Origin: Candidatus Iainarchaeum sp.
Lineage (GTDB): Archaea > B1Sed10-29 > WALL01
Reading direction: 5' to 3'
Length of the DNA stretch: 64,000 bases
Assembly: GCA_021162685.1 (NCBI GenBank)
Contig: JAGGYF010000028.1
Coordinates: 1 to 64,000, forward strand
Of the stretch, positions 1 through 64,000 are shown in pieces. The notes beneath the pieces were generated by a model. The model ran no database searches. It was not told the DNA's origin and saw nothing but the letters and a program-made list of their open reading frames with translations. How positions within the stretch are numbered: the stretch's first letter is position 1; the number at the start of each line of letters is the position of its first letter. The position numbers and the translations under genes were made by a program.

Positions 1-156
1 ATAGCATTCATGCTTCTTGAGTTTTACCATGACATACAAATGCCTGGCATATACATAAACGGTATTGCTGGAGTAACTATTGGTGCACTGTTTGTTTTTA
101 CAAGCAGTGTACTATTCTATGGGCTCTGTGACTTCACTTCAATCTCTCAACAATGA
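1..156 (+). CDS. possible 3' end of a membrane protein (partial, runs off window start)
   Basis: Frame 1 is open from base 1 to TGA at 154-156 and contains hydrophobic stretches (GIAGVTIGALFVFTSSVLFYG). Confidence 0.3.
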   Translation: MAFMLLEFYHDIQMPGIYINGIAGVTIGALFVFTSSVLFYGLCDFTSISQQ

Positions 157-496
157 TTGCAGGACATATTCTTGTAACGCCCTCAATTGCTTCAATCTTT
201 TTGACAAAATGAGATAATTCATCAGACGTCCTAAACCACGTCTCTATCATAATCATGTGGTCTCCACTTGATGTATACAAGGATACAACATCCTCATCTG
301 TCCTAAGTTTTTCTATCACATGAAGTAATCGTTCTGGTTTTGTATCTATACCAATAAGTGCATGTATTTTGTAACCTATCTTCTTTGGATTTACTTTTAT
401 GGTATATCCCTCAATGGCACCTTCCTTTTCAAGTTTCCTCACCCTCTTTCTTATGGCTGCTTCTGTTACCCTGAACTGCTTAGCTAGCTGAGTAAA
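134..496 (-). pseudogene. Lrp/AsnC family regulator, 5'-truncated
   Basis: FTQLAKQFRVTEAAIRKRVRKLEKEGAIEGY is the second half of the HTH, followed by an AsnC C-terminal domain. An in-frame TAG at 506-508 and no start codon precede it, so the N-terminal helix is missing. Confidence 0.75.
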
Positions 497-613
497 ACAG
501 AATACCTAAAGATTGAGAATAGATTGAGGGAGATTGGCAAAAATTTGGGATTAACTCCTGCTGAATTGGACCTTTATCTCTGGTATCTAGAAACAGGAAA
601 GATTTTGAAATAG
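488..613 (+). pseudogene. ogg: C-terminal fragment of archaeal 8-oxoguanine DNA glycosylase (Ogg2-type N-glycosylase/AP lyase)
   Basis: Translates to LSKTEYLKIENRLREIGKNLGLTPAELDLYLWYLETGKILK*, matching the Ogg2 C-terminal ELDLYLWY...GKxLK motif. An in-frame TAG at 485-487 lies upstream and there is no start. Confidence 0.7.
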
Positions 614-910
614 CTACTCCAAAAAGGAGTATGCCTTTTTTCTGTGTAAAATTTCCGTTACCTTCACGTCTTTTTGTATTACTGTGTATATGACCCTATA
701 TTCGCCAACCCTCAATCTATAAAATACAGGGTCTTTTGAGCCGTGAAGTTTCTTTATATCACAACCACTTCTAGACGTAAAGGGGTCCTCAGCAAGCCCA
801 GCCAACGTTTTTCTTATAGCATAGCGTACCTTCTTTTGTAATAACTTGAGTTGCTTGACAGCGGTTTTTGATAGTAGGACATTAAATTTCTTTGATGTCA
901 ATGAATTCAT
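614..910 (-). CDS. RelE/ParE family toxin
   Basis: Basic protein of about 98 aa with KKL.G....YRLRVGEYRVIY and C-terminal HRKKAY; overlaps a small upstream antitoxin gene. Confidence 0.85.
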   Translation of the reverse strand: MNSLTSKKFNVLLSKTAVKQLKLLQKKVRYAIRKTLAGLAEDPFTSRSGCDIKKLHGSKDPVFYRLRVGEYRVIYTVIQKDVKVTEILHRKKAYSFLE

Positions 911-1064
911 CCTCCTCCAGTATCCTTTTTTGCCTATCAAAGAATAGTTGCTTTCTTGCTAATTCGATTAAGTGCCTTATTATGGCATCATATGTCTCAC
1001 CTTTGTGGCCAATCTTTTTAAGTAACTCCTTTGTTTGCTCATTTACTGCTATTGTTGTCACCAT
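882..1064 (-). CDS. antitoxin (RHH-like)
   Basis: 60 aa, TTIAV..TKELL...G.KGETYDAII..LI, acidic tail, directly upstream of the toxin. Confidence 0.75.
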   Translation of the reverse strand: MVTTIAVNEQTKELLKKIGHKGETYDAIIRHLIELARKQLFFDRQKRILEEDEFIDIKEI

Positions 1065-1162
1065 CCAACCACCTATAACGCTTATAACTATTATAATATT
1101 TATATGTAACGCTGTGAGGATGCTACTTTACGCTTATATATCAAAAATGAGCAATATAACAT

Positions 1163-1927
1163 ATGCGCGCATTTATTGCATTAGTTGTTGTCACGGCTAT
1201 GGTCTATGGGGCATGCCAGATATCAGAAGCGTATATAGGCACTGACCCCCTCTGCTCTGATAAAGTTACGTCTGAAAAGGCAAATGTTTATTCCTATGAA
1301 GACTTCTATGTCTGTCTGAAGATAGATGGAATTAGCAGTGGGGAACCAGTAACAGCATATGAAAAAATCATTATGCCAAAACAAACAACAGTTGTTAGGG
1401 ATGATGGATACATTTACCTTCATGGAAAAGCGGATACAAACATGCATAAGGTATATTATATTGAACTAAATGCATCAGAGTGCAATGATACAATACGTCT
1501 GCCTGTTGAGATAAAAAATACATGCATCCAACTGCCACCAAGTACAATCCAGGCAGTACCTAATAGCGTGGAAGAAGGAGAGAACTTTGCTATTGAAATA
1601 AACAATGCAAACAAAGACCTTGATATGAACATTATCGGACTAAAAATTCCTGTCAAGTCAAGAGTGTTTAGAGGACTGAAATGGACGCGTTCATTTTCTT
1701 CGTACGCATGCTGTACACCACAAGAGGAGGTATGCTCCTGTAAACTGAAATTTGCGTTTACTGACCCAAAACACCCTATATGCCAAAATGATGCAACTGA
1801 GATAGAGGTGAGGGTATACAAGAAAAAGCAGCAGATTATAGAAGCGCCAGAGGAGATATCTGTGGGTGTTTTAGCACTATTGGCCATTATAATTATAGGA
1901 ACTGGGCTAACTGTGATAACGCAGTAA
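1163..1927 (+). CDS. secreted/membrane-anchored Cys-rich hypothetical protein
   Basis: N-terminal signal peptide, many Cys, C-terminal TM helix. Confidence 0.7.
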   Translation: MRAFIALVVVTAMVYGACQISEAYIGTDPLCSDKVTSEKANVYSYEDFYVCLKIDGISSGEPVTAYEKIIMPKQTTVVRDDGYIYLHGKADTNMHKVYYIELNASECNDTIRLPVEIKNTCIQLPPSTIQAVPNSVEEGENFAIEINNANKDLDMNIIGLKIPVKSRVFRGLKWTRSFSSYACCTPQEEVCSCKLKFAFTDPKHPICQNDATEIEVRVYKKKQQIIEAPEEISVGVLALLAIIIIGTGLTVITQ

Positions 1928-1991
1928 CAAATATATATGCTCCAAACAAAATAATACTGGGCCAGAGCCAAGGTGCAGCCCGGTGCTTTTT

Positions 1992-2402
1992 ATGGCTTAT
2001 GAATACCTTGATGAGATAACCTCTGATGTGATGTTCAGAGCAACAGCACCAACACTCAAAGAGCTCTTTGAGGATTGCGCAAAAGCAATGATGTCTGTGA
2101 TGTACAACCTGAACAAAGTTGAAGAGAAGAAGAAGATAAGGATAGAGATAGCTGCTGAAAATGAAAAGGAACTACTCTATAAATGGTTATCAGAACTCCT
2201 AGCGCAATTTGAAATCAATGAGATGCTTTTTTCAAAATTCAATGTTTCGGAGATTGACAACAAGCATTTGAGGGCTGAGGTCTTTGGGGATGATGTAAAA
2301 CCAGAACTAATACAGACACTTGTTAAAGGCGTAACGATGTATAGGTTTGACCTGAAAAGGAAGGATGGAAAATGGATTGCAACAGTGGTGGTGGATATAT
2401 GA
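1992..2402 (+). CDS. archease (RtcB activator)
   Basis: YEYLD..TSDV, KGVT.Y, and C-terminal A.VVVDI; lies in an operon with rtcB. Confidence 0.92.
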   Translation: MAYEYLDEITSDVMFRATAPTLKELFEDCAKAMMSVMYNLNKVEEKKKIRIEIAAENEKELLYKWLSELLAQFEINEMLFSKFNVSEIDNKHLRAEVFGDDVKPELIQTLVKGVTMYRFDLKRKDGKWIATVVVDI

Positions 2403-2935
2403 AATGCTCAGACAGAATCTCACTCTTGCCACGACTTATGTTACTAAATGCTATGAAAATAACAAAAAGGCATAAGATTCTTGAGGTAGGGTGTGGCGAA
2501 GGCAATACATCTGTATTGTTTGCTATGATAACAAAGTGCAACGTTGTAGGCATAGATATAGACAAGAGAGTTATTGAAAAAGCAAAACAAATGAAAAGAA
2601 AACTTGGGATAAAAAATGTTATTTTTAGACACTTCTCAGGAGAGAGAATGCCGTTCAAAGATAATACATTTGATGCTGTGATATTGCCATTTGTACTACA
2701 TCATGTTGCAAAAAGACAAACAGAACCATTGATAGAAGAATGTGTCAGAGTGTGTAAGAAGGATGGTAAGATAGGTGTGATTGAATGGGGAGTTATGAAA
2801 GATAAGAGAAAACATCACAAACAGGTTATGCTCCCAAAGATGTTAAAGGCGTTATTTAGAGAGTATAATATCACGCCATTAAAATATGAAAGGGTAGATC
2901 CTGCATACTATACAGTGGGGAGGGTTAAGAAATGA
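2399..2935 (+). CDS. class I SAM-dependent methyltransferase
   Basis: ILEVGCGEG, VVGIDID, MPFKDNTFDAV...VLHH; ATGA overlap with archease. Confidence 0.85.
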   Translation: MKCSDRISLLPRLMLLNAMKITKRHKILEVGCGEGNTSVLFAMITKCNVVGIDIDKRVIEKAKQMKRKLGIKNVIFRHFSGERMPFKDNTFDAVILPFVLHHVAKRQTEPLIEECVRVCKKDGKIGVIEWGVMKDKRKHHKQVMLPKMLKALFREYNITPLKYERVDPAYYTVGRVKK

Positions 2936-3486
2936 AAGAGGAAGATATCATAGAAGCAGTAAAACAGTTTGCAAAGCAGACAGAGGCAAGACCTAACTAC
3001 TATGAAACGCACTTATTGCCAACAATGGAGGAGGGGGAGAGATGGTGCTTAAAGTTAGGTGCAGATTGCTTTGTTGTTAGAATTGCTTGTCTGCTCCATG
3101 ATTGTGGATATTCCTTCCTAGATAGTTGGGAACACCATGAAGAAGCAGGTGCAGCAGTGGCAAAGAAGTTTCTTGAGGAACAAGGAGTACCTGAAAAGAT
3201 TGCTGAGCAAGTCGCAATGTGTATACGACTTCACGACGGAAAAGTAACAGAAAACGACCCAATAGAATGTAGAATAGTAAATGATGCAGACATTATCGCA
3301 TACTACAAGTTTATTGGAGAACATGTCAAACAATGGATTGAGGGGGGAAGGACAAAGGATAAAACAATAGCATTCCACATAAATCATGCTAAAATGCACT
3401 GGAATGATTTACGTGTTAAAGAGATGAAGGAATATGCAAAACAGTATTATGAAGAAGCATTAAGATATTTGGAGGCGATGAGATGA
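2932..3486 (+). CDS. HD-domain phosphohydrolase
   Basis: ACLLHDCG, HHEEAGA, IRLHD, IVNDAD motifs. Confidence 0.85.
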   Translation: MKEEDIIEAVKQFAKQTEARPNYYETHLLPTMEEGERWCLKLGADCFVVRIACLLHDCGYSFLDSWEHHEEAGAAVAKKFLEEQGVPEKIAEQVAMCIRLHDGKVTENDPIECRIVNDADIIAYYKFIGEHVKQWIEGGRTKDKTIAFHINHAKMHWNDLRVKEMKEYAKQYYEEALRYLEAMR

Positions 3487-4925
3487 AAGAGAAGTTGGAA
3501 AAGATTGATGAGTACAGGTGGAGGATACCCAAAACTGTAAGAGAGAAGATGAAAGTAGATGCCATTGTGTATGGTTCAAAAGCAATTATTGACCAAGCAG
3601 AGGATGCTGCAATAGAGCAGCTAACAAATGTTGCATGCCTGCCTGGTGTTGTTGAACCTGTCTGTGGAATGCCAGATATACACTGGGGGTATGGGCTACC
3701 AATGGGTGCAGTTGGCGCATTTGATGAAGAAGAGGGGATAATAGCCTCTGGACTAACAGGTTTTGATATAAACTGCGGTATTCGCATGATAAAAACAAAC
3801 CTAACCGTTGACGAAGTAAAACCAAAGATCAGAGAACTCATTGATGTCCTATTCAAAAATGTTCCATGTGGTGTAGGAAGCAAAGGAAGGTTGAGAGTTA
3901 ATGATGAACAGCTTGATGAGGTTCTGCGTAATGGCGCTGTTTGGGCATTGGAGAATGGTTATGCAACAAAGCATGATATAGAGCATATGGAGGAAAATGG
4001 AAAAATGGATGGAGCAGACCCATCAAAGGTTTCTGATGAAGCAAAGAAGAGGGGAAAACCACAACTTGGAACACTCGGCGCAGGCAATCACTTTTTAGAG
4101 GTGCAAAGGGTGGACCAGATATATGACGAGAAAACTGCAAAGGCATTTGGGATTGAACACAATGACCAGGTTGTTGTTATGTTGCACTGTGGAAGCAGAG
4201 GGTTTGGACATCAAGTAGCAAGTGATTACCTACAAATACATGCAAAAGCAGCAAGAAAGTATGGGATCTGGCTGCCAGATGAACAGCTTGTTTGTGCACC
4301 TGCAAACTCGCAGGAAGGACAGGATTATTTCAAAGCCATGAAGTGCGCTGTTAATTACGCATTCTGCAACAGAACAGTAATGACTGCATGGATCAGAGAG
4401 AGTTTTGAGCAAGTATTCAAGAGGGATTGGGAATCAATGGATATGAAAACAATATATGATGTTTGTCATAATATATGTAAATATGAGACCCACAGAGTAA
4501 ATGGAGAGAAAAGAAACTTATATGTTCACAGAAAAGGAGCAACAAGGGCCTTACCTCCTGGTCATGAATTGATACCAAAAAGTTACATGGATGTTGGACA
4601 ACCAGTACTAATTGCAGGAAGTATGGGTACTGCATCCTATATATTGGTCGGTACGGACAAGGCAAAAGAAACGTTTTATAGCTCGTGCCATGGTGCGGGT
4701 AGGACAATGTCTAGACACAAAGCAATAAAGACACACTGGGGCGACAAGGTAAAAAAGGAACTGGAACAATCAGGTATTATAGCAAAATCCACACATCCTA
4801 AGGTCTTGGCAGAAGAAGCGCCAGATGCCTACAAGGATGTTGATGAGGTCATAGAATCTGTACATAATGCTGGTATCTCAACAAAGGTTGCTAGGATGAC
4901 CCCTCTTGGCGTGGCAAAAGGATAG
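3483..4925 (+). CDS. rtcB: RtcB tRNA-splicing/RNA ligase
   Basis: MPDIHWGYGLP, GFDINCG, GTLGAGNHFLE, HRKGAT, HGAGR, EEAPDAYKDV. Confidence 0.98.
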   Translation: MKEKLEKIDEYRWRIPKTVREKMKVDAIVYGSKAIIDQAEDAAIEQLTNVACLPGVVEPVCGMPDIHWGYGLPMGAVGAFDEEEGIIASGLTGFDINCGIRMIKTNLTVDEVKPKIRELIDVLFKNVPCGVGSKGRLRVNDEQLDEVLRNGAVWALENGYATKHDIEHMEENGKMDGADPSKVSDEAKKRGKPQLGTLGAGNHFLEVQRVDQIYDEKTAKAFGIEHNDQVVVMLHCGSRGFGHQVASDYLQIHAKAARKYGIWLPDEQLVCAPANSQEGQDYFKAMKCAVNYAFCNRTVMTAWIRESFEQVFKRDWESMDMKTIYDVCHNICKYETHRVNGEKRNLYVHRKGATRALPPGHELIPKSYMDVGQPVLIAGSMGTASYILVGTDKAKETFYSSCHGAGRTMSRHKAIKTHWGDKVKKELEQSGIIAKSTHPKVLAEEAPDAYKDVDEVIESVHNAGISTKVARMTPLGVAKG

Positions 4926-4960
4926 CAAACCTTTTAAACCATTGATGAATTAATCCAGAT

Positions 4961-5515
4961 ATGGCAGTTGAGCCAGAGATTTTGGAAGAGGTCAGACGGC
5001 TGAGGGAAGAAGGATTTGATGTAGAGCAGATAAAACAAAATTTGAAGAAGATAGGATATTCTGATACAGATATTGAGGAGATAATGGAGAAAACAAAGCC
5101 AAAGCCAGAGAAACCGAAAGGGCCAGAGGTTTACAAACCAGAAGAACAAAAAGAAACGCCTTCTGTCACTGTAAAGAAAGAGCCTGAGGAGAAGCCAGAA
5201 GGGGAAGCCGCAATAGCGCTTGAATTTGATGAGGAATTGGAGGCATTAGAAGGACCAAATGTTCAACCAAAGGTTGTAAAAACGCCTGAACCAAAAACTG
5301 TTTACCTTCCAACTCCCCCTGCAGAAAAGAAGGCTGAGGAGAAGGAAATACCAGCACCGCCTCCTCCTGAACCATTTAAGGCTGAGGAAGAAAAACCAAA
5401 AAAGCCATCAAAGATTCTTGCATTGTTTATATGGTTATTTGTGCTCCTCATCCTTGCAATGATCATATTATTGGCTGCAGAGAAGGTTGGTATGCAGCTA
5501 CCATTCAGTTTATAA
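4961..5515 (+). CDS. acidic Pro/Glu-rich tail-anchored membrane protein
   Basis: Small helical N-domain, low-complexity E/P/K linker, C-terminal TM. Confidence 0.75.
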   Translation: MAVEPEILEEVRRLREEGFDVEQIKQNLKKIGYSDTDIEEIMEKTKPKPEKPKGPEVYKPEEQKETPSVTVKKEPEEKPEGEAAIALEFDEELEALEGPNVQPKVVKTPEPKTVYLPTPPAEKKAEEKEIPAPPPPEPFKAEEEKPKKPSKILALFIWLFVLLILAMIILLAAEKVGMQLPFSL

Positions 5516-5523
5516 ACAAAACC

Positions 5524-5617
5524 TTTTTAAATACCCAAGTTTCAAATATAAGGGACTGCATGGAACCCATGTGGTCTGGCAACTTCTAGGTTGTTTGGAC
5601 TATATAGGGCCAGCAGT
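5524..5617 (+). promoter_or_regulatory. TATA box plus long 5'-UTR hairpin ahead of rpl3 operon
   Basis: TTTTTAAATA at 5524-5533; imperfect hairpin 5555-5617 (ACTGC/GCAGT, CCC/GGG, ATGTGGTC/GACTATAT, CAAC/GTTG). Confidence 0.55.
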
Positions 5618-5637
5618 TATTCTCATAGGTGATAGCA

Positions 5638-6630
5638 GTGTCAAAACTTACTGCACCAAGACATGGTTCACTTGGATATGCCCCAAGAAAAAGGGCGAAG
5701 AGGCCTTATGCTAGTTTTAGCACTTATCCTAAGATTGATGAGACAAAACCATTAGCATTTGCAGGATACAAGGCAGGAATGACACATGTTATTGCTATTG
5801 ATAAACACAAGGGCAGCCCTTCCTACGAGCAGAAGGTTGCTATCCCCGTAACCATTGTAGAAGTACCACCAGCAAAGGTTTTTGGTATAAAGGTTTATGA
5901 GATAACAAATGAAGGATTGAAAGCATTTGGAAGTGTTGTTGCTGAAAAGCTTGATAAGGAACTGAAGAAGAAGTTTAGTATTCCTAAAAAAACAGAAACA
6001 AAAAAGAAGATGGATGAGATTGAGAAGAATATTGATAGGGTCTCAGAGGTAAGATTGCTGGTTCATACAAAACCAACGTTCAAGAAAAAGCCAGAAGTAT
6101 TTGAAATCTTGGTTAATGCTCCAACAGCAAAGGAGGCATGGGAATACGCAAAGAGTATTTTAGGAAAGGAACTGACAGCAGACCAAATATTCAAGGAAGG
6201 AGATTACATAGATGTTGTTGCGATAACAAAAGGGAAGGGAATACAAGGCCCAGTAAAACGATTTGGTGCGAGGATACAATACAGAAAGGCGCATGGATTT
6301 AGGAGACATGTTGGTTGTATAAATCCTTGGTCACCAGCAAGGACAATGTGGACATCATTGATGCCTGGACAGATGGGCTATCACAGAAGAACAATGTTAA
6401 ACCTAAGGGTTTTGAAGATGGGTGAGAATGGAAAAGAGGTAACGCCAAAAGGAGGAATTCCTCATTATGGTGTTGTAAAATCAAGATATTTGCTGATAAA
6501 GGGTTCACTCCCAGGACCAAAGAAGCGATTGGTTATGATGAGATTTGCTATAAGGCCACCAAAGAAAGAAGTGCCAGCACCAGAGGTTGTGAGTGTATCA
6601 ACAATATCCCAACAGGGGAGAGGTAGGTGA
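5638..6630 (+). CDS. rpl3: ribosomal protein uL3
   Basis: PRHGSLGYAPRKRA, GYKAGMTH, TKGKGIQGPVKR; GTG start after AGGTGA. Confidence 0.97.
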   Translation: MSKLTAPRHGSLGYAPRKRAKRPYASFSTYPKIDETKPLAFAGYKAGMTHVIAIDKHKGSPSYEQKVAIPVTIVEVPPAKVFGIKVYEITNEGLKAFGSVVAEKLDKELKKKFSIPKKTETKKKMDEIEKNIDRVSEVRLLVHTKPTFKKKPEVFEILVNAPTAKEAWEYAKSILGKELTADQIFKEGDYIDVVAITKGKGIQGPVKRFGARIQYRKAHGFRRHVGCINPWSPARTMWTSLMPGQMGYHRRTMLNLRVLKMGENGKEVTPKGGIPHYGVVKSRYLLIKGSLPGPKKRLVMMRFAIRPPKKEVPAPEVVSVSTISQQGRGR

Positions 6631-7436
6631 AGATGATGAAAGCACCAGTATTGTCAATAGATGGTAAGAAAATCAAAGACATTACACTCCCAGAGGTGTT
6701 TTCCGAGGAATATCATCCCACACTGATAAGAAGGGCTGTTGTTGCACTCCAGAGCAGAAGATTCCAACCACATGCGCCATATAAATACGCAGGTCTTGAA
6801 ACAAGTGCAACATATGTTGGAAGAAGAGGAGCATTCAGGGCAGGAATAAATAGAGGCATATCACGATTACCAAGAGTAAAACTACCAGGCGGGGGACTTG
6901 GTGAGGTAAGGAAAGTGCCACATGCAAAAGGTGGAAGAAGAGCCCATCCGCCAAAGGTTGAAAAAATTGTTGAAAAGAAGATAAACAAAAAGGAAAAAAT
7001 AAAGGCAACACGTTCTGCAATTGCGGCAACAGCAAAAAAGGAGATTGTAGAGAAAAGAGGTCATAAGATAGATTCAGTAAAACATCTTCCAATTATTGTT
7101 GAGGATAAGTTCCAGGAACTTAGCAAAACAAAGGATGTTGTTTCTGTGCTTGAGAAGATCGGGCTTAAAGATGAAATAGAGAGGGCCAAAGTGAGAAAGG
7201 AGAGGGCAGGAAAACAGAAGAGAAGGGGAAAAAGATTAAGAAAGAAAAAAAGTGCGCTCATCATCGTCCTTGATGGATCAAAGGTTAGGAGAGCATGTAA
7301 GAACATACCAGGTATTGATGTAACAACACCTAACAGATTGAACGTAGAATTGCTTGCACCAGGAACACATGCTGGAAGGTTGACTATATGGACAGAATCA
7401 GCAGTAAAGAAGATAGGTGAGAAATATGGTAGTTAA
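6627..7436 (+). CDS. rpl4: ribosomal protein uL4
   Basis: GGRRAHPPK, LLAPGTHAGRLTIWTESA. Confidence 0.97.
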   Translation: MKMMKAPVLSIDGKKIKDITLPEVFSEEYHPTLIRRAVVALQSRRFQPHAPYKYAGLETSATYVGRRGAFRAGINRGISRLPRVKLPGGGLGEVRKVPHAKGGRRAHPPKVEKIVEKKINKKEKIKATRSAIAATAKKEIVEKRGHKIDSVKHLPIIVEDKFQELSKTKDVVSVLEKIGLKDEIERAKVRKERAGKQKRRGKRLRKKKSALIIVLDGSKVRRACKNIPGIDVTTPNRLNVELLAPGTHAGRLTIWTESAVKKIGEKYGS

Positions 7437-7674
7437 TCATCCTCTACTTTCAGAAAAAGCGGTTGACCTCATAGAAAAGGAGAATAAGTTAGTATTCATT
7501 GTTGATAAGAATGCAACAAAATCTGAGATAAAAGAAGCGGTTGAAAAGCTGTATGATGTGAAAGTTGATGCTGTTAACACATTGATTGATTCAAAAGGTA
7601 GGAAGAAGGCATTTGTTAGATTATCAAAAGAAAGCTCTGCATCAGAGCTGGCAACAAAATTGAATATAATATGA
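7426..7674 (+). CDS. rpl23: ribosomal protein uL23
   Basis: PLLSEKA..IEKENKLVFIV...KKAFVRL. Confidence 0.96.
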   Translation: MVVNHPLLSEKAVDLIEKENKLVFIVDKNATKSEIKEAVEKLYDVKVDAVNTLIDSKGRKKAFVRLSKESSASELATKLNII

Positions 7675-7684
7675 AGTGGTTGAT

Positions 7685-8401
7685 ATGGGAAGACCAATTG
7701 GAACACAAAAGAGAGGAAAAGGAAGTCACAGATACAGGAGACCATCTCATAGATACAAAACTGAAGCACATTATAGGCCAAACAATGGAGGCATACTAAA
7801 AGGGGTTATAACAGGATTTGACCATGACCCATCAAAAACAGCAATACTCATGAAAGTAAAATGGCAGGATGGAAACGAGAGCTTATATCTCGCACCAGAA
7901 GGAGTATTTGTAAATGATATGATTGAGCAAGGAGCAGGCGCTTCATTATCCATTGGTAATGTTCTTCCTTTATCAGAAATACCAGAAGGAATGCCTGTAT
8001 TCAACATAGAAAAGGTTCCTGGAGATGGAGGAACAATAGTTAGAGCATCTGGAACAGCAGCATTCGTCATTGCAAAGAAGGGTGACAAGGTCATTGTGAG
8101 GTTACCCTCAAAGAGGATGAAACCTCTTGATGGAAAGTGCAGGGCAATGATTGGGATTGTTGCTGGTGGTGGAAGGACAGAGGAACCATTCGTAAAAGCA
8201 GGGAATAAATACCACAGAGAAAGAGCAAAGGGGAAGAGGTATCCAATTGTTAGAGGAGTTGCAATGAACCCAGTTGCGCACCCACATGGTGGTTCCCAAC
8301 ACCACACTGGAAAAGCAACAACAGTGAAGAGGCAAACACCACCTGGAAGAAAGGTTGGACATATAGCAGCAAGAAGAACAGGAAGGAGAAAGAGGAAGTG
8401 A
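7685..8401 (+). CDS. rpl2: ribosomal protein uL2
   Basis: [31 protein letters not shown]. Confidence 0.98.
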
Positions 8402-8405
8402 GAAT

Positions 8406-8789
8406 ATGGCAAAGGTATTTACATTCCATGGAAAAACAATGGATGAACTTAAGGATATGCCTATTGAGGAATTTATGAAGTTAGTTCCATCAAGGCAGAG
8501 AAGATCCCTGAAAAGAGGATTCACAGATGAACAGGAGAAATTCCTAAAAAAATTGAGGAAATATCCTGATAAGATCATACGAACGCATTGCAGAGACATG
8601 ATTATATTACCAGAAATGGTTGGAAGAAAGATTGCAGTCTATAATGGTAAAGAATTTGTTTATATTACAATCCAGCCAGAGATGTTGGGGCATTACCTTG
8701 GTGAGTATGCTCACACAAGAAAACCTGTTAAGCACTCCGCAGCAGGTATTGGTGCTACAAGAAGTACAAAATTCATAGCAGCGAAGTGA
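8406..8789 (+). CDS. rps19: ribosomal protein uS19
   Basis: [22 protein letters not shown]. Confidence 0.98.
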
Positions 8790-8793
8790 TAAC

Positions 8794-9228
8794 ATGGCAA
8801 GAAAATATAGTGCTCAAGGTATTGAAGGTGCAAGGGCGTATGGAAGAGAGATGGATATCTCTCCAAAACATGCCATAGAGATATGCAGAGAGATCAGAGG
8901 AAAAAACGTGAATAAGGCTATTACATTCCTTGAGAAGGTCATAAAGAAGGAGGCATTTGTTCCATTCAAACGATTCAATAGCAAGGTTGCACACAGAAAA
9001 GGCGGTAAACCAGGAAGATATCCTGTTAAGGCATCAAAAGCGATATTGAAAGTGCTTGAGAATGCAAAAGCAAATGCTGAGAACCAAGGGATGGACACTG
9101 ATAAACTCATGATAGTACATGCAGCTGCTCATAGGGGCCCTGTATATGATAGAAGGGCACCAAAGGGGAGGATGAGAACATCTGCCATAGAAACCGTAAA
9201 TGTTGAAATAATTGTAAAGGAGGCCTGA
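8794..9228 (+). CDS. rpl22: ribosomal protein uL22
   Basis: ISPKHAIEICREIRG, GRYPVKA. Confidence 0.97.
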   Translation: MARKYSAQGIEGARAYGREMDISPKHAIEICREIRGKNVNKAITFLEKVIKKEAFVPFKRFNSKVAHRKGGKPGRYPVKASKAILKVLENAKANAENQGMDTDKLMIVHAAAHRGPVYDRRAPKGRMRTSAIETVNVEIIVKEA

Positions 9229-9230
9229 AC

Positions 9231-9926
9231 TTGATAGAGAGAAAATTTGTCAAAGAGGGAATCAATAGGAGCCGATTGAACACATGGCTCAAAAGAAAAC
9301 TGAATAGAGCAGGCTATGTAGGCGTCTCTCTGCAAAAAACCCCTGTTGCAACAAGGGTTGTTATACAAGTTGAAAGGCCTGGTCTTGTAATAGGAAGGAA
9401 GGGGAGTAACATCCAAGAGCTCACAAAAGAAATTGAGAAGAAGTTTGGTTTGGATAATGTTCAGATAAAGATTGAGGAAGTGCCTGTGCCAGAACTTAAT
9501 GCAGCCGTCATGGCAAGACGGATTGCAAGGTCACTGGAAAAGGGACTAAATTTCAGAAGAGTCATGCACTGGTCACTTGACAAGATCATGGCAGCAGGAG
9601 CAAAGGGTGCAGAGATAACGATATCTGGTAAACTTGTTGGAAAAGGAGGAAAAGCACGGTCAGAAAGGGTCAGTGCAGGCTACCTAAAGAAAGCTGGGGA
9701 ACCATCACGCCTTGTCCAGGTTAGTCACACACAAGCGATGAAGAAAGCAGGAATCATAGGCGTAACAGTAAAGATTGTCCCACCAGATGTGGTATTCCCA
9801 GACAAAGTTGACATAGAGAAGATTGTAAAAGAAGGAGGTGTAATGAGTGGCGATACTGAAACCAAAGCAGATAAGGGAAATGAGCCCACAGGAGAGGGAG
9901 GAGAAGCTACAGCAGTTGCGCAATGA
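9231..9926 (+). CDS. rps3: ribosomal protein uS3
   Basis: KH domain RPGLVIGRKG, GAKGAEITISGKL; TTG start. Confidence 0.97.
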   Translation: MIERKFVKEGINRSRLNTWLKRKLNRAGYVGVSLQKTPVATRVVIQVERPGLVIGRKGSNIQELTKEIEKKFGLDNVQIKIEEVPVPELNAAVMARRIARSLEKGLNFRRVMHWSLDKIMAAGAKGAEITISGKLVGKGGKARSERVSAGYLKKAGEPSRLVQVSHTQAMKKAGIIGVTVKIVPPDVVFPDKVDIEKIVKEGGVMSGDTETKADKGNEPTGEGGEATAVAQ

Positions 9927-10068
9927 ACTGGCAAAAGAGAGGGCTGCAATCGCCAGTGGCACAAGGCCAGAGAATCCTGGACGAATAAGGGAGATAAGAA
10001 AAACCATTGCGAGGATACTCACAATTCAAAATGAAAAGAAAAACACGGAGGTTGAAAAAACAGAATGA
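9847..10068 (+). CDS. rpl29: ribosomal protein uL29
   Basis: MAILK...IREMS...NPGRIREIRKTIARILT; GTG start after GGAGGTG. Confidence 0.95.
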   Translation: MAILKPKQIREMSPQEREEKLQQLRNELAKERAAIASGTRPENPGRIREIRKTIARILTIQNEKKNTEVEKTE

Positions 10069-10370
10069 CAGATGTCTGTCCTGTGTGTGGACTCCCAAAG
10101 GAGCTATGCGTCTGTCAAGAGCTTGCAAAGGAAAGGCAGAAGATAAAGATAAGAACAGAGGTCAAGAAGTACAGAAAGAAGGTCACAATCATAGAAAACC
10201 TTGACCAGAGCATTGATCTGCATGCTCTTGCAACCCAACTGAAAAAGAAGATGGCGTGCGGAGGAACCGTCAAGGAAAACCGCATAGAGCTCCAGGGGGC
10301 ACACGCAGAGAAGGTAAAGAAAGCTCTTATCGCACTAAACTACCCAGAGGATCAAATTGAAATCGTATAG
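10065..10370 (+). CDS. sui1: translation initiation factor aIF1 (SUI1)
   Basis: CPVCGLPKELCVC, LKKKMACGGTVK..IELQG. Confidence 0.95.
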   Translation: MTDVCPVCGLPKELCVCQELAKERQKIKIRTEVKKYRKKVTIIENLDQSIDLHALATQLKKKMACGGTVKENRIELQGAHAEKVKKALIALNYPEDQIEIV

Positions 10371-10644
10371 AAAGTTGCGTGCACTTGCACGTAACTTATT
10401 GATCGGACTGGAGGCAAGGGTAGTCAGAAGCTCGGAGAAATCCCTTGAAGGAATGAAAGGGAAAATCGTTGATGAGACCCTGAATACCCTAGTACTCCAA
10501 ACAAAGAATGGTGAGAAAAGGATAGCAAAAGACAAAGTGGTTGTTGAGATATCCTTCCCAGAGGGAACATATACCTTTTCTGGGAAGGAGATAAAGCAAC
10601 GGCCGGATGAACGCTTGAAAAAACTTTGGAGAAAGATAAGGTGA
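10357..10644 (+). CDS. rnp1: RNase P protein component 1 (Rpp29)
   Basis: LIGL.ARV...GKIVDET.NTL...RPDERLK; conserved position in the operon. Confidence 0.9.
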   Translation: MKSYRKLRALARNLLIGLEARVVRSSEKSLEGMKGKIVDETLNTLVLQTKNGEKRIAKDKVVVEISFPEGTYTFSGKEIKQRPDERLKKLWRKIR

Positions 10645-10648
10645 GAAG

Positions 10649-10951
10649 ATGAAGGAGAAAAAATGCAACGACAAAAACTGCCCAATACATGGGAACATCA
10701 AGGTTAGAGGTAACATTATGACTGGGGTTGTTGTTTCAGATAAGATGGATAAATCTGTCATTGTTGAAAGAGAGTACATAAGAAAAGTCCCAAAGTATGA
10801 GAGATATGAACGAAGAAAATCAAGAATAGCTGTTCATAAACCAGAATGTATGGATGTCAAAGTTGGAGATGTTGTTGAATTTGGAGAAACAAGAAAGATT
10901 AGCAAAACAAAAAGTTTTGTTATAACAAAGGTGTTGGGTGGTAAGAAATGA
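10649..10951 (+). CDS. rps17: ribosomal protein uS17
   Basis: CNDKNCPIHG, KYERYERR, ETRKISKTKSF. Confidence 0.97.
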   Translation: MKEKKCNDKNCPIHGNIKVRGNIMTGVVVSDKMDKSVIVEREYIRKVPKYERYERRKSRIAVHKPECMDVKVGDVVEFGETRKISKTKSFVITKVLGGKK

Positions 10952-11346
10952 AAGGTGTTGCTGCTAGAATCACATCCGGGCTTCATATTGGTTCAGTATT
11001 AAAATGTGATGACAACACAGGAGCAAAGGAGCTTGAGATCATTGGAGTAAAAGGATACAGAGGAAAAAGAAGAAAGCTTGCCAAAGCGGGCGTTGGTAGT
11101 GTTGTCATCTGTTCAGTAAAAAAAGGCAAACCAGAGATCAAGAAGAAAGTTGTGAAAGCTGTGATAGTCAGACAAAAGAAGGAATACAGGAGAGCAGATG
11201 GCACAAGAGTAAAGTTTAGCGATAATGCTGCTGTCCTTATAGATGATAAGGGAATGCCAAGAGGTACTGAGATAAAGGGAGTTGTAGCAAAGGAGGTTGC
11301 TGAGAGGTTTGCTAAAATTGCCACATTAGCAAAGAACGTGGTGTGA
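10948..11346 (+). CDS. rpl14: ribosomal protein uL14
   Basis: CDDNTGAK, VKFSDNAAV. Confidence 0.97.
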   Translation: MKGVAARITSGLHIGSVLKCDDNTGAKELEIIGVKGYRGKRRKLAKAGVGSVVICSVKKGKPEIKKKVVKAVIVRQKKEYRRADGTRVKFSDNAAVLIDDKGMPRGTEIKGVVAKEVAERFAKIATLAKNVV

Positions 11347-11351
11347 TGGAT

Positions 11352-11711
11352 ATGGTATCAAAACAACCAAGAAAACAAAGAAAGGAGCATTTTGCTGCTC
11401 CATTGCATAAAAGGCAGAAAAAGGTAGCTGCGCCTCTTAGTAAAGAACTTAGAAAGACGTACAAGAGGAGAAGTGCAATTGTCCGTGTTGGTGATAAGGT
11501 AAAAATACTGCGTGGAGATTTCAAAGGAAGAACAGGCGAAGTGACAAAAGTATCTCTGAAGAACTATGCAGTACATGTTAAGGGTGTAACAGTAAAAAAG
11601 GCAAATGGTGAAGAGGTGCCAAAACCAATCCACCCATCAAATCTGATGATCATTGAGTTAAAACTTGACGATGAGAAGAGAAAAAAGAAATTCGCTAAGG
11701 AGGAGAAATAG
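11352..11711 (+). CDS. rpl24: ribosomal protein uL24
   Basis: SKQPRKQRK, GDKVKILRG, IHPSNLMI. Confidence 0.97.
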   Translation: MVSKQPRKQRKEHFAAPLHKRQKKVAAPLSKELRKTYKRRSAIVRVGDKVKILRGDFKGRTGEVTKVSLKNYAVHVKGVTVKKANGEEVPKPIHPSNLMIIELKLDDEKRKKKFAKEEK

Positions 11712-12428
11712 ATGGCAAGAAAAGGAGAGAAAAGAGTGAGGAAGCGACTTACTGCCCCAAAAACAATACCTGTACCGAGGAAGGGATATAAGTTCATAGT
11801 AAAGGCATCACCAGGCCCACATAATATAGAAGAGAGTGTTCCATTACTGGTTGTCATAAGAGATATGCTTCACCTTGCAGACACAGCAAAAGAAGCAAAG
11901 AAGATTATTCATGGAGGAAAGGTGCTTGTTGATGGAAAAGTCGTGAAAAACCCATCTCATCCCATAGGATTTATGGATGTTTTGTCCATACCATCCATAA
12001 ACAAGTTTTATAGGGTGCTCTATGATAGAAAGGGAAGGATAAAGTTGTATGAGATAGAGCCTTCAAACTCAACCTTCAAACTCAGTAAAATAAAAGATAA
12101 AACTGCGGTGAAGGGTGGGAAGATACAGCTTAATCTACATGATGGCAAGAACATACTTGCAGATAATAAGTACAAGGTAGGGGACGTTGTAAAACTGGAG
12201 ATACCACAGATGAAGATTACTGACCATTTCCCACTACAAAAAGGAAGCATTGCCTATGTCACCGGGGGAAAGCACGCTGGTGAAATAGCAACCATTGAGG
12301 AGATTGTTCCAGGCACTGCAACAAGAAAGCCATTAGTCATATTGAAATCTCCTGAAAAGCAATTTGAAACAAGAAAGGATTACGTGTTTGTTATAGGCAC
12401 AAAGGAGCCTGTGATTAAGTTTGATTAA
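11712..12428 (+). CDS. rps4e: ribosomal protein eS4
   Basis: PGPH...SVPL..VIRD, GGKIQLNLHDG. Confidence 0.97.
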   Translation: MARKGEKRVRKRLTAPKTIPVPRKGYKFIVKASPGPHNIEESVPLLVVIRDMLHLADTAKEAKKIIHGGKVLVDGKVVKNPSHPIGFMDVLSIPSINKFYRVLYDRKGRIKLYEIEPSNSTFKLSKIKDKTAVKGGKIQLNLHDGKNILADNKYKVGDVVKLEIPQMKITDHFPLQKGSIAYVTGGKHAGEIATIEEIVPGTATRKPLVILKSPEKQFETRKDYVFVIGTKEPVIKFD

Positions 12429-12438
12429 GGGTGATAGT

Positions 12439-12930
12439 GTGATAAGCATAGATAAGGTAACAGTGAACATTGGTGTTGGAGCATCTGGTGAGCCACTGGA
12501 GAAGGCAGAAAAGTTACTGGAAAAACTATGCAATCAGAAGCCGATAAGGACACTCAGTAAGAGCAGAATTCCATCATGGGGCATAAGAAAGAAACAGCCC
12601 ATTGGTGTAAAGGTTACACTGAGAGGAAAGAAGGCGCTTGAATTCTTAAATAAAGCAATTGAGGCAAAGGACAGAACCCTAAAGAGAAGCCAATTTGATG
12701 AGAATGGAAACTTCGCTTTTGGTATTTCAGAATATATTGACCTTCCTGGAGTAAAGTACGACCCAGAGATCGGTATATTTGGATTTGATGTATGTGTAAG
12801 CCTGAAAAAGAGGGGGTATAGGATAAAACGTAGAAAGAGGGAGAAGAAAAAGATTCCTTCTAATCACAAGATAACAAAAGAAGAAGCAATTGAATGGGTT
12901 GAGAAAAACCTTAACATAAAGGTGAGATGA
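12439..12930 (+). CDS. rpl5: ribosomal protein uL5
   Basis: [30 protein letters not shown]; probable GTG start after GGTGA. Confidence 0.96.
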
Positions 12931-13088
12931 TGGCAAAAGGGAAAAGAAAAAAGGAGAGAAAAGGAGAAGGCAGAAGGAAATGTAGGATATGTGGATCAAG
13001 TGAAGGCCTAATACGAAAGTATGGGCTGAGTATATGTAGAAGGTGTTTCAGAGAAGTCGCAGAAGAGATAGGATTTAGAAAATATTGA
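12930..13088 (+). CDS. rps14: ribosomal protein uS14 (not in ORF track)
   Basis: [52 protein letters not shown], zinc-finger S14. Confidence 0.96.
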
Positions 13089-13098
13089 GGTGATTAAT

Positions 13099-13488
13099 GT
13101 GCTAATGGACCCAATTGCAGATGCTCTGTCCGCAATAAAAAATGCGGAAAACGTAGGAAAGAGCGAATGTATAGTAAAACCAGCATCTAAACTGCTAGGT
13201 AACATATTAAAGGTTATGCAAAAAGAGGGATACATCGGAGAATTTGAATTCATTGATGATGGAAAAAGTGGCAAGTACAGGGTAAAACTTATAGGAAAGA
13301 TAAACAACTGTGGTGCAATAAAACCAAGGTTTGCTGTGAAGAAGGATGAGTATGAAAAGTATGAGAAGAGATATCTTCCTGCTCAAAATGTTGGTTTTCT
13401 TGTGATATCAACTCCCTTTGGAGTTATGACACAAAAAGAGGCAATAAAAAGAGGAACCGGAGGGAGAGCAATAGCATTTGTATATTGA
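13099..13488 (+). CDS. rps8: ribosomal protein uS8
   Basis: [24 protein letters not shown]. Confidence 0.97.
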
Positions 13489-13491
13489 GGG

Positions 13492-14034
13492 ATGGATATG
13501 GTCTTGGCTGCTGAGATAACAAAAGAGATTGAAATTCCAGACGGAGTAAATATTACTATTGAGGATAGTAAGATCACAGTTAGTGGGCCGAAGGGAACAC
13601 TAACAAAAACGTTCAAACTTGGGAAAGCTTCTATTACAGTTGATGGAAAGAAGGCTATCATCTCAGCAAAGTTTCCAAGAAGAAAAGATAAAGCGATGGT
13701 TGGAACGATTGCTGCCCACATAAAAAACATGATAAAAGGAGTAACAGAAGGATTTGAGTATAAATTGAAGGTACATTATACACACTTCCCTGTTACTGTA
13801 AGTGTAGAAGGAGACAAGGTGCTAATCAAAAATTTCTTGGGAGAAAAGCATCCACGCATTGCAAAGATTGTTGGGAATGCAAAAGTAGATGTAAAAGGAC
13901 AAGACATAACAATCACTGGCATAGACATAGAAGAGGTAAGTCAAACTGCAGCTAACCTTGTACTAAAAACAAATGTTGGTAGGAGAGACATCAGAGTATT
14001 CAAGGATGGTATCTTTTTGGTATCCAAAGGGTGA
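13492..14034 (+). CDS. rpl6: ribosomal protein uL6
   Basis: HIKNMIKGVTEGFEYKL..YTHFP, NFLGEK, DIRVFKDGI. Confidence 0.97.
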   Translation: MDMVLAAEITKEIEIPDGVNITIEDSKITVSGPKGTLTKTFKLGKASITVDGKKAIISAKFPRRKDKAMVGTIAAHIKNMIKGVTEGFEYKLKVHYTHFPVTVSVEGDKVLIKNFLGEKHPRIAKIVGNAKVDVKGQDITITGIDIEEVSQTAANLVLKTNVGRRDIRVFKDGIFLVSKG

Positions 14035-14039
14035 TATTG

Positions 14040-14378
14040 ATGGAAAAGAAAAAACCCAGTTTCAAACGGCAATATTCATCGTATAAGAAGAGGGGGAAGG
14101 TACAGACTAGTTGGAGGAAACCACGTGGAATAGATAGCAAGCAGAGGAAACACAAAAAAGCCAAAGGGGCTCACCCGAGAGTGGGATATGGAAGCCCAAG
14201 AGTCACAAGAGGAATGCACCCAAAAGGAAAACACGAGGTACTTGTGAGAAATATGAAGGATGTTGAATCCCTAAATAAAGATGTTTTGGTTAGGATCTCT
14301 GCCACAGTAGGTGAGAAGAAGAGGAAAGAGATCATAGCAATATGTGAAAAGAAAGGTATAGAGGTAATCAACAGGTGA
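14040..14378 (+). CDS. rpl32e: ribosomal protein eL32
   Basis: KPSFKRQ, WRKPRGIDSKQR. Confidence 0.95.
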   Translation: MEKKKPSFKRQYSSYKKRGKVQTSWRKPRGIDSKQRKHKKAKGAHPRVGYGSPRVTRGMHPKGKHEVLVRNMKDVESLNKDVLVRISATVGEKKRKEIIAICEKKGIEVINR

Positions 14379-14382
14379 TGAT

Positions 14383-14793
14383 ATGGAACTTAACCAAGTG
14401 AAACAGGTCGCTGCAAAGGTGTACAAAGTTGGAAAGGATAGGGTGAAAATCATAGATGAGACAAGGGCAAGAGAAGCAATCACACGTGATGACATACGAC
14501 AACTTGTTAAGGAAAAGGCAATCATAATAAAAAGCAAGAGGGGAACCAGCAGAGGAAGGGCAAGAGTGCTGAAAGCACAGAAGAAGAGGGGAAGAAGAAA
14601 AGGCCCTGGTATGAGAAAGGGAAAGAAAACAGCAAGAGAGAGCAGGAAGAAGAAATGGATAAAAAAGGTAAGAGCACAGAGGAAGAAGTTGAAAGAGATA
14701 AGACCTGATGATTACAGAAGCAAATACAGGATGGTCAAAGCAGGGTTCTTCAAGAGCGTTAAACATCTTCTATCAGCAATAAAGAAGGAGTAG
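14383..14793 (+). CDS. rpl19e: ribosomal protein eL19
   Basis: AITRDDIRQL, GRRKGPG.RKG, WIKKVRAQR. Confidence 0.96.
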   Translation: MELNQVKQVAAKVYKVGKDRVKIIDETRAREAITRDDIRQLVKEKAIIIKSKRGTSRGRARVLKAQKKRGRRKGPGMRKGKKTARESRKKKWIKKVRAQRKKLKEIRPDDYRSKYRMVKAGFFKSVKHLLSAIKKE

Positions 14794-14802
14794 GTGACTT
14801 GG

Positions 14803-15318
14803 ATGACTGAAAAAACTACCCATAGGATGCCACTCAAAAGGAGGAGGCTAGGAAAGACTGATTACAGGAAGAGGTTGGCTTTACTTAAATCTGGGAAGCA
14901 TAGGTTAGTTGTTAGAGTTAAACCTAGGCAGATTATTGCTCAGATTATAGAATATAACCCAGAAGGAGATAGGGTAGTTATAAGTGCCACATCACTTGAA
15001 TTGAAGAAGATGGGTTGGAAACACCATGGGGGGAATGTATGCGCTGCATACCTCACTGGATTGTTATGTGGCAAAAGAGCAAAAGAGAAGGGCATCACTG
15101 AGGCAGTACTTGACATTGGACTGCACACGCCAGTACACGGCTCAAATGTGTTTGCTACATTAAAGGGTGCAATTGATGCTGGAATGAACATACCTCACTC
15201 AGAGGATTGCTTCCCATCAGATGAGAGGATAACAGGAAAAACAATTGAGGAATACAGAAAGAACAACATATCAAAAGATGTTGAGGAGATGAAGAAGAAG
15301 ATAATGGGTGGTAGGTGA
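14803..15318 (+). CDS. rpl18: ribosomal protein uL18
   Basis: [24 protein letters not shown]. Confidence 0.97.
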
Positions 15319-15322
15319 TAGG

Positions 15323-15985
15323 ATGGAAAAAAAGGAAGAAGAAAAGGGTATTGAATGGGTGCCAAAAACAAGGACAGGAAGGATGGTACTTAATGGAGAG
15401 ATTACAACACTTGAACAGATATACAGTAGAAATCTCCCCCTCCTTGAACCAGAAATTGTTGATATGCTCGTTCCAGACCTGAAGGAAGAAGTACTTGACA
15501 TAAAAACTGTACAAAGAACAACAGACTCTGGAAGGAAGATGAGATTCTTGGCAACAGTCGTTGTTGGTAATAAGGATGGTTATGTTGGAGTAGGCATAGG
15601 CAAAGGAGCAAATGTTAGGCCTGCAATAGAAAGGGCAACGAGAAATGCCAAACTCAATATCATTCACATACAAAGAGGATGTGGCTCATGGGAGTGTGGC
15701 TGTGGAACACCTCACTCTGTGCCATATAAAGTTGAAGGAAAATCTGGATCTGTAAGAGTTATACTCATCCCTGCACCAAAGGGAACAGGAATTGTTGCTG
15801 GAAAGAAAGCAAAAAAGGTTTTAGAACTTGCTGGGATAAAGGATGTTTGGAGTAAAACATTTGGAGATCCAAGAACCACATTCAATTTCGCAATGGCAAC
15901 ATTGGATGCGCTCAGAAATATAAGAAGGATGAAGATTGAAAAGCCGACAGAGGTGACAGAACATGAAGCGAGTAGCAGTAATTAA
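15323..15985 (+). CDS. rps5: ribosomal protein uS5
   Basis: [21 protein letters not shown]. Confidence 0.98.
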
Positions 15986-16430
15986 GGTCAGGAGCAACAT
16001 TGGTGTGCCGAAAGCAGTAAGGGACACTATGAAAATGCTTAATCTGACAAGGGTTAATCATTGCGTTGTCATTGATGATAGAAAAAGTTATAAGAACATG
16101 CTACAGAAAGCAAAAGATTATATCACATGGGGAGAGATAACAGAGGACACCTTCTATAAAATGCTTGAGAAGAGGGGGAGAGCAAAAGGAAACAAGCGTA
16201 TAGATGACAAATACATAAAAGAACACTCAAAATTCAAAACAATGAAAGAATTTGTCAAAGCATTCATGAACTTTGAAGCAGAGATTAATGATGTTGATGG
16301 ACTAAAAAAGGTGTTTAGATTATCCCCACCAAGAGGAGGATATAAATCAATAAAAAAGAGCTTTGCAAACAGAGGTGCATTGGGATATCGGGGAAGCAAG
16401 ATAAATGAGCTCATTGAGAAGATGATATGA
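15963..16430 (+). CDS. rpl30: ribosomal protein uL30
   Basis: [26 protein letters not shown]. Confidence 0.96.
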
Positions 16431-16439
16431 GGTGGTCTG

Positions 16440-16835
16440 ATGCCAAGAAAAAAGAGGAAGATAAACAAACACAGAGGAACTAGGACGTGTGGGAGAGGTA
16501 AAAAAGGGTCTAGGAGAAAAAGTAGTGGGAAAGGTATGGCTGGTGCACACAAGCACAAATGGACATGGATAATAAAAAATAAACCAGACCACTTCGGAAG
16601 CGAGAGCATGAAACCAATAAAGAAGAAAATGAAGGCAATAAACATAGATTATATAAATGAGTTAGCACTAACTAGAAAAATGAAGGAGATTGATGTTGCC
16701 TCTATTGGATATGAAAAGGTACTTGGCAGGGGGAAATTATCAACTCCAATAAAGGTTGTGGCAAAGGCGTTTACAGCTGCCGCAAAAGAGAAGATTGAAA
16801 AAGCTGGTGGAGAAGCAATAATAAAGGGATCCTGA
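16440..16835 (+). CDS. rpl15: ribosomal protein uL15
   Basis: RGTRTCG.G, GKGMAG..KHK, KVLGRG, KIEKAGG. Confidence 0.96.
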   Translation: MPRKKRKINKHRGTRTCGRGKKGSRRKSSGKGMAGAHKHKWTWIIKNKPDHFGSESMKPIKKKMKAINIDYINELALTRKMKEIDVASIGYEKVLGRGKLSTPIKVVAKAFTAAAKEKIEKAGGEAIIKGS

Positions 16836-18361
16836 TGGCACTTGAATTCCTGGACCCAATAATAAAGATGCTTCCAGAGGTGAAGAAGCCAATACAAATG
16901 CCTAGTTTTAAGACTAGGATGATGTGGGTTGCCGCAGCACTTATCATATTCTTTGTTCTTGGTCAAATCTCCCCAATTGGACTGCTCAGCCCATCAAGAT
17001 TGGAAAAGATAAAAATGCAGAATCCTGTACTCTATGAACAATTGGCACAACAGAGGCAGGACGTGCTAAACAGAGTAAGCTATCTGGAAAGTGTACAGAC
17101 AATACTTGCATCAAAGATTGGATCAATAGCAACACTAGGTATTGGACCAATTGTTATGGCATCCATTATACTACAACTGCTTGTTGGTGCAGAACTATTA
17201 AAGATAGATAAGCAAAGGTACCAAGGAGTACAGAAACTCTTTGCTATTCTGTTCTGTTTCTTTGAAGCAGCCATATATGTATATAGTGGTTTTCTACCTG
17301 TTGAACCGTCTGGTATAACCCTCCTCCCATTGCCTCTTCTAGCACAATTCTTTGAGTTGAACAAACTACTCGTTCTTATACAGATAGCATTTGGCTCCAT
17401 CCTTCTTCTGTACCTGGATGAGGTTGTATCAAAATGGGGATTTGGTTCAGGTATAGGGTTGTTCATTGTTGCTGGTGTATCCCAGGGGATTATGTACAGA
17501 AGCCTCAATCCAAACACAGGATTGATCCCAACATTCATTAATCAGATAATGGAGGCTGGAACATTAAATTTTGACCTTTTGGCTCCTCTGCTCTTTACAA
17601 TCATTGTATTCCTCGTTGTTGTGTTCTTTGAGGCGATGAGAATAGAGATCCCACTCACACTTGGCAGAATAAGGGGCGTTGGTGGCAGATATCCGCTAAA
17701 ATTCCTATACGTCTCAAACCTTCCTGTCATCCTTGCTGCTGCACTATTTGCCAATGTTGTGTTATTTGCCAGTGTGTTTAATAACCTTGGTTACCCCATT
17801 CTGGGAACATTCGGAGAAAACGGAATGCCACTACCAAAGTTTTCCATAAGTACTGACCCACATAACATATCTATACCAATAGCATGGATGGTTAGGGCGC
17901 CATATGGTATTCTTGGAAGTGGTAGTGCAATACAGCAATACATCTTGGACCCTGCTGTAAGAGTACTTGGGTTGATCCCACTTGAACTAATACATCTTGT
18001 AGTGTATGCAATACTGCTCATGGGCACTTGTGTTATTTTTGGAAAGTTCTGGGTTGAAACAACAGGCATGGACGCCTCCGCAGTTGCTGAACAACTACAA
18101 AGCGTTGGATTTAGTGTTCCTGGATTCCGAAGAGATAAAAGGGTAATTGAACGTGTATTAGAGCGATATATACCTATGATAACTATTTTGGGTTCGCTTG
18201 CAGTTGGAGCGTTGGCTGCTGGTGCAGATGTTACTGGCGCACTTGGTACAGGTACTGGAATCCTTTTGAGCGTCGGTATATTGTATAGATTGTATGAACA
18301 ATTAGCAAGCTCCCAACTTATGGAGATGTACCCAGGATTAAAAGGGTTCTTTGGTGGATAA
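16835..18361 (+). CDS. secY: preprotein translocase SecY
   Basis: LGIGPIV.ASIILQLL, KWGFGSGI.LFI, YPLKFLYVSNLPVIL, GTGILL. Confidence 0.97.
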   Translation: MALEFLDPIIKMLPEVKKPIQMPSFKTRMMWVAAALIIFFVLGQISPIGLLSPSRLEKIKMQNPVLYEQLAQQRQDVLNRVSYLESVQTILASKIGSIATLGIGPIVMASIILQLLVGAELLKIDKQRYQGVQKLFAILFCFFEAAIYVYSGFLPVEPSGITLLPLPLLAQFFELNKLLVLIQIAFGSILLLYLDEVVSKWGFGSGIGLFIVAGVSQGIMYRSLNPNTGLIPTFINQIMEAGTLNFDLLAPLLFTIIVFLVVVFFEAMRIEIPLTLGRIRGVGGRYPLKFLYVSNLPVILAAALFANVVLFASVFNNLGYPILGTFGENGMPLPKFSISTDPHNISIPIAWMVRAPYGILGSGSAIQQYILDPAVRVLGLIPLELIHLVVYAILLMGTCVIFGKFWVETTGMDASAVAEQLQSVGFSVPGFRRDKRVIERVLERYIPMITILGSLAVGALAAGADVTGALGTGTGILLSVGILYRLYEQLASSQLMEMYPGLKGFFGG

Positions 18362-18363
18362 TT

Positions 18364-18867
18364 ATGATGGAAATACTCGGTATAAAACTTGTGTATCCAA
18401 CTGCAACAGCCATAGTCATATGTACTGCTTGTGGTATCTCTATCTTCTCAGCACTCATGCACAGGAAGATGGTGGACAGAAAGAGGATGGATGAGATAAG
18501 GAAGAGGATAGAAACCCACCAGAAAGAGTATCTTGAAGCACAAAAAGCAGGTGACAAAAAGAAGATGAGTAAATTAGAGCAGGAGCAAGCAGAGATACTT
18601 GGACTTGTCAAGCAGAATATGATGAACTCTATGAAACCAACATTGTTCACAATGCCACTCGTCCTTCTCGTTATATGGTATCTTGGTGCACAGTATGGCG
18701 CGATGGGTCCCCTCATTGACCTTCCTTTTGGAATACCTTTCCTAACAAAGAGTGTAGCTGAAACAGGCATTATAAATGGTGTGGATTGGTTTGGATTATA
18801 TCTTGTTTCAGCAATAACAACTGGGTTGCTCATTGAGCTTGTATTAAGGCGTATCATGAAAAGGTGA
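18364..18867 (+). CDS. DUF106 / EMC3-TMCO1 (Oxa1 superfamily) membrane protein
   Basis: TM, coiled coil, MKP..FT, W.GLY; conserved position after secY. Confidence 0.85.
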   Translation: MMEILGIKLVYPTATAIVICTACGISIFSALMHRKMVDRKRMDEIRKRIETHQKEYLEAQKAGDKKKMSKLEQEQAEILGLVKQNMMNSMKPTLFTMPLVLLVIWYLGAQYGAMGPLIDLPFGIPFLTKSVAETGIINGVDWFGLYLVSAITTGLLIELVLRRIMKR

Positions 18868-18871
18868 TTCT

Positions 18872-19081
18872 ATGAAATGCGCGATATGTGGTGCAAAACT
18901 GCATGGAGTATCAAATAAGGGCTCAAAAACACAGAAAAGACCAACAAGGATATTTGCAGGTGTTTTATGCCACAGATGCGTAAGGGAGTTAGTTACAATA
19001 AAAACAAGGATTAAAAATAACACGATAAAGGAAGAAGATGTTGACCCGCGTTTTATCCCTTATCTAAAACAGATGAAGTAA
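18872..19081 (+). CDS. rpl34e: ribosomal protein eL34 (short)
   Basis: KCAICGAKLHGV...SKTQKRPTR.F.GVLC..C; position before cmk. Confidence 0.88.
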   Translation: MKCAICGAKLHGVSNKGSKTQKRPTRIFAGVLCHRCVRELVTIKTRIKNNTIKEEDVDPRFIPYLKQMK

Positions 19082-19082
19082 T

Positions 19083-19643
19083 ATGATCATTGTTATTGCC
19101 TCCCAGCACGGTGCAGGAAAAACCACATTGATGAACTTGTTGTCAAAACGATTTCCACAACTGAGAGTATTGGAGATGGGAAAGAAATTTAGAGAACTTG
19201 CGATGAAGAGAGGTATGAGCATAGAGGATTTCTCAAAGTATCTGAGTGAGCATCCAGAGGAAAGCGAAAAAATAGACAGAGAGATGGATAGGTGGCAAAA
19301 AGAACAAATAGAAGAAGGGGACATAATGATAAATAGCAACCTGGGAGCAATGGTTGCAAACAATGCAGACATTAAAGTGTTGCTTGTCTGCCCATTGGAC
19401 GTGAGAGCGAAAAGGGTCTTTGAGAAGCAGAGAGAAGGGGACAGAAAAGCAACATCAATTGAGCAAGTGAAACAAAACCTATTAGAAAGGGACAGAAGCG
19501 ACAGGGAAAGATATCTAAGATTGTATAACTTTGATATGTTTGATAAAAAACATTACGATATCATACTAAATACTGCTGAAATGACTCCTGAAGAAGAGGT
19601 TGAAACTATCATAAAAGAGCTGAAGAGGAGGTCATTGATATGA
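19083..19643 (+). CDS. cmk: cytidylate kinase (archaeal type)
   Basis: P-loop HGAGKTT, FRELA.KRGM, D.ERY..LY..D; conserved position. Confidence 0.88.
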
Positions 19644-19855
19644 TGTTTGATATAGGAAGGGTTTGCGTAAAGAAGACAGGTAGGGAAGCAGGAAAAAAAT
19701 GTGTAGTTGTGGATGTAATTGACCAGAACTTTGTTTTGATTGATGGAGAAGTAAAGAGAAGAAGATGTAATATATTGCACCTTGAACCAACCACGCAGAA
19801 ACTAGATATAAAGAAGGGCGCATCAACAGAAGAAGTGAAGGCAGCCCTTAAATAA
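19640..19855 (+). CDS. rpl14e: ribosomal protein eL14
   Basis: [35 protein letters not shown]. Confidence 0.96.
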
Positions 19856-19857
19856 TT

Positions 19858-20748
19858 ATGATTGAATTTAGAAAAGAAACACCGATCAAACACGATTTTG
19901 ATAGGATTAAGTGTAGTTTTGTTGCTATTGATAAACCTGCTGGGCCATCATCGCATGAAGTAACTGCATGGGTTAAGAAGATTCTAGATGTAAAGAAAGC
20001 AGGGCATGCTGGTACGTTAGACCCAAACGTTACAGGAGTTTTACCCATAGCAATTGGAAAGGCGACAAAACTTTTGCAGGCATTGGCAAAATGCGATAAG
20101 GAATATGTATGCATAGCTAAGTTTGATAGGCAACCAGATAACATTGAGCAGTATTTTAAAGAATTTACTGGAAAATTTTATCAAACACCTCCAAAGGAGA
20201 GTGCTGTAAAAAAACGCATGAGAGTGAGAAGAATATACGAACTCAGGATATTGGAAAAGGAAGACACAAGGGTTCTTTTCTATGTAAAATGCCAGCATGG
20301 AACATACATAAGAACATTATGTTCGGATATAGGAGAGGTCATGGGAAATCCATGCAAAATGGAAGAACTCAGGAGAATAAGGGCTGGGCCATTTGATGAA
20401 AAGGATTGCTGTACGTTGCACGAATTAAAGGATTTTGGTCCAGAGAGATGTCTGTTACCTCCTGAGAAAGGTGTTTCCCACCTAAAGAGGATGATTGTAT
20501 CAAATAATGCTGTGTCCGCAGTGTGCCATGGAGCAAACCTTGCAAAGGCGGGTGTTGTTGCTATTGATGAGAACATTGAAAAAGGAGAGATGATAGCACT
20601 AATGACTGTAAGTAATGAATTGATTGGATTAGGAAAAGCACTGAAGTCAACCAATGAGATCGTAGAATCAAAAAAGGGCTTTGTTTGCTCACCTATATCC
20701 ATAATCATGCCAAAAGATATATACCCAAAGAAGTGGAAGCATGGCTGA
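19858..20748 (+). CDS. cbf5: H/ACA-guided pseudouridine synthase Cbf5/TruB
   Basis: DKPAGPSSHEV.AW, GHAGTLDP.VTG, GTYIRTLC, PUA domain. Confidence 0.96.
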   Translation: MIEFRKETPIKHDFDRIKCSFVAIDKPAGPSSHEVTAWVKKILDVKKAGHAGTLDPNVTGVLPIAIGKATKLLQALAKCDKEYVCIAKFDRQPDNIEQYFKEFTGKFYQTPPKESAVKKRMRVRRIYELRILEKEDTRVLFYVKCQHGTYIRTLCSDIGEVMGNPCKMEELRRIRAGPFDEKDCCTLHELKDFGPERCLLPPEKGVSHLKRMIVSNNAVSAVCHGANLAKAGVVAIDENIEKGEMIALMTVSNELIGLGKALKSTNEIVESKKGFVCSPISIIMPKDIYPKKWKHG

Positions 20749-21331
20749 GCACTATTTTACTGAGGAACCTACAAGTAAATTAAGAAAGAAAACGATCATC
20801 ATAGAAGTAAATGGAAAAATGTTGGAACTAGAAACTGCGTCTGGTGTTTTTTCATTCGGAAAGCCAGATACTGGTACACTGACATTAATAAGGTACATGG
20901 AACTCCCAAAACATGGAAAGATTTTGGACATAGGATGTGGCTACGGAATCATAGGGATTGTTGCTGCACTTGAAACAGATTGTGATGTTACAATGAGCGA
21001 TGTAAACAAAAGGGCATTGATGCTTGCAAAGAAAAACGCAAAAATGAATGGAGTTAATGTTAGAATTGTCCATAGTAATCTATTTGAAAACATTAACGAG
21101 ATGTTTGAGTGTATACTATCAAACCCTCCAATATCTGCTGGAAAGGATATTGTTTTCAAACTGATAGAACAATCATTTGAACATCTGAACAAGGATGGAA
21201 CATTACAGATTGTAGCAAGATCGAAAAAAGGAGGGAGAAGTATAAAACAGAAGATGGAAGAGGTATTTGGAAACGTAGAAACTATAGGGAGGCAATCTGG
21301 TTTCCATGTGTATAAATCTATAAAGTATTAA
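20741..21331 (+). CDS. RsmC-like small methyltransferase
   Basis: EHYFTE.P, SGVFS...D.GT, LDIGCGYG, SNPP..AGK. Confidence 0.9.
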   Translation: MAEHYFTEEPTSKLRKKTIIIEVNGKMLELETASGVFSFGKPDTGTLTLIRYMELPKHGKILDIGCGYGIIGIVAALETDCDVTMSDVNKRALMLAKKNAKMNGVNVRIVHSNLFENINEMFECILSNPPISAGKDIVFKLIEQSFEHLNKDGTLQIVARSKKGGRSIKQKMEEVFGNVETIGRQSGFHVYKSIKY

Positions 21332-21394
21332 TAGAGCAAAACACAAAAGGTATGAGGTTTCGGGATACACCTGCTACTACCATAGAAATCATTG

Positions 21395-21411
21395 AAGCTG
21401 GGGTCGCATAG
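21395..21411 (+). repeat. 17-bp duplication of the tRNA-Ser 5' end
   Basis: AAGCTGGGGTCGCATAG at 21395-21411 is identical to 21471-21487 (2 upstream bases plus tRNA positions 1-15). Confidence 0.95.
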
Positions 21412-21463
21412 GCCCAAATTACATATGGGCGTTCGTAGTGGGATACAAGATCCCACTATTAGA
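21412..21463 (+). repeat. structured tRNA-associated repeat, copy A
   Basis: GCCCA-AATTACATA-TGGGC GTTCG TAGTGGGAT-ACAAG-ATCCCACTA TTAGA; homologous to the copies at 41134 and 41249. Confidence 0.92.
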
Positions 21464-21472
21464 AAACCATAA

Positions 21473-21556
21473 GCTGGGGTCGCATAGCCTGGTAGTGCGC
21501 AGGCCTGGAGAGCCTGTTTCCTTCGGGATGCGTGGGTTCAAATCCCACCCCCAGCG
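21473..21556 (+). tRNA. tRNA-Ser(GGA)
   Basis: Acceptor GCTGGGG/CCCCAGC, anticodon arm CAGGC-CTGGAGA-GCCTG, long variable arm, T arm GTGGG-TTCAAAT-CCCAC, G73; CCA not encoded. Confidence 0.97.
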
Positions 21557-21650
21557 CTCTACTACTGGAGCTAATAGCGCCAAGAGAACCAAAAGCAATA
21601 TAAACAATTATTGTATAAACTTATAACGTATAATTTTATAAGGTGATTGA

Positions 21651-21923
21651 ATGGCAACTGCTCAGCAAGTACTGCATTATCCAAGGCTTGACACCGTGCT
21701 CATGATAGAAGATGCAATAAAGAAGGCAGGGGAGTATCCAACGAAAACACAACTGTGGAGAAGCCTTCCGAGGCAGGTGATGTACCGCACCTTCAACCTA
21801 GTTCTTGATTACTTGGAAAGTTCTGGGAAGATTTTGATTGACACAGATGGGAGGATTGTCTGGGTGTTTGCCGACAACCCAAAGCTCAGGAAACTTATCA
21901 AGGAAAGTGTGAAGGTGCGCTGA
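21651..21923 (+). CDS. putative winged-helix antitoxin
   Basis: HYPRLDTVLMIE, KTQLWRSLP..VMY.TF...LDYLE.SGKI; TGATG-coupled to a downstream toxin-like gene. Confidence 0.7.
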   Translation: MATAQQVLHYPRLDTVLMIEDAIKKAGEYPTKTQLWRSLPRQVMYRTFNLVLDYLESSGKILIDTDGRIVWVFADNPKLRKLIKESVKVR

Positions 21924-22267
21924 TGTACAGCGTGAAGCTGAGCCCAGAATTCAACAAAGAGTTTGCGAAGCTGCAGCAAAGAGCAGAGAAAGGTGGCGGA
22001 GAGGCCACTTATCTCATGAAAATAGTCAACAAAGGAATCTCAAGGATTGCCACGAAACTCACTGTAGGAAAGAAAGTTCCCAAAAAGCTCTGGCCAAAAG
22101 GATACATCAAAAAGTATGGCATAACTAACCTCTGGAAACTGGACTTGGACAAGCACTGGCGGATGCTTTACACGATAACCGGAGACCAGGCAGAACTCAT
22201 TGGAATCGTTCTGGATGTTATGGACCACAAGAAGTACGATAGGAAATTTGGGTACAAGACCAGCTAA
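21923..22267 (+). CDS. putative RelE-like toxin
   Basis: Basic; YGITNLWKLDL...WRMLYTI...LDVMDHKKYDRKFGY. Confidence 0.7.
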   Translation: MYSVKLSPEFNKEFAKLQQRAEKGGGEATYLMKIVNKGISRIATKLTVGKKVPKKLWPKGYIKKYGITNLWKLDLDKHWRMLYTITGDQAELIGIVLDVMDHKKYDRKFGYKTS

Positions 22268-22390
22268 CTCTTGGCACCGCTATACGGCATAGCGTAGCAC
22301 CTGGCAATTTTCCCATAAAATTGCGTGCCCCAGCGCTCTTTAAAGAACGTAATTCAATATAAATTGTTACAAATTATGATTGGTGGTGGA

Positions 22391-22636
22391 ATGACCCAGG
22401 TTGTCGTAACACTAAACAAGGAACTAGATAAAGTAGTGGGCATAATTAAAAGCATGTACGGTTTCTCATCCAAGAACAAAGCAATACAATTCATAATCAG
22501 GAGGGAAGCTGAGGAGCTTCTTGAGAAAGAACTAAGACCTGAGTTCGTGCAGAGGATATTGAGGTTGGAGAGAACTGGTAGGTTTAAGAAGTATGCTTCT
22601 TTAGATGAATTAAGGGATGAGGTAGAGTATGCATAA
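22391..22636 (+). CDS. antitoxin, DUF2683-like
   Basis: MTQVVV...VVGIIKSMYG.S.KN.AI...ELRPEFV; acidic C-terminus overlaps the toxin remnant start. Confidence 0.7.
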   Translation: MTQVVVTLNKELDKVVGIIKSMYGFSSKNKAIQFIIRREAEELLEKELRPEFVQRILRLERTGRFKKYASLDELRDEVEYA

Positions 22637-22689
22637 GCTTAGTTAAATTCTACGACTTTGACCACCATGATAAGGTGTATAAGAAGTAA
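22629..22689 (+). pseudogene. RelE/YafQ-like toxin remnant with large internal deletion
   Basis: ATG CAT AAG CTT, then in another frame VKFYDFDHHDKVYKK*, a typical toxin C-terminus; only 61 nt remain. Confidence 0.65.
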
Positions 22690-22823
22690 ATGCTCAATTT
22701 GTATCACTACTAGGGACGGTCCACAGCGCTCTACTGTTGGATTTTTCAAATATAATTGCAATGCAACTGTTTCCCAAATATATTTAAATACTATTACATA
22801 GGAAAAAACTGTTGGTGAGAAGA

Positions 22824-25586
22824 ATGAAAAAAGCCTTAGCAATCCTCTTGTTGGTTTGTGCTGCAGCAGCACTTCCAGACCTAGCAATAGAACGTTTTTC
22901 TCATGAGCTAGGTGAAGATTTTACAGTAAGCTTTACTGCTGTAATTACAAACAAAGGGACTAACTCAACAGAATCCTGTATAATGGCTTTTTCCCAGGAT
23001 GAAGAATGGGCAAATAATAAAATAATAACTATTGGCGCTCTTGAACCAGGCCAGTCCCAAAAAATCAACTGGCAATGGGAGTACTATGAGCCAGGTGAAA
23101 AAAAGCCAGGCATTTTTGTTGACGCATTTAATCCTGAATGCCAATGCTATCAAGGACCTGGTCATGCTGGAAGCATTGAAGAAGAAAACGAGGAAAACAA
23201 TGTCGCTTATCTGAGTTTTGAACTTGAAGCAGAGAATAAGCCGCCAGTAGCGATACTTGCTGTTCCAGTAAGTGTTTGCTTAGAAGGAGGAGAATGCACT
23301 CCTCCTTGCTCAGTTGGCAAGCCATGCAGGTTTGATTGCTCGCAAAGCTACGACCCTGACGGCTTTATTAGCTGTTGGAGCATTGAATTCGGTGATGGAA
23401 CAGCCCAAGCGTCAGAATGCGCAGCAGAAAAAGAAAACAAGCCTGGCGTGATCGAGCACAGCTACACTAAACCAGGAATCTACGAAGTCAAACTTACTGT
23501 CACTGATAACAAGGGAGCTAGTGGTTCAGCTACCGCAGGAATACAGGTCGGTGAAGTCACCAACCAGCCACCAGTAGCAAAAATAAGGCAAGTGGGCGAC
23601 TGCTATGCTTCCCAAAACTGTAATTTTGACGGGTCAAACTCTTATGATGCTGATGGGAAAATAGTGAAGTTTACTGTTGACTTTGGTGATGGTGAAACCA
23701 TTTCCTCAGAAGGCAGTCCAGCAGGGTTCGGGCATTCTTATTCAAGGCCCGGCACTTACGGAGTAACCCTCACCGTATTTGATGACAAAGGAGAAAAAGG
23801 ATACGATAAAATTCTTGTCGAAGTTGAAGAATCCCCACTAGAAGAAGGCGTAGTGGAACTAGCAAAATGCCTTGGAGAAAAAAGTGTCCTTTACACGAAT
23901 GATGTCTGTCCATACTGCATAAAACAAAAAAGGCTTTTTGGAAACGCTTACCAGTACTTAACTGTCATGGACTGCGGCATTGACCTCTCCTTATGCAAAG
24001 AAGTGAAAGGTGTACCGACTTGGGAGATAAATGGAGTTAAATACACTGGTTACAAGTCCCTTGAAGAATTAAAGCAATTGAGTGGGTGTGGGGTTCCTGT
24101 TGAGGGATTGTATGCAAAAATCGGGGAGGAGTTTACCCTCTCAATAAACCAGCCAGTAAAAATAGTAGACTATATTGACTCCCATGCAAATCCATTGAAA
24201 ATCACGCTACTAAGCATCAACCCGATCTGCCACCCTAAAGAACCGTGTCCCACTGTTATTCCTTATGCCCAAGTAAAAGCAGAGTTTAGTGGAGAAACCG
24301 AAGTGCGAAAGATTACTACTGGAAGTGAAATAAATTTATTTGGGGTTGTATTGCGCACCATTAGCGTTGACAACATAGCACCGGGGTCAGTAACGCTTGT
24401 TGTCAAAAAGCCAGGAGTTATGTACTGCGAGCCAAACGTGGAATACCATTTTACCAACAAGTGCAAGTGTCCAGAAGGAACAAACTTGGTGTGGTTAAGC
24501 CGCTCTGTTTTTGTCTGCAAGAAAGAAGAGATTGTCCATGCGCGGCTGGGTCAAGCCTTTGAACTAAAGCCCAAGCAAATAGCGAAACTAATGGATTATA
24601 GAGTCTTGACAATGCGTTTGGACAGCATTGTTTCTTCAGAAAACAAGAAAGCGGCTATTATCACTGTATGGCCAACATATGAGAGAGTCACCTTGGTGAA
24701 AGAGGAACCAATAACAGAAAAAGCAACAATGAGGCCTGTGACAGCCACCGCAGGCAAGGTAGTGACAGGTGTAAAAGTAGTACCAAGTATTACCAAGCCT
24801 GTTGAATCCCCACCAATTGTTCCCAGGCAATACCAAGTTTTAGAAGGAGAGTCAGTTAACGTGTTTGGAGTTAGGATGATGGTTAAAGAATTAACTGAAA
24901 GGTCTGCAGTATTTGTGATAACAAAGCAGACACCTTGGACTTCATGCGACCAAGCATGCAAGCAGAAGGGTTATGCAGGAGGACACTGCTCGTCAGCATG
25001 TACAGGAGTTAGCATCGGAGAGGAGTTCTGTCCACAGCCAGTATTTGAAGCCAAAGAAGAGACACCCCCTCTTCCTCCAGTGCTGAGTTGCTGCTGCCAG
25101 CCAGAAGAAGAAACAATAAAAATTGTTATTCACAAGGGGTGGAACTTGTTCTCGATGCCTGGTGAAATAAGACCTGTATCAGAAAAGTGTGACAGCAGGA
25201 ATTGGAGGGTTTTTGAGTATAACAGGGAAACAAGAAAATTTGAGGCAGTCAAATGGCCTGAGATTGGCAAGGCTTATTGGCTTTATGCTGACAAGCCCTG
25301 CACTGCAGAAGTGAGAATATCAAAACCTGTTTTGCTGGAAGAACTTGAGGGTATTTTGCCTGGTTGGAACCTCGTGCCAGTAGTTCCTGATATGATTGGA
25401 AAATCCCTTGAAGAATTAAGTGATTGTACTGGGCTGAAGGTTTACACATACGATACCAGCAGCAGGAAGTGGATAAAAGTGGATAAAATAACAGAAGAAT
25501 TCTATGGAAGGGGTCTGGCAGTAAAATCAGAGCTCAAATGCTCTTTTAACACACTGCCTTCCATTCCCCCTTTCCCAGAGGAGTGA
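22824..25586 (+). CDS. large secreted surface protein: CARDB-like, 2x PKD, thioredoxin-like (CPYC), Cys-rich modules
   Basis: Signal peptide; PDLAI...EENEENN; two S.D.DG...FGDG...HSY..PG.Y.V.LTV.D repeats; CPYC...GVPTW; two GWNL repeats near the C-terminus. Confidence 0.85.
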   Translation: MKKALAILLLVCAAAALPDLAIERFSHELGEDFTVSFTAVITNKGTNSTESCIMAFSQDEEWANNKIITIGALEPGQSQKINWQWEYYEPGEKKPGIFVDAFNPECQCYQGPGHAGSIEEENEENNVAYLSFELEAENKPPVAILAVPVSVCLEGGECTPPCSVGKPCRFDCSQSYDPDGFISCWSIEFGDGTAQASECAAEKENKPGVIEHSYTKPGIYEVKLTVTDNKGASGSATAGIQVGEVTNQPPVAKIRQVGDCYASQNCNFDGSNSYDADGKIVKFTVDFGDGETISSEGSPAGFGHSYSRPGTYGVTLTVFDDKGEKGYDKILVEVEESPLEEGVVELAKCLGEKSVLYTNDVCPYCIKQKRLFGNAYQYLTVMDCGIDLSLCKEVKGVPTWEINGVKYTGYKSLEELKQLSGCGVPVEGLYAKIGEEFTLSINQPVKIVDYIDSHANPLKITLLSINPICHPKEPCPTVIPYAQVKAEFSGETEVRKITTGSEINLFGVVLRTISVDNIAPGSVTLVVKKPGVMYCEPNVEYHFTNKCKCPEGTNLVWLSRSVFVCKKEEIVHARLGQAFELKPKQIAKLMDYRVLTMRLDSIVSSENKKAAIITVWPTYERVTLVKEEPITEKATMRPVTATAGKVVTGVKVVPSITKPVESPPIVPRQYQVLEGESVNVFGVRMMVKELTERSAVFVITKQTPWTSCDQACKQKGYAGGHCSSACTGVSIGEEFCPQPVFEAKEETPPLPPVLSCCCQPEEETIKIVIHKGWNLFSMPGEIRPVSEKCDSRNWRVFEYNRETRKFEAVKWPEIGKAYWLYADKPCTAEVRISKPVLLEELEGILPGWNLVPVVPDMIGKSLEELSDCTGLKVYTYDTSSRKWIKVDKITEEFYGRGLAVKSELKCSFNTLPSIPPFPEE

Positions 25587-25592
25587 TTGAAA

Positions 25593-25772
25593 ATGAAGTT
25601 AATTGTCTTGCTTTTGGTTTGCGCACTTTTGCTTACACTAGGGTGCGTGGAAGTGACAGAAGAAACACCATTAAATGAAACCAATGTAAGTGTTGAGGAA
25701 ACAACTGGAATCCCTACGCCAACTCCAGAAATGTGGAATGAGACAGCAGAGCCACCAGAGTTGCCGTTTTAG
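25593..25772 (+). CDS. small lipoprotein
   Basis: MKLIVLLLVCALLLTLGC lipobox, T/E/P-rich tail. Confidence 0.65.
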   Translation: MKLIVLLLVCALLLTLGCVEVTEETPLNETNVSVEETTGIPTPTPEMWNETAEPPELPF

Positions 25773-25819
25773 AGATTTCTTGACCCCACTTGCGGTGTTT
25801 CTTCAACTCATAGTCAGGC

Positions 25820-26223
25820 TCATAAAACAAGCAAAATCAGACTTATTGCCCCTAGTATTACTGCAAACAACTTTGTCGTAGTCAAACTCTCGTGAAAGAA
25901 CAATATACCTCCCACAACAGCAATGATAAACGAGAGGCTTCTTATTGTGGAGACAAGTGATACTGGCCCGATATGTATCCCATATAGAAATGAAAAATAT
26001 GCTATCCCCGCAACAACTCCTATCAGTATTATGAGAGGCAGTTCGTTTTTTACACCCATAATATCTGTCTTTCCGAGTATGAGTGAAAGAGCAAGAACTG
26101 TTAGAAACATAAATAATGTTATCCACGTTACGACGATGAATCTATCCCCTTTGGCAACTTGTATAATAATGTTAGGATACCATAGAGAATCATAGCAGAA
26201 ACTGCGGGGATTAACCAGTTCAT
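25820..26223 (-). pseudogene. EamA/DMT family transporter, frameshifted
   Basis: ATG at 26223 (TGATG overlap with ccdA-like stop) gives MNWLIPAVSAMILYGILTLLYK. The rest (...GPVSLVSTI.SLS....GGILFFHESLT) is in another frame, with the shift near 26140-26160. Confidence 0.7.
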
Positions 26224-27332
26224 CACAACACCCCCATAAGCAATGCAATTCCTAAACCAAGTATAATTATCCCTGCTACAAGGTGCAAGTGCCTAAGCTT
26301 TCCTTTCCTCCACTTCTCAACACGCTCTGGTGACAATCCTTTGTAAACCATAAATGTTATGAAAAGCATTGGGAGAATGAATATGGCATTATACAAAAGA
26401 AGCAACATAATTGCCAATGCCTGTGTTGCTCTTCTCGCTAATAATCCCAAAACAACAATATATGGACCACTTGTACAAGGCAACAAAAACAAACTGACAA
26501 TGAACCCAATAAAGAATGCACCTGGAGCACTTGTAACTGATTTTATTATGCGTTTTAGTGTTGGCCTCCATGACTGTGGGACTTCCATAACAAAGCCGCC
26601 ACCACCATATCTCAGATAATCTTTAATGTTTAGTAAACCAACAACAACTGCAAGTGCACCTACTATATAGTAAATGGTTCGCGTTGCACCTGCCCATTGT
26701 ATTGCAGAAAATAATCCTAAACCCATCAGAAAGTAAGAGATAAATATTGCTAATGAAAAAGCAATTCCTGCTTTTAACACCCTGAACCTATCACCAGCCA
26801 CAAGGATTGTTGTAAGTAGGATAATAAGGACTGCAAATGCACACGGATTTATGGCATCAACAGCAGAACCAGCAATAACTGCTGAAACCAGTGAAAGAAG
26901 ATTAACGCCCTCAACAGGCGATACCTCTTTTGTTGTAACGAATGTTGCATTTTCTATCTTTTCTCCAGGAGATGGACAGCCATATGTGATACACTCTTTA
27001 ATTGTATTTTCTATGGCTTTTGGTGTTGGTTCACCAAAGATACCACGTGGATCCCATCCAACAATGACTTTGTTACCTATAAATAACGTAGGCACTCCTT
27101 GTATTGTTGTGTTGTATGCTTCTGCAGTCCTTTTAAACAATGCCCGGTTTGTTGTGTTTCTGTATATCTCAAATCGCTCAGCATGGAACTCGGGGTATTT
27201 TGCCTCCATCTGCTCCAAAAAGGGCTCTTCTTTTGCACAATGCGGGCATCCTTGGCCCCAGAAGAAATATGCTGTTACATTATATGCAAAAACAGACGAA
27301 ATGAGCAATAAAAGGAGGAATTTTCCCTTCAT
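26223..27332 (-). CDS. thioredoxin-domain + CcdA/DsbD-like transmembrane fusion (cytochrome c biogenesis family)
   Basis: FWGQGCPHC, GVPT, DAINPCAF, LPCTSGPY, multiple TMs. Confidence 0.88.
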   Translation of the reverse strand: MKGKFLLLLLISSVFAYNVTAYFFWGQGCPHCAKEEPFLEQMEAKYPEFHAERFEIYRNTTNRALFKRTAEAYNTTIQGVPTLFIGNKVIVGWDPRGIFGEPTPKAIENTIKECITYGCPSPGEKIENATFVTTKEVSPVEGVNLLSLVSAVIAGSAVDAINPCAFAVLIILLTTILVAGDRFRVLKAGIAFSLAIFISYFLMGLGLFSAIQWAGATRTIYYIVGALAVVVGLLNIKDYLRYGGGGFVMEVPQSWRPTLKRIIKSVTSAPGAFFIGFIVSLFLLPCTSGPYIVVLGLLARRATQALAIMLLLLYNAIFILPMLFITFMVYKGLSPERVEKWRKGKLRHLHLVAGIIILGLGIALLMGVL

Positions 27333-27377
27333 AGTATCACTCCTTTTATTAATCAACCGAAATATTTATATATAATT

Positions 27378-27416
27378 TTGAATATAAATTCATTACTGTA
27401 TTGAATATATATTCAA
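27378..27416. promoter_or_regulatory. tandem palindromic operator in divergent promoter
   Basis: TTGAATATAAATTCAT at 27378-27393 and perfect palindrome TTGAATATATATTCAA at 27401-27416, just downstream of a TTTATATA box. Confidence 0.65.
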
Positions 27417-27430
27417 AAGGAGGTGAATAT

Positions 27431-27763
27431 ATGCCATATGGAGATGGAACAGGACCTTTAGGATTAGGACCAATGACTGGAAGAGGTCTTGGATACTGCG
27501 CTGGATATAATGCTCCAGGTTTTGTTTTTGGCCCAGGTTGGGGCAGAGGAAGAGGCTGGCGCAGAGGATGGGGCAGAGGATTTGGATGGAGGTTTTGGGG
27601 TGCACCATATTGGAGAGCACCATATCCACAACAATACTGGAAACCAACAAAGGAGGAAGAAAAGACCATATTACAAGAAGAACTAAAAGCTTTAGAAGAA
27701 GAAATGAAGGCAATTGAAGAGGAAAGAAAAGCCATCCAGAAAAAACTTGCAGAGCTGAAGTAG
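27431..27763 (+). CDS. DUF5320-like protein
   Basis: MP.GDGTGP.G.GPMTGRG.GYC, G/R/W-rich, C-terminal coiled coil. Confidence 0.85.
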   Translation: MPYGDGTGPLGLGPMTGRGLGYCAGYNAPGFVFGPGWGRGRGWRRGWGRGFGWRFWGAPYWRAPYPQQYWKPTKEEEKTILQEELKALEEEMKAIEEERKAIQKKLAELK

Positions 27764-28195
27764 ATGCCAAGACCAAGAAAACCCAGGTTGGTTGCAGGCG
27801 TCCCATCTATAACATATTTCAAACCTGCTGGCGTGCCTTTGCGTGGGGTTGATGAGGTAGTGTTAACAGTTGAGGAATATGAGGCTATAAAACTAAAAGA
27901 CCTCGAAGGAAAGACACAGGAAGAAGCAGCAAAAGAGATGGATGTATCGCAACCAACATTCTTTAGAATATTAGAAAGCGCAAGGAAAAAGATTAGCGAT
28001 GCAATTGTTAATGGAAAGGTAATACGTATAGAAGGAGGTAGTTATATGGTAGGAAGAGGAAGAATGGGAGGGAGCGCACTTGGACCAGGAGGTTACTGTG
28101 TATGCCCAAAGTGTGGATATAAGGTTCCACATCAGAGGGGTGTTCCGTGCTATAGTATGACATGTCCAAAGTGTGGAACACAGATGACAAGGTGA
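27764..28195 (+). CDS. DUF134 HTH protein fused to Cys-rich zinc-ribbon module
   Basis: MPRPRK.R, FKP.G, EYEAIKL.D...QEEAA..M.VSQPTF; tail [12 protein letters not shown]...H.RGVPC....CPKCG. Confidence 0.88.
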
Positions 28196-28199
28196 AAAG

Positions 28200-28562
28200 A
28201 TGAAAGTCATCAGGAACCCGAATTGGATAGAAGGAAAGGGCGAGATGAAATACAAGAAGAGGATTTTGATGGAGAATGTCCCACCTTCAGTTAATTTAAT
28301 AGAGGATGTTGTGATACCACCAGGTGGGAAGATCCCCTCACATGCACACAAGGCAACAACCGAGTTGTTTTATATAACAAGTGGGAAGGCAAGGATGAAA
28401 GTCCAGAATAAAGAGTTTGAGGTTAACCCAAAAGATATGGTTTTAGTTGAGGTTGGGGAGAGTCATAGCTTTATCAATAATTCAGATGAAGATTTTGAAA
28501 TGATAGTGCTTAAAATAAATTTCAGAAAAGATGACGCAATTTTATATGAGGTGAAAAAATGA
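28200..28562 (+). CDS. cupin domain protein
   Basis: PSHAH..TTELFYI.SG, GESHSF.N. Confidence 0.88.
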   Translation: MKVIRNPNWIEGKGEMKYKKRILMENVPPSVNLIEDVVIPPGGKIPSHAHKATTELFYITSGKARMKVQNKEFEVNPKDMVLVEVGESHSFINNSDEDFEMIVLKINFRKDDAILYEVKK

Positions 28563-28957
28563 GAATAGCAGTAGCTTCGTCAGGACCAGGGCTTAATGCA
28601 GAAGCAAGCCCAATGTTTGGGAGATGTCCCTTTTTTGTAATTGTCAACATTGAGGAAAACAATATAAAGGAAGTTAAAAGCATTCCAAATACTGCAACAG
28701 CATATCGTGGCGGAGCAGGTATATCGGCAGCAGAACTTGTGGGCAATGAGAACGTTGATGCAGTAATAGCTGGTGCAATAGGACCAAGGGCGTTTGATGT
28801 GCTTAAACAGCTTGGGATAAAGCAATACATTGGCGTGCCAGGAACCGTAGAAAAAAACATTGACCTACTACTTAAAGGAGAGCTTAAAATGGTCGGCAGT
28901 CCAACAGGACCAATGAGGATGCCTCCTGGAAGAAGGGGCAGGAGAGGAGGTCAATAA
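28559..28957 (+). CDS. NifB/NifX-family (FeMo-cofactor-binding fold) protein
   Basis: MRIAVAS...FGRCPFF, GGAGI.AA...VDAVIAG.IGP.AF. Confidence 0.9.
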   Translation: MRIAVASSGPGLNAEASPMFGRCPFFVIVNIEENNIKEVKSIPNTATAYRGGAGISAAELVGNENVDAVIAGAIGPRAFDVLKQLGIKQYIGVPGTVEKNIDLLLKGELKMVGSPTGPMRMPPGRRGRRGGQ

Positions 28958-28958
28958 A

Positions 28959-29168
28959 ATGCCAGAAGGAGTACCACGAACTGATGAAGAAAGAAGGGAA
29001 AGGCACAAGGAGAAATATGGAACAGAGGAAATCCCAGAAGAACGAAAAGGAAAGGCATCAAAAGCACTTGAGCAGAAGAAGAATCTGATTTTGGCTATAA
29101 AGGTAGTGCTGGTGCTTGCAATTCTTTACTTTCTCTGGATAATTGTCAAGAGGGGTTGGGTTACTTGA
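28959..29168 (+). CDS. small membrane protein, unknown
   Basis: SD GGAGG; charged N-terminus and one TM; packed within the operon. Confidence 0.6.
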   Translation: MPEGVPRTDEERRERHKEKYGTEEIPEERKGKASKALEQKKNLILAIKVVLVLAILYFLWIIVKRGWVT

Positions 29169-30409
29169 ACAAGCTGAAACAAGGAGAGAGGGCAGCAGCA
29201 AAAGTGAGTGTGGGAACCCTAATCTTATCGCTAACAAAGGGAATTGTTGGATACATCACAGGAAGCACTGCTCTGGTAACAGATGCATTTCATTCCTTAG
29301 CAGACCTTATTGCTGCTGCGTCCTCCTGGTTTGGCCTAAAGATCTCACAGAGAAAACCAGATGAAATATTCCCTTACGGATATTACAAAGCAGAAAATCT
29401 CGCTGGTCTGGTAGTTGCGTTGGTGATACTATACGCTGCTGCAACCCTACTTTTTGAAGGATTTTCCCGTATTGGTAAACCTGCAACAATACATGAACCA
29501 ATGCTCGCAATTGCAACGTCTATTGTATCCATTGGAATCGCATTTCTTTTCTATAAATATCTTAAGGCAGTAGGAGAGAAGATCAATTCGCCATCGTTAA
29601 AAGCAAATGCTAATGATAAACTTGTAGATATGGCATCTTCTTCGTTGGTGTTTATTGCCCTTGTGGCATCTTACCTAAACATACCTTACATTGAAGGAAT
29701 CGTGACAGTATTGATCTCGTTTTTAGTGATGAAAATTGGCCTAGAAACCGCAAAAGATTCTGTTCTGGCACTTATGGATGTCAGTCCGAGCAAGGATATT
29801 GAAAAAAGGCTGGAATCTGTTTTATTATCTGTAAAAGGTGTAAGAAAAATAAAAAATCTCAAGCTTAGGAAAGCTGGGCCATTTGTATTTGGTGATGTTG
29901 AAATAGAAGTAAAAGGAAGTATTGATGTAAAAAGGGCACACAGTATAACAGAGGAGATACAAAAGAGTGTGAAGAGGAACATAAAAGAGATAGAGTTCAT
30001 TACAGTACATGTTGAGCCACATAAACCAAGAAGGCAAAAGGTTGTTGTTCCTGTGGAGAATGCAGATGGTATGCGTTCAAAAATAGTGAAGCATTTCGGG
30101 AGAGCCAGATACTTTGTTCTTGTTGAGCTGGATAATAACAAGGTAAAGAAACACAAGGTAGTAAAAAATCCATTTATTGGTGAAAAGATAAGGGCGGGTC
30201 TAAAAACTGCTGGATTTCTTGCTGAAAAAGGGATTGATGCTGTGATAACAAAATCAATAGGTGAGATCTCATTCCATACGCTAAGAGACCACTTTGTGGA
30301 AATCTACCACGCAAAAGGTGAGAATGTTGATGATACTATAAAGCTTTTTATTAGAGGGAAACTTAGACTACTTCGCAGACCGACAAAAGAAGCTGGCGGA
30401 ATTGCATGA
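29156..30409 (+). CDS. cation diffusion facilitator fused to NifX-like domain
   Basis: GSTALVTDAFHSLAD, FPYGYYKAE, VHVEP, then HFGRA.YF NifX domain. Confidence 0.92.
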   Translation: MGYLNKLKQGERAAAKVSVGTLILSLTKGIVGYITGSTALVTDAFHSLADLIAAASSWFGLKISQRKPDEIFPYGYYKAENLAGLVVALVILYAAATLLFEGFSRIGKPATIHEPMLAIATSIVSIGIAFLFYKYLKAVGEKINSPSLKANANDKLVDMASSSLVFIALVASYLNIPYIEGIVTVLISFLVMKIGLETAKDSVLALMDVSPSKDIEKRLESVLLSVKGVRKIKNLKLRKAGPFVFGDVEIEVKGSIDVKRAHSITEEIQKSVKRNIKEIEFITVHVEPHKPRRQKVVVPVENADGMRSKIVKHFGRARYFVLVELDNNKVKKHKVVKNPFIGEKIRAGLKTAGFLAEKGIDAVITKSIGEISFHTLRDHFVEIYHAKGENVDDTIKLFIRGKLRLLRRPTKEAGGIA

Positions 30410-31242
30410 GGATATGTATAACAGGAGGAAAAGGTGGGACAGGTAAGTCATTGATAGCAACATCGCTCGCCTATCATCTTGGAAAAAATCACAAGGTGCT
30501 TCTTGTTGACCTAGATGTTGATTGCCCAAATGACCATCTTATACTGTCAACAAAAAGGGAGGTGTTAAAGGAGGTAAAACAGACCATTCCTGTGCTTAAC
30601 GAAAACAGATGTAAAAAATGTGGGATATGCAGTAATATATGCAGGGAGAATGCCATAGTATTCATAAGAAAACGATTTCCTATCTTCCTTCTTGACCAGT
30701 GTAATGGATGTAAAGCATGTATGGTTGCATGCCCTGCAAATGCAATAGAGGAAGGAGAGCGCGCATATGGTGTAATCTATAAGGGAAAAAATGAACGGAT
30801 TGACATGCTAGTAGCAGAACTCGTGCCAGGACAAAAAGAGGGCTCTCCTTTGGTACATGAAGCAATAAAACTTGTGGGTGAGAACAAAAAATACGATTTT
30901 GTTATTATGGATACTGCAGCAGGAATGCATTGTACTGTCATATCTGCACTTAGAGAATGCGACTATATACTCGCTGTAACCGAACCCACACCATTGGGCG
31001 CACATGATCTCAACCTAATCCTTGATTTAATTGATGAATTAAACATTCCTTCTGGTGTTATATTAAACAAGAGGGGCATTGGAAACGAGAAAGAGGTAAG
31101 AGAAATCACAAAAAGGCATGGAAAGAAGATTGTTGCAGATGTCCCATACAGTAAAGAGGTCATGGAAGCGTATTCCAAAGGCATCCCAGTACCGATTCGG
31201 TTTGTTGAGAAGTTGGTCTCATTTGTGGAGGAGATGAAATGA
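30406..31242 (+). CDS. MinD-like P-loop ATPase with inserted 2x[4Fe-4S] ferredoxin
   Basis: [17 protein letters not shown], CxxCxxCxxxC twice, DTAAG.HC, VTEPTP. Confidence 0.92.
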
Positions 31243-31625
31243 AGGGTATATATGTACTCATTATAGATATTTCAAAGGATGTAACAATCAGAGTTGGCTC
31301 GCTTGGTAATATGCTTTTCAAAAAAGGTACGTATGCATATGTTGGATCTGCCCAAAACAATGTTGAAAAGAGGATTAGAAGGCACATGAATAAGAAGAAG
31401 AAATTATTCTGGCACATTGATTATCTTCTGAAAGAACCAGGGATTAGAATAAGAAGGGTGTTATACAAAAAAGCACCAAAAACAGAGGAATGCAGAACAG
31501 CATCTGTTATCAGCAAAAGAGGGGAGGCAATTCCACAATTCGGATGCTCTGATTGTAAATGCAATAGCCATCTTTTTAAGATCACAGAGATGCCACTAAG
31601 AGGGTTTAGAGAGGTGATTACCTGA
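31239..31625 (+). CDS. DUF123 / GIY-YIG-like nuclease family protein
   Basis: MKGIY.L, YAYVGSA, WHIDYLL, FGCSDC.C.SHL. Confidence 0.88.
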
Positions 31626-32383
31626 ATCCTATTTACGGTCCTGTACCCTCATGGAGACTTGGAGTTTCACTTGGAGTAGACCCTGTATGCAAAATGCCAA
31701 AAATTTGCTCATTTGATTGTATCTATTGTCAGTTGGGAAGAACGGTCGTAAAAACGACAAAAAGGGAGAAATTTGTTGAAGCGGAGATTGTTCGCAGAGA
31801 GTTGAAGAAGGCATTACGTATTGTAACACCAGACGTTATAACATTCTCTGGGGTATCAGAACCAACACTTGCATCAAATATTTCAGACATCGTGAATGTA
31901 ATAAAAGAGGAAACCGATATCCCTGTTGCTATTCTAACAAATGCTTCCCTTATATACAAAAAGGAGGTTATGGACGACCTCATGCATTTTGATATTGTAT
32001 GTGCGAAACTTGATGCTCCAAACCAAAAGATATTTGAGCAGGTAAACAGACCATCATACGGAATAAAAATTGATGATATTATCAACGGAATAAAAGAATT
32101 TAGAAAAGGATTCACGGGGAAACTCGCACTACAAATTATGTTAGTTAACGAAAATAAACCATACGTGAAAGAAATTGCTAACATAGCAAGGGATATAAAA
32201 CCTGATGAGATTCAACTTGATACTCCTCTTAGACCCTGTCCTGTACCTGCCCTTCCAGAGGAGGAGATGTATGAGGCAAAGCAATGCTTTGATGGATTGA
32301 ATGTGATAATGGTGTATGATAGGAAAAAACCAGAGGCAAAAGCAATAGATAAGTATGAGACACACCTGAGGAGACCCACATGA
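31622..32383 (+). CDS. radical SAM protein (probable CTG start)
   Basis: CSFDCIYC. The conserved N-terminus [16 protein letters not shown] lies upstream of the tracked ATG at 31694. Confidence 0.85.
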
Positions 32384-33264
32384 TAAAAATCACAGTAGTT
32401 TCTGGAAAGGGAGGAGTTGGAAAGAGTAGCATAGCAGCATCCATGGCACTGGTCTTGTCAAAAAACAGAGATATTGTTGCTGTTGATTGTGATGTTGATG
32501 CACCAAACCTTGGGCTGTTGCTTGGTGTAAAAAAGGAGGGCTTCTCATACAAAGAAGTAGGTACAAAAGAGAAAGCGTCTCTCATAGAAGATAGGTGTAT
32601 AAGATGTAGAAAATGCGTGGATATCTGTGTGTTTTCAGCTATCTCATGGGATAACCTACCGATATTTGATAAATATCTGTGTGAGGGATGCGGAGCGTGC
32701 CAACTTGTATGTCCTGTTGATGCAATTGAACTCATAAAAGTGCAGAATGCATTTATTGGATTTACTGACACACAGTATGGGTTCCCTGTTGTTGGTGGTC
32801 AGCTAAAACCAGGAGAATCTGGGTCTGGTGATGTAGTAACATTAGTAAAGGAAAAGGCAGAGGAGATAGCTAACAAAAGAGGGATTGAGACAATGATTAT
32901 AGACTCTGCAGCAGGTATTGGTTGTCCTGTGATTGCCTCAGTAACGGGTTCAGATTACGTTGTCGCTGTCACAGAACCAACACCCGCAGCATTTAGTGAC
33001 CTTAAGAGGGTTTTGGAAGTTGTTGAACATTTCAACATACCATATGGGATAATTATCAATACATGGAACACCAATCCAGCGTTTACAGAAAAGATTGAGA
33101 AATTCGCTTCTGAGAACGAAATAACGTTACTTGGAAAAATCCCATATGACAAAGCCTTTATTGATGCCTTGGTTCAGCTGATGCCTGTTGTTGCTTACGA
33201 TAAGAGGTTTAAAAAATTGTTTAAAAGTATTCTAGAAAAAACTCTGGCAGAGGTAGAGAAATGA
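32380..33264 (+). CDS. second MinD-like ATPase with inserted ferredoxin
   Basis: SGKGGVGKS, DCDVDAPN, two Fe-S motifs, DSAAGIGCP. Confidence 0.92.
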   Translation: MIKITVVSGKGGVGKSSIAASMALVLSKNRDIVAVDCDVDAPNLGLLLGVKKEGFSYKEVGTKEKASLIEDRCIRCRKCVDICVFSAISWDNLPIFDKYLCEGCGACQLVCPVDAIELIKVQNAFIGFTDTQYGFPVVGGQLKPGESGSGDVVTLVKEKAEEIANKRGIETMIIDSAAGIGCPVIASVTGSDYVVAVTEPTPAAFSDLKRVLEVVEHFNIPYGIIINTWNTNPAFTEKIEKFASENEITLLGKIPYDKAFIDALVQLMPVVAYDKRFKKLFKSILEKTLAEVEK

Positions 33265-34061
33265 AAAGGATTATTATGTTAATGGTGTTGACTATGCTTT
33301 TGGGTTGCATTCAGAAAACAGAAAAATTTGAGGGGGTTTCTGCTGCTTCTGGCAGCATAAGGATCATAACACTTTATGACAACAATCCTTACGATGAACG
33401 TTTTGAAACGGGTTTTGGCTATTCTTCATTAATTCAAGCTGGAAACAATACTATACTCTTTGACACAGGAGGAGATAGCATCACACTTTTAAGAAACATG
33501 GAAAAGGCTGGGGTAAAGCCTGAAACAATAAACATTATTGTGCTTTCCCACATACATGGTGATCATACTGGCGGTCTTCTTGGCTTACTTGAGCATACGA
33601 AAGCCCCCATTGTATACCTTCCATCATCGTTCCCTCAAGATTTTAAAGAAAAGGTAAAGACCAATGCAAAACTTGTTGAAGTCAGTGCGCCATCTGAAAT
33701 AAGCAAGGGGATTTATTCAACAGGAGAGCTTGGAACATGGATAAAAGAACAGTCACTAATCATAAAAAGCAGTAAGGGAATTATAATAATTACAGGGTGC
33801 GCTCATCCAGGGATTGTTGAAATCGTTAAGAAAGCAAAGGAGATTACTGGCGAAAGGGTTTACTTGGTTCTGGGCGGGTTTCATCTCAATGGCGCAAGTG
33901 AGAATGAGATCAGGAACATTGTTAGGGAATTCAGGGAGCTTGGAGTGGAAAAAGTAGCACCATGCCATTGTACTGGAGAAACTGCCACAAAAATTTTTAA
34001 AGAAGAATATAAAGAGTATTTCATAGAAAACGGGGTTGGAAAAACAGTAGTGGTAGAATGA
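33261..34061 (+). CDS. MBL-fold metallo-hydrolase with lipoprotein-like signal
   Basis: LFDTG, SHIHGDHTGG, GCAHPG, GGFHL, PCHCTG. Confidence 0.9.
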   Translation: MKRIIMLMVLTMLLGCIQKTEKFEGVSAASGSIRIITLYDNNPYDERFETGFGYSSLIQAGNNTILFDTGGDSITLLRNMEKAGVKPETINIIVLSHIHGDHTGGLLGLLEHTKAPIVYLPSSFPQDFKEKVKTNAKLVEVSAPSEISKGIYSTGELGTWIKEQSLIIKSSKGIIIITGCAHPGIVEIVKKAKEITGERVYLVLGGFHLNGASENEIRNIVREFRELGVEKVAPCHCTGETATKIFKEEYKEYFIENGVGKTVVVE

Positions 34062-34891
34062 TTTTGGAAGCTTTAACAGAGACTTTGAAACTCCTTTTCA
34101 TAGTTTTTATTCTTATGGTTGTAATTGAATATCTAGTCCTCAGATTTGAGAAAAAGATCAGAAGATATATTACAGGGAATCCTTTCACCCAGTATCTTGT
34201 GGCATCTGCGCTTGGTGCTATTCCAGGATGTATTGACGCATTTTTTGTCGTCTCTTTGTATACTGCTGGAATAGTAGGCTTTGGGGCCCTGGCTGCTGTA
34301 ATGATTTCAACAGCAGGAGACGAGGCATTCATCATGCTTGCTATGATACCTGACACAGCCCTAATAATATTTGGAATCTGCTTTGTATTAGGCATTGTTG
34401 GTGGGTTCCTCGCTGACATTTTTGTTAAGAAGTTTAACCTCAAACTCAGTAAGAGTTGTTGCGTTCCAGTGCATAAAAAAGAAAAGGTAATAACATTGAA
34501 GCATTTTGTCAAAGAACATGTTCTCGGCCACATAGTGAAAAAGCACATGCCAAAGCTGTTCCTCTGGCTTTTTTTCACACTCCTTGTTATAAACTGGGCG
34601 CTTGCTAACCTTGAATTGCAATCCCTTCTTCCCAAAAACTACCTCTGGCTACTTGTTTTCGCAGCAATAGTTGGGATAATACCTGAATCAGGCCCCCATA
34701 TAATGTTTGTTGTGCTTTTTTCCAAGGGATTGATTCCCTTTTCAGTGCTCCTTGTGAACACTATAAGCCAGGATGGCCATGGTTTGCTCCCCTTGCTCTC
34801 ACACTCAATAAAAGACACTATTTACCTACAAGTATTTACAACATTATTTGCCCTAGGGGTTGGAATAATTTTGTTTCTCTTAGGTGTTTAG
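34058..34891 (+). CDS. putative metal (Mn/As-efflux-type) permease
   Basis: [33 protein letters not shown]. Confidence 0.8.
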
Positions 34892-34893
34892 GT

Positions 34894-35469
34894 ATGTTGG
34901 ATGAAATTGCTGAAGAAATAAGAAAATGTAGAAGATGTGACCTATGGAAAACGAGAAAGAACACCGTACCAGGAGAAGGAAATGAAAATGCAGAGGTCAT
35001 GTTTATTGGAGAAGCACCTGGGAGAAAAGAAGATGAAACAGGAAAACCATTTGTTGGTGCTGCTGGAGATGTCTTGAACGAAATGCTTGATGGTATTGAA
35101 TTGAAAAGAGAAGATGTTTTTATAACAAGTGTGTTGAAGTGTAGGCCCCCAAACAATAGAAATCCTAGACCAGATGAAATTGCTGCCTGTTCCTTATTTC
35201 TTGAAGAACAGATGAGAACTATAAAGCCAAGAGTAATTTGCACATTGGGGAATGTGGCAACTGCCTATCTCTTAAGGAGGTTTGGAATGAAACCGCAACC
35301 AATTAGCAGAATACACGGAAAACCAATAAATATTGATACACTTGATTTGCATTTCACACTCATTCCGATGTATCATCCAGCAGCTGTCATATACAATGCT
35401 GGGATGAGGAATGCCTTAGTCAACGATTTTAAAACACTGAAGAAAGTGATTTATAGAAGAACGAGGTAG
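34894..35469 (+). CDS. udg: family 4 uracil-DNA glycosylase
   Basis: C..C.L, GEAPG..ED..G.PFVG.AG, KCRPP.NR, YHPAA. Confidence 0.95.
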
Positions 35470-35470
35470 T

Positions 35471-37534
35471 ATGGTTATGCCTGAGAAGATACGAAAAAGG
35501 GATGGGAGTGTTGTAAAATTTGACCAGAGGAGGATAACAAAGGCCATAGAAAGAGCAATAAAAGCCATAGGAAAAAAGGATGGAAAACTTGCTAAAAAAC
35601 TCTCGGATAGGGTTGTCAAAAAACTTGGAAAGGTAAAAATCACAACAGTTGAGAGGGTACAAGACGTTGTTGAAGAAGTTTTGGTGGAGTACGGCAATGT
35701 AAAACTTGTGAGAGCGTATATTAGGTACAGATACCAACATGAAAAACTTAGAAAAACAAAGAGCCTATTTGAAGAAACCGATAAAATCATTGATAGTTAT
35801 CTGAAACAAAAGGATTGGAGAGTTAGGGAAAACAGTAACATCACGTATTCATTTGCTGGGCTCGTCATGTATGTATCAAATGCAGCAATTGCAAACTACA
35901 CTCTTGATAGAATCTATCCAGCGGAGATATCAAAAGCGCACAAATCAGGAGATATACACATACATGACTTACAGTTCGGATTAACAGGCTATTGCGCTGG
36001 TTGGTCACTAAAACAATTATTGCTTGATGGATTTGGTGGAGTTCCTGGAAGAACATCATCAAAGCCTGCAAAGCACTTTGATACCGCATTGTTGCAGATG
36101 GTGAACTTTTTAGGTACGCTACAAAATGAATGGGCTGGAGCAATGGCATTTAGCTCTGTTGACACATACCTAGCACCATTTGTAGCCAAAGATAAACTCA
36201 GCTATAAGCAAGTACTCCAGGGCATGCAGAAGTTCATTTTCAATCTGAATATAACATCAAGGTGGGGCGGGCAGACACTATTCACAAATGTTACATTTGA
36301 TTGGAAAGCACCAGAAGACCTAAGAGAAGAGCACATTATTATCGGAGGCAAACAATTAAGGCAGACATATGGCGAGTTCCAAGATGAAATGGACATGATA
36401 AACAAGGCATTCATAGAGATCATGATGCAAGGAGATGCAAATGGAAGACCTTTCACTTTCCCAATACCAACATATAACATAACAAAAGAATTTGATTGGA
36501 ATTCAGAAAATGCTGATCTACTGTTTGAGATGACAGCAAAATATGGGCTGCCCTACTTCTCAAACTTTGTTAATAGTGACTTGGATCCAAAAGATATACG
36601 AAGCATGTGCTGCCACCTCAGACTGGATTTGAGACAACTTGAGAGGAATATCACTGGTGGATTATTTGGCTCTGCTGAACTTACTGGTTCTGTTGGCGTT
36701 GTAACCATAAATATGCCAAGGATTGGGTATCTGAGCAAAGATGAGGTAGAATTTTTTGAGAGACTTGATAAACTTATGGAGATAGCAAAAAACTCATTAG
36801 AGATAAAAAGAAAGGTTGTAGCAAGAAACATGGAAAATGGGTTGTTGCCATACTCAAAACGGTATTTGGGCAGTCTAGCAAACCACTTCTCAACTATTGG
36901 TCTTGTGGGAATGAATGAGGCTTGCCTTAATCTCTTCGGAAAGGACATAAGTACCAAAAAGGGAAAAGCATTTGCTGAAAGAACATTGAAACACATGCTT
37001 GAAAGATTGAAGGATTTCCAGGAAGAAACAGGAAACCTCTACAATCTAGAAGCAACACCTGCAGAAGGGTCATCATATAGATTGGCTTATCTTGACAAAA
37101 AGAAGTATCCAAAGATCATCACAGCAAGTAAGGAAGTTCCTAGATATACAAACTCAACGTGGCTGCCTGTGGATAAAACAGACGACGTTATCTATGCGCT
37201 AAAACATCAAGAAGCATTACAAACATTGTATACTGGTGGTACTGTTTTCCATGCATTTTTTGGAGAACGATTGAATAGCGGGAAGGCATGTAAGCGATTT
37301 GTTAAAAAGGTCATGTATAAAACAAGGATTCCATACCTAACAGTTACACCAACATTTAGTATTTGCCAGGAGCATGGATACATTGTTGGTGAAGAAAAAA
37401 CCTGTCCTATATGCGGAAAAGAAACAGAGGTGTATAGTAGAGTTGTTGGATATTTCAGACCAGTAAAGGATTGGAACCCTGGGAAGCAGCAGGAATTCAA
37501 GGAGAGAAAAACATACAATCCAAAGAAGGCGTAG
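35471..37534 (+). CDS. nrdD: anaerobic ribonucleoside-triphosphate reductase (class III) with ATP-cone
   Basis: KRDG ATP cone, IHIHDL, RSMCC.L, EATPAE, YSRVVGYFRPV glycyl-radical motif. Confidence 0.97.
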   Translation: MVMPEKIRKRDGSVVKFDQRRITKAIERAIKAIGKKDGKLAKKLSDRVVKKLGKVKITTVERVQDVVEEVLVEYGNVKLVRAYIRYRYQHEKLRKTKSLFEETDKIIDSYLKQKDWRVRENSNITYSFAGLVMYVSNAAIANYTLDRIYPAEISKAHKSGDIHIHDLQFGLTGYCAGWSLKQLLLDGFGGVPGRTSSKPAKHFDTALLQMVNFLGTLQNEWAGAMAFSSVDTYLAPFVAKDKLSYKQVLQGMQKFIFNLNITSRWGGQTLFTNVTFDWKAPEDLREEHIIIGGKQLRQTYGEFQDEMDMINKAFIEIMMQGDANGRPFTFPIPTYNITKEFDWNSENADLLFEMTAKYGLPYFSNFVNSDLDPKDIRSMCCHLRLDLRQLERNITGGLFGSAELTGSVGVVTINMPRIGYLSKDEVEFFERLDKLMEIAKNSLEIKRKVVARNMENGLLPYSKRYLGSLANHFSTIGLVGMNEACLNLFGKDISTKKGKAFAERTLKHMLERLKDFQEETGNLYNLEATPAEGSSYRLAYLDKKKYPKIITASKEVPRYTNSTWLPVDKTDDVIYALKHQEALQTLYTGGTVFHAFFGERLNSGKACKRFVKKVMYKTRIPYLTVTPTFSICQEHGYIVGEEKTCPICGKETEVYSRVVGYFRPVKDWNPGKQQEFKERKTYNPKKA

Positions 37535-37541
37535 TGGTTGG

Positions 37542-38246
37542 ATGGAATTTAAAGGATTACAAAAGTTAACATTAATAGACTATCCTGGAAAATTGGCATG
37601 CATAGTATTTACAGGAGGCTGTAATCTCAGATGTCCATTCTGCCAAAACAAGGACCTTGTTCTGAATTATGAAAAACTGCCATCAATATCAGAAGAAGAA
37701 ATCATTAAGTTCCTTGAATCAAGAAGGAAATGGTTGGATGGGATTGTTATTACTGGTGGAGAGCCAACAATACACAGTGACCTACCAGAATTTATAAAAA
37801 AAGTTAAAGAGAGGAGGTTTCTTGTCAAGTTGGACACAAATGGCTCAAACCCGGCTATGTTGAAGATGCTTATTGAAAATAGACTCATTGATTATATCGC
37901 AATGGATGTCAAAGCACCATTGGAATGGGAAAAATACAGTAAAGCATCTGGCATAAAAAACAGAGAGATATTTGAGAACATCTTGAAGAGCATAGACATA
38001 CTTATGCACTCAAACATTGATTATGAGTTCAGGACAACTGTTGTTCCAGGATTGCACACAGAGGAGGACATCTTAAAAATTGCTGAGCAGTTGAAAGGAG
38101 CAAGGGCATATTATCTACAACAGTTTAGGCCAAGAACTACGTTGGACCCAAACTATGAAAAGATAGAGCCATATCCAAGAAAAATGCTTGAGAAACTTGT
38201 TGAAAAGATAAAAGGTTACTTTAAACATTGTGGTGTCAGAGGCTAA
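37542..38246 (+). CDS. nrdG: anaerobic RNR activating radical SAM protein
   Basis: LIDYPG, GCNLRCPFC.N, ITGGEPT, KLDTNG; follows nrdD. Confidence 0.95.
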   Translation: MEFKGLQKLTLIDYPGKLACIVFTGGCNLRCPFCQNKDLVLNYEKLPSISEEEIIKFLESRRKWLDGIVITGGEPTIHSDLPEFIKKVKERRFLVKLDTNGSNPAMLKMLIENRLIDYIAMDVKAPLEWEKYSKASGIKNREIFENILKSIDILMHSNIDYEFRTTVVPGLHTEEDILKIAEQLKGARAYYLQQFRPRTTLDPNYEKIEPYPRKMLEKLVEKIKGYFKHCGVRG

Positions 38247-38358
38247 TGTAGAACATTATTGCTAGAAACTGTTTGGTTTCTGTTTATTGGTTATCACCAA
38301 TAACGTTAACCACCAAACTGCCATAACATTTATAAATCCCTTTTTCATTGTTCAGAAC

Positions 38359-38553
38359 ATGGCAAAGAAATGTGAATGTGTGATATGTAACATGCCGAAC
38401 CCAATGTTTTGGGGCATTGTCCTGACCATAGTTGGTATAGTGTACATCCTACAAGAGATGGGCACACAGATCCTACCAAAAGGGGTCTCGCTCTGGTCAG
38501 TGCTTGTCTTGATACTGGGTCTGTTCACACTATACCACAAGATACAGCAATAA
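38359..38553 (+). CDS. small 2-TM membrane protein, probably leaderless
   Basis: TTTATAAA at 38329-38336, ATG at 38359, MAKKCECVIC followed by two TMs. Confidence 0.6.
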   Translation: MAKKCECVICNMPNPMFWGIVLTIVGIVYILQEMGTQILPKGVSLWSVLVLILGLFTLYHKIQQ

Positions 38554-38592
38554 TCGCAATAAATGCCCCAAAACGCTAGGTGAACCGTATCA

Positions 38593-38687
38593 TTTATAAA
38601 TATAAGTATGCAAAATAATAGGCATCTGGGCGAGTTTGCTATGCAAACGTGGACCCTAGAATAAGTGCTACTTATTCTAGTATGTCC
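38593..38687 (+). promoter_or_regulatory. TATA box plus structured leader of rps13 operon
   Basis: TTTATAAA at 38593-38600; hairpins GTTTGC/GCAAAC (38634-38648) and CTAGAATAAGT/ACTTATTCTAG (38656-38680). Confidence 0.6.
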
Positions 38688-38707
38688 AAAAACAAAGAGG
38701 GATTACT

Positions 38708-39232
38708 ATGGCAAAGAAAGAGAAGGTTGAACCAAAACCAAAGAAAGAGGTAGAGGACAAGAATATAAGAGGGATTGTGAGAATTGCAGGCAAAGACTTG
38801 GATGGCACATTACCTATCCCACGAGCGCTGCTTGGCATAAAGGGAATTGGCCATAATCTCGCACGCTCTATTGCGTACAAGGCAGAAGAAACCCTTGGTA
38901 TTCCGTATAATCAAAAACTTGGTTATTTGACAGAAGAACAATCTGAAACACTTGAGAAGATTATATTAGATCCTGTTAAGTTTGGATTACCTTCATGGAG
39001 TGTCAATAGAAGAAAGGATTACGCAACAGGAAAGGACATTCATCTGACTGGTCATGATCTTGAATTCGCTGTAAAAGATGATATAGGAAGAGAGAAGAAG
39101 ATGAAGAGTTACAAAGGAGTAAGGCATGCTGCTGGATTAACAGTTAGGGGACAAAGGACAAAAACATCTGGAAGAAAAGGTGCCACTGTTGGTGTGCAGA
39201 GAAGAAAGAACGTCAAGGGTTCAGGTAAGTAA
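38708..39232 (+). CDS. rps13: ribosomal protein uS13
   Basis: IVRIAG.DLDG, NRRKD..TG, GL.VRGQRTK. Confidence 0.97.
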   Translation: MAKKEKVEPKPKKEVEDKNIRGIVRIAGKDLDGTLPIPRALLGIKGIGHNLARSIAYKAEETLGIPYNQKLGYLTEEQSETLEKIILDPVKFGLPSWSVNRRKDYATGKDIHLTGHDLEFAVKDDIGREKKMKSYKGVRHAAGLTVRGQRTKTSGRKGATVGVQRRKNVKGSGK

Positions 39233-39242
39233 GGTGATATAG

Positions 39243-39848
39243 ATGGGAGATCCAAAACGATTGAGAAAAAAATATACTACACCTGGACATCCTTTTGAGA
39301 AGGAAAGGATTGAAGAGGAAAATAGGTTACTAAAAGAATATGGATTAAAGAACAAAAAGGAGATCTGGAAGGCAAAGAGTAGAATCAGAAACTTTAGGGC
39401 AATTGCGAGGAGATTAGAGGCAGAGAGAGGCCCGCAGAGAGAGACAAAAGAGAAGGAACTTATGAACAAATTGAAGAAAATAGGTTTGGTAGGAGAGGGT
39501 GCAACACTTGATGATGTTCTCTCATTAGAAGTAACAAACATATTGGATAGAAGGCTGCAGACCCTTGTTTTCAAAAAAGGGCTTGCCAGAACCATAAAAC
39601 AGGCAAGGCAGTTTATTGTACATGGGCATATCGCAATTGATGGAAGAAAGGTAGATGTTCCTGGTTACATAGTGCCTGTTGATGAGGAGGGAAAGATTGG
39701 ATACTATGGTGAACCTCCTGCAGTTATGAGAAAGACTGAAGAGACTATGCCAGCAACAGTTGAGAAAGAACCAGAAACAAAACCAAAGATAGTTGAGAAG
39801 GCGCCTGAAACAAAGCCAGCTATACCTCAAAAGGAGGGGTCTAAATGA
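39243..39848 (+). CDS. rps4: ribosomal protein uS4
   Basis: [31 protein letters not shown]. Confidence 0.97.
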
Positions 39849-40237
39849 GCACAAAAGAGAAGTGGGGGATAGCCCATATCTATGCATCAGCAAACAATAC
39901 AATAATAACAATAACAGACCTTACTGGAGCTGAAACATTTGCTAAGTGTTCTGGCGGTATGGTTGTTGACCAGGACTCAAAGCAGGGTTCTCCATATGCT
40001 GCAATGGAAGCTGCACTAAAAGCAGCTGAACAAGCAATGGCAAAAGGAATAACAGGAGTACATGTCAAGATAAGGGCACCTGGTGGACATAAATCAAAGC
40101 ATCCTGGTAAAGGTGCGCAGGGAGCAATAAGGGCACTAACCAGGGCAGGATTGAGAATAGGAAAAATAGAAGATGTAACGCCAATCCCACATGATGGAAC
40201 AAAGGCTCCTGGTGGAAAGAGAGGGAGGCGTATCTGA
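39845..40237 (+). CDS. rps11: ribosomal protein uS11
   Basis: [23 protein letters not shown]...GGKRGRR. Confidence 0.98.
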
Positions 40238-41010
40238 TGAGGGTAAAGGTTCTTGAAAGCAAGCCAAATAAAGTAAAGCTTCATATAAGCGGCACAAAAC
40301 CCGTTATTGTTAACTCTTTAAGAAGGGCAATCCTGGGTCTAGTACCCGCGATGGCAATAACAGAGGTGAACATATACGAAAATACATCCGTGATGTTTGA
40401 TGAATATATTGCGCACAGGCTTGCAATGATTCCACTAACAACAGATTTGAAAACATATAAGATGCCAGAGGAATGCGAGGGAGGTGGATATAATACATGT
40501 TCTGTTGATTTGAGTTTAGATGTAAGCGGACCAAAGATGGTTTATTCCTCTGATCTCAAAACAACTGACCCAAAAGTAAAACCTGTTAGTGGAAAGATAC
40601 CTATTATTGAACTTCAACCAGGGCAACGCCTGAGGCTTGAGGCAAAAGCAACATTGGGTTATCCAGAAGAGCATGTGAGATGGCAGGTTGGAAACGCAGC
40701 ATATAGATATGTATTTAACGTGAAGATAGGAAAGGAATGTGAGAACTGTCTTGAATGTGTTAAAGCGTGTCCAAAAAAGGTATTAAAGAAAGGAAGTAAG
40801 AAAATAGAGGTCGCAAATCCGCTAGAATGCAATGGATGTGGCATATGCAAAGAGGTATGCAAAAAGGGCGCCATTGAAATAATACCAGACACAACATCAT
40901 TCATATTCACCATAGAGACAAACGGGCAGATGAGTGCGAGGGACGCACTTAACACAGCAGTAAGTGCACTCCAGAAAAAGGTCTCAGAGATGAGAGAGAT
41001 AATGAAATAA
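40237..41010 (+). CDS. rpoD: RNA polymerase subunit D (Rpo3) with ferredoxin-like insert
   Basis: NSLRR, NTSV.FDE.IAHRL..IPL, CxxCxxCxxxCP. Confidence 0.96.
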   Translation: MRVKVLESKPNKVKLHISGTKPVIVNSLRRAILGLVPAMAITEVNIYENTSVMFDEYIAHRLAMIPLTTDLKTYKMPEECEGGGYNTCSVDLSLDVSGPKMVYSSDLKTTDPKVKPVSGKIPIIELQPGQRLRLEAKATLGYPEEHVRWQVGNAAYRYVFNVKIGKECENCLECVKACPKKVLKKGSKKIEVANPLECNGCGICKEVCKKGAIEIIPDTTSFIFTIETNGQMSARDALNTAVSALQKKVSEMREIMK

Positions 41011-41012
41011 AT

Positions 41013-41131
41013 GCGGGGGTGCCGGAGCCTCCCTCGTGCCTTCATTGGCACGAAGGCTCAAGTGGTCAAACGGGCAGGATTGAGGGTCCTGTGGCTTAGT
41101 GCCTGCGCGAGTTCGAAGCTCGTCCCCCGCA
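41013..41131 (+). tRNA. tRNA-Leu(GAG) with 33-nt D-loop intron (41030-41062)
   Basis: Acceptor GCGGGGG/CCCCCGC, anticodon arm CAGGA-TTGAGGG-TCCTG, long variable arm. Removing 41030-41062 restores the canonical D-loop GAGCCTGGTCAAA; a BHB-like fold is possible. Confidence 0.92.
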
Positions 41132-41360
41132 CTGACCAAATTACATATGGTCGTTCGTGGTGGGATACAAGATCCCACTTACAGCAGGAGGGGGTGTGGA
41201 ATCCGAGGGTTTCCAGGGGGAACCTGGGTTCCCCATAAAGGACGCTCTGACCAAATTACATATGGTCGTTCGTGGTGTGGCATAAAGCCACACTATTAGA
41301 GGGGGATGTGCCCCCATAAAGGACGCTCTTCGAAGCTCGTCCCCCGCACTGACCAAATTA
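41112..41360 (+). repeat. two tandem structured repeat units bracketed by a 32-bp direct repeat containing the tRNA-Leu 3' end
   Basis: TTCGAAGCTCGTCCCCCGCACTGACCAAATTA at 41112-41143 and 41329-41360; units at 41134-41248 and 41249-41329. Confidence 0.93.
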
Positions 41361-41407
41361 AACAACCTAGAAAATCCGAGTCCGAAAGGGCGTAAGGAGG
41401 TATTGGG

Positions 41408-41704
41408 ATGATATCAAAAAAGATTGCGAAGACAAAACTTGGAAAGGAAATAAAGAAACGCATGGAAAAGAGCAGAAAGAACAAGGCAGAAGTAAACATA
41501 GGTAAGATTGCGAAGTATACAAAAAAAGGCGATAAGGTTGTGGTCGTTGGAAAGGTCCTGGGCATGGGTAGTATAAGTCATGCTGTAACTGTTGCTGCTC
41601 TAGCCTTTTCAAAATCTGCAAAAGAAAAGATAGAGAAGGCAGGGGGAAAAGCGATCCGTATACATGAACTTGAAGAAACAAAGGGAGTTAAATTGATGGC
41701 ATGA
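41408..41704 (+). CDS. rpl18e: ribosomal protein eL18 (short)
   Basis: AEVNIGKI, VVV.GKVLG.G, VTVAAL.FS.SA.EKI; conserved position. Confidence 0.92.
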   Translation: MISKKIAKTKLGKEIKKRMEKSRKNKAEVNIGKIAKYTKKGDKVVVVGKVLGMGSISHAVTVAALAFSKSAKEKIEKAGGKAIRIHELEETKGVKLMA

Positions 41705-41713
41705 GGTGTTGTT

Positions 41714-42151
41714 ATGAAGGTCATAGATGCAGACGGGCTTGTGCTTGGAAGGCTTGCAAGTAATGTTGCTAAGATGCTGCTCAATGGAGAAAAGGTTGTT
41801 ATAGTGAACGCAGAAAAGGCAGTGATCACTGGAAGGAGAGATGATATATTTGAGAAATATAAGCAACGCATTGACAGAGCAGATAGAGCAAATCCCAGGA
41901 GAGGGCCAAAGTTTCCAAAGGTTCCAGATAGGCTTGTAAAGAGAACAATAAGGGGAATGGTTGGATATAGAACAAAACGTGGAAAAAGAGCATTAAGGGC
42001 ATTGAAGGTGTATATAGGTGTACCAAAAGAGTTTGATGGTAAAGCAGAGGACATCAAAAATATAAAAAAGGCTGGTAAGGATGTTAGAGGCATTCGCGTT
42101 GGAGAATTATGTAAGATGCTTGGATGGAAAAACCCATTAGGAGGAAGATAG
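41714..42151 (+). CDS. rpl13: ribosomal protein uL13
   Basis: IDA.GLVLGRLAS, VNAEKAVITG, KRTIRGM. Confidence 0.97.
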   Translation: MKVIDADGLVLGRLASNVAKMLLNGEKVVIVNAEKAVITGRRDDIFEKYKQRIDRADRANPRRGPKFPKVPDRLVKRTIRGMVGYRTKRGKRALRALKVYIGVPKEFDGKAEDIKNIKKAGKDVRGIRVGELCKMLGWKNPLGGR

Positions 42152-42152
42152 G

Positions 42153-42578
42153 ATGGCGAGAAAGAAAGCAGATATACTGACAAAAGCAAAGAAAAAAACA
42201 GCAATAGCAAGAGCTGTGATAAAAAAGGGTACAGGAAATATACGAATTAATTCAAAATCCATTGACACAATAACTGATGAGATGGTCAGAGATGAGATAA
42301 TGATTCCTTTTAAGATTGCATCAAATATATTGGGCGAAGGGTTTGAGGATAACATTGATATTTATGTTAACGTCAGAGGCGGAGGAGTAATGGGGAGAGC
42401 AGAAGCAGTAAAATCAGCAATAGCAAGAGCAATAGTAAAATACACAAATAATGATAAGTTGAAGGATGCATTCCTTTCGTATGACAGGCATCTTCTCGTA
42501 GATGATGTAAGGAGGAAGGAGCCAAAGAAGGCGTTAAGGAAAGGAGCAAGGGCAAAATATCAGAAGAGTTATAGGTGA
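42153..42578 (+). CDS. rps9: ribosomal protein uS9
   Basis: [37 protein letters not shown]. Confidence 0.97.
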
Positions 42579-42582
42579 TGTT

Positions 42583-42777
42583 ATGCATATACCAGTAAGA
42601 TGTTTTACATGTGGAAAATTGATAGGACATAAATGGGAAGAATTTAAGAAAAGAGTTGATAAAGGGGAGGATCCAGAGAAGGTGTTGGATAGTCTTGGAT
42701 TTGATAGATACTGCTGCAGAAGAATGTTCATAAGCCATGTTGAGGTGATGGATGAGATAAAGAAATACCCAAGATAA
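42583..42777 (+). CDS. rpoN: RNA polymerase subunit N (Rpo10)
   Basis: PVRCFTCGK...RYCCRRM..SH. Confidence 0.97.
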
Positions 42778-42805
42778 CATCCCTCCCCCTTCGGATCAAT
42801 GAGAA

Positions 42806-42878
42806 GGGGCCGTAGGGTAGCTTGGTATCCTACCAGCTTGGGGTGCTGGCAACCCGAGTTCAAATCTCGGCGGCCCCA
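42806..42878 (+). tRNA. tRNA-Pro(GGG)
   Basis: GGGGCCG/CGGCCCC acceptor, CCAGC-TTGGGGT-GCTGG anticodon arm, CCGAG-TTCAAAT-CTCGG T arm. Confidence 0.97.
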
Positions 42879-42946
42879 CTGGTATTTCATGCTAATCTCC
42901 CTGGTTTGTTTTTTGAAAGCGATGGGGAGTTAAAAGAGGTGTAAAA

Positions 42947-43630
42947 ATGCCTGAAACCAAAAAGAAAAAAGTGATGAAAAAGAAAATTACAAAAAAAATA
43001 GTGAAAAAAACTGAAGGTGAGGAAAAGCCACAGGAAGAATATCTTGTGCCAATAGATGAATATCTGAAAGCAGGTATACACATAGGTTCGCAATACAAAA
43101 CAGGTGATATGCGGCCATACATATACAAGACAAGGCAAGATGGGCTTCATGTTCTTGATATAAAAACAATTGACAAAAGGATCAGACTTGCTGCAAACTT
43201 CTTGGCAAACTATGAACCATCAAAGATACTTGTTGTTGCTGGAAGGGTATACGCAAGAACACCCGCAAGAAGATTTGCTGAGAATGTTGGGTGCTTACTA
43301 TCAACAAAGCGCTTTGTCCCAGGTACATTGACAAATCCGAATAATCCAAACTTTGTTGAGCCAGATGTTGTTCTTGTCTCAGACCCTGGCGTGGATAGAC
43401 AGGTTATAAGAGAGGCAAAGAAAGTCAGGATCCCTGTTGTTGCATTTTGCGACACAAACAACTTATTAAAAAACATTGACTTCTGCGTACCATTGAATAA
43501 TAAGGGGAAGAAGGCGCTTGCGCTTGCGTACTGGCTTCTAGCAAGGGAACTCATGCTGAAGAAAGGGATAATATCCAACAGAACCGATTTCAGGGAGACA
43601 TTAGAGTCATTTGAGGCATCAGGTAAGTAA
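42947..43630 (+). CDS. rps2: ribosomal protein uS2
   Basis: YLKAGIHIG, RFVPGTLTNP, P.NNKGKKALAL.YWLL. Confidence 0.97.
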   Translation: MPETKKKKVMKKKITKKIVKKTEGEEKPQEEYLVPIDEYLKAGIHIGSQYKTGDMRPYIYKTRQDGLHVLDIKTIDKRIRLAANFLANYEPSKILVVAGRVYARTPARRFAENVGCLLSTKRFVPGTLTNPNNPNFVEPDVVLVSDPGVDRQVIREAKKVRIPVVAFCDTNNLLKNIDFCVPLNNKGKKALALAYWLLARELMLKKGIISNRTDFRETLESFEASGK

Positions 43631-43631
43631 C

Positions 43632-44399
43632 ATGCGAAGAGAACCTGTTGTTGCAGGCCAGTTCTATCCTTTTTCAGAGGACGCATTGAGAAAGATGATT
43701 GAAGAGTATGTAAGCCAAGGTGAACCAGAAAAGGATGTAATTGCTGCTGTTTCTCCACATGCTGGATACATGTATTCTGGTCCTGTTGCTGGTTTCACAT
43801 ATGCGGCAATCTCAGAAATGAAACCAAAGGTTATAGCCATTATTGGCCCGGACCACACTGGCGCAGCGATGAACAGAACATATTGCTATCCAGATGGGGA
43901 ATGGGAAACTCCACTGGGAGTGGTAGAAACTGTTGCGATGGATGGTATTGAAGTAAATGAGAACGCACATGCATTTGAACATTCTATTGAGGTGCAAGTA
44001 CCATTCCTGCAGTATATATACAAACACAACTTCAAGATCTCTCCGATTATTATGGGCAACCAAAGCTTGGATGAAGCATTACTTGTTGGAGAGAGAATAA
44101 GGGCAGACCTTGTTATAGCATCGTCTGATTTCTCACATTATGTTCCGTACGACACAGCAGTGAAAAACGACTTATACGCAATAGAAGCAGTTGAAAGAAT
44201 GGATGAAAAATTGTTTTACGAGCGCATATATGAAAAGAATGTTACAGCATGTGGATATGGTCCTATAACTGCTGCAATGCATTACGCAAAATTAAACAGG
44301 GCAAAACAGGGCAAACTTCTGAAGTATGCAACATCTGGTGATGTAACAGGGGACAAAGGAGCAGTTGTGGGATATGCATCCATAATATTCAAAAGATGA
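43632..44399 (+). CDS. MEMO1 family protein
   Basis: R.P.VAGQFYP, PHAGYMYSG, EHSIEVQ.PF, ASSDFSHY, CGYGP. Confidence 0.95.
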   Translation: MRREPVVAGQFYPFSEDALRKMIEEYVSQGEPEKDVIAAVSPHAGYMYSGPVAGFTYAAISEMKPKVIAIIGPDHTGAAMNRTYCYPDGEWETPLGVVETVAMDGIEVNENAHAFEHSIEVQVPFLQYIYKHNFKISPIIMGNQSLDEALLVGERIRADLVIASSDFSHYVPYDTAVKNDLYAIEAVERMDEKLFYERIYEKNVTACGYGPITAAMHYAKLNRAKQGKLLKYATSGDVTGDKGAVVGYASIIFKR

Positions 44400-44449
44400 A
44401 AATGTGTTGATTGTCGTAATCATGTTTTTATATCAGCGAGGTTATAAAG

Positions 44450-45403
44450 ATGAAAATGCGAGATTTTATGGCCTCTGCGCCTGGAAAAGTGATATTGCTT
44501 GGAGAGCATGCTGTTGTCTATAATAGACCTGCTATAGCTGTGCCTGTAAATGCGGTGGAAGCAACATCAGAGGTTTCATATAGAGAGGGTGGCGTTTTTG
44601 TAAAGGCTCTGGACTTTGCTAAGGAGTATGATATTACAAAGAGGCCATTGAAAGAGGGAGATGATGGATTCGCATTGCAGGAGACAGTATACCACACATA
44701 TGAATACTTACAGAAAAGGCCAGAGGACGTAGAGATAAGGGTTACATCAACCATACCCGTTGCCGCAGGCATGGGTTCTGGTGCTGCTATTGCTGTTTCA
44801 ATGATCAGAGCAATTGCTGGATATCTGAAGAAGGAACTATTACCAGAGGAGGTCAATTATCTTGCGTATAAAACAGAGATCATACACCATGGTACTCCAT
44901 CGGGTATTGACAATACAGTAATCACATACAATAAACCCGTATATTTCATAAGCGAACCTAGGAAGATGGAACGATTGGACATAGCAAAACCATTTATGCT
45001 TGTTATTGGTGATACGGGAATAAGATCAAATACAAAAGAAGTTGTTGCAATGGTGAGAGAGAACAGAAAAAAGAATTACAGCAAATATAAACAGATATGG
45101 AATGAGATCGCAGATATAGTTAATGAAGCAAGGGATGCGATCATAAATGGAGACATAGAACATATCGGTCCACTAATGAACAGGAATCATGAACTACTAA
45201 AACAAATACATGTTTCCTGTGATGAGCTGGATAAACTTGTAGATGCTGCATTAGATGCTGGAGCAATAGGTGCAAAACTTTCTGGCGCTGGAAGAGGAGG
45301 AGATATGATTGCACTGGTGAATGAAGGCACAAAAGAAGATGTGGCAAATGCCCTGCGTAGAGCAGGGGCAAAAAATGTAATTATCACAGAGGTAAAACCA
45401 TGA
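44450..45403 (+). CDS. mvk: mevalonate kinase
   Basis: APGKVILLGEHAVVY, P..AGMGSGAA, HGTPSGID, GAKLSGAGRGG. Confidence 0.93.
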   Translation: MKMRDFMASAPGKVILLGEHAVVYNRPAIAVPVNAVEATSEVSYREGGVFVKALDFAKEYDITKRPLKEGDDGFALQETVYHTYEYLQKRPEDVEIRVTSTIPVAAGMGSGAAIAVSMIRAIAGYLKKELLPEEVNYLAYKTEIIHHGTPSGIDNTVITYNKPVYFISEPRKMERLDIAKPFMLVIGDTGIRSNTKEVVAMVRENRKKNYSKYKQIWNEIADIVNEARDAIINGDIEHIGPLMNRNHELLKQIHVSCDELDKLVDAALDAGAIGAKLSGAGRGGDMIALVNEGTKEDVANALRRAGAKNVIITEVKP

Positions 45404-45954
45404 GGATTATTGTGGGAATTACAGGTGCATCTGGAAGCATTATAGGAAAGAGGATACTTGAAGTGCTAAAAGAAAAAGATATTGAAACACATTTGGTTAT
45501 AACAGATGCTGGAAAAACCACCATGAGTTATGAAATCGGTGATGTCAGAACAGTGGAGGAACTAGCAACAAAGACCTATGATATAAATGATATAGGCGCT
45601 GCTATTGCAAGTGGTTCATTTGAAACTCAGGGTATGATTGTTGCTCCATGCTCAATGAAAACAATGTCTGCAATAGCAAATGGCTTTGAAATAAACCTTC
45701 TGGTAAGGGCAGCAGATGCCTGCCTAAAACAGAGGAGGAGACTGATTCTCGTACCAAGGGAAACACCAATAATAAAAAGTTATGCAGAGAACATGGTAAA
45801 ATGCCTTGAACTAGGAGCCATAGTTGTTCCGCCTATGGTACCATATTACGAAAAGCCTAAGACTGTTGACGAGATAACAGATTTCTTTGTGGGGAGAGTA
45901 TTGGACTTCTTTGGGATTGAACATAGCTTATACAAAAAATGGGGTGGACTATGA
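45400..45954 (+). CDS. ubiX: flavin prenyltransferase UbiX
   Basis: IVGITGASG, IASGS, APCSMKT, RAAD..LK, PRETP. Confidence 0.95.
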   Translation: MRIIVGITGASGSIIGKRILEVLKEKDIETHLVITDAGKTTMSYEIGDVRTVEELATKTYDINDIGAAIASGSFETQGMIVAPCSMKTMSAIANGFEINLLVRAADACLKQRRRLILVPRETPIIKSYAENMVKCLELGAIVVPPMVPYYEKPKTVDEITDFFVGRVLDFFGIEHSLYKKWGGL

Positions 45955-46586
45955 AAGCCATTGTATTTGACATAGATGGTGTGCTTGTGGATACTGTAGG
46001 CAGCTTCTATACTGCATACAATGAAGCTATGAAAAGTGTTGGGAGTTACATTACAGAAAAGGAGTACCTTGATAGGGTTCACCTGCAAGGCTATAAAATA
46101 TTTGAAGAGATTCTGAAGATTAGAGGGATTGAAGCAGATGCAAAAGAGTTGAATCATTTGAAAAATAAGATTGTCAATAATATGCTTAAGAATGCAAAAC
46201 TGAAAAAAGGTGTTAATGAAATATTGAAAATGTTGAGTGAAAACAATATTAAGTATTGTATTGCAACAGCATCAGAACGTGAACAAACTGAAATCATATT
46301 AAATGCTGTTGGCATTTCACATCTATTTCCCATAGTTGTGACTGCAAGTGATACTGAAGATGATGATGTAAAACCAAATATATATTACATTGCAGCAGAT
46401 AGACTTAAAGAACCAATAGAAAATTGCGTATTGGTTGAGGATTCACTGCATAATATCAAAGTGGGAAAATCTATAGGCATGGGCTGCATTGGTGTCATTG
46501 GCAAATATTCAAAAGAAGGACTAAAAGAGGCTGCAGACTATGTTGTAGGACATGTTGGAGAGATAAAAACGGAGTGGTTAAGATGA
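45951..46586 (+). CDS. HAD family phosphatase
   Basis: FDIDGVLVDT, KP..Y, VEDS...I. Confidence 0.9.
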   Translation: MKAIVFDIDGVLVDTVGSFYTAYNEAMKSVGSYITEKEYLDRVHLQGYKIFEEILKIRGIEADAKELNHLKNKIVNNMLKNAKLKKGVNEILKMLSENNIKYCIATASEREQTEIILNAVGISHLFPIVVTASDTEDDDVKPNIYYIAADRLKEPIENCVLVEDSLHNIKVGKSIGMGCIGVIGKYSKEGLKEAADYVVGHVGEIKTEWLR

Positions 46587-47791
46587 ACCTAACAAAAGAA
46601 GAACAGAAAATGCTTGATGGAGAATATGGAGAGGGTGTACAAAAAGCAATGGAAATCATTGTTGCCCTTGGGAAGATTTATGGCGCTGAAAATTTGGTAG
46701 AAGTTGCATCAGTCCAAGTGGCAGGAGTCTCCTACAAGAATCTGGGAGATGCAGGCATTGAATTTTTAGAGGAGTGGGCATCAAAGGGGGCCAAGGTCAA
46801 AGTGCCAACAACATTGAACCCAGCAGGCATGGACCTTGATGACTGGAAAAGCATTGGATTTGCAGAGGAATTTGCTGATAAGCAATTAGAGGTTATTAAA
46901 GCATTTAGTAAAATGGGTATCCCACCGACATGCACATGCACGCCATATCTTGCTGGTAATATCCCAAAATTTGGCGACCATATCGCATGGGCTGAGAGTT
47001 CTGCTGTCTCATTTGCAAACTCTGTCATAGGTGCTAGAACAAATAGAGAAGGAGGACCATCTGCTATTGCAGCAGCAGTAACAGGAAGAACAGCAAATTT
47101 TGGGTATCATCTTGATGAAAACAGGGTGGCAACATTTAAGATCATTGTTGAAGCAGACATGAAAGATACAAGTGATTTTGGTGCATTGGGGTACTGGACA
47201 GGAAAACAATTGCGTAATAAAGTGCCTTTCTTTGTTGGTATAAAACACGCTACTACTGATTGCCTAAAATCGCTTGGCGCTGCCTCTGCTGCTAGTGGAG
47301 GTATTGCTCTGTACCATATTGAAAATATAACAGCTGAAGCAAGAGCAAAAGCAATGCTCAGCGATGACCATGAAACAGTCACATTTACAGATAAAGAGAA
47401 AAGAGATGTATTTGAAGCCATTGGCTTTTCTGAATCAGAAATAGACCTTGTTGTCTTTGGGTGCCCACATGCAAGTCTTGAAGAAGTGAGAACAATCGCA
47501 GAACGTGTAAAAGGAAAAAAACTCAAAGCAATGTTATGGATAACAACTTCAAAGCAAGTAAAATCTATGGCTGAGAGGATGGGTCTTGTAAAGGATATAG
47601 AGGACGCTGGGGGTTATATCATAGCTGACATGTGCGCTGTTGTTGCTCCGGTAAAGTCGTTTGGGTTCAAGAACATAGCTGTAAATTCCGGAAAATATGC
47701 GTGGTATCTTCCAAACCAAGGCTTTAATGTAAGGTTTGGCTCAACAGAAAAGTGCATAGAAGCAGCAATAACAGGAAGGTGGGAACCATGA
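46583..47791 (+). CDS. aconitase X large subunit (phosphomevalonate dehydratase L)
   Basis: GVSYKNLG, TTLNP.G, TCTPY, WAESSA..FANSV.GARTNREGG, GCPH; mevalonate gene context. Confidence 0.92.
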   Translation: MNLTKEEQKMLDGEYGEGVQKAMEIIVALGKIYGAENLVEVASVQVAGVSYKNLGDAGIEFLEEWASKGAKVKVPTTLNPAGMDLDDWKSIGFAEEFADKQLEVIKAFSKMGIPPTCTCTPYLAGNIPKFGDHIAWAESSAVSFANSVIGARTNREGGPSAIAAAVTGRTANFGYHLDENRVATFKIIVEADMKDTSDFGALGYWTGKQLRNKVPFFVGIKHATTDCLKSLGAASAASGGIALYHIENITAEARAKAMLSDDHETVTFTDKEKRDVFEAIGFSESEIDLVVFGCPHASLEEVRTIAERVKGKKLKAMLWITTSKQVKSMAERMGLVKDIEDAGGYIIADMCAVVAPVKSFGFKNIAVNSGKYAWYLPNQGFNVRFGSTEKCIEAAITGRWEP

Positions 47792-48174
47792 TTGAATTGC
47801 ATGGAAGAATTGTAAAGAGGGGTGCTGCAGAAGGAATCGCGCTCGTATCAAATGAACCTATTGGATTCTATGGTAATATTGACCCAGACACAGGAATCGT
47901 CATAGAAAAAGGACATCCTCTTGAAGGGCAATGTATTGCTGGAAAGGTTCTTGTTTTCCCGACAGGAAAAGGGAGTACTGTTGGTTCTTATACCATGTAC
48001 AGACTAAAGAAGAATGGAAAAGCTCCTATAGCAATAATAAATGAGGAGAGTGAACCCATAATCGCCGTTGGTGCTATAATATCAGATATACCACTAGTTG
48101 ACAAGGTAGATATCTCAAAAATAAGGACAGGAGACAAGGTCAAAATTGACGGGGAGGTCGTTCGCATTGAGTGA
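47788..48174 (+). CDS. aconitase X swivel subunit (DUF126; phosphomevalonate dehydratase S)
   Basis: DP.TG...EKGHPL.G..IAGKVLVFP.GKGSTVGSY. Confidence 0.93.
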   Translation: MIELHGRIVKRGAAEGIALVSNEPIGFYGNIDPDTGIVIEKGHPLEGQCIAGKVLVFPTGKGSTVGSYTMYRLKKNGKAPIAIINEESEPIIAVGAIISDIPLVDKVDISKIRTGDKVKIDGEVVRIE

Positions 48175-49753
48175 ATTGGTGCTTTTGAAACTTGGTGGTT
48201 CCCTCATAACGGATAAAACAAAACCAGAGACAGCAAGGGTTGATGTAATAAGAAGGATTGCACAAGAGATAAAGAGAGCATTAACCAAGAGGGGAGATAT
48301 AAAGTTAATTATAGGACATGGTGGTGGTTCATTTCCTCACTATCCTGCAAAGAGGTATAGAGTGAATGAGGGGATAATAAACAAGGATTCATGGAGAGGG
48401 TTTGCTGAGACAAGAGCAGCAGCATCAAAGCTGAATCAGATTGTTACAGAGATATTTCTTGAGGAAGGGCTGGATGTAGTATCACTACAACCGAGTTCAT
48501 CTGTTCTCTGTGAAAATGGGGTTATAGTGCATATGGACCTGAGGCAGATAAAATTCCTCATAGATAGACATCAGATCCCGGTAACCTATGGTGATGCTGT
48601 TTTGGACAGAGAAAAAGGATGTACAATTGTGTCAACAGAGGCACTGTTTGACTATATTGCACGAAAGCTTTTTCCAGATAGGATAATACTAGCAGGAGAG
48701 GTTGAGGGCGTCTATGATTCAGACCCGCATAAAAATCCAAATGCAAAACTTATTCCGGAGATAACAAACAAGAACTTTGAAAAAATCAAAAAGATGCTCA
48801 CTGGTTCACATGGTTATGATGTAACAGGCGGCATGGCAACAAAAATAGAGAGCATGTATAACCTGTTACATATTCTCCCATCAATGAAGGTGCAGATTAT
48901 ATCCGGAAAAATTCCAGGTGTTATTGAGAAAGCAATTGTTGGAAGAGAACACATCGGAACAATTATGAGATACTTGGGAAAGAGCAAGATACCTAAGATA
49001 ATTGTTGTTGAGGTTAATGGCATTATTGTAAAAAATGGCTTTAAGCCGTGGAAAGAAGCATTAACTATGATGGTAGAAAGAGGAGATATACCGCGAGATG
49101 CATGGGAGAGAGAAATAAAGCCAATTGTTGATGGATATCTATCAAAGAAGATAGATAGAGATGAAGCAGTGAAACTTGTTATGATGGGCGTTGCAAAGGC
49201 ACTGAAAGGAAAACCATACAAAGAGATAGAAGGAGTGATAAACAAAACAATGGAGAAGGTTAGGCAGAACTATGATCCATTTGTGATAGATATGCTGAAA
49301 TATGCAAAGAATGAAAGAGGTTATAAGCTGGCAACAATCTCAGCAAATTTTTATGACATTGCAAAACATATTGCCAAGGATATTGGCGCAGAATATGTTT
49401 ATGATACTACACTTGGCGTCAAAAACGGAAAACTTACAGGAACATTAAAGGGAGAATTCATGACATCCGTTGGAAAGTTGTGGGCAGTGAGAGACCTCAT
49501 GGAGAGAGCAAAATGTGTGAAGGAACGTATGATATACATAGGTAATAGGATATCAGATTGGAAAGCAATGAACGAATGCGGCATTAGCATACTATACAAA
49601 CCAGATTTGAGTGTAAAGGCAGAAAAAACACTTGAAGAAAAGGAGTGGATTAAGGAGATACTAAAAGTCATGAGGACAAATGAGTTGAGCAACCTGATTG
49701 TGATATCAAACAAATCAGACACAAAAAAACTGAAGGAGATCATAGATAGGTGA
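48167..49753 (+). CDS. ipk: isopentenyl phosphate kinase fused to a degenerate HAD-like domain
   Basis: LKLGGSLITDK, HGGGSF.H..A, YGD, DVTGGM.TKI; followed by an extra ~255-aa SerB-like domain. Confidence 0.88.
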   Translation: MSELVLLKLGGSLITDKTKPETARVDVIRRIAQEIKRALTKRGDIKLIIGHGGGSFPHYPAKRYRVNEGIINKDSWRGFAETRAAASKLNQIVTEIFLEEGLDVVSLQPSSSVLCENGVIVHMDLRQIKFLIDRHQIPVTYGDAVLDREKGCTIVSTEALFDYIARKLFPDRIILAGEVEGVYDSDPHKNPNAKLIPEITNKNFEKIKKMLTGSHGYDVTGGMATKIESMYNLLHILPSMKVQIISGKIPGVIEKAIVGREHIGTIMRYLGKSKIPKIIVVEVNGIIVKNGFKPWKEALTMMVERGDIPRDAWEREIKPIVDGYLSKKIDRDEAVKLVMMGVAKALKGKPYKEIEGVINKTMEKVRQNYDPFVIDMLKYAKNERGYKLATISANFYDIAKHIAKDIGAEYVYDTTLGVKNGKLTGTLKGEFMTSVGKLWAVRDLMERAKCVKERMIYIGNRISDWKAMNECGISILYKPDLSVKAEKTLEEKEWIKEILKVMRTNELSNLIVISNKSDTKKLKEIIDR

Positions 49754-49757
49754 AAGG

Positions 49758-50276
49758 ATGAAAGAAACAGAAGTTGAGATTGAAATAAAACATCTCGCAC
49801 CAGTACGGAAAAGGTTGGAATCAATAGGTGTACTTGTGGAGAAAGCATTATTTAGGGATGTGTATTTTGATAAAAAAATGTTTTTGAAAGGAGCAAGAGT
49901 AAGATTGAGAGAGAGAAAGGTCAGATATCCACATAAGAAATATGAAGCAAAATTAACACTCAAAAAACCAAGAATAAAAGGTGGTATCCAGAGGAGTGAA
50001 GAACTTGAGGTTAGATTAGATGACTTTAAGACAATGTATAAGATACTAGAAAGGTTATACGGTCCACCCTACTTTGATGAAGTACTATCTGTTGAGAGAT
50101 ACAAGGTGGGCAGTTCAGTCGTGGACTTGAGAGCAGTAAAAGGTCTGTTTAAATATGTTGAGATTGAGGGGAATACTAAACAGATAAAGCGATTAGAGAA
50201 GAGACTTGGAATTGTAGGAAAGAGAATAACGGAGGGAGCATTCAAAAGAATATGTAAAATGCGGGGATTACTATGA
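49758..50276 (+). CDS. CYTH-domain (triphosphate tunnel / class IV adenylate cyclase-like) protein
   Basis: EVEIEIK, DVYFD, VRLRE, LTLK, EELEV, YVEIEG. Confidence 0.85.
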   Translation: MKETEVEIEIKHLAPVRKRLESIGVLVEKALFRDVYFDKKMFLKGARVRLRERKVRYPHKKYEAKLTLKKPRIKGGIQRSEELEVRLDDFKTMYKILERLYGPPYFDEVLSVERYKVGSSVVDLRAVKGLFKYVEIEGNTKQIKRLEKRLGIVGKRITEGAFKRICKMRGLL

Positions 50277-51325
50277 TAAAAAAACGAAAACTTGACCATA
50301 TTGAGATATGCACAGAGAAGGATGTGGAGGTTGGGAGCAATTGGTTTGAATATGTTCAGTTAATACATAATGCTGTTCCTGAGATAAATCTTGACGATGT
50401 AGAGACAAAAACCACATTTCTCGGAAAAGAATTGAAAGCACCACTCATGGTCGCTGCTATAACTGGAGGAGTAGAAGAAGCCAAAGAGATAAACAAATCA
50501 CTGGCAAAGGTATGTGAGGAGTTCGGTATTGCATTCGGCCTTGGCTCACAAAGGGCAATGATAGAACATCCAGAACTATGGGATACATACTATGTAAGGG
50601 ATGTTGCACCTAATATTCCTATTTTTGGAAATATTGGACTAGCAAATCTTGGTGATATAGGTATCAATGAGATTATAAAATCTATCAAAAGGGTTGATGC
50701 AGATTTTCTGTGCGTGCATCTCAATGCTGCCCAGGAAGCAGCACAACCAGAAGGGAACACGCAATTTGCAGAGAAGATAAAGGAGTTGGCAAAACTATCA
50801 AAGAAAATCCCCATAATTGCGAAAGAGGTTGGCAATGGCATATCAAGAGAAACAGCGATATTGCTGAAGGAGGCTGGAGTAAAGGCCATAGATGTCGGAG
50901 GATTTGGGGGAACAAGTTGGATCAAGGTTGAGGAGTACAGGAGTAAGAATAGTAGTGGATTTGTCAATTGGGGAATACCCACTGCTGCAGCCGTTATGGA
51001 ATGTAGTGCTGTTGGTCTACCAATTATTGCAACAGGAGGCATAAGAAGAGGATTAGAATGTGCAAAAGCCATTGCGCTTGGTGCAAGCATATGTGGTATG
51101 GCGTTGCCCTGTCTAAGATGGCATTACAAAGGAAAACTTAGGGAAAACATGAGCAATGTAATAAAAGAATTGAAAACCGCGATGTTCTTAACAGGAAGTA
51201 GAAGTATAGGTGAGCTAAAACAAACGAATGCTGTTATATCAGGCAAACTAAAGGAATGGTGTGAGGCGAGGTCTATTCCTATAAAACATTATGCAATGCG
51301 GAGAAGTCATTTAAAGATGTTCTAA
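50273..51325 (+). CDS. fni: type 2 isopentenyl-diphosphate isomerase
   Basis: RK.DHI.IC, AITGG, GSQRA, HLN..QE..QPEG, KEVGNG, GGTSW..VE. Confidence 0.96.
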   Translation: MIKKRKLDHIEICTEKDVEVGSNWFEYVQLIHNAVPEINLDDVETKTTFLGKELKAPLMVAAITGGVEEAKEINKSLAKVCEEFGIAFGLGSQRAMIEHPELWDTYYVRDVAPNIPIFGNIGLANLGDIGINEIIKSIKRVDADFLCVHLNAAQEAAQPEGNTQFAEKIKELAKLSKKIPIIAKEVGNGISRETAILLKEAGVKAIDVGGFGGTSWIKVEEYRSKNSSGFVNWGIPTAAAVMECSAVGLPIIATGGIRRGLECAKAIALGASICGMALPCLRWHYKGKLRENMSNVIKELKTAMFLTGSRSIGELKQTNAVISGKLKEWCEARSIPIKHYAMRRSHLKMF

Positions 51326-51338
51326 CATAGTTGATAGT

Positions 51339-52940
51339 ATGGACAAAACAATATTGAAATACGCATTGAAGAATGCACTTGATTATGGAAAAGCAAATGA
51401 GAGGGCAGTTATTGCTAAGGTTATGGGGGAGCACCCAGAATGGAGAAAAAACGCCAAAGAGATCGTAAAAAGAACAAAGGAAATTATTGAGGAGATAGAC
51501 GCGTGGGATGATGATAAAAAAAGGAAGAAGCTCTTAGAGCTATGGCCAGATGTATTTGAAGAAAAAGAGAAAAAAGAAGAATTACCCGAACTTCCAGGAG
51601 CAGTTAAAGGAAACGTTGTTATGATGTTCCCACCAGAACCATCTAAATATCCACACATTGGGCATGCGAAAGCAGCATTATTGAACTATGTATATGCAAG
51701 GAAATACAATGGAACATTTATATTAAGATTTGAAGATTCAAATCCAGCAAAGGTTGAAGAACAGTATTACAAAATACAAGAAGAGGATTATAAATGGCTT
51801 GGGATGGAATGGGATAAAGTTGATTATATCTCTGACCACATGGACACATTTTATAGCATAGTGGAACGATTGTTGGCAGAGAAAAAAGCGTATGTTTGCA
51901 CATGCGAGAAGGAGAAGATAAGGAGAGATAGGACAGAGAAAAAAGCGTGCGAATGTAGAGATGGAAGAAACAACAGGCTTTGGGAGGAGATAAAGAAAGG
52001 CGCAGGATATGTTGTCAGAATGAAGATAGATATGACACATAAGAATGCTGCTATGCGCGACCCCACAATCATGAGGGTTGTGGACAAGGAGCATCCACGG
52101 ACTGGAAACAAATACAAAGCATGGCCAACATACGAATTTGCTACATCTGTCATGGATGGTATTGAGGGCATAACCCACAGAATAAGATCAAAAGAGTTTG
52201 AAACAAAGAATGAAGTACAAGCATTTATGAGAACTGCTTGCGGTTTCCATAACCCTGTTATAATCTCAATAGGTAGATTGAATCTAGAAGGGATTGAAGC
52301 TGCTGGTAGGAAAAATAGAGAACTTGTTGAATCTGGAAAGTATATGGGATGGGATGACCCACGATTGCCAACCCTAAGGAGTTTCAAAAGAAGGGGATTT
52401 AAACCAGAGGCCATAAAGGAGTTTGTCCTTAGGTCAGGCATATCAAAGGCGGATTCAACCTTGCCCATGAGCGTCCTTGAGTCAATAAACAGGAAGTACA
52501 TAGAACCAGAGGCAAACAGGTTGTTCTTTGTTCCAGATCCAAAGAAGATTGTTGTTGAGGGTATACCAAAAACAGTAGTAAGGCTAAAAAATCATCCCTC
52601 ATTCCCAGAGAGAGGATTTAGAGAATACGTGCTTGAAGGAACTGTTACATTCTATGTTCCAGAGGTCCTCAATGAGTTCAGGTTGAAGGATGCATTTAAT
52701 GTAAAGGATGGCCAATACAATGGAGAAGAGTTAATGGACATACCAAAAATCCAATGGGTGCACGAGGGAAATCACGTAGAATGTAGTGTGGTTATGCCAG
52801 ATGCCTCAATTGTAAGTGGGGTCATTGAAAAGGCCATTTTGGACGCAAAGGTGGGGCAGAGGTTCCAGCTCGAGAGGTTTGGATATGTAATCCTGGATAG
52901 CCTTAAGGATGGTATCTCGTTCTGGTATACTCATAAGTAA
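51339..52940 (+). CDS. gltX: glutamate-tRNA ligase (archaeal type)
   Basis: FPPEPSKYPHIGH, LRFEDSNP, WPTYEFA, GWDDPRLPTL...RRG, FQLERFGY. Confidence 0.96.
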   Translation: MDKTILKYALKNALDYGKANERAVIAKVMGEHPEWRKNAKEIVKRTKEIIEEIDAWDDDKKRKKLLELWPDVFEEKEKKEELPELPGAVKGNVVMMFPPEPSKYPHIGHAKAALLNYVYARKYNGTFILRFEDSNPAKVEEQYYKIQEEDYKWLGMEWDKVDYISDHMDTFYSIVERLLAEKKAYVCTCEKEKIRRDRTEKKACECRDGRNNRLWEEIKKGAGYVVRMKIDMTHKNAAMRDPTIMRVVDKEHPRTGNKYKAWPTYEFATSVMDGIEGITHRIRSKEFETKNEVQAFMRTACGFHNPVIISIGRLNLEGIEAAGRKNRELVESGKYMGWDDPRLPTLRSFKRRGFKPEAIKEFVLRSGISKADSTLPMSVLESINRKYIEPEANRLFFVPDPKKIVVEGIPKTVVRLKNHPSFPERGFREYVLEGTVTFYVPEVLNEFRLKDAFNVKDGQYNGEELMDIPKIQWVHEGNHVECSVVMPDASIVSGVIEKAILDAKVGQRFQLERFGYVILDSLKDGISFWYTHK

Positions 52941-53000
52941 GCATACATTTATAAATTCTAATGCTCAGAATATACTGCTAATTTTTATTAGCATCTGTGA

Positions 53001-53021
53001 AAGAGGCAAAAGCCGATGATT
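53001..53021 (+). promoter_or_regulatory. K-turn in the rpl7ae 5' UTR (putative autoregulatory site)
   Basis: AA-GA-GGC-AAAA-GCC-GAT-GA-TT forms a C-stem, 3-nt bulge and tandem GA pairs, abutting SD GAGGTGA; TATA at 52948-52955. Confidence 0.65.
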
Positions 53022-53032
53022 GAGGTGAGTAT

Positions 53033-53386
53033 ATGGCGTTTGAAGTACCGAAGGAAGTAGTTGAAAAGGTCTACGAAGCTGTAGAAATGGCAACAAACAC
53101 TGGAAAGGTGAGAAAAGGAGTAAACGAAACAACAAAAGCTGTTGAGAGAGAACAGGCAAAGCTTGTCGTTATTGCATCAGATGTCTCCCCAGCAGAGATT
53201 ACAATGCATCTACCTATCCTATGCGATGAGAAGAACATTGTATATGTGTATGTTCCAACAAGGAAGGAGCTTGGGGAAGCAGTAGGTATATCTGTTGGAA
53301 CAAGTGCTGTTGCAATAACTGAGCCAGGAAACGCAAAAGATATCATTGAGGACCTGAAAAAGAAGATTGCTGAACTGAAGAAGTAG
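53033..53386 (+). CDS. rpl7ae: ribosomal protein eL8 (L7Ae)
   Basis: [30 protein letters not shown]. Confidence 0.98.
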
Positions 53387-53394
53387 GTGATCAG

Positions 53395-53610
53395 ATGGCA
53401 GAAGAAGAGCAGGGTGTTCCTGCAGAAGTGATGGAGATTGTTGGGAAGACTGGTGTCTATGGAGAGATACATCAAGTGATGGCAAAAGTACTGGAAGGAA
53501 GGGACAAGGGCAGAATACTGAGGAGAAACGTTAAGGGCCCTGTCAAAGTCGGTGACATTCTCATACTTATGGATACAAGAACAGAGGCAAAACAGATAAA
53601 AGCAAGGTGA
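53395..53610 (+). CDS. rps28e: ribosomal protein eS28
   Basis: PAEV.EIVGKTG..GE..QV, RNVKGPV.VGDIL. Confidence 0.97.
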
Positions 53611-53614
53611 GGAG

Positions 53615-53956
53615 ATGAAGTGTAGTTTTTGTGGTAGAGAGATTCCAAGAGGCACTGGGAAGATTATAGCCACAAGGGAAGGAGACATCTATTACATATG
53701 CTCTTCAAAGTGCGAGAAGAACATGTTCAAATTGAAGAGAAAGCCACAGAAGGTAAAATGGACCATGAGATACCAATACGAGAAGAACATCAGGTCATCT
53801 GAGCCAAAGAAAGAGGAAAAGGTTGAGAAGAAAAAGGTGAAGAAAAAGAAGACAACAAGACAGGAGAGAAGAAAAGCAAGATTAGAGAAGAAACTAGCAA
53901 AAAAGAGGAAGAAGCAGGAGCTCAAGAAGAAGTCAAAAGAAGAGGGAAAGCAATGA
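53615..53956 (+). CDS. rpl24e: ribosomal protein eL24 with long basic tail
   Basis: KCSFCG.EI..GTG, CSSKCEK, RKP.KVKWT. Confidence 0.95.
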   Translation: MKCSFCGREIPRGTGKIIATREGDIYYICSSKCEKNMFKLKRKPQKVKWTMRYQYEKNIRSSEPKKEEKVEKKKVKKKKTTRQERRKARLEKKLAKKRKKQELKKKSKEEGKQ

Positions 53957-54594
53957 AAACCAGGGTGATTTTCCTTGGGCCTCCTGGCGCAGGCAAGGGA
54001 ACATATGCCTCACGTATTATGGAACGGTTAAATATTCCGCAGATATCTACGGGTGACCTACTGAGGGAAGCAATAAGGAATAGGACAGAGATAGGAATAA
54101 AAGCAGAAGAGTATGTAAGTCAAGGAAAGCTTGTGCCAGACGATATTGTCATAGAAATATTAAAACAACGTCTTGCGAAAGATGACTGTAAAAATGGGTT
54201 CATCCTGGATGGTTTTCCACGAACAATTGAACAAGCAAAAGCACTTGATAACATAACACATATTGATCTTGTGATAAATCTTGTTGTACCAGATGAGATA
54301 ATTGTCAAGAGGTTATCATCCAGGATTATATGCAAAAGGTGTGGGGCAGTGTACAACCTCATCACACTACCACCAAAAAAAGAAGGTATTTGTGATAAAT
54401 GCGGTGGTCCACTCTACCAAAGAGAGGATGATAAACCAGAGGTTATAATGCAACGGTTAGACGTCTACAAAAAACAAACTGCACCACTAGTAGAGTATTA
54501 TAGAAATAGAGGCATTTTAGTTGATATTGTCTGTGATAAAGTAGATACTCCTCCAGAAGAGGTTGTTGATAGGATAATTAAGATTATGAGGTGA
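53953..54594 (+). CDS. adk: adenylate kinase, bacterial type with Zn-lid
   Basis: LGPPGAGKGT, ISTGDLLR, FILDGFPRT, CxxC...CxxC lid, QREDD. Confidence 0.95.
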   Translation: MKTRVIFLGPPGAGKGTYASRIMERLNIPQISTGDLLREAIRNRTEIGIKAEEYVSQGKLVPDDIVIEILKQRLAKDDCKNGFILDGFPRTIEQAKALDNITHIDLVINLVVPDEIIVKRLSSRIICKRCGAVYNLITLPPKKEGICDKCGGPLYQREDDKPEVIMQRLDVYKKQTAPLVEYYRNRGILVDIVCDKVDTPPEEVVDRIIKIMR

Positions 54595-54598
54595 TTAA

Positions 54599-54790
54599 AT
54601 GGTAAAAAAGAAGAAGCTTGTGAGGTCCAACAAAGGAACGCTTGCTGGTATATGCACGGGTATTGCTGAATATCTTGAACTAGACCCTGCATTAATCAAG
54701 TTCGTATTTTGGTGCTTCTTGCTGGCAACAGGCATGCTACCAGGAATAATAGCATACCTTATTGGCTTAGCAATAATACCAAAGGAATGA
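54599..54790 (+). CDS. PspC domain protein
   Basis: KKLVRS...LAGIC.GIAEYL..DP.LI...IIAYLI...IIP. Confidence 0.88.
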   Translation: MVKKKKLVRSNKGTLAGICTGIAEYLELDPALIKFVFWCFLLATGMLPGIIAYLIGLAIIPKE

Positions 54791-54901
54791 CTTATACATT
54801 TATAAATGCAGATACTCATAACAATACTGCCTCGGGACTGGGCTGATTAAGTTCCCAAAAAAGTCGCTGAGGTGCACTAATTCAGAGAAGGATTTGGTCG
54901 G

Positions 54902-56662
54902 ATGAAGGTCAGACAACCAATAATCGCAGTTCTGGCGCATGTAGACCATGGAAAGACTACCCTACTTGATAAGATCAGGGATACTGCTATTGCTGCAAAG
55001 GAAGCTGGGGGGATAACGCAAGAGATTGGTGCAACTGTTGTTCCAAGAGAGGTAATTGAAAGTATTTGTGGAGAAGAATTGAAAAAATTAGGTGTAAAGC
55101 TTACAATACCTGGCTTGCTTTTCATTGATACACCTGGGCATGAAGCATTTACAAACCTGAGGAAAAGAGGAGGAAGTATCTCAGACCTAGCAATCCTTCT
55201 CATAGATGTAACAGCGGGCATACAACCACAAACAATTGAGTCCATAGAAATACTAAAGATGAATAAGGTTCCATTTGTTATTGGCCTTAACAAGATAGAC
55301 CTATTGCCTGGATGGGAGCCAAATGAAAACATGTGCTTTAAAGGAACTATAGAAAAACAGGCAAAGGATGTTCAATTAGAGCTTGACAAGAGATTGTATG
55401 ATATTGTTGGGAAGATGTATGAACTTGGATTTAACTGTGAGAGGTTTGATAGAGTAGATGATTTTACAAAGCAGATTGTCATAATACCTATATCTGCAAA
55501 AACAGGGGAAGGGATACCAGAACTTCTGCTGTTCATCTCTGGACTTACGCAAAAGTATATGGCAAACAAATTGGAGATAGATGAATCAAAGCCAGGTAGA
55601 GGCACAATTCTTGAAGTAAAAGAAGTAAAAGGAATGGGCACAACGATTGATGTGATCATCTATGATGGTGTAATAAGAAAAGGAGACACAATAGTTGTTG
55701 GAGGAAGAGACAAACCAATCATTACAAAGGTTAGGGCATTGCTTCAACCAAAACCACTACAAGAGATTAGGGATATAAAAAGGCAATTTGAACATGTAGA
55801 TGAGGTTGTTGCAAGTGCAGGTGTGAAAATTATAGCACCAGGGCTTGAAGATGCTGTTGCAGGTTCAACTGTATGCGTAGCAAGTGAACGTGTTGATGAA
55901 ATTGTTGATGAAGTTGCTTCTGAAATGAGAGCAATGGAAGTTGAGACAGATAAGAATGGTATCATAGTAAAAACAAACTCATTAGGAAGTTTAGAGGCAC
56001 TGATCCATCTCCTTGGAAAGTACAATATCCCAATAAGAAGAGCATCTGTAGGGAATGTGACAAAGAGAGATGTGGTAGAAGCAGAATCAGTTGAGGAGTT
56101 TAATCACTATCTCGGAGTTATATTCGCATTTAACACAAAGGTGCTTGATGAAGCAAGAGATGAGGCAGAGGAAGCAGGTATTAAAATATTTGAAACAGAT
56201 GTTATATACAAACTTGTTGAAGAATATGAGAAATGGAAGGAAGAGGAGAAAAAGAGGGAGATTGAGGAATTATTGAAAAGCAACCTCTATCCTGTGAAAA
56301 TAGAGATATTACGTGGGTATGTATTCAGAAAAAGCAAACCTGCTATTGTTGGCGTAGAGGTTTTGGATGGTATACTAAAATCTCCGTTACCTATTATGAA
56401 CGAAAATGGTAGGAGAGTAGGGAAGATAAAAAGCATACAGAAAGAAGGGGAAAATGTTGAAAAAGCGGAGAAAGGAGAGAGAGTGGCTGTGTCTATTGAA
56501 GGCGTTACAATTGGTAGACAGATAAAAGAGGGAGATATATTATATGCTAACATTCCTCTGAAACAGATTCCTGAACTTGAAGAGGAAGTAGAGCATAAGG
56601 AACTGTTAGAGGAAATAAAGATAGTAAAAAAGAAACATAAACTAATGGAGGAAAGAACATGA
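54902..56662 (+). CDS. infB: translation initiation factor aIF5B (IF-2)
   Basis: [38 protein letters not shown]. Confidence 0.98.
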   Translation: MKVRQPIIAVLAHVDHGKTTLLDKIRDTAIAAKEAGGITQEIGATVVPREVIESICGEELKKLGVKLTIPGLLFIDTPGHEAFTNLRKRGGSISDLAILLIDVTAGIQPQTIESIEILKMNKVPFVIGLNKIDLLPGWEPNENMCFKGTIEKQAKDVQLELDKRLYDIVGKMYELGFNCERFDRVDDFTKQIVIIPISAKTGEGIPELLLFISGLTQKYMANKLEIDESKPGRGTILEVKEVKGMGTTIDVIIYDGVIRKGDTIVVGGRDKPIITKVRALLQPKPLQEIRDIKRQFEHVDEVVASAGVKIIAPGLEDAVAGSTVCVASERVDEIVDEVASEMRAMEVETDKNGIIVKTNSLGSLEALIHLLGKYNIPIRRASVGNVTKRDVVEAESVEEFNHYLGVIFAFNTKVLDEARDEAEEAGIKIFETDVIYKLVEEYEKWKEEEKKREIEELLKSNLYPVKIEILRGYVFRKSKPAIVGVEVLDGILKSPLPIMNENGRRVGKIKSIQKEGENVEKAEKGERVAVSIEGVTIGRQIKEGDILYANIPLKQIPELEEEVEHKELLEEIKIVKKKHKLMEERT

Positions 56663-57066
56663 AGATAGTTGTGTCTAACCCAGAGGATGGGAAAAGCTAC
56701 CAAAAAGAGCTAGAAAAAGCACAGGAGAAGACATTATACGGAAAAAGGATAGGTGATAAGATCAGTGGCGACACAATAGGACTTACAGGATACGAACTAG
56801 TGATTACAGGTGGTTCTGACAAGCAGGGATTTCCAATGAGGGCAGACCTCCACGGTACAGCAAGAAAGAAGGTCTTACTCTCAAAAGGTCCTGGCTTTCA
56901 TCCAAAGAGAAAGGGTGAGCGAAGGAGAAAAAGTGTGCGTGGAAATACAATATCAGAAGAGATTGCACAAGTGAACATGAAGGTCTCTAAGAAAGGAAAG
57001 GAGCCGCTTGAGAAATTGTTTGGAAAAGGTGAAGAGGAGAAAAAGGAAGAAAAGGAGAAGAAGTGA
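56659..57066 (+). CDS. rps6e: ribosomal protein eS6
   Basis: ITGGSDK.GFPMR, G.RRRKSVRG. Confidence 0.97.
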   Translation: MKIVVSNPEDGKSYQKELEKAQEKTLYGKRIGDKISGDTIGLTGYELVITGGSDKQGFPMRADLHGTARKKVLLSKGPGFHPKRKGERRRKSVRGNTISEEIAQVNMKVSKKGKEPLEKLFGKGEEEKKEEKEKK

Positions 57067-57070
57067 GTAG

Positions 57071-58261
57071 ATGTCAGAACAAGCAGAGGTAAATATTGGG
57101 TTGGTAGGTCATGTAGACCATGGAAAGACAACGATAGTCAAAGCACTAACAGGAGTATGGACAGATACCCACAGCGAGGAACTGAAGAGAGGGATAACAA
57201 TAAGACTAGGGTATGCAGATGTTGAATTTAGAAGGTGTGAATCGTGTGGAAAGTACACAGTATCAGAGATGTGCGGGAAGTGCAACCATAAGACAAAATC
57301 AGTAAGGAGGGTTGCGTTCGTTGATGCACCTGGACATGAAACACTGATGACAGTAATGATATCGGGAGCAGCGATAATGGATGGCGCGTTATTGGTAATT
57401 GCAGCAAATGAACATTGCCCACAACCACAGACATACGAACACCTGATGGCATTGGACATTGTAGGAGTGAAGAATATTGTAATAGTACAAAACAAAGTGG
57501 ACCTAGTGACAAAAGAAGAAGCTATGAAGAACTACAAGGAGATCAAAGCATTTGTAAAAGGGACAATCGCAGAGAATGCTCCGATTATACCAGTGGCTGC
57601 ACACCATGGATTAAACATAGATGCCCTTATTGAAGCAATTGAAGAGTATATACCAACACCAAAAAGAGATGAGAAAAAACCAGCAAGGATGTTTGTGGCG
57701 AGAAGTTTTGACGTAAACAAGCCAGGAACACCTATTGAGAAATTGAATGGAGGAGTAGTAGGAGGAAGCTTAATACAGGGGAAACTAAAAATCGGAGATG
57801 AGATAGAGATAAGGCCAGGGATAAGCAGAGACAACAAATGGATGACAATAAAAACAAAGGTCACAGGGCTTAGTACATGTGGGAAAAATGTCAAAGAGGC
57901 AAGACCTGGTGGGCTTATAGGTGTTGCAACATCTCTTGACCCTGCACTAACAAAAACAGATATGCTTGTTGGGAGTATTGTCGGCGCAACAGGAACATTG
58001 CCACCTGTGCTGGCAGAACTAACCCTTGATGTAACACTCATGGAAAGAGCAGTAGGTGTTGAGAAAGTAGACCCACTCCGCATTGGAGAACCCATCGTGA
58101 TAAGCGCGGGCACTGCAACGACATTGGGCACAGTGACTTCTGCAAAACCTGTGAAGGTTTCTTTAAAGCGGCCGGTATGCGCAGAAAAGGGATGGAATGT
58201 AGCAATAAGTAGAAGAGTAGGAAACAGATGGAGGCTAATAGGTTATGGCAAGATCATATAA
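57071..58261 (+). CDS. eif2g: translation initiation factor aIF2 gamma
   Basis: [41 protein letters not shown]. Confidence 0.98.
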
Positions 58262-58619
58262 GGTGATCATAGATGCAAACTTTGCAATGGTTCCAGTGCA
58301 ATTCAGGGTGGACATATACAACGAATTAAAAAGAATTATAGATAGGAGATTTGAATTAATCACGTTCACACCAATCATAGAGGAGATAAAAGGAATAAAA
58401 GGGGGGAAACTCGCGATTGAGATCATGAAAAAGAATGGCGTAAAGATAATAGAAACAAAAGAGAAAACAGGGGACAAAGCAATAATGGACCACATAAAAG
58501 CCAGAGAAACGATTGTGTGTACAAATGATAAAGAACTGGAGAAGAAACTGAGGGAAAAAGGTGTGACTGTAATATATTTGAGAGGTAAAAAAAAGATTGA
58601 GGCAAAAGGAGAGGTATAG
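58245..58619 (+). CDS. PIN domain protein (Fcf1/Utp24-like)
   Basis: VIIDANF, D..I, TNDKEL; conserved position after eif2g. Confidence 0.88.
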
Positions 58620-58631
58620 GAGGATGAGAGT

Positions 58632-59216
58632 ATGTATAAATTGCTGTCCATAAAAGATACAGTTAGAGTACCACCAAAAGAGTTTGGTACTGACATAAAA
58701 AAATCCATCATAAAGGTGTTGAGAGAAAAATATGAGAGCAGGATAGACCCAGAGCTTGGTGTAATCCTATCCATATCCAATATAAGAGATATCAGCAAGG
58801 GGAGGATTATCCCAGGTGACGGAGCAAGCTATCATGACCTTGTATTTGATGTGCTCATCTTCTCTCCAAAATTACATGAAACAGTTATGGGAAGAGTGTC
58901 AGAAATCGCACAATTCGGAGCATTTGTACGAATTGGTCCAATAGATGGGCTTGTGCATATATCCCAGGTAACAGATGATTTTATATCATATAATGAAAAG
59001 ACTGGGGTTTTATCAGGAAAGGAATCTGGAAAGGTGTTGAAGGTGGGAGACATCGTAAGGGCAAAGGTTGTTACATTGAGCTTAAAATCTTCCATCACAG
59101 ATAGCAAGATAGGATTAACCATGAGGCAACCTGGACTTGGAAAACTTGAATGGATAGAGCAGAAGAAAAAGGAAGAGAAGAAGAAGGCGAAGAAAGGGAA
59201 AAAAGGTGGTGAGTAA
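58632..59216 (+). CDS. rpoE1: RNA polymerase subunit E' (Rpo7)
   Basis: D.VRVPP..FG, IIPGDG, FGAFV.IGP.DGL.H.SQ, KIGLTMRQPGLGK..WI. Confidence 0.97.
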   Translation: MYKLLSIKDTVRVPPKEFGTDIKKSIIKVLREKYESRIDPELGVILSISNIRDISKGRIIPGDGASYHDLVFDVLIFSPKLHETVMGRVSEIAQFGAFVRIGPIDGLVHISQVTDDFISYNEKTGVLSGKESGKVLKVGDIVRAKVVTLSLKSSITDSKIGLTMRQPGLGKLEWIEQKKKEEKKKAKKGKKGGE

Positions 59217-59411
59217 ATGCCATCAGAAAAAGCATGTAAACACTGTAAACTTATAGTACAGAAGGGGGACAAATGCCCACTTTGTGGAAGCACAGAATTA
59301 ACAACGAGTTGGAAAGGGTATGTCATCATATTCAACCCAGAGGTCTCAGAGATTGCAAAGAAGATGGGGATAAACGCCCCAGGAAAATATGCACTGAGGA
59401 TTGGTAAATAA
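59217..59411 (+). CDS. spt4: transcription elongation factor Spt4 (RpoE'')
   Basis: KACK.C....CP.CGS...W.G.VII..PE.SEIA...PGKYAL. Confidence 0.96.
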   Translation: MPSEKACKHCKLIVQKGDKCPLCGSTELTTSWKGYVIIFNPEVSEIAKKMGINAPGKYALRIGK

Positions 59412-59899
59412 TGTATACTATAACTGAAGATTTGAAAAAAGAGTTGAAAAAGCCACTTGGTGATCTTACTAATGATTTCCCTACTGGTAAGGAGATAATA
59501 ACAGTTGGAGATGTGTGCTCAAGGGATGCATTACTAAAGGGCATAGAACCAAAGCTTCTTGTGTACGATAATATGATTGAGAGGAAGCCATCTGACGACG
59601 AGACAAAAAGGATAATTGAAAATTGGAATGTTATAACACTTAAAGTAAAAAACGATGCTGGCACAATTAGCGAACAATCAATTAAATCAATAGAGCTAGC
59701 ATTGACTAGTGATGGGAAGTATAAGGTAGAGGTTGAGGGAGAAGAAGACCTATTGACATTGATATGTGTACTCTATGCAGAGGTGGGAACTGCTGTATGT
59801 TATGGCCAACCAGGGGAAGGTATTGTTGTAGTTGATGTTAATAAATCATCAAAGGATATGGTTAAAGATATTCTTTCAAGAATGGAGGTTAGAAAATGA
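59411..59899 (+). CDS. GTP-dependent dephospho-CoA kinase (DUF359)
   Basis: LKKPLG, TVGD, N.AGTI, V.GEEDLL.L, YGQP.EG. Confidence 0.9.
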   Translation: MYTITEDLKKELKKPLGDLTNDFPTGKEIITVGDVCSRDALLKGIEPKLLVYDNMIERKPSDDETKRIIENWNVITLKVKNDAGTISEQSIKSIELALTSDGKYKVEVEGEEDLLTLICVLYAEVGTAVCYGQPGEGIVVVDVNKSSKDMVKDILSRMEVRK

Positions 59900-60240
59900 A
59901 CATAGAAATAAAAAACGAGCGAGTAAATAGGCTCTTGAACAGAACAGAGATTGAGTGTATTGCTGAGGGATATAATGTAACACCTTCAAGAGAGGAGATA
60001 GTAAAACAGATTGCAGCTAAGAAGGGAGTAAGCGAAAATCAGGTCCTAGTGGACAAGATAGAACAGGAATATGGAACAAATAGGGCAAGGGTATACGTAA
60101 AAGTGTACGAATCAGAAAAAGCGCTTCAAACAACAGAACCAAAATACAAGATTGAAAGGCACAAAAAGAAAAAGGAGGAGAAGGAGGAAGCACCAAAGGA
60201 AAGTAGTGAAGAGACAAAAGAGGAGAAGAAGGAGGAGTAA
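59896..60240 (+). CDS. rps24e: ribosomal protein eS24
   Basis: N.LLNR.E, TPSR.EI, YVKVYES. Confidence 0.95.
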
Positions 60241-60242
60241 CT

Positions 60243-60437
60243 ATGGCAGAGAAGAAGGGTAAAAGAAAAAAGAGGCAGAGAAGAAGGGTAAAGAAGAGCA
60301 GCTTTTATGAGGTAAAGGAAGGCAAGATAGTAAAAAAGAGGCAGGAATGCCCTAAATGTGGTGCTGGCGTTTTTATGGCCGAGCATAAAGATAGGTATAC
60401 GTGTGGAAGGTGTGGTTATACAAAGTGGAAAAAATGA
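60243..60437 (+). CDS. rps27ae: ribosomal protein eS31 (S27ae)
   Basis: CPKCG.GVFMAEH.DR..CGRCGYT. Confidence 0.97.
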
Positions 60438-61396
60438 TCTGTTTAGGTATAGAAAGCACTGCGCACACATTTGGAGTAGGAATAACAGATGGGAGAAAAT
60501 GTCTAGCAAATAGAAAGCTTATGTACAGGGCAAAAGGGGGCATACATCCGAGAGAAGCAGCGCAGTATATGACTGACAACGCACACCTTGTTCTAAAAGA
60601 GGCAATAGAAGAAGCAGACATATCTATGGATGACATAGGATTATTTGCATTTGCACAGGGACCTGGACTTGGACCATGTTTAAGGGTTGGTGCTGCAATT
60701 GCGCGGGTTCTATCACTCAGATACAAAAAACCCATTGTTGGAGTAAATCATTGTATTGCACATGTTGAAGTTGGTAAGTGGGATGGTAAACTAAAGGACC
60801 CTTTGGTTGTGTATGTATCAGGCGCAAATACCCAGATCCTTGGATTAGCAAAGAAGAGGTACAGAATATATGGGGAGACACTGGACATTGGTCTTGGGAA
60901 TGCCATAGACGTGTTCGCTAGGGAGTTCGGGGTGCCAATGCCAGGAGGCCCATGGTTAGAGAAAACAGCAAAAAAAGGAAAGAGATACATAGAACTGCCA
61001 TATACTGTTAAGGGGATGGACCTCGCCTTTTCTGGGTTACTTACTGCAGCAAAAAAGCTCGCTAGGAAGAAGAATAGGTATGACCTATGCTATTCATTCC
61101 AGGAAACACTTTTTGGTATGCTTGTTGAAGTGTCTGAAAGGGCATTAGCACACACAAAAAAAAGAGAGGTGCTTTTGGTTGGGGGAGTTGCACAGAACAA
61201 ACGCCTGAACAATATGTTTAATGAGATGTGCAGATTCCACAATGCAAAGTTTTTTGTTTCAAAACCGGAATATAACGCAGACAATGGGTTTATGATTGCA
61301 CTTACAGGATTAAAAATGTTCAAAGCAGGCGTCAGACAAAAAGACTTACATATAAACCAGAAGTGGAGAACTGATGAAGTAGAAGTTATTTGGTAA
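60434..61396 (+). CDS. kae1: KEOPS t6A synthase Kae1
   Basis: [41 protein letters not shown]. Confidence 0.97.
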
Positions 61397-62492
61397 GAAC
61401 TATCATACTCTCTCTTGTAATACCTATCTTTTTTGTTCGTTGTTTAGTGCACCACCTTTTGTTCAAAACAATTATTCTATCAACTGCAAACCCTACGCTC
61501 TCAGCAATCTCTGATAGGATTATATCACTCTCAACAACACCATCTGGGAAGCAACCATTTCCAACAACAATTGCTACCTTCGCCCCTTGCTTACAGACCC
61601 TATAAAGCTCATGTATAACCATATCCATGTCCTTGAAATATGCTCTTGCTATTGGAGGAAGGTCCTTATTCACAAGAAAATCCGCAGTAGTATCCAATCC
61701 TATTGCGCTTCTTATGGCTGTTGTTTTCATATGTTTGAAGAAAAGCTCGGTTTCTATTGAGTAAACCCTTGTATACTCAATCTTATTTAGATAAGGAGGA
61801 GATGTTATGACAGCATCTACACTCTCATCTTCCATATCTAACATACGTGCATCTCCAATCCTCGCCTCTGCTTTTGCTTCTGTTGTTTCAAATGTCTTCA
61901 CATCATGTAGCATCTTCATGAGCGTCCTCCGCAGCATCTTCCTAAGTGGAGGAACGGGTTTTTTCTTTATCCTCAGGACAGAACCGTCCTTTATCACATA
62001 TGAGCACTTCATCGCAGCATTCATCAATCCTAACAACAAGAAATCCCTTATCTTCTCGTCTTCAAATCTCATTATTGCATCCCTGAACACAAAGATATCA
62101 TCAAGCACATATTTTGAAAATGCTTTTTTTACAAACGATGAAACATCACACTCCTTCTTAACAAATTTTATTTTCATCAACCTCTTTATTGCCTGAAATA
62201 GTTCATCTGGATCATATTCCCTTAATTTGACATTTGAAACAAAAACTGCTATTGGTGACACATCAAAACCTAAGGAATCTATGCCTCTTTGTTTACATGC
62301 AACTAGTGTTGTACCAACGCCACAAAAAGGATCCAAAACCAAACCATTAGCACCAAACATATCAAGAACATTGAAAACTAATTGCTTTGAGAAACCCTCT
62401 TTATAGTAAAACCAGTCATATACAGGTTCATGTTTATTAGGAATGAATGTAGCAAATGGGCCCCATTCCAATTTCTCAACAATCTTATACAT
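61386..62492 (-). CDS. orphan amino-DNA methyltransferase (SPPY, likely m4C)
   Basis: W..YKEGFS, LDPFCGVGTT (motif I) before ITSPPY (motif IV); no adjacent endonuclease seen. Confidence 0.9.
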   Translation of the reverse strand: MYKIVEKLEWGPFATFIPNKHEPVYDWFYYKEGFSKQLVFNVLDMFGANGLVLDPFCGVGTTLVACKQRGIDSLGFDVSPIAVFVSNVKLREYDPDELFQAIKRLMKIKFVKKECDVSSFVKKAFSKYVLDDIFVFRDAIMRFEDEKIRDFLLLGLMNAAMKCSYVIKDGSVLRIKKKPVPPLRKMLRRTLMKMLHDVKTFETTEAKAEARIGDARMLDMEDESVDAVITSPPYLNKIEYTRVYSIETELFFKHMKTTAIRSAIGLDTTADFLVNKDLPPIARAYFKDMDMVIHELYRVCKQGAKVAIVVGNGCFPDGVVESDIILSEIAESVGFAVDRIIVLNKRWCTKQRTKKIGITRESMIVLTK

Positions 62493-62672
62493 ATGTATGA
62501 ATTAGAATGTGTACTTTTATATGGTTTTGCATGATAATTCAAATCTTTGTGGAGTTGCCAGCTCAGAGGTAAAAACAAAAGACTAAAAACTAGTTTTCCT
62601 AGTTCTTGAGATATTCTTACTAGTTTATTTTTATTTTTTGTATAAAATGCTGTTTATCACCACATTCCCTTT

Positions 62673-62858
62673 CTAATCGCTTTCATGTTCATAACAATAG
62701 GGACATACTTCATATCCACCAAAAATCCCAAGAAATGCGCCTTTCTTCCTCACACAGAATGGGCATAATATTCTTCCACACACCGCGCATCTGTGTGTGA
62801 CCAACCTGCCTATAATCTCTCTTCCACAATATCCACAGAAGATATGCTTAGGGCTCAT
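62673..62858 (-). CDS. small Cys-rich zinc-finger protein
   Basis: Four CxxC pairs in 61 aa. Confidence 0.65.
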   Translation of the reverse strand: MSPKHIFCGYCGREIIGRLVTHRCAVCGRILCPFCVRKKGAFLGIFGGYEVCPYCYEHESD

Positions 62859-62891
62859 ATTTTTTAATTATGTTATGTTAAATATAAAAAG

Positions 62892-63596
62892 GTGGTATAT
62901 TTGACCGAACTTCTTTATATGAAAGATTGCTACATCAAAGAATTTGATGCAAATGTTATAGAGAATGGTAGAGATTACGTTGTATTGGACAGGACTGCAT
63001 TCTATCCAGAAGGGGGAGGACAAGAATCTGATACAGGCACACTAGATGATATTAGGGTAATTAAAGTAAAAAAGGATGGTGGAAAGATAAAACATTTTGT
63101 TGAGGCACCCATTGAGAATAGTGTGGTACATGGTGTCATTGATTGGGATAGAAGATATAAGCATATGAGGATGCATACTGCACAACATTTAGTATCTGCA
63201 ATTGTTCTTGATAGATATGGTGCTGAAACAAAAGGCAATCAGATACATGCTGATTATTCACGTATTGATTTTTCGCTTGATAAGATAACGCAGGAGATGG
63301 TGGATGAGATAACAAGATTGTTCAACGACTATGTTGATAAATCAATTCCAGTGAAGATATATTTTACAAATAGGGAGGAAGTTATCAAAACCATTGATGA
63401 AAGGAGAAGGAACCTATTCAATCGCGTTCCCTCATTTGTGAAGGAGATAAGGGTTGTTGAGATTGTTGGAGTGGATAAATGTCCATGTGCTGGTACACAT
63501 GTGTCCAACACAAACGAGATAGGGCACATAAAGATAAAGGACGTGGTAAGTAAGGGCAAGGGTATTACAAGAATTGTGTACGAGTTGGTAAAATGA
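62892..63596 (+). CDS. alaX: AlaX alanyl-tRNA editing protein (AlaX-M)
   Basis: LDRTAFYP.GGGQ..D.G, RMHTAQH, C.GTHV. Confidence 0.95.
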   Translation: MVYLTELLYMKDCYIKEFDANVIENGRDYVVLDRTAFYPEGGGQESDTGTLDDIRVIKVKKDGGKIKHFVEAPIENSVVHGVIDWDRRYKHMRMHTAQHLVSAIVLDRYGAETKGNQIHADYSRIDFSLDKITQEMVDEITRLFNDYVDKSIPVKIYFTNREEVIKTIDERRRNLFNRVPSFVKEIRVVEIVGVDKCPCAGTHVSNTNEIGHIKIKDVVSKGKGITRIVYELVK

Positions 63597-63826
63597 GTGG
63601 GGCTGGTGAAGGAAAATATGAACTTAAAAACGCAAAAGTGTACATACACGAAAGAGGTAAATCAAATGCGAAGATTACGCATATAGATGTAGAACACCCT
63701 TTACTCAATGAGATAATAAAACCAGGAGAAAGCACATATGTTGGGGCGAAGGAGGGCGGTGTTTTCATAGGGCTGAAAAAAGAGATGATAAAAAGAGCAG
63801 AAAGGTTATTGGAGAGGTTGAGATGA
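63593..63826 (+). CDS. small hypothetical protein
   Basis: ATGA overlaps on both sides (alaX and bud32). Confidence 0.7.
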   Translation: MSGAGEGKYELKNAKVYIHERGKSNAKITHIDVEHPLLNEIIKPGESTYVGAKEGGVFIGLKKEMIKRAERLLERLR

Positions 63827-64000
63827 AACTCATACAAAGGGGGGCAGAAGCATTATTATATAAAGACAAATACCTAGGCATAGATGTGATAAGAAAGATA
63901 CGAACAGAGAAGCCGTACAAGGATAAAACACTTGATGAACGATTGAGAGCATTTAGGACAAGAAACGAGGCAAGATTATTAAACAGAGCAAGATGTGCAG
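63823..64000 (+). CDS. bud32: KEOPS kinase Bud32 (partial, runs off window end)
   Basis: MKLIQRGAEA.LY...K.R..K.Y....LDERLR..RTRNEARLL. Confidence 0.92.
   Translation, partial: MKLIQRGAEALLYKDKYLGIDVIRKIRTEKPYKDKTLDERLRAFRTRNEARLLNRARCA

Follow-up and report, generated by a model that had tools for sequence, protein, structure and literature searches.

Probable hairpin mini-insertions between duplicated tRNA gene ends: a family of gene-less modules at tRNA-Ser(GGA) and other targets in a DPANN archaeon

Why is an intact tRNA-Ser gene preceded by an exact copy of its own first nucleotides, with a small structured insert in between? The question arises in a DPANN archaeal genome bin (G000; 1.11 Mb in 45 contigs, 98% complete, 39.6% G+C), from whose contig C15 we analysed positions 1-64000, the 64,000-nucleotide stretch referred to here as the window. 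As originally predicted, the sequence AAGCTGGGGTCGCATAG occurs there twice, 76 nt apart from start to start, as a 17-nt exact direct repeat whose chance expectation is 0 (100 shuffles), and the second copy starts an intact tRNA-Ser(GGA) gene. Because this gene begins at 21473, the repeat comprises two upstream bases and tRNA positions 1-15 and ends in the D-loop; the proposed insertion point is D-loop position 15/16 and the duplication runs from -2 to +15. Between the two copies lie 59 nt of non-coding sequence (21412-21470), made up of a first hairpin (M1), a linker, a second hairpin (M2) and a 12-nt tail. The features of the locus are as follows.

21332-21394, plus strand: spacer after the stop codon (21331) of a methyltransferase-like ORF; outside the 17-nt repeat, identity to 21412-21470 in 30 of 59 aligned columns, GGGATACA among them
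21395-21411, plus strand: left copy of the duplication, a displaced tRNA-Ser fragment (-2 to 15) that ends in the D-loop; 17/17 identical to 21471-21487
21412-21430, plus strand: hairpin M1, 5-bp stem GCCCA/TGGGC with 9-nt loop AATTACATA; from sequence and predicted fold
21431-21435, plus strand: linker GTTCG; kept in 12 of 13 aligned copies
21436-21458, plus strand: hairpin M2, 9-bp stem TAGTGGGAT/ATCCCACTA with loop ACAAG; from sequence and predicted fold
21459-21470, plus strand: tail TTAGAAAACCAT; present after M2 in most copies, regardless of the downstream sequence
21471-21487, plus strand: right copy of the duplication, which belongs to the functional gene (2 leader bases and tRNA positions 1-15); exact repeat
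21473-21557, plus strand: intact tRNA-Ser(GGA); ARAGORN, Rfam tRNA model RF00005 (57.2 bits), cloverleaf in the minimum-energy fold

The predicted fold of the insert consists of the M1 and M2 hairpins (-22 kcal/mol, z -5.1), in agreement with the two hairpins first read between the repeat copies, and in the minimum-energy fold of the 166-nt context the cloverleaf uses the downstream copy of the repeat. M2 resembles the T-arm of tRNA-Ser, with its GTGGG/CCCAC stem. Three candidate identities were tried and rejected: a tRNA pseudogene composed of the fragment, M1 and M2, because the 3' acceptor strand is absent downstream; a C/D-box or H/ACA sRNA, as M1-M2 has no such boxes by eye; and a promoter role of the M2 loop or tail, whose distance to the tRNA start, also judged by eye, is inconsistent among loci.

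If the first copy were a 5' exon, the 76 nt would be a D-loop intron removed by the splicing endonuclease. Non-canonical D-loop introns do lie near the same position in tRNA-Leu(GAG) and tRNA-Arg(UCU), and a diverged version of the insert, M1'-M2', sits inside the canonical 70-nt intron of tRNA-Arg(UCU); the downstream tRNA-Ser(GGA) is, however, complete without splicing, and the insert stays outside the mature gene because of the duplication. A scripted scan for bulge-helix-bulge motifs returned nothing convincing at tRNA-Ser(GGA) and also missed the known D-loop intron that served as positive control. We hold an intron to be highly improbable.

It is harder still to credit that the arrangement is an artefact of assembling a repeat-rich metagenome bin, even though many contigs end inside M1-M2-type repeats and the end of contig C12 carries a further Ser fragment copy joined to M1, which is either a strain variant or a scattered fragment. 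Logan contigs over 21100-21800 are about 3x deep, fragmentary and broken in the repeat, without joints, and no independent contig spans the whole of 21395-21487. Against an artefact, an exact 47-nt Logan contig covers the tail-to-tRNA junction, a 17-nt repeat with copies 76 nt apart lies below typical assembly k-mers, and the same architecture was assembled independently at six other tRNAs and in other genomes. In data of a second study, one contig joins the tRNA-Ser fragment to M1-M2 with 3 differences.

The spacer upstream of the left copy may, from its letters, be an older and decayed copy of the M1-M2 unit, a weak likeness that is suggestive only. It nonetheless raises the alternative that nothing was inserted, and that slippage or unequal recombination copied a pre-existing upstream element along with tRNA positions 1-15. 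Such a local tandem duplication would accommodate the two fresh units that stand in tandem at tRNA-Ser(GCU), as well as the M1'-M2' copy that abuts tRNA-Ala(CGC) without any tRNA duplication. Nevertheless, the 17-nt repeat is perfect whereas the putative older unit is only about 50% identical, what stands before the left copy at tRNA-His, Ala(GGC), Pro(UGG) and Pro(CGG) is unique promoter-like sequence and not a unit, and an equal geometry recurs with unrelated inserts, all of which makes this explanation very unlikely.

The second locus of interest in the window lies about 20 kb away. The motif CCAAATTACATATGG is found at 21414, 41136 and 41251, three copies against 0.21 expected, and the latter two fall downstream of a tRNA-Leu(GAG) gene that ARAGORN and Rfam missed because of its D-loop intron of about 33 nt. 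The original prediction had pointed to this locus, which is real but holds two copies of the motif rather than one, and had read a double compensatory change in the M1 stem; the change is compensatory but consists of a single base pair altered on both sides (C-G to A-U). Its features are the following.

41013-41132, plus strand: tRNA-Leu(GAG) with a D-loop intron of about 33 nt (about 41030-41062); called tRNA-Leu(gag) once the intervening stretch was removed by script
41134-41248, plus strand: unit a, comprising M1 (stem GACCA/TGGTC), M2 and a short M3 module ending GGACGCTCT; covariance model R1, 74.6 bits
41249-41328, plus strand: unit b, comprising M1, an M2 variant (GTGTGGC/GCCACAC) and a mini M3 ending GGACGCTCT; covariance model R1, 77.8 bits
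41329-41360, plus strand: displaced second copy of the 3' end of tRNA-Leu, which starts in the T-loop and extends 12 nt beyond the gene; 32/32 identical to 41112-41143

Units a and b are stacked downstream of the gene, and the stack is closed by the 32-nt duplication of its 3' end.

In the genome as a whole, the 15-nt motif has 16 exact copies and one near-exact copy with one mismatch. Alignment of 13 uninterrupted M1-M2 copies reveals that 95.4% of the helix cells are paired, compared with 31-49% in slid controls, that 5 of the 14 pairs are changed on both sides and that the covariation score is reached by none of 500 shuffles, but the copies are nearly identical (effective number of sequences 3.95), so that the covariation rests on two or three subfamilies and would look the same for DNA palindromes and RNA stems. 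Within M1, 98.2% of the cells are paired, with pair 2 taking the forms AU (five), CG (five) and UA (one) over 11 distinct rows, and the loop is invariant in 11 of the 13 copies; within M2, 4 of 9 pairs differ on both sides between subfamilies. The covariance model built for the unit (R1) has 23 strong matches in the genome (E <= 5e-8), corresponding to 22 distinct copies because the hit at the start of contig C41 overlaps the tRNA-Ile-linked copy at the end of C19.

The predicted linkage to tRNA genes is borne out by this search, without being exclusive. Of the 23 hits, 16 fall in a tRNA gene or no more than 250 nt from one, a zone that makes up 2.06% of the genome (binomial 7.5e-21, the copies not being independent), and all 16 are on the tRNA's own strand. 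The genes concerned are those of five tRNA-Leu, two tRNA-Ser, tRNA-His, two tRNA-Ala, tRNA-Ile and tRNA-Arg(UCU), and every one of the five tRNA-Leu genes is followed by M1, 2 nt past the gene in four and after two further inserts in C20. For the remaining seven hits, no tRNA gene lies as close as 250 nt on the contig concerned: two are on contigs without any tRNA gene (C3, C41), four are behind protein genes or in module stacks (C13, C14, C24 twice and C31 among them), and one is a contig-end overlap of a copy that is itself tRNA-linked.

Much of this would be expected if M1-M2 were primarily a functional structured RNA in pre-tRNA leaders and trailers, released by RNase P or RNase Z, with the duplications as incidental surroundings. 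Compensatory changes keep both hairpins, the M1 loop is nearly unvarying, the tRNA-linked copies share the strand of the tRNA and M1 stands after all five tRNA-Leu genes. On the other hand, M2 is split in four copies by another module, M4, some copies run in the opposite sense behind protein genes (C13, C24, C31), and the minus strand of M1-M2 folds nearly as well as the plus strand, as a DNA palindrome would. At the gathering score, Rfam 15 has no match to M1-M2 and only the two tRNAs match in the window; at E <= 10 the best sub-threshold hits (E 4.8 and 0.16) belong to unrelated families. R1 itself has 0 hits in five genomes of the same family and, among 60 relatives, weak hits in six that mostly cover part of the model (best E 9.4e-5). 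The functional RNA, which the original prediction had offered as an alternative, is thus not favoured, and we regard it as quite unlikely.

One-mismatch hits of the motif in 3 of 40 relatives were rejected, as they lie in unrelated coding contexts without the second hairpin, and the exact 22-nt motif has 0 hits in genome_contigs and 0 in metagenome_contigs, scans in which the G000 records are possibly not included. The 59 nt at 21412-21470 are probably one copy of a genus-specific non-coding repeat (M1, M2 and tail) that belongs to a mosaic family of hairpin mini-insertions.

The other members of this family come into view around the remaining tRNA genes. Among the 41 genes scanned (Infernal and ARAGORN calls and the hand-found tRNA-Leu(GAG)), seven are preceded, 64-200 nt upstream, by an exact 15-41-nt repeat of the gene's own 5' end, which stops in the D-loop at position 13-17 (Ser(GGA), Ser(GCU), His, Ala(GGC), Pro(UGG), Pro(CGG) and Thr(CGU)), and four are followed by one or two repeats of the 3' end that begin in the T-loop; the duplications sought at tRNA genes are thus present and locus-specific. 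The inserts at duplicated tRNAs are M1-M2, M3 in either orientation, M4 or a further module, E5. M1-M2 lies between the duplications at Ser(GGA), Ser(GCU) and His, and its diverged form at Ala(GGC); reverse-complemented M3 is found at Pro(UGG), Pro(CGG) and Thr(CGU), and forward M3 at Leu(GAG) and at the tRNA at C31:16089. E5 is found in G000 at Leu(CAA) and Leu(UAG); outside this genome it occurs at tRNA-Ser(GCU) in the relative G003 and, as a fourth case, at the tail of a tRNA in a public MAG, its last 29 nt being identical between G000 and G003. Since the same module lies between different locus-specific duplications, the duplications derive from the target and not from the element.

The orientation of M3 follows a rule, in that its GACGCT end is always the one that meets the loop position, with the module forward at T-loops and in reverse complement at D-loops, which in our reading of the sequences would amount to the same geometry on opposite strands. 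Comparable arrangements extend beyond tRNA genes. M4 is nested in the M2 loop with a 13-nt duplication, TCGTAGTGTGGCA (C26), and the M1-M2 copy behind the stop codon of a protein gene in C31 is accompanied by an imperfect 45-nt copy of the last 15 codons of that gene. The M1'-M2' form appears in three contexts, as a 5' insertion in the D-loop at tRNA-Ala(GGC), as leader at tRNA-Ala(CGC) and within the tRNA-Arg(UCU) intron. At Ala, His and Pro, TATA-like boxes are discernible by eye ahead of the fragment, the first of the two copies, which makes it probable that a leader comprising fragment and insert is transcribed.

Related genomes provide sites with and without inserts. The spacer between the methyltransferase gene and tRNA-Ser(GGA) is empty and lacks a 5' duplication in G002, G004 and G005; the G003 spacer contains another insert, which is M4-like and is enclosed by a 5' duplication of 27 nt. 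A survey of five family members (95 ARAGORN calls and 49 loci, some of them overlapping) identified 17 duplications of 3' ends, starting in the T-loop or T-stem and enclosing hairpin-rich inserts of 60-190 nt, versus two of 5' ends, one of which is tRNA-Thr(CGU) of G004 with three copies of positions 1-20; a further 5' case, tRNA-Arg(CCU) of G002, was seen by eye. Duplication of a 5' end is therefore as unusual as had been stated at the outset. In public records, the 24-nt core of E5 has five hits in three MAGs labelled Candidatus Iainarchaeum and the E5 motif none in viral_contigs; as some of the E5 hits lie directly before a tRNA or a gene, the E5 palindrome may be a REP-like or promoter-proximal repeat.

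The multi-copy unit, its tRNA linkage, the locus-specific duplications and the empty orthologous sites together support the tRNA-targeting miniature mobile element that the original prediction had envisaged as leaving the tRNA intact. As to enzymes that could mobilize it, profile searches of this 98%-complete genome gave 0 hits each for PF00589, PF01867, PF01797, PF00078, PF00239 and PF01548, and no gene for an integrase, Cas1, Y1 transposase, reverse transcriptase, resolvase or IS110 was found in G000; PF07282 yielded sub-threshold hits only. The genome has a single DDE_Tnp_1 gene, whose flanking inverted repeats are unlike M1 or M2 and whose contig has no R1 hit; the unit matches neither an Rfam family nor the ends of this sole IS-like gene.

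The most familiar route into tRNA genes is classical integration, in which the repeats would be attL/attR identity blocks and the mini-inserts minimal or decayed (CIME-like) elements, moved or left behind by plasmid or virus integrases. The duplicated 3' ends start within the T-loop or T-stem and extend beyond the gene, which is the textbook T-loop sublocation that Williams reportedly described in 2002 for tRNA-integrating tyrosine-integrase elements, and the right ends of several inserts mimic a T-stem or T-loop. A PF00589 integrase (Pfam 5.2e-24) is present in 3 of 12 genomes of the order, all of them among the five same-family relatives, and in G002 its gene lies directly behind one of at least seven copies of the tRNA-Thr(CGU) 3' end, arrayed over 18 kb together with mini units of about 170 nt; G000 itself contains tRNA-flanked islands of 2.7 kb with toxin-antitoxin genes. 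Classical integration would, however, demand that the attP be re-tailored repeatedly, as one identical-ended module is joined to different repeats at three to four tRNAs each and, instead of an attP-type identity block carried by the element, identical modules have repeats that match the locus. Moreover, a unit of 59-76 bp would be too small to circularise and synapse, and G000 has no integrase hit. A T-loop crossover with the 3' part duplicated, as integrases produce it, is found at tRNA-Leu(GAG), but the event at tRNA-Ser(GGA) is at the 5' end, in the D-loop. We consider classical integration unlikely as the general explanation. The T-loop sublocation and the integrases that relatives carry beside arrays of tRNA ends nevertheless point to such enzymes for at least the 3' events.

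We therefore propose, with a probability of about 0.6, that the repeats are true target duplications made by an activity acting in trans and that the insert is a non-autonomous hairpin mini-insertion, given that identical modules are bordered by different, locus-matching repeats, that the inserts would be too small to synapse as circles and that the enzyme families searched have no hits in G000. We infer the mobility of the modules from comparative anatomy. In the mechanism that we envisage, modules would insert at the DNA level into the loops of hairpin-forming targets, namely the D-loop (13-21) and T-loop (54-57) of tRNAs, the loops of other modules and the last codons of protein genes. Each insertion would duplicate the stretch from the insertion point to a point at or beyond the gene end, so that one complete copy of the gene survives, and the duplication would arise at insertion by staggered cutting or copying and not from an element-borne att. 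The elements would be moved in trans by an enzyme outside the recognisable integrase, Cas1, Y1, reverse transcriptase, resolvase and IS110 repertoire of G000, and RNase P would cleave off the long 5' leader that fragment and element form in transcripts from the native promoter. The variable target duplications of 13-45 nt fit no characterised transposase, an observation that weighs against this reading, as does the fact that the profile searches brought up no mobilising enzyme.

We put forward more tentatively, as a doubtful but consequential extension, that the hairpin modules could represent new mobile DNA that enters hairpin loops with long, variable target duplications and without the known recombinase, transposase, Cas1 or reverse transcriptase families. 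Such DNA might use a host nuclease, a repair enzyme or tRNA-processing factors, and might supply raw material for non-canonical tRNA introns, long leaders and scattered tRNA fragments, the latter as a first step to split tRNAs.

Archaeal tRNA genes are known to be interrupted by oddly placed introns and to occur in split and permuted forms. Here, about a quarter of the tRNA genes of one genome (11/41) bear fresh insertions of hairpin modules in the D-loop or T-loop, made harmless through duplication of the gene end. If the modules truly move on their own, they would show in a concrete and testable way how mobile DNA could give rise to tRNA introns and tRNA fragments, and would point to an undescribed insertion chemistry with long, variable target duplications. 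New here are the 5'/D-loop variant at seven tRNAs of one genome, the orientation rule and the presence of a member of the module family inside a canonical intron; in the literature that we searched, gene-less hairpin mini-insertions had not been described for DPANN archaea. For annotation, such fragments and long leaders are to be reckoned with around many DPANN tRNA genes, and intron-bearing genes of the tRNA-Leu(GAG) type are missed by default tools.

Each of the known systems shares part of this anatomy. As in the att duplications of tyrosine-integrase elements, direct repeats of a tRNA end flank the insert, the gene is restored, the boundary can lie in the T-loop and hot-spot arrays form; unlike those elements, the modules described here combine target-specific repeats with identical, gene-less bodies of 50-190 nt, include a 5'/D-loop copy and reside in a genome without an integrase. 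MITEs carry terminal inverted repeats and produce short target duplications of constant length, and REPs make no duplication and depend on a Y1 (RAYT) enzyme. With these, and with BIMEs and the Rickettsia palindromic elements, the modules have in common that they are short, structured, non-autonomous, multi-copy, mosaic and nested, and tolerated inside genes. They differ from MITEs in that the M1-M2 unit has no terminal inverted repeats, the duplications are variable (13-45 nt) and no partner transposase has the same ends, and from REP/PATE elements of the IS200/IS605 type in that duplications are present and PF01797 has 0 hits in G000.

Cas1-type integration, which underlies CRISPR repeats and casposons, generates long target duplications through two distant staggered attacks, and casposons favour tRNA 3' ends. 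The long target duplications are alike, whereas G000 has no Cas1 (PF01867), terminal inverted repeats are absent and the duplication length is not fixed. SINE-like retroposition differs in that it relies on a reverse transcriptase, for which G000 has no hit (PF00078). The transposed tRNA introns of Thermoproteales, reportedly described by Fujishima and colleagues in 2010, are similar in that related short sequences occupy loop positions of several tRNAs, and one copy of the present family lies in a canonical intron; the tRNA-Ser(GGA) insert, by contrast, is very probably not an intron.

How archaeal tRNA introns arrive is presented as an open question in a recent preprint (Goswami et al. 2026), and a further study treats tRNA fragments left by integration as well known (van der Gulik et al. 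2023, PMC9897764). The nearest published case is the tRNA-Thr(GGU) of Caldiarchaeum subterraneum, where a 5' fragment and a 1.87-kb repeated insertion sequence lie upstream of the complete gene, an arrangement that its authors read as a mobile-element event disrupting and scattering tRNA pieces (Sugahara et al. 2012, PMC3293823). In both systems the complete tRNA gene is preceded by a copy of its 5' part, with a repeated insert in between. The Caldiarchaeum insert measures 1.87 kb, contains a recombinase-like ORF and follows a fragment of positions 1-27, and an intron came along with it (PMC3293823); the insert at tRNA-Ser(GGA), in contrast, is 59 nt long and gene-less, its tRNA copy stops at position 15, the pattern recurs at seven tRNAs and the gene itself is uninterrupted.

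Searches for the tyrosine recombinase domain PF00589, which gave matches in 14 of the 14 control genomes, returned none across the whole 98%-complete genome of the Candidatus Iainarchaeum bin under study (G000), and because there are no PF00589 matches, a XerA-like gene is also missing from it. 3'-end copies of tRNA-Thr(CGU) were found at two loci, one in this genome and one in the relative G002:

G000:C17:230-2995 (locus L071), tRNA-Thr(CGU) island, with 2.7 kb separating the tRNA from a duplicate of its 3' end
G002:C12:73500-93499 (locus L068), tRNA-Thr(CGU) array, with at least 7 3'-end copies over the 18 kb after the tRNA

The genes of the 2.7-kb island (G000:C17:230-2995) include those for a ParE toxin and a nucleotidyltransferase-domain protein, and no integrase is present within it. 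The G002 array contains genes for a 389-aa integrase and an AAA/DUF4143 ATPase, together with tandem mini units of ~170 nt.

Small ORFs lying directly 3' of tRNA-Ser(GGA) (window 21651-22636) include one for a DUF2683 protein and one resembling a ParE-like toxin, whose match was weak and fell short of the cut-off (E 3.7e-4). These ORFs may represent what is left of an island on the 3' side of the tRNA; no 3' duplication of tRNA-Ser(GGA) was found. A displaced fragment of the gene's 5' end recurs at the end of contig C12 (G000:C12:36189-36339), where the hairpin module M4, half of M2, the 12-nt tail that follows M2, the 5' fragment of tRNA-Ser(GGA) and the beginning of M1 were observed, M1 and M2 being the hairpins of a two-hairpin non-coding unit. 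The C12 fragment is a third copy, belonging either to a different locus or to a strain variant. GTGGG/CCCAC, part of the M2 stem (GTGGGAT/ATCCCAC), also occurs in the T-stems of the two tRNA-Ser genes (window 21429-21444, 21542-21557), whether by derivation or by chance.

M1-M2 also follows the stop codon, in reverse sense, in three paralogous protein genes (G000:C31:1-500, C13:1-300 and C24:1600-2300). At C31, its far side holds an imperfect 45-nt copy of the gene's last 15 codons, with 6 differences.

Intervening sequences were resolved in two further tRNA genes:

window 41013-41132, tRNA-Leu(GAG), with a D-loop intron of ~33 nt (about 41030-41062)
G000:C30:9705-9912, minus strand, tRNA-Arg(UCU) (locus L103), with two intervening sequences

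The former was overlooked by default ARAGORN and Rfam runs and was called only once the intron stretch had been taken out. In tRNA-Arg(UCU), the first intervening sequence (~62 nt) lies in the D-loop, its 5' part being a repeat with 11 matches in the relative G006; the second is a canonical intron of 70 nt that contains a copy of M1'-M2', the diverged form of the unit, and this copy has an internal direct repeat of 11 nt. In G008, the orthologous gene contains a 17-nt intron only. A long anticodon-loop intron was likewise observed in tRNA-Arg(CCU) (G000:C7:1-200 and G002:C14, locus L108), in which GATGA and TGATGA-like boxes, identified only by eye, are reminiscent of an intronic C/D-box guide RNA.

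Follow-up and report, generated by a model that had tools for sequence, protein, structure and literature searches.

What are the two hairpin-rich units that stand directly behind the tRNA-Leu(GAG) gene in this stretch of archaeal DNA, and why does a second copy of the tRNA 3' end lie beyond them? An initial annotation, made from the letters of the whole stretch of 64,000 nucleotides (the window), had proposed an undescribed, tRNA-anchored structured RNA or single-stranded DNA element, either a non-autonomous mobile unit mobilised in trans or a co-transcribed RNA such as a processing signal or a ribozyme. Our comparison of the units with the remainder of the genome (45 contigs, 1.11 Mb, 98% complete; places in it are denoted C3, C12, C30 and so forth) and with its relatives leads to a different view of their composition. 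They are composites of two modules, M1 and M2s, that come from a mosaic, nested set of hairpin modules of about 50-60 nt each, found at about 30 sites across this 1.1-Mb DPANN genome; the names of the modules (M1, M2s, M2L, M3, M4, M5, M7 and M8) were coined here for convenience. The modules are inserted DNA, and each insertion is bracketed by an 11-49-nt duplication of the local target. The units are probably selfish, non-autonomous, non-coding mini-insertion elements that are moved by a putative trans-acting activity.

Results

The tRNA-Leu(GAG) locus and its two units

The gene order rpoD - tRNA-Leu - rpl18e found in the window corresponds to the conserved archaeal arrangement. The tRNA-Leu(GAG) gene (41013-41131; this and all other features of the window described here are on the + strand) consists of exon 1 (41013-41027), a D-loop intron of about 35 nt (41028-41062, borders +/-2 nt) and exon 2 (41063-41131). 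It is because of this intron that neither ARAGORN nor Rfam called the gene in the unedited sequence; when 33-37 nt are taken out of the D-loop, ARAGORN gives a tRNA-Leu(gag) starting at 41013, and the assignment is confirmed by intron-less orthologues in four relatives of the same family. Unit B (41134-41248) starts 2 nt after the end of the tRNA and is followed in tandem by unit C (41249-41329). The repeats that had been read from the letters are present, both that shared by B and C (52 nt at 83% plus 18 nt at 100% identity) and the exact 32-nt direct repeat that brackets the array (repeat family D2, 100% identity). The left copy of the latter (41112-41143) runs from the T-loop (T54) to the tRNA 3' end, continues through CT and takes in the first 10 nt of M1, thereby ending inside the loop of M1 hairpin 1 of the next unit. 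The right copy (41329-41360) combines a dead tRNA-Leu 3' fragment with a truncated M1 head, and beyond it lies a unique spacer that leads to rpl18e. Its sequence is particular to this tRNA-Leu, and the other Leu genes differ from it.

Unit B is made up of M1 and M2s. Its M1 (41134-41187; nhmmer E 5.5e-16, hairpin scan, fold and pair counts) contains hairpin 1 (41134-41138 / 41148-41152), the GTTCG linker next to it, and hairpin 2 (41160-41166 / 41172-41178) with the loop ACAAG. Its M2s (41186-41248; alignment, pair counts and a match of covariance model R1 at 41186-41247 with 60.2 bits and E 1.6e-12) has a stem round the conserved loop TCCGAGGGT, a G-run/C-run hairpin and the end ATAAAGGACGCTCT. 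Unit C combines an M1 (41249-41300; nhmmer E 5.2e-18, hairpin scan and fold), with hairpin 1 at 41249-41253 / 41263-41267 and hairpin 2 at 41275-41281 / 41287-41293 (loop ATAAA), with a short M2s remnant (41301-41329; fold) that is without the first M2s hairpin and reads GGGGG-ATGTG-CCCCC and then ATAAAGGACGCTCT, 18 nt of it being 100% identical to the end of unit B. A third copy in the window, copy A, is M1 alone (21412-21469; nhmmer E 7.6e-18 and fold). It is flanked on both sides by AAGCTGGGGTCGCATAG and sits in the leader of tRNA-Ser(GGA) (21473-21557; called by ARAGORN and Rfam), between this gene and a displaced copy of the tRNA-Ser 5' end (21395-21411) that is identical at 17/17 nt and spans positions -2 to 15, with its last position in the D-loop.

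A repeat family can mislead an assembly, and the tandem array might be an artefact of this kind. A whole-genome search with the tRNA-Leu unit region gave 31 matches, many of them at contig ends, and between the tRNA and B the path crosses a 31-mer that is common to C. We compared the window with assembled Logan contigs from three sequencing runs, which may be the source samples, and found 0 differences for the path from the tRNA into the first unit (40864-41161), for the B into C junction (41133-41276) and for the stretch that joins C to the right-hand copy of the repeat (41248-41358). The doubt about an artefact is thereby answered for the B-C and C-repeat junctions, and it persists for the tRNA-to-B (versus tRNA-to-C) step, which the three-run contigs do not settle across the common 31-mer. 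As similar arrays occur at C12, C17 and C24 and in relatives, we consider an artefact to be extremely improbable. The only hint of variation in the array stems from a contig of run X5 from another study, in which 41131 is joined to 41247, i.e., without unit B, and which diverges past 41310; with its depth of 2.85 and the common 31-mer, this contig may be a graph artefact.

A mosaic set of hairpin modules

The architecture of M1 comprises hairpin 1, the GTTCG linker, a 7-bp hairpin 2 with a 5-nt loop, and a tail; its head is a fixed end and its tail a ragged one. It has 19 matches at E <= 1e-7 on 13 contigs (nhmmer), those at C19 and C41 representing one locus. M2s, with both ends defined, comprises a stem round the loop TCC(C/G)AGGGT, a G-run/C-run hairpin and a GACGCT end, and covariance model R1 finds it 8 times in this genome. 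Profile searches of the genome gave 8 matches for M2L, which is M2s with a 58-nt hairpin insert, 6 for M3 and 5 for M4; M5, M7 and M8 are additional modules that we distinguished. The initial annotation had treated each unit as one element. In reality, B combines M1 with M2s, C has an M1 and the short M2s remnant, copy A is M1 alone, and the two modules are independent of each other: each is also found solo, their order can be either way round, M2s occurs in both orientations, and other arrays in the genome join modules in different orders. The GACGCTG end is seen in 8 of the 9 solo M2s copies. Some copies have common flanks, such as an identical pilin-start fragment joined to M2 at both C3 and C14, and an M1 behind each of three paralogous genes at C13, C24 and C31; part of the spread is therefore due to segmental copying or recombination and not to fresh insertion. 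A role of the M1 tail as a promoter was considered and dropped, its TATA-like stretch being just 7-17 nt from the tRNA start.

Each insertion duplicates its local target

The target duplication that had been suspected from the window proved to be a general feature of the modules. When we aligned the flanks of 21 insertion events in this genome, a local direct repeat of 11-49 nt was present in 19 of them; in the remaining two rows (winLeu, the Leu locus of the window, and C24) the aligner gave module-to-module matches, and the repeat of the window was taken from the repeat analysis. These repeats are locus-specific and built from the local target, the copy in the window being this Leu gene's own sequence, and several of the long ones are imperfect (42/49 and 21/23 identical), which speaks against the insertion reading. 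Between the repeat copies lie 48-62 nt in 13 of the 21 events, and this holds over five unrelated module sequences.

The family is not anchored to tRNA genes in the way originally thought. Most copies do adjoin tRNA or 5S genes, with M1 mostly co-oriented with them, and M3 and M4 open with a hairpin and a T-run directly behind tRNAs. An own 5'- or 3'-end copy is present within 700 nt at 11 of 40 tRNA genes, and for a twelfth gene the own-end fragment lies on the adjoining contig. Upstream 5' copies end at position 13-17, in the D-loop, and downstream 3' copies start at 54-64, in the T-loop or T-stem; behind tRNA-Leu at C17 and C20, two or three such 3' fragments are stacked. In addition to tRNA 5' and 3' ends, modules are located directly behind a 5S rRNA gene, at starts and stops of protein genes, and within other modules. 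An insertion at a gene start carries a 41-nt repeat that covers the ribosome-binding site and the ATG, one at a gene stop has a 49-nt repeat (42 identical), and that at C32 a 45-nt repeat. An array of about 250 nt interrupts the coding region for a pilin signal peptide between two copies that code for AISPIVSV, with a 142-aa frame open throughout, and an M3 is nested within the loop of an M1 hairpin 2 with a 14-nt repeat. Taken together, insertions are seen in both orientations, within other modules and in tandem arrays. Through the duplication, the gene end that had been interrupted is made whole again, and an intact gene is left beside a dead fragment; as every gene-end case leaves one complete gene, such insertions are tolerated.

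Modules in relatives and across the lineage

In all four same-family genomes that we examined, the rpoD - tRNA-Leu - rpl18e spacer is empty: units, fragment and intron are missing, and 50-120 nt follow the tRNA-Leu. Homologues of the modules elsewhere in relatives surfaced only by motif and covariance-model searches, and a BLAST-level DNA search with M1+M2L against 40 relatives gave one 18-nt chance match only. The notion that a covariance model would trace the family to other archaeal genomes held within limits. M2s was detected in 8 of the 31 genomes of the class, namely in 6/6 of its own family (this genome included) and in 2/4 of a second family, and in 0/21 of the genomes outside these two families. 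The best match (74.1 bits) belongs to the second family and lies above the home scores. Duplications bracket M2s copies in these other genomes as well: 22 nt of a tRNA 5' end, a 16-nt flanking repeat, an imperfect repeat of about 57 nt, and tandem 94-nt units behind a tRNA.

Two relatives that belong to another genus possess own-end copies at 14 of their 74 tRNAs, two extra rows in that survey being matches to the T-loop of a neighbouring tRNA. Their inserts contain M2s homologues and a module of M1 architecture with a hairpin 1, a ...CGTT... linker and a variable hairpin 2, often with an ACAAG loop. Exact flanking repeats of 10-39 nt surround 24 of the 47 distinct copies of this M1-like module, and its simplest inserts measure 59-81 nt. 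In one relative, a 35-nt repeat consists of a gene end and the entire hairpin 1 of an older copy, a geometry like that of the 32-nt repeat in the window. The head motif of the M1-like module occurs in 38 stretches of genome contigs, 36 of which come from three archaeal records (two of them titled Candidatus Iainarchaeum and Nanobdellati) and the other two of which are single matches in bacterial records. In metagenome contigs, the M2s pattern occurs in seven stretches, four of which are chance matches without the remaining module; in two contigs, two tRNA-Pro genes have an M2s in their D-loops, with duplications of 20 and 22 nt. The exact M1 pattern was found in 0 stretches of metagenome, viral and genome contigs, a search from which the records of this genome were possibly excluded, and the head-motif and M2s patterns each gave 0 stretches in viral contigs. 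M1 and M2s are members of a lineage-wide set of hairpin modules.

Folding, covariation and a possible function as RNA

The hairpins of B and C that had been drawn from the letters are recovered by RNA fold prediction. Unit B folds with -45.1 kcal/mol (z -2.64), unit C with -32.9 kcal/mol (z -3.92) and copy A with -22.0 kcal/mol (z -5.09), and in each case 0/200 shuffles were as good. The covariation noticed between the hairpins is likewise real. Across 11 M1 copies and three copies of M8, a sister module with the architecture of M1 and stems of different sequence, 96.2% of 182 cells are paired, against 28-43% in slid controls, and both sides have changed in 6 of 13 pairs; 0/500 shuffles reached this result. 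Across seven M2s copies from this genome and seven from relatives, the first M2s stem is paired in 56/56 cells, with both sides changed in 3/4 pairs; as the module copies are kin, few independent changes stand behind the M1/M8 and the M2s counts.

These data invite the view that the modules have a function as structured RNAs (for instance, as elements of leaders or trailers, as terminators, or as small RNAs transcribed together with genes for stable RNAs) and that the duplications are by-products of recombination between tRNA flanks. The compensatory changes in M1/M8 and M2s, the retention of M2s across two families, the position of most copies next to tRNA or 5S genes with M1 mainly co-oriented, and the hairpin and T-run with which M3 and M4 start right behind tRNAs would all suit it, as would the better fold of the + over the - strand (-45.1 vs -34.7 for B; -32.9 vs -27.0 for C). 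However, both G.U and A.C mismatches occur in the stems, and neither strand is therefore clearly the folded one; M2s stands in both orientations relative to tRNAs; copies reside at protein-gene ends and in-frame in a coding region; and in 4/4 relatives the orthologous tRNA-Leu does without the units. Insertion, and not a function as RNA, would predict clean duplications round single modules at unrelated targets.

Nor did the more specific proposal of a ribozyme or processing signal find backing. A gathering scan of the entire window with Rfam reported two tRNAs only, and an E-value scan of 40900-41500 (E <= 10) left the units unmatched, with a single spurious match at E 1.9. At four other arrays, only tRNAs and 5S appeared at meaningful Rfam scores, and at nine loci of relatives, only tRNAs. 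Our scanner for strict bulge-helix-bulge motifs recovers the known introns of this genome; in the window it detected no motif that spans a unit or a unit plus the repeat and that could excise it. The number of such motifs is 7 in the window, against a shuffle mean of 3.4 and a maximum of 9, and 1 at the tRNA-Ser locus, against 0.74 in shuffles. On balance, we judge a function as structured RNA to be unlikely. The compensatory changes and the M2s of the other family that outscores the home copies would, all the same, suit a selected RNA as well as an insertion element.

Search for a mobilising enzyme

The initial annotation had suggested a search for a linked integrase, HUH or reverse transcriptase gene; none turned up in this genome. 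Searches for tyrosine integrases (PF00589, Phage_integrase) gave 0 matches (control 14/14), as did those for Y1 HUH transposases (PF01797, Y1_Tnp), and neither reverse transcriptase (PF00078, RVT_1) nor Cas1 (PF01867) was found in this genome or in any of four relatives. Of the TnpB zinc-ribbon family, this genome gave sub-threshold pieces only, of which one contains stops. No transposase-like gene in multiple copies was seen among the repeats longer than 200 nt, which code for TPR, PKD, pilin and similar proteins only, and none of six inverted-repeat pairs joins the outer ends of a unit as terminal inverted repeats would. The GIY-YIG-like DUF123 protein was dropped as a candidate enzyme, as it is present here and in 0/5 of the same-family relatives that bear elements. 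A CRISPR array (C26:1-490) holds six spacers, and these do not match the modules. Hence, the searches of this genome yielded no mobilising enzyme, an observation that the insertion reading has to accommodate. The original description of the units stands in that they form a structured, non-coding family of elements, hitherto undescribed and without a coding partner close by, and a literature search that left supplementary files aside found no description of such elements.

A tRNA, an insert, and a partial tRNA copy form the classical footprint of integration, and the arrays might thus be scars of serially integrated, decayed plasmids or viruses that targeted tRNA genes by means of tyrosine integrases, with the modules as surviving ends and the repeats as attL/attR. 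The two or three stacked fragments behind tRNA-Leu at C17 and C20 would agree with this, a tyrosine integrase is encoded by 2/4 relatives, and at the tRNA-Thr locus of Caldiarchaeum, a 1.8-kb insert bearing a recombinase is described between a tRNA 5' fragment and the gene (PMC3293823). Against this stand the repeats themselves, which vary by site and match the local gene, so that we found no common attachment sequence borne by an element; target-specific repeats occur at protein genes and at over 10 different tRNAs, which no single attachment site can explain. Furthermore, inserts of 48-62 nt with defined ends (13/21) are not random remnants, integrases are absent from this genome and from one element-rich relative, and viral contigs contain neither of the two motif patterns. 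Scars of this kind are, in our estimation, a very unlikely source of the arrays.

Could the host produce such structures without any dedicated element? Replication or break repair at hairpins, by template switching or synthesis-dependent end joining, might copy nearby hairpin DNA into breaks and leave duplications behind. The borders of the repeats lie in hairpin loops, be it the T- or D-loop of a tRNA or the loop of either M1 hairpin, several junctions display microhomologies of 1-5 nt, and the 35-nt repeat over a gene end and an entire first hairpin in a relative, the variable repeat length, and the lack of an enzyme among our search results all fit such a process. Yet short modules with identical ends recur at unrelated sites (GACGCTG in 8/9 solo M2s copies), they are conserved across genera and families, and their insert size is narrow. 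Random templated insertion would yield neither recurrent modules nor a narrow size, which counts against host repair, and we consider it highly improbable.

A module within a tRNA intron

A gene at C30:9704-9912(-), miscalled as tRNA-Glu by ARAGORN, becomes a tRNA-Arg(TCT) of 75-76 nt after two removals, one of about 63 nt from the D-loop and one of about 70 nt from the anticodon loop. The D-loop intron has a strict bulge-helix-bulge motif. Inside the anticodon-loop intron, which has an internal 11-nt repeat, lies a copy of M8 that matches the copy in the tRNA-Ala leader almost throughout, and the tRNA-Arg(TCT) of one relative is without an intron. One M8 copy is placed within a tRNA body, which is predicted to be restored when both introns are taken out, and the units of the window are situated outside the tRNA. 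With copies of M8 both dispersed and in an intron, a dispersed module family can thus end up as a tRNA intron.

Discussion

Of the possibilities originally put forward, the one that agrees best with the evidence is a non-autonomous mobile unit that is mobilised in trans, and we favor insertion as the origin of the units over a structured RNA, integration scars, or host repair. This reading rests on copies compared in sequence; no movement event was caught. We picture the process as follows. Two breaks or template switches would occur 11-49 nt apart, one of them often in the single-stranded loop of a hairpin (the D-loop or T-loop of a tRNA, or one that belongs to an earlier module), and a defined short donor would then be copied in, followed by fill-in. 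Selection should leave as survivors those events whose duplication extends beyond the gene boundary. The conserved hairpins might be features needed by the putative trans-acting activity or by the intermediate. In the window, an array headed by M1 would have come to lie 2 nt behind tRNA-Leu, with the last event duplicating the segment from the T-loop to the loop of M1 hairpin 1.

The variable duplication and the fixed head and ragged tail of M1 recall target-primed insertion; as a reverse transcriptase was not found, this resemblance stays an analogy. We also considered whether modules end in a hairpin and U-run like a terminated RNA template; this suits the modules of the relatives and not M1. 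No known transposase yields duplications so long and so variable, a point that weighs against the insertion reading.

The modules fit no described class of mobile DNA, and they miss a defining feature of each of the known families that we compared with them: MITEs, SINEs, REP/RAYT systems, integrase-borne islands, casposons, and bulge-helix-bulge introns. With bacterial and archaeal MITEs they have in common a small size, multiple copies, structure, the absence of genes, and a tendency to interrupt assemblies; unlike MITEs, they have no inverted repeat at the ends of a unit, no parent insertion sequence was found for them, and their duplications measure 11-49 nt instead of a fixed 2-10 nt. With eukaryotic SINEs and other target-primed retroposons they share that they are short, non-coding, non-autonomous and without terminal inverted repeats, that their target duplications are variable and often long (11-49 nt here, 10-39 nt in relatives), that they are linked to tRNA genes, and, in the case of M1, that one end is defined and the other ragged. 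In contrast to SINEs, they are only about 55 nt long and lack a poly-A tail, an internal promoter and a tRNA-derived body, both ends of M2s are defined, and RVT_1 gave no match in this genome or four relatives.

REP/BIME mosaics with their RAYT proteins and the intergenic mosaic elements of Neisseria consist of palindromic units in mosaic intergenic arrays, with hairpins that are kept by compensatory change. Mosaic arrays and compensated hairpins are likewise found in our modules, but these come without a Y1 HUH transposase, have clear long target duplications, and also enter gene ends and coding sequence. Casposons employ a Cas1 integrase, target the 3' ends of tRNAs or genes, and include the gene end in their duplication; this duplication is fixed at about 14-15 bp, and casposons are of kilobase size and carry terminal inverted repeats. 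The target at tRNA or gene ends and the gene end within the duplication are common to both, whereas the duplications of the modules are variable and Cas1 is missing here and in four relatives. The transposing tRNA introns of Thermoproteales reportedly described by Fujishima and co-workers are near-identical short sequences at different positions in different tRNA genes. The module copy in the anticodon-loop intron resembles them; most modules differ in that they lie outside the tRNA body, have target duplications and occur at protein genes too, and the unit borders in the window carry no splicing motif.

The nearest published case is the kilobase-sized, recombinase-bearing insert of Caldiarchaeum (PMC3293823). 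As in other integrative elements that target tRNA genes, an intact tRNA and a displaced fragment bracket the insert, and there is a link between insertion and the gain of introns. Such elements are of kilobase size and have a recombinase and an attachment site of their own, whereas the modules are about 55 nt long, gene-less and bordered by a repeat made from the target. A further report deals with ordinary 1.5-kb transposons (PMC5905446).

If the modules do move, no smaller structured insertion elements would be known from archaea, and long, variable target duplications without inverted repeats would be a hallmark that no described class of prokaryotic elements possesses. Since the searches put a name to no enzyme, the modules also suggest that very small genomes possess a nucleic-acid activity that has gone unrecognised. 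More speculatively, and in our opinion possible but rather doubtful, DPANN archaea might operate an undescribed mechanism, a polar, target-primed or loop-directed copy-in of about 55-nt hairpin DNA or RNA without a known transposase, integrase or reverse transcriptase, that would also create archaeal tRNA introns and displaced fragments and would hence be a source of disrupted tRNA genes. The modules offer a testable route to two puzzles, namely how archaeal tRNA genes gain introns at odd positions and shed fragments, and why an insertion need not harm an essential single-copy gene, whose end is rebuilt by the duplication. In practical terms, they explain tRNA genes that are overlooked by gene finders, dead tRNA fragments that are annotated, and breaks in DPANN assemblies. 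In one relative, an element-rich stretch of 8 kb (L149) contains open reading frames whose products, by eye, look like small membrane or repeat proteins.

Introns in two tRNA genes

In the window, the D-loop of the tRNA-Leu(GAG) gene is interrupted by an intron of roughly 35 nt (41028-41062), and because of this intron the gene is overlooked by both ARAGORN and Rfam. A scan for strict bulge-helix-bulge motifs found none for this intron, and four orthologues, all from the same family, are without it. Another intron-bearing tRNA gene is present elsewhere in the same genome (contig C30, 9704-9912, minus strand; locus L171). ARAGORN called it as Glu(ctc) with a 119-nt intron, but its true identity is tRNA-Arg(TCT) with two introns: the D-loop holds one of roughly 63 nt, the anticodon loop one of roughly 70 nt. 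It is within the latter that a copy of M8, the sister of the hairpin module M1, resides.

Module arrays elsewhere in the genome

The signal-peptide region of a pilin-like gene (contig C3, 4768-5195, plus strand) contains an in-frame array of three modules, about 250 nt long, flanked on either side by a copy of a stretch coding for AISPIVSV. The extra residues that this array contributes would be removed by prepilin cleavage. Directly 3' of a 5S rRNA gene, five modules follow each other in the order M4, M4, M2L, truncated M1 and M2L (contig C14, 13600-14215); this array terminates in a copied start fragment of the pilin gene, a fragment that is also joined to M2 at C3.

Searches of the whole genome, scored 98% complete, gave no match to Phage_integrase (XerA-type), while the control search was positive in 14 of 14 reference genomes. 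A CRISPR array is located at the start of contig C26 (1-490; seven copies of a 37-nt repeat, six spacers of 36-38 nt). No Cas1 was found in the whole assembly.

Modules in related genomes

In a relative (locus L182, G004:C21, about 1480-1670), two identical tandem 94-nt units, each made up of M2s and a copy of the tRNA 3' end, follow a tRNA gene in the same pattern as units B and C behind tRNA-Leu(GAG). The top match to the M2s covariance model, at 74.1 bits, comes from a genome of another family (locus L177, G007:C28, 1501-1564) and outscores every copy in the window's own genome, which suggests either strong constraint or inter-lineage transfer. M1-like modules at three further loci of relatives (L133, L142 and L149) are spaced 1-2.8 kb apart between genes for small membrane or secreted proteins and adjoin promoter-like AAAAGGCTTTTATA motifs, a layout that resembles a cassette array.
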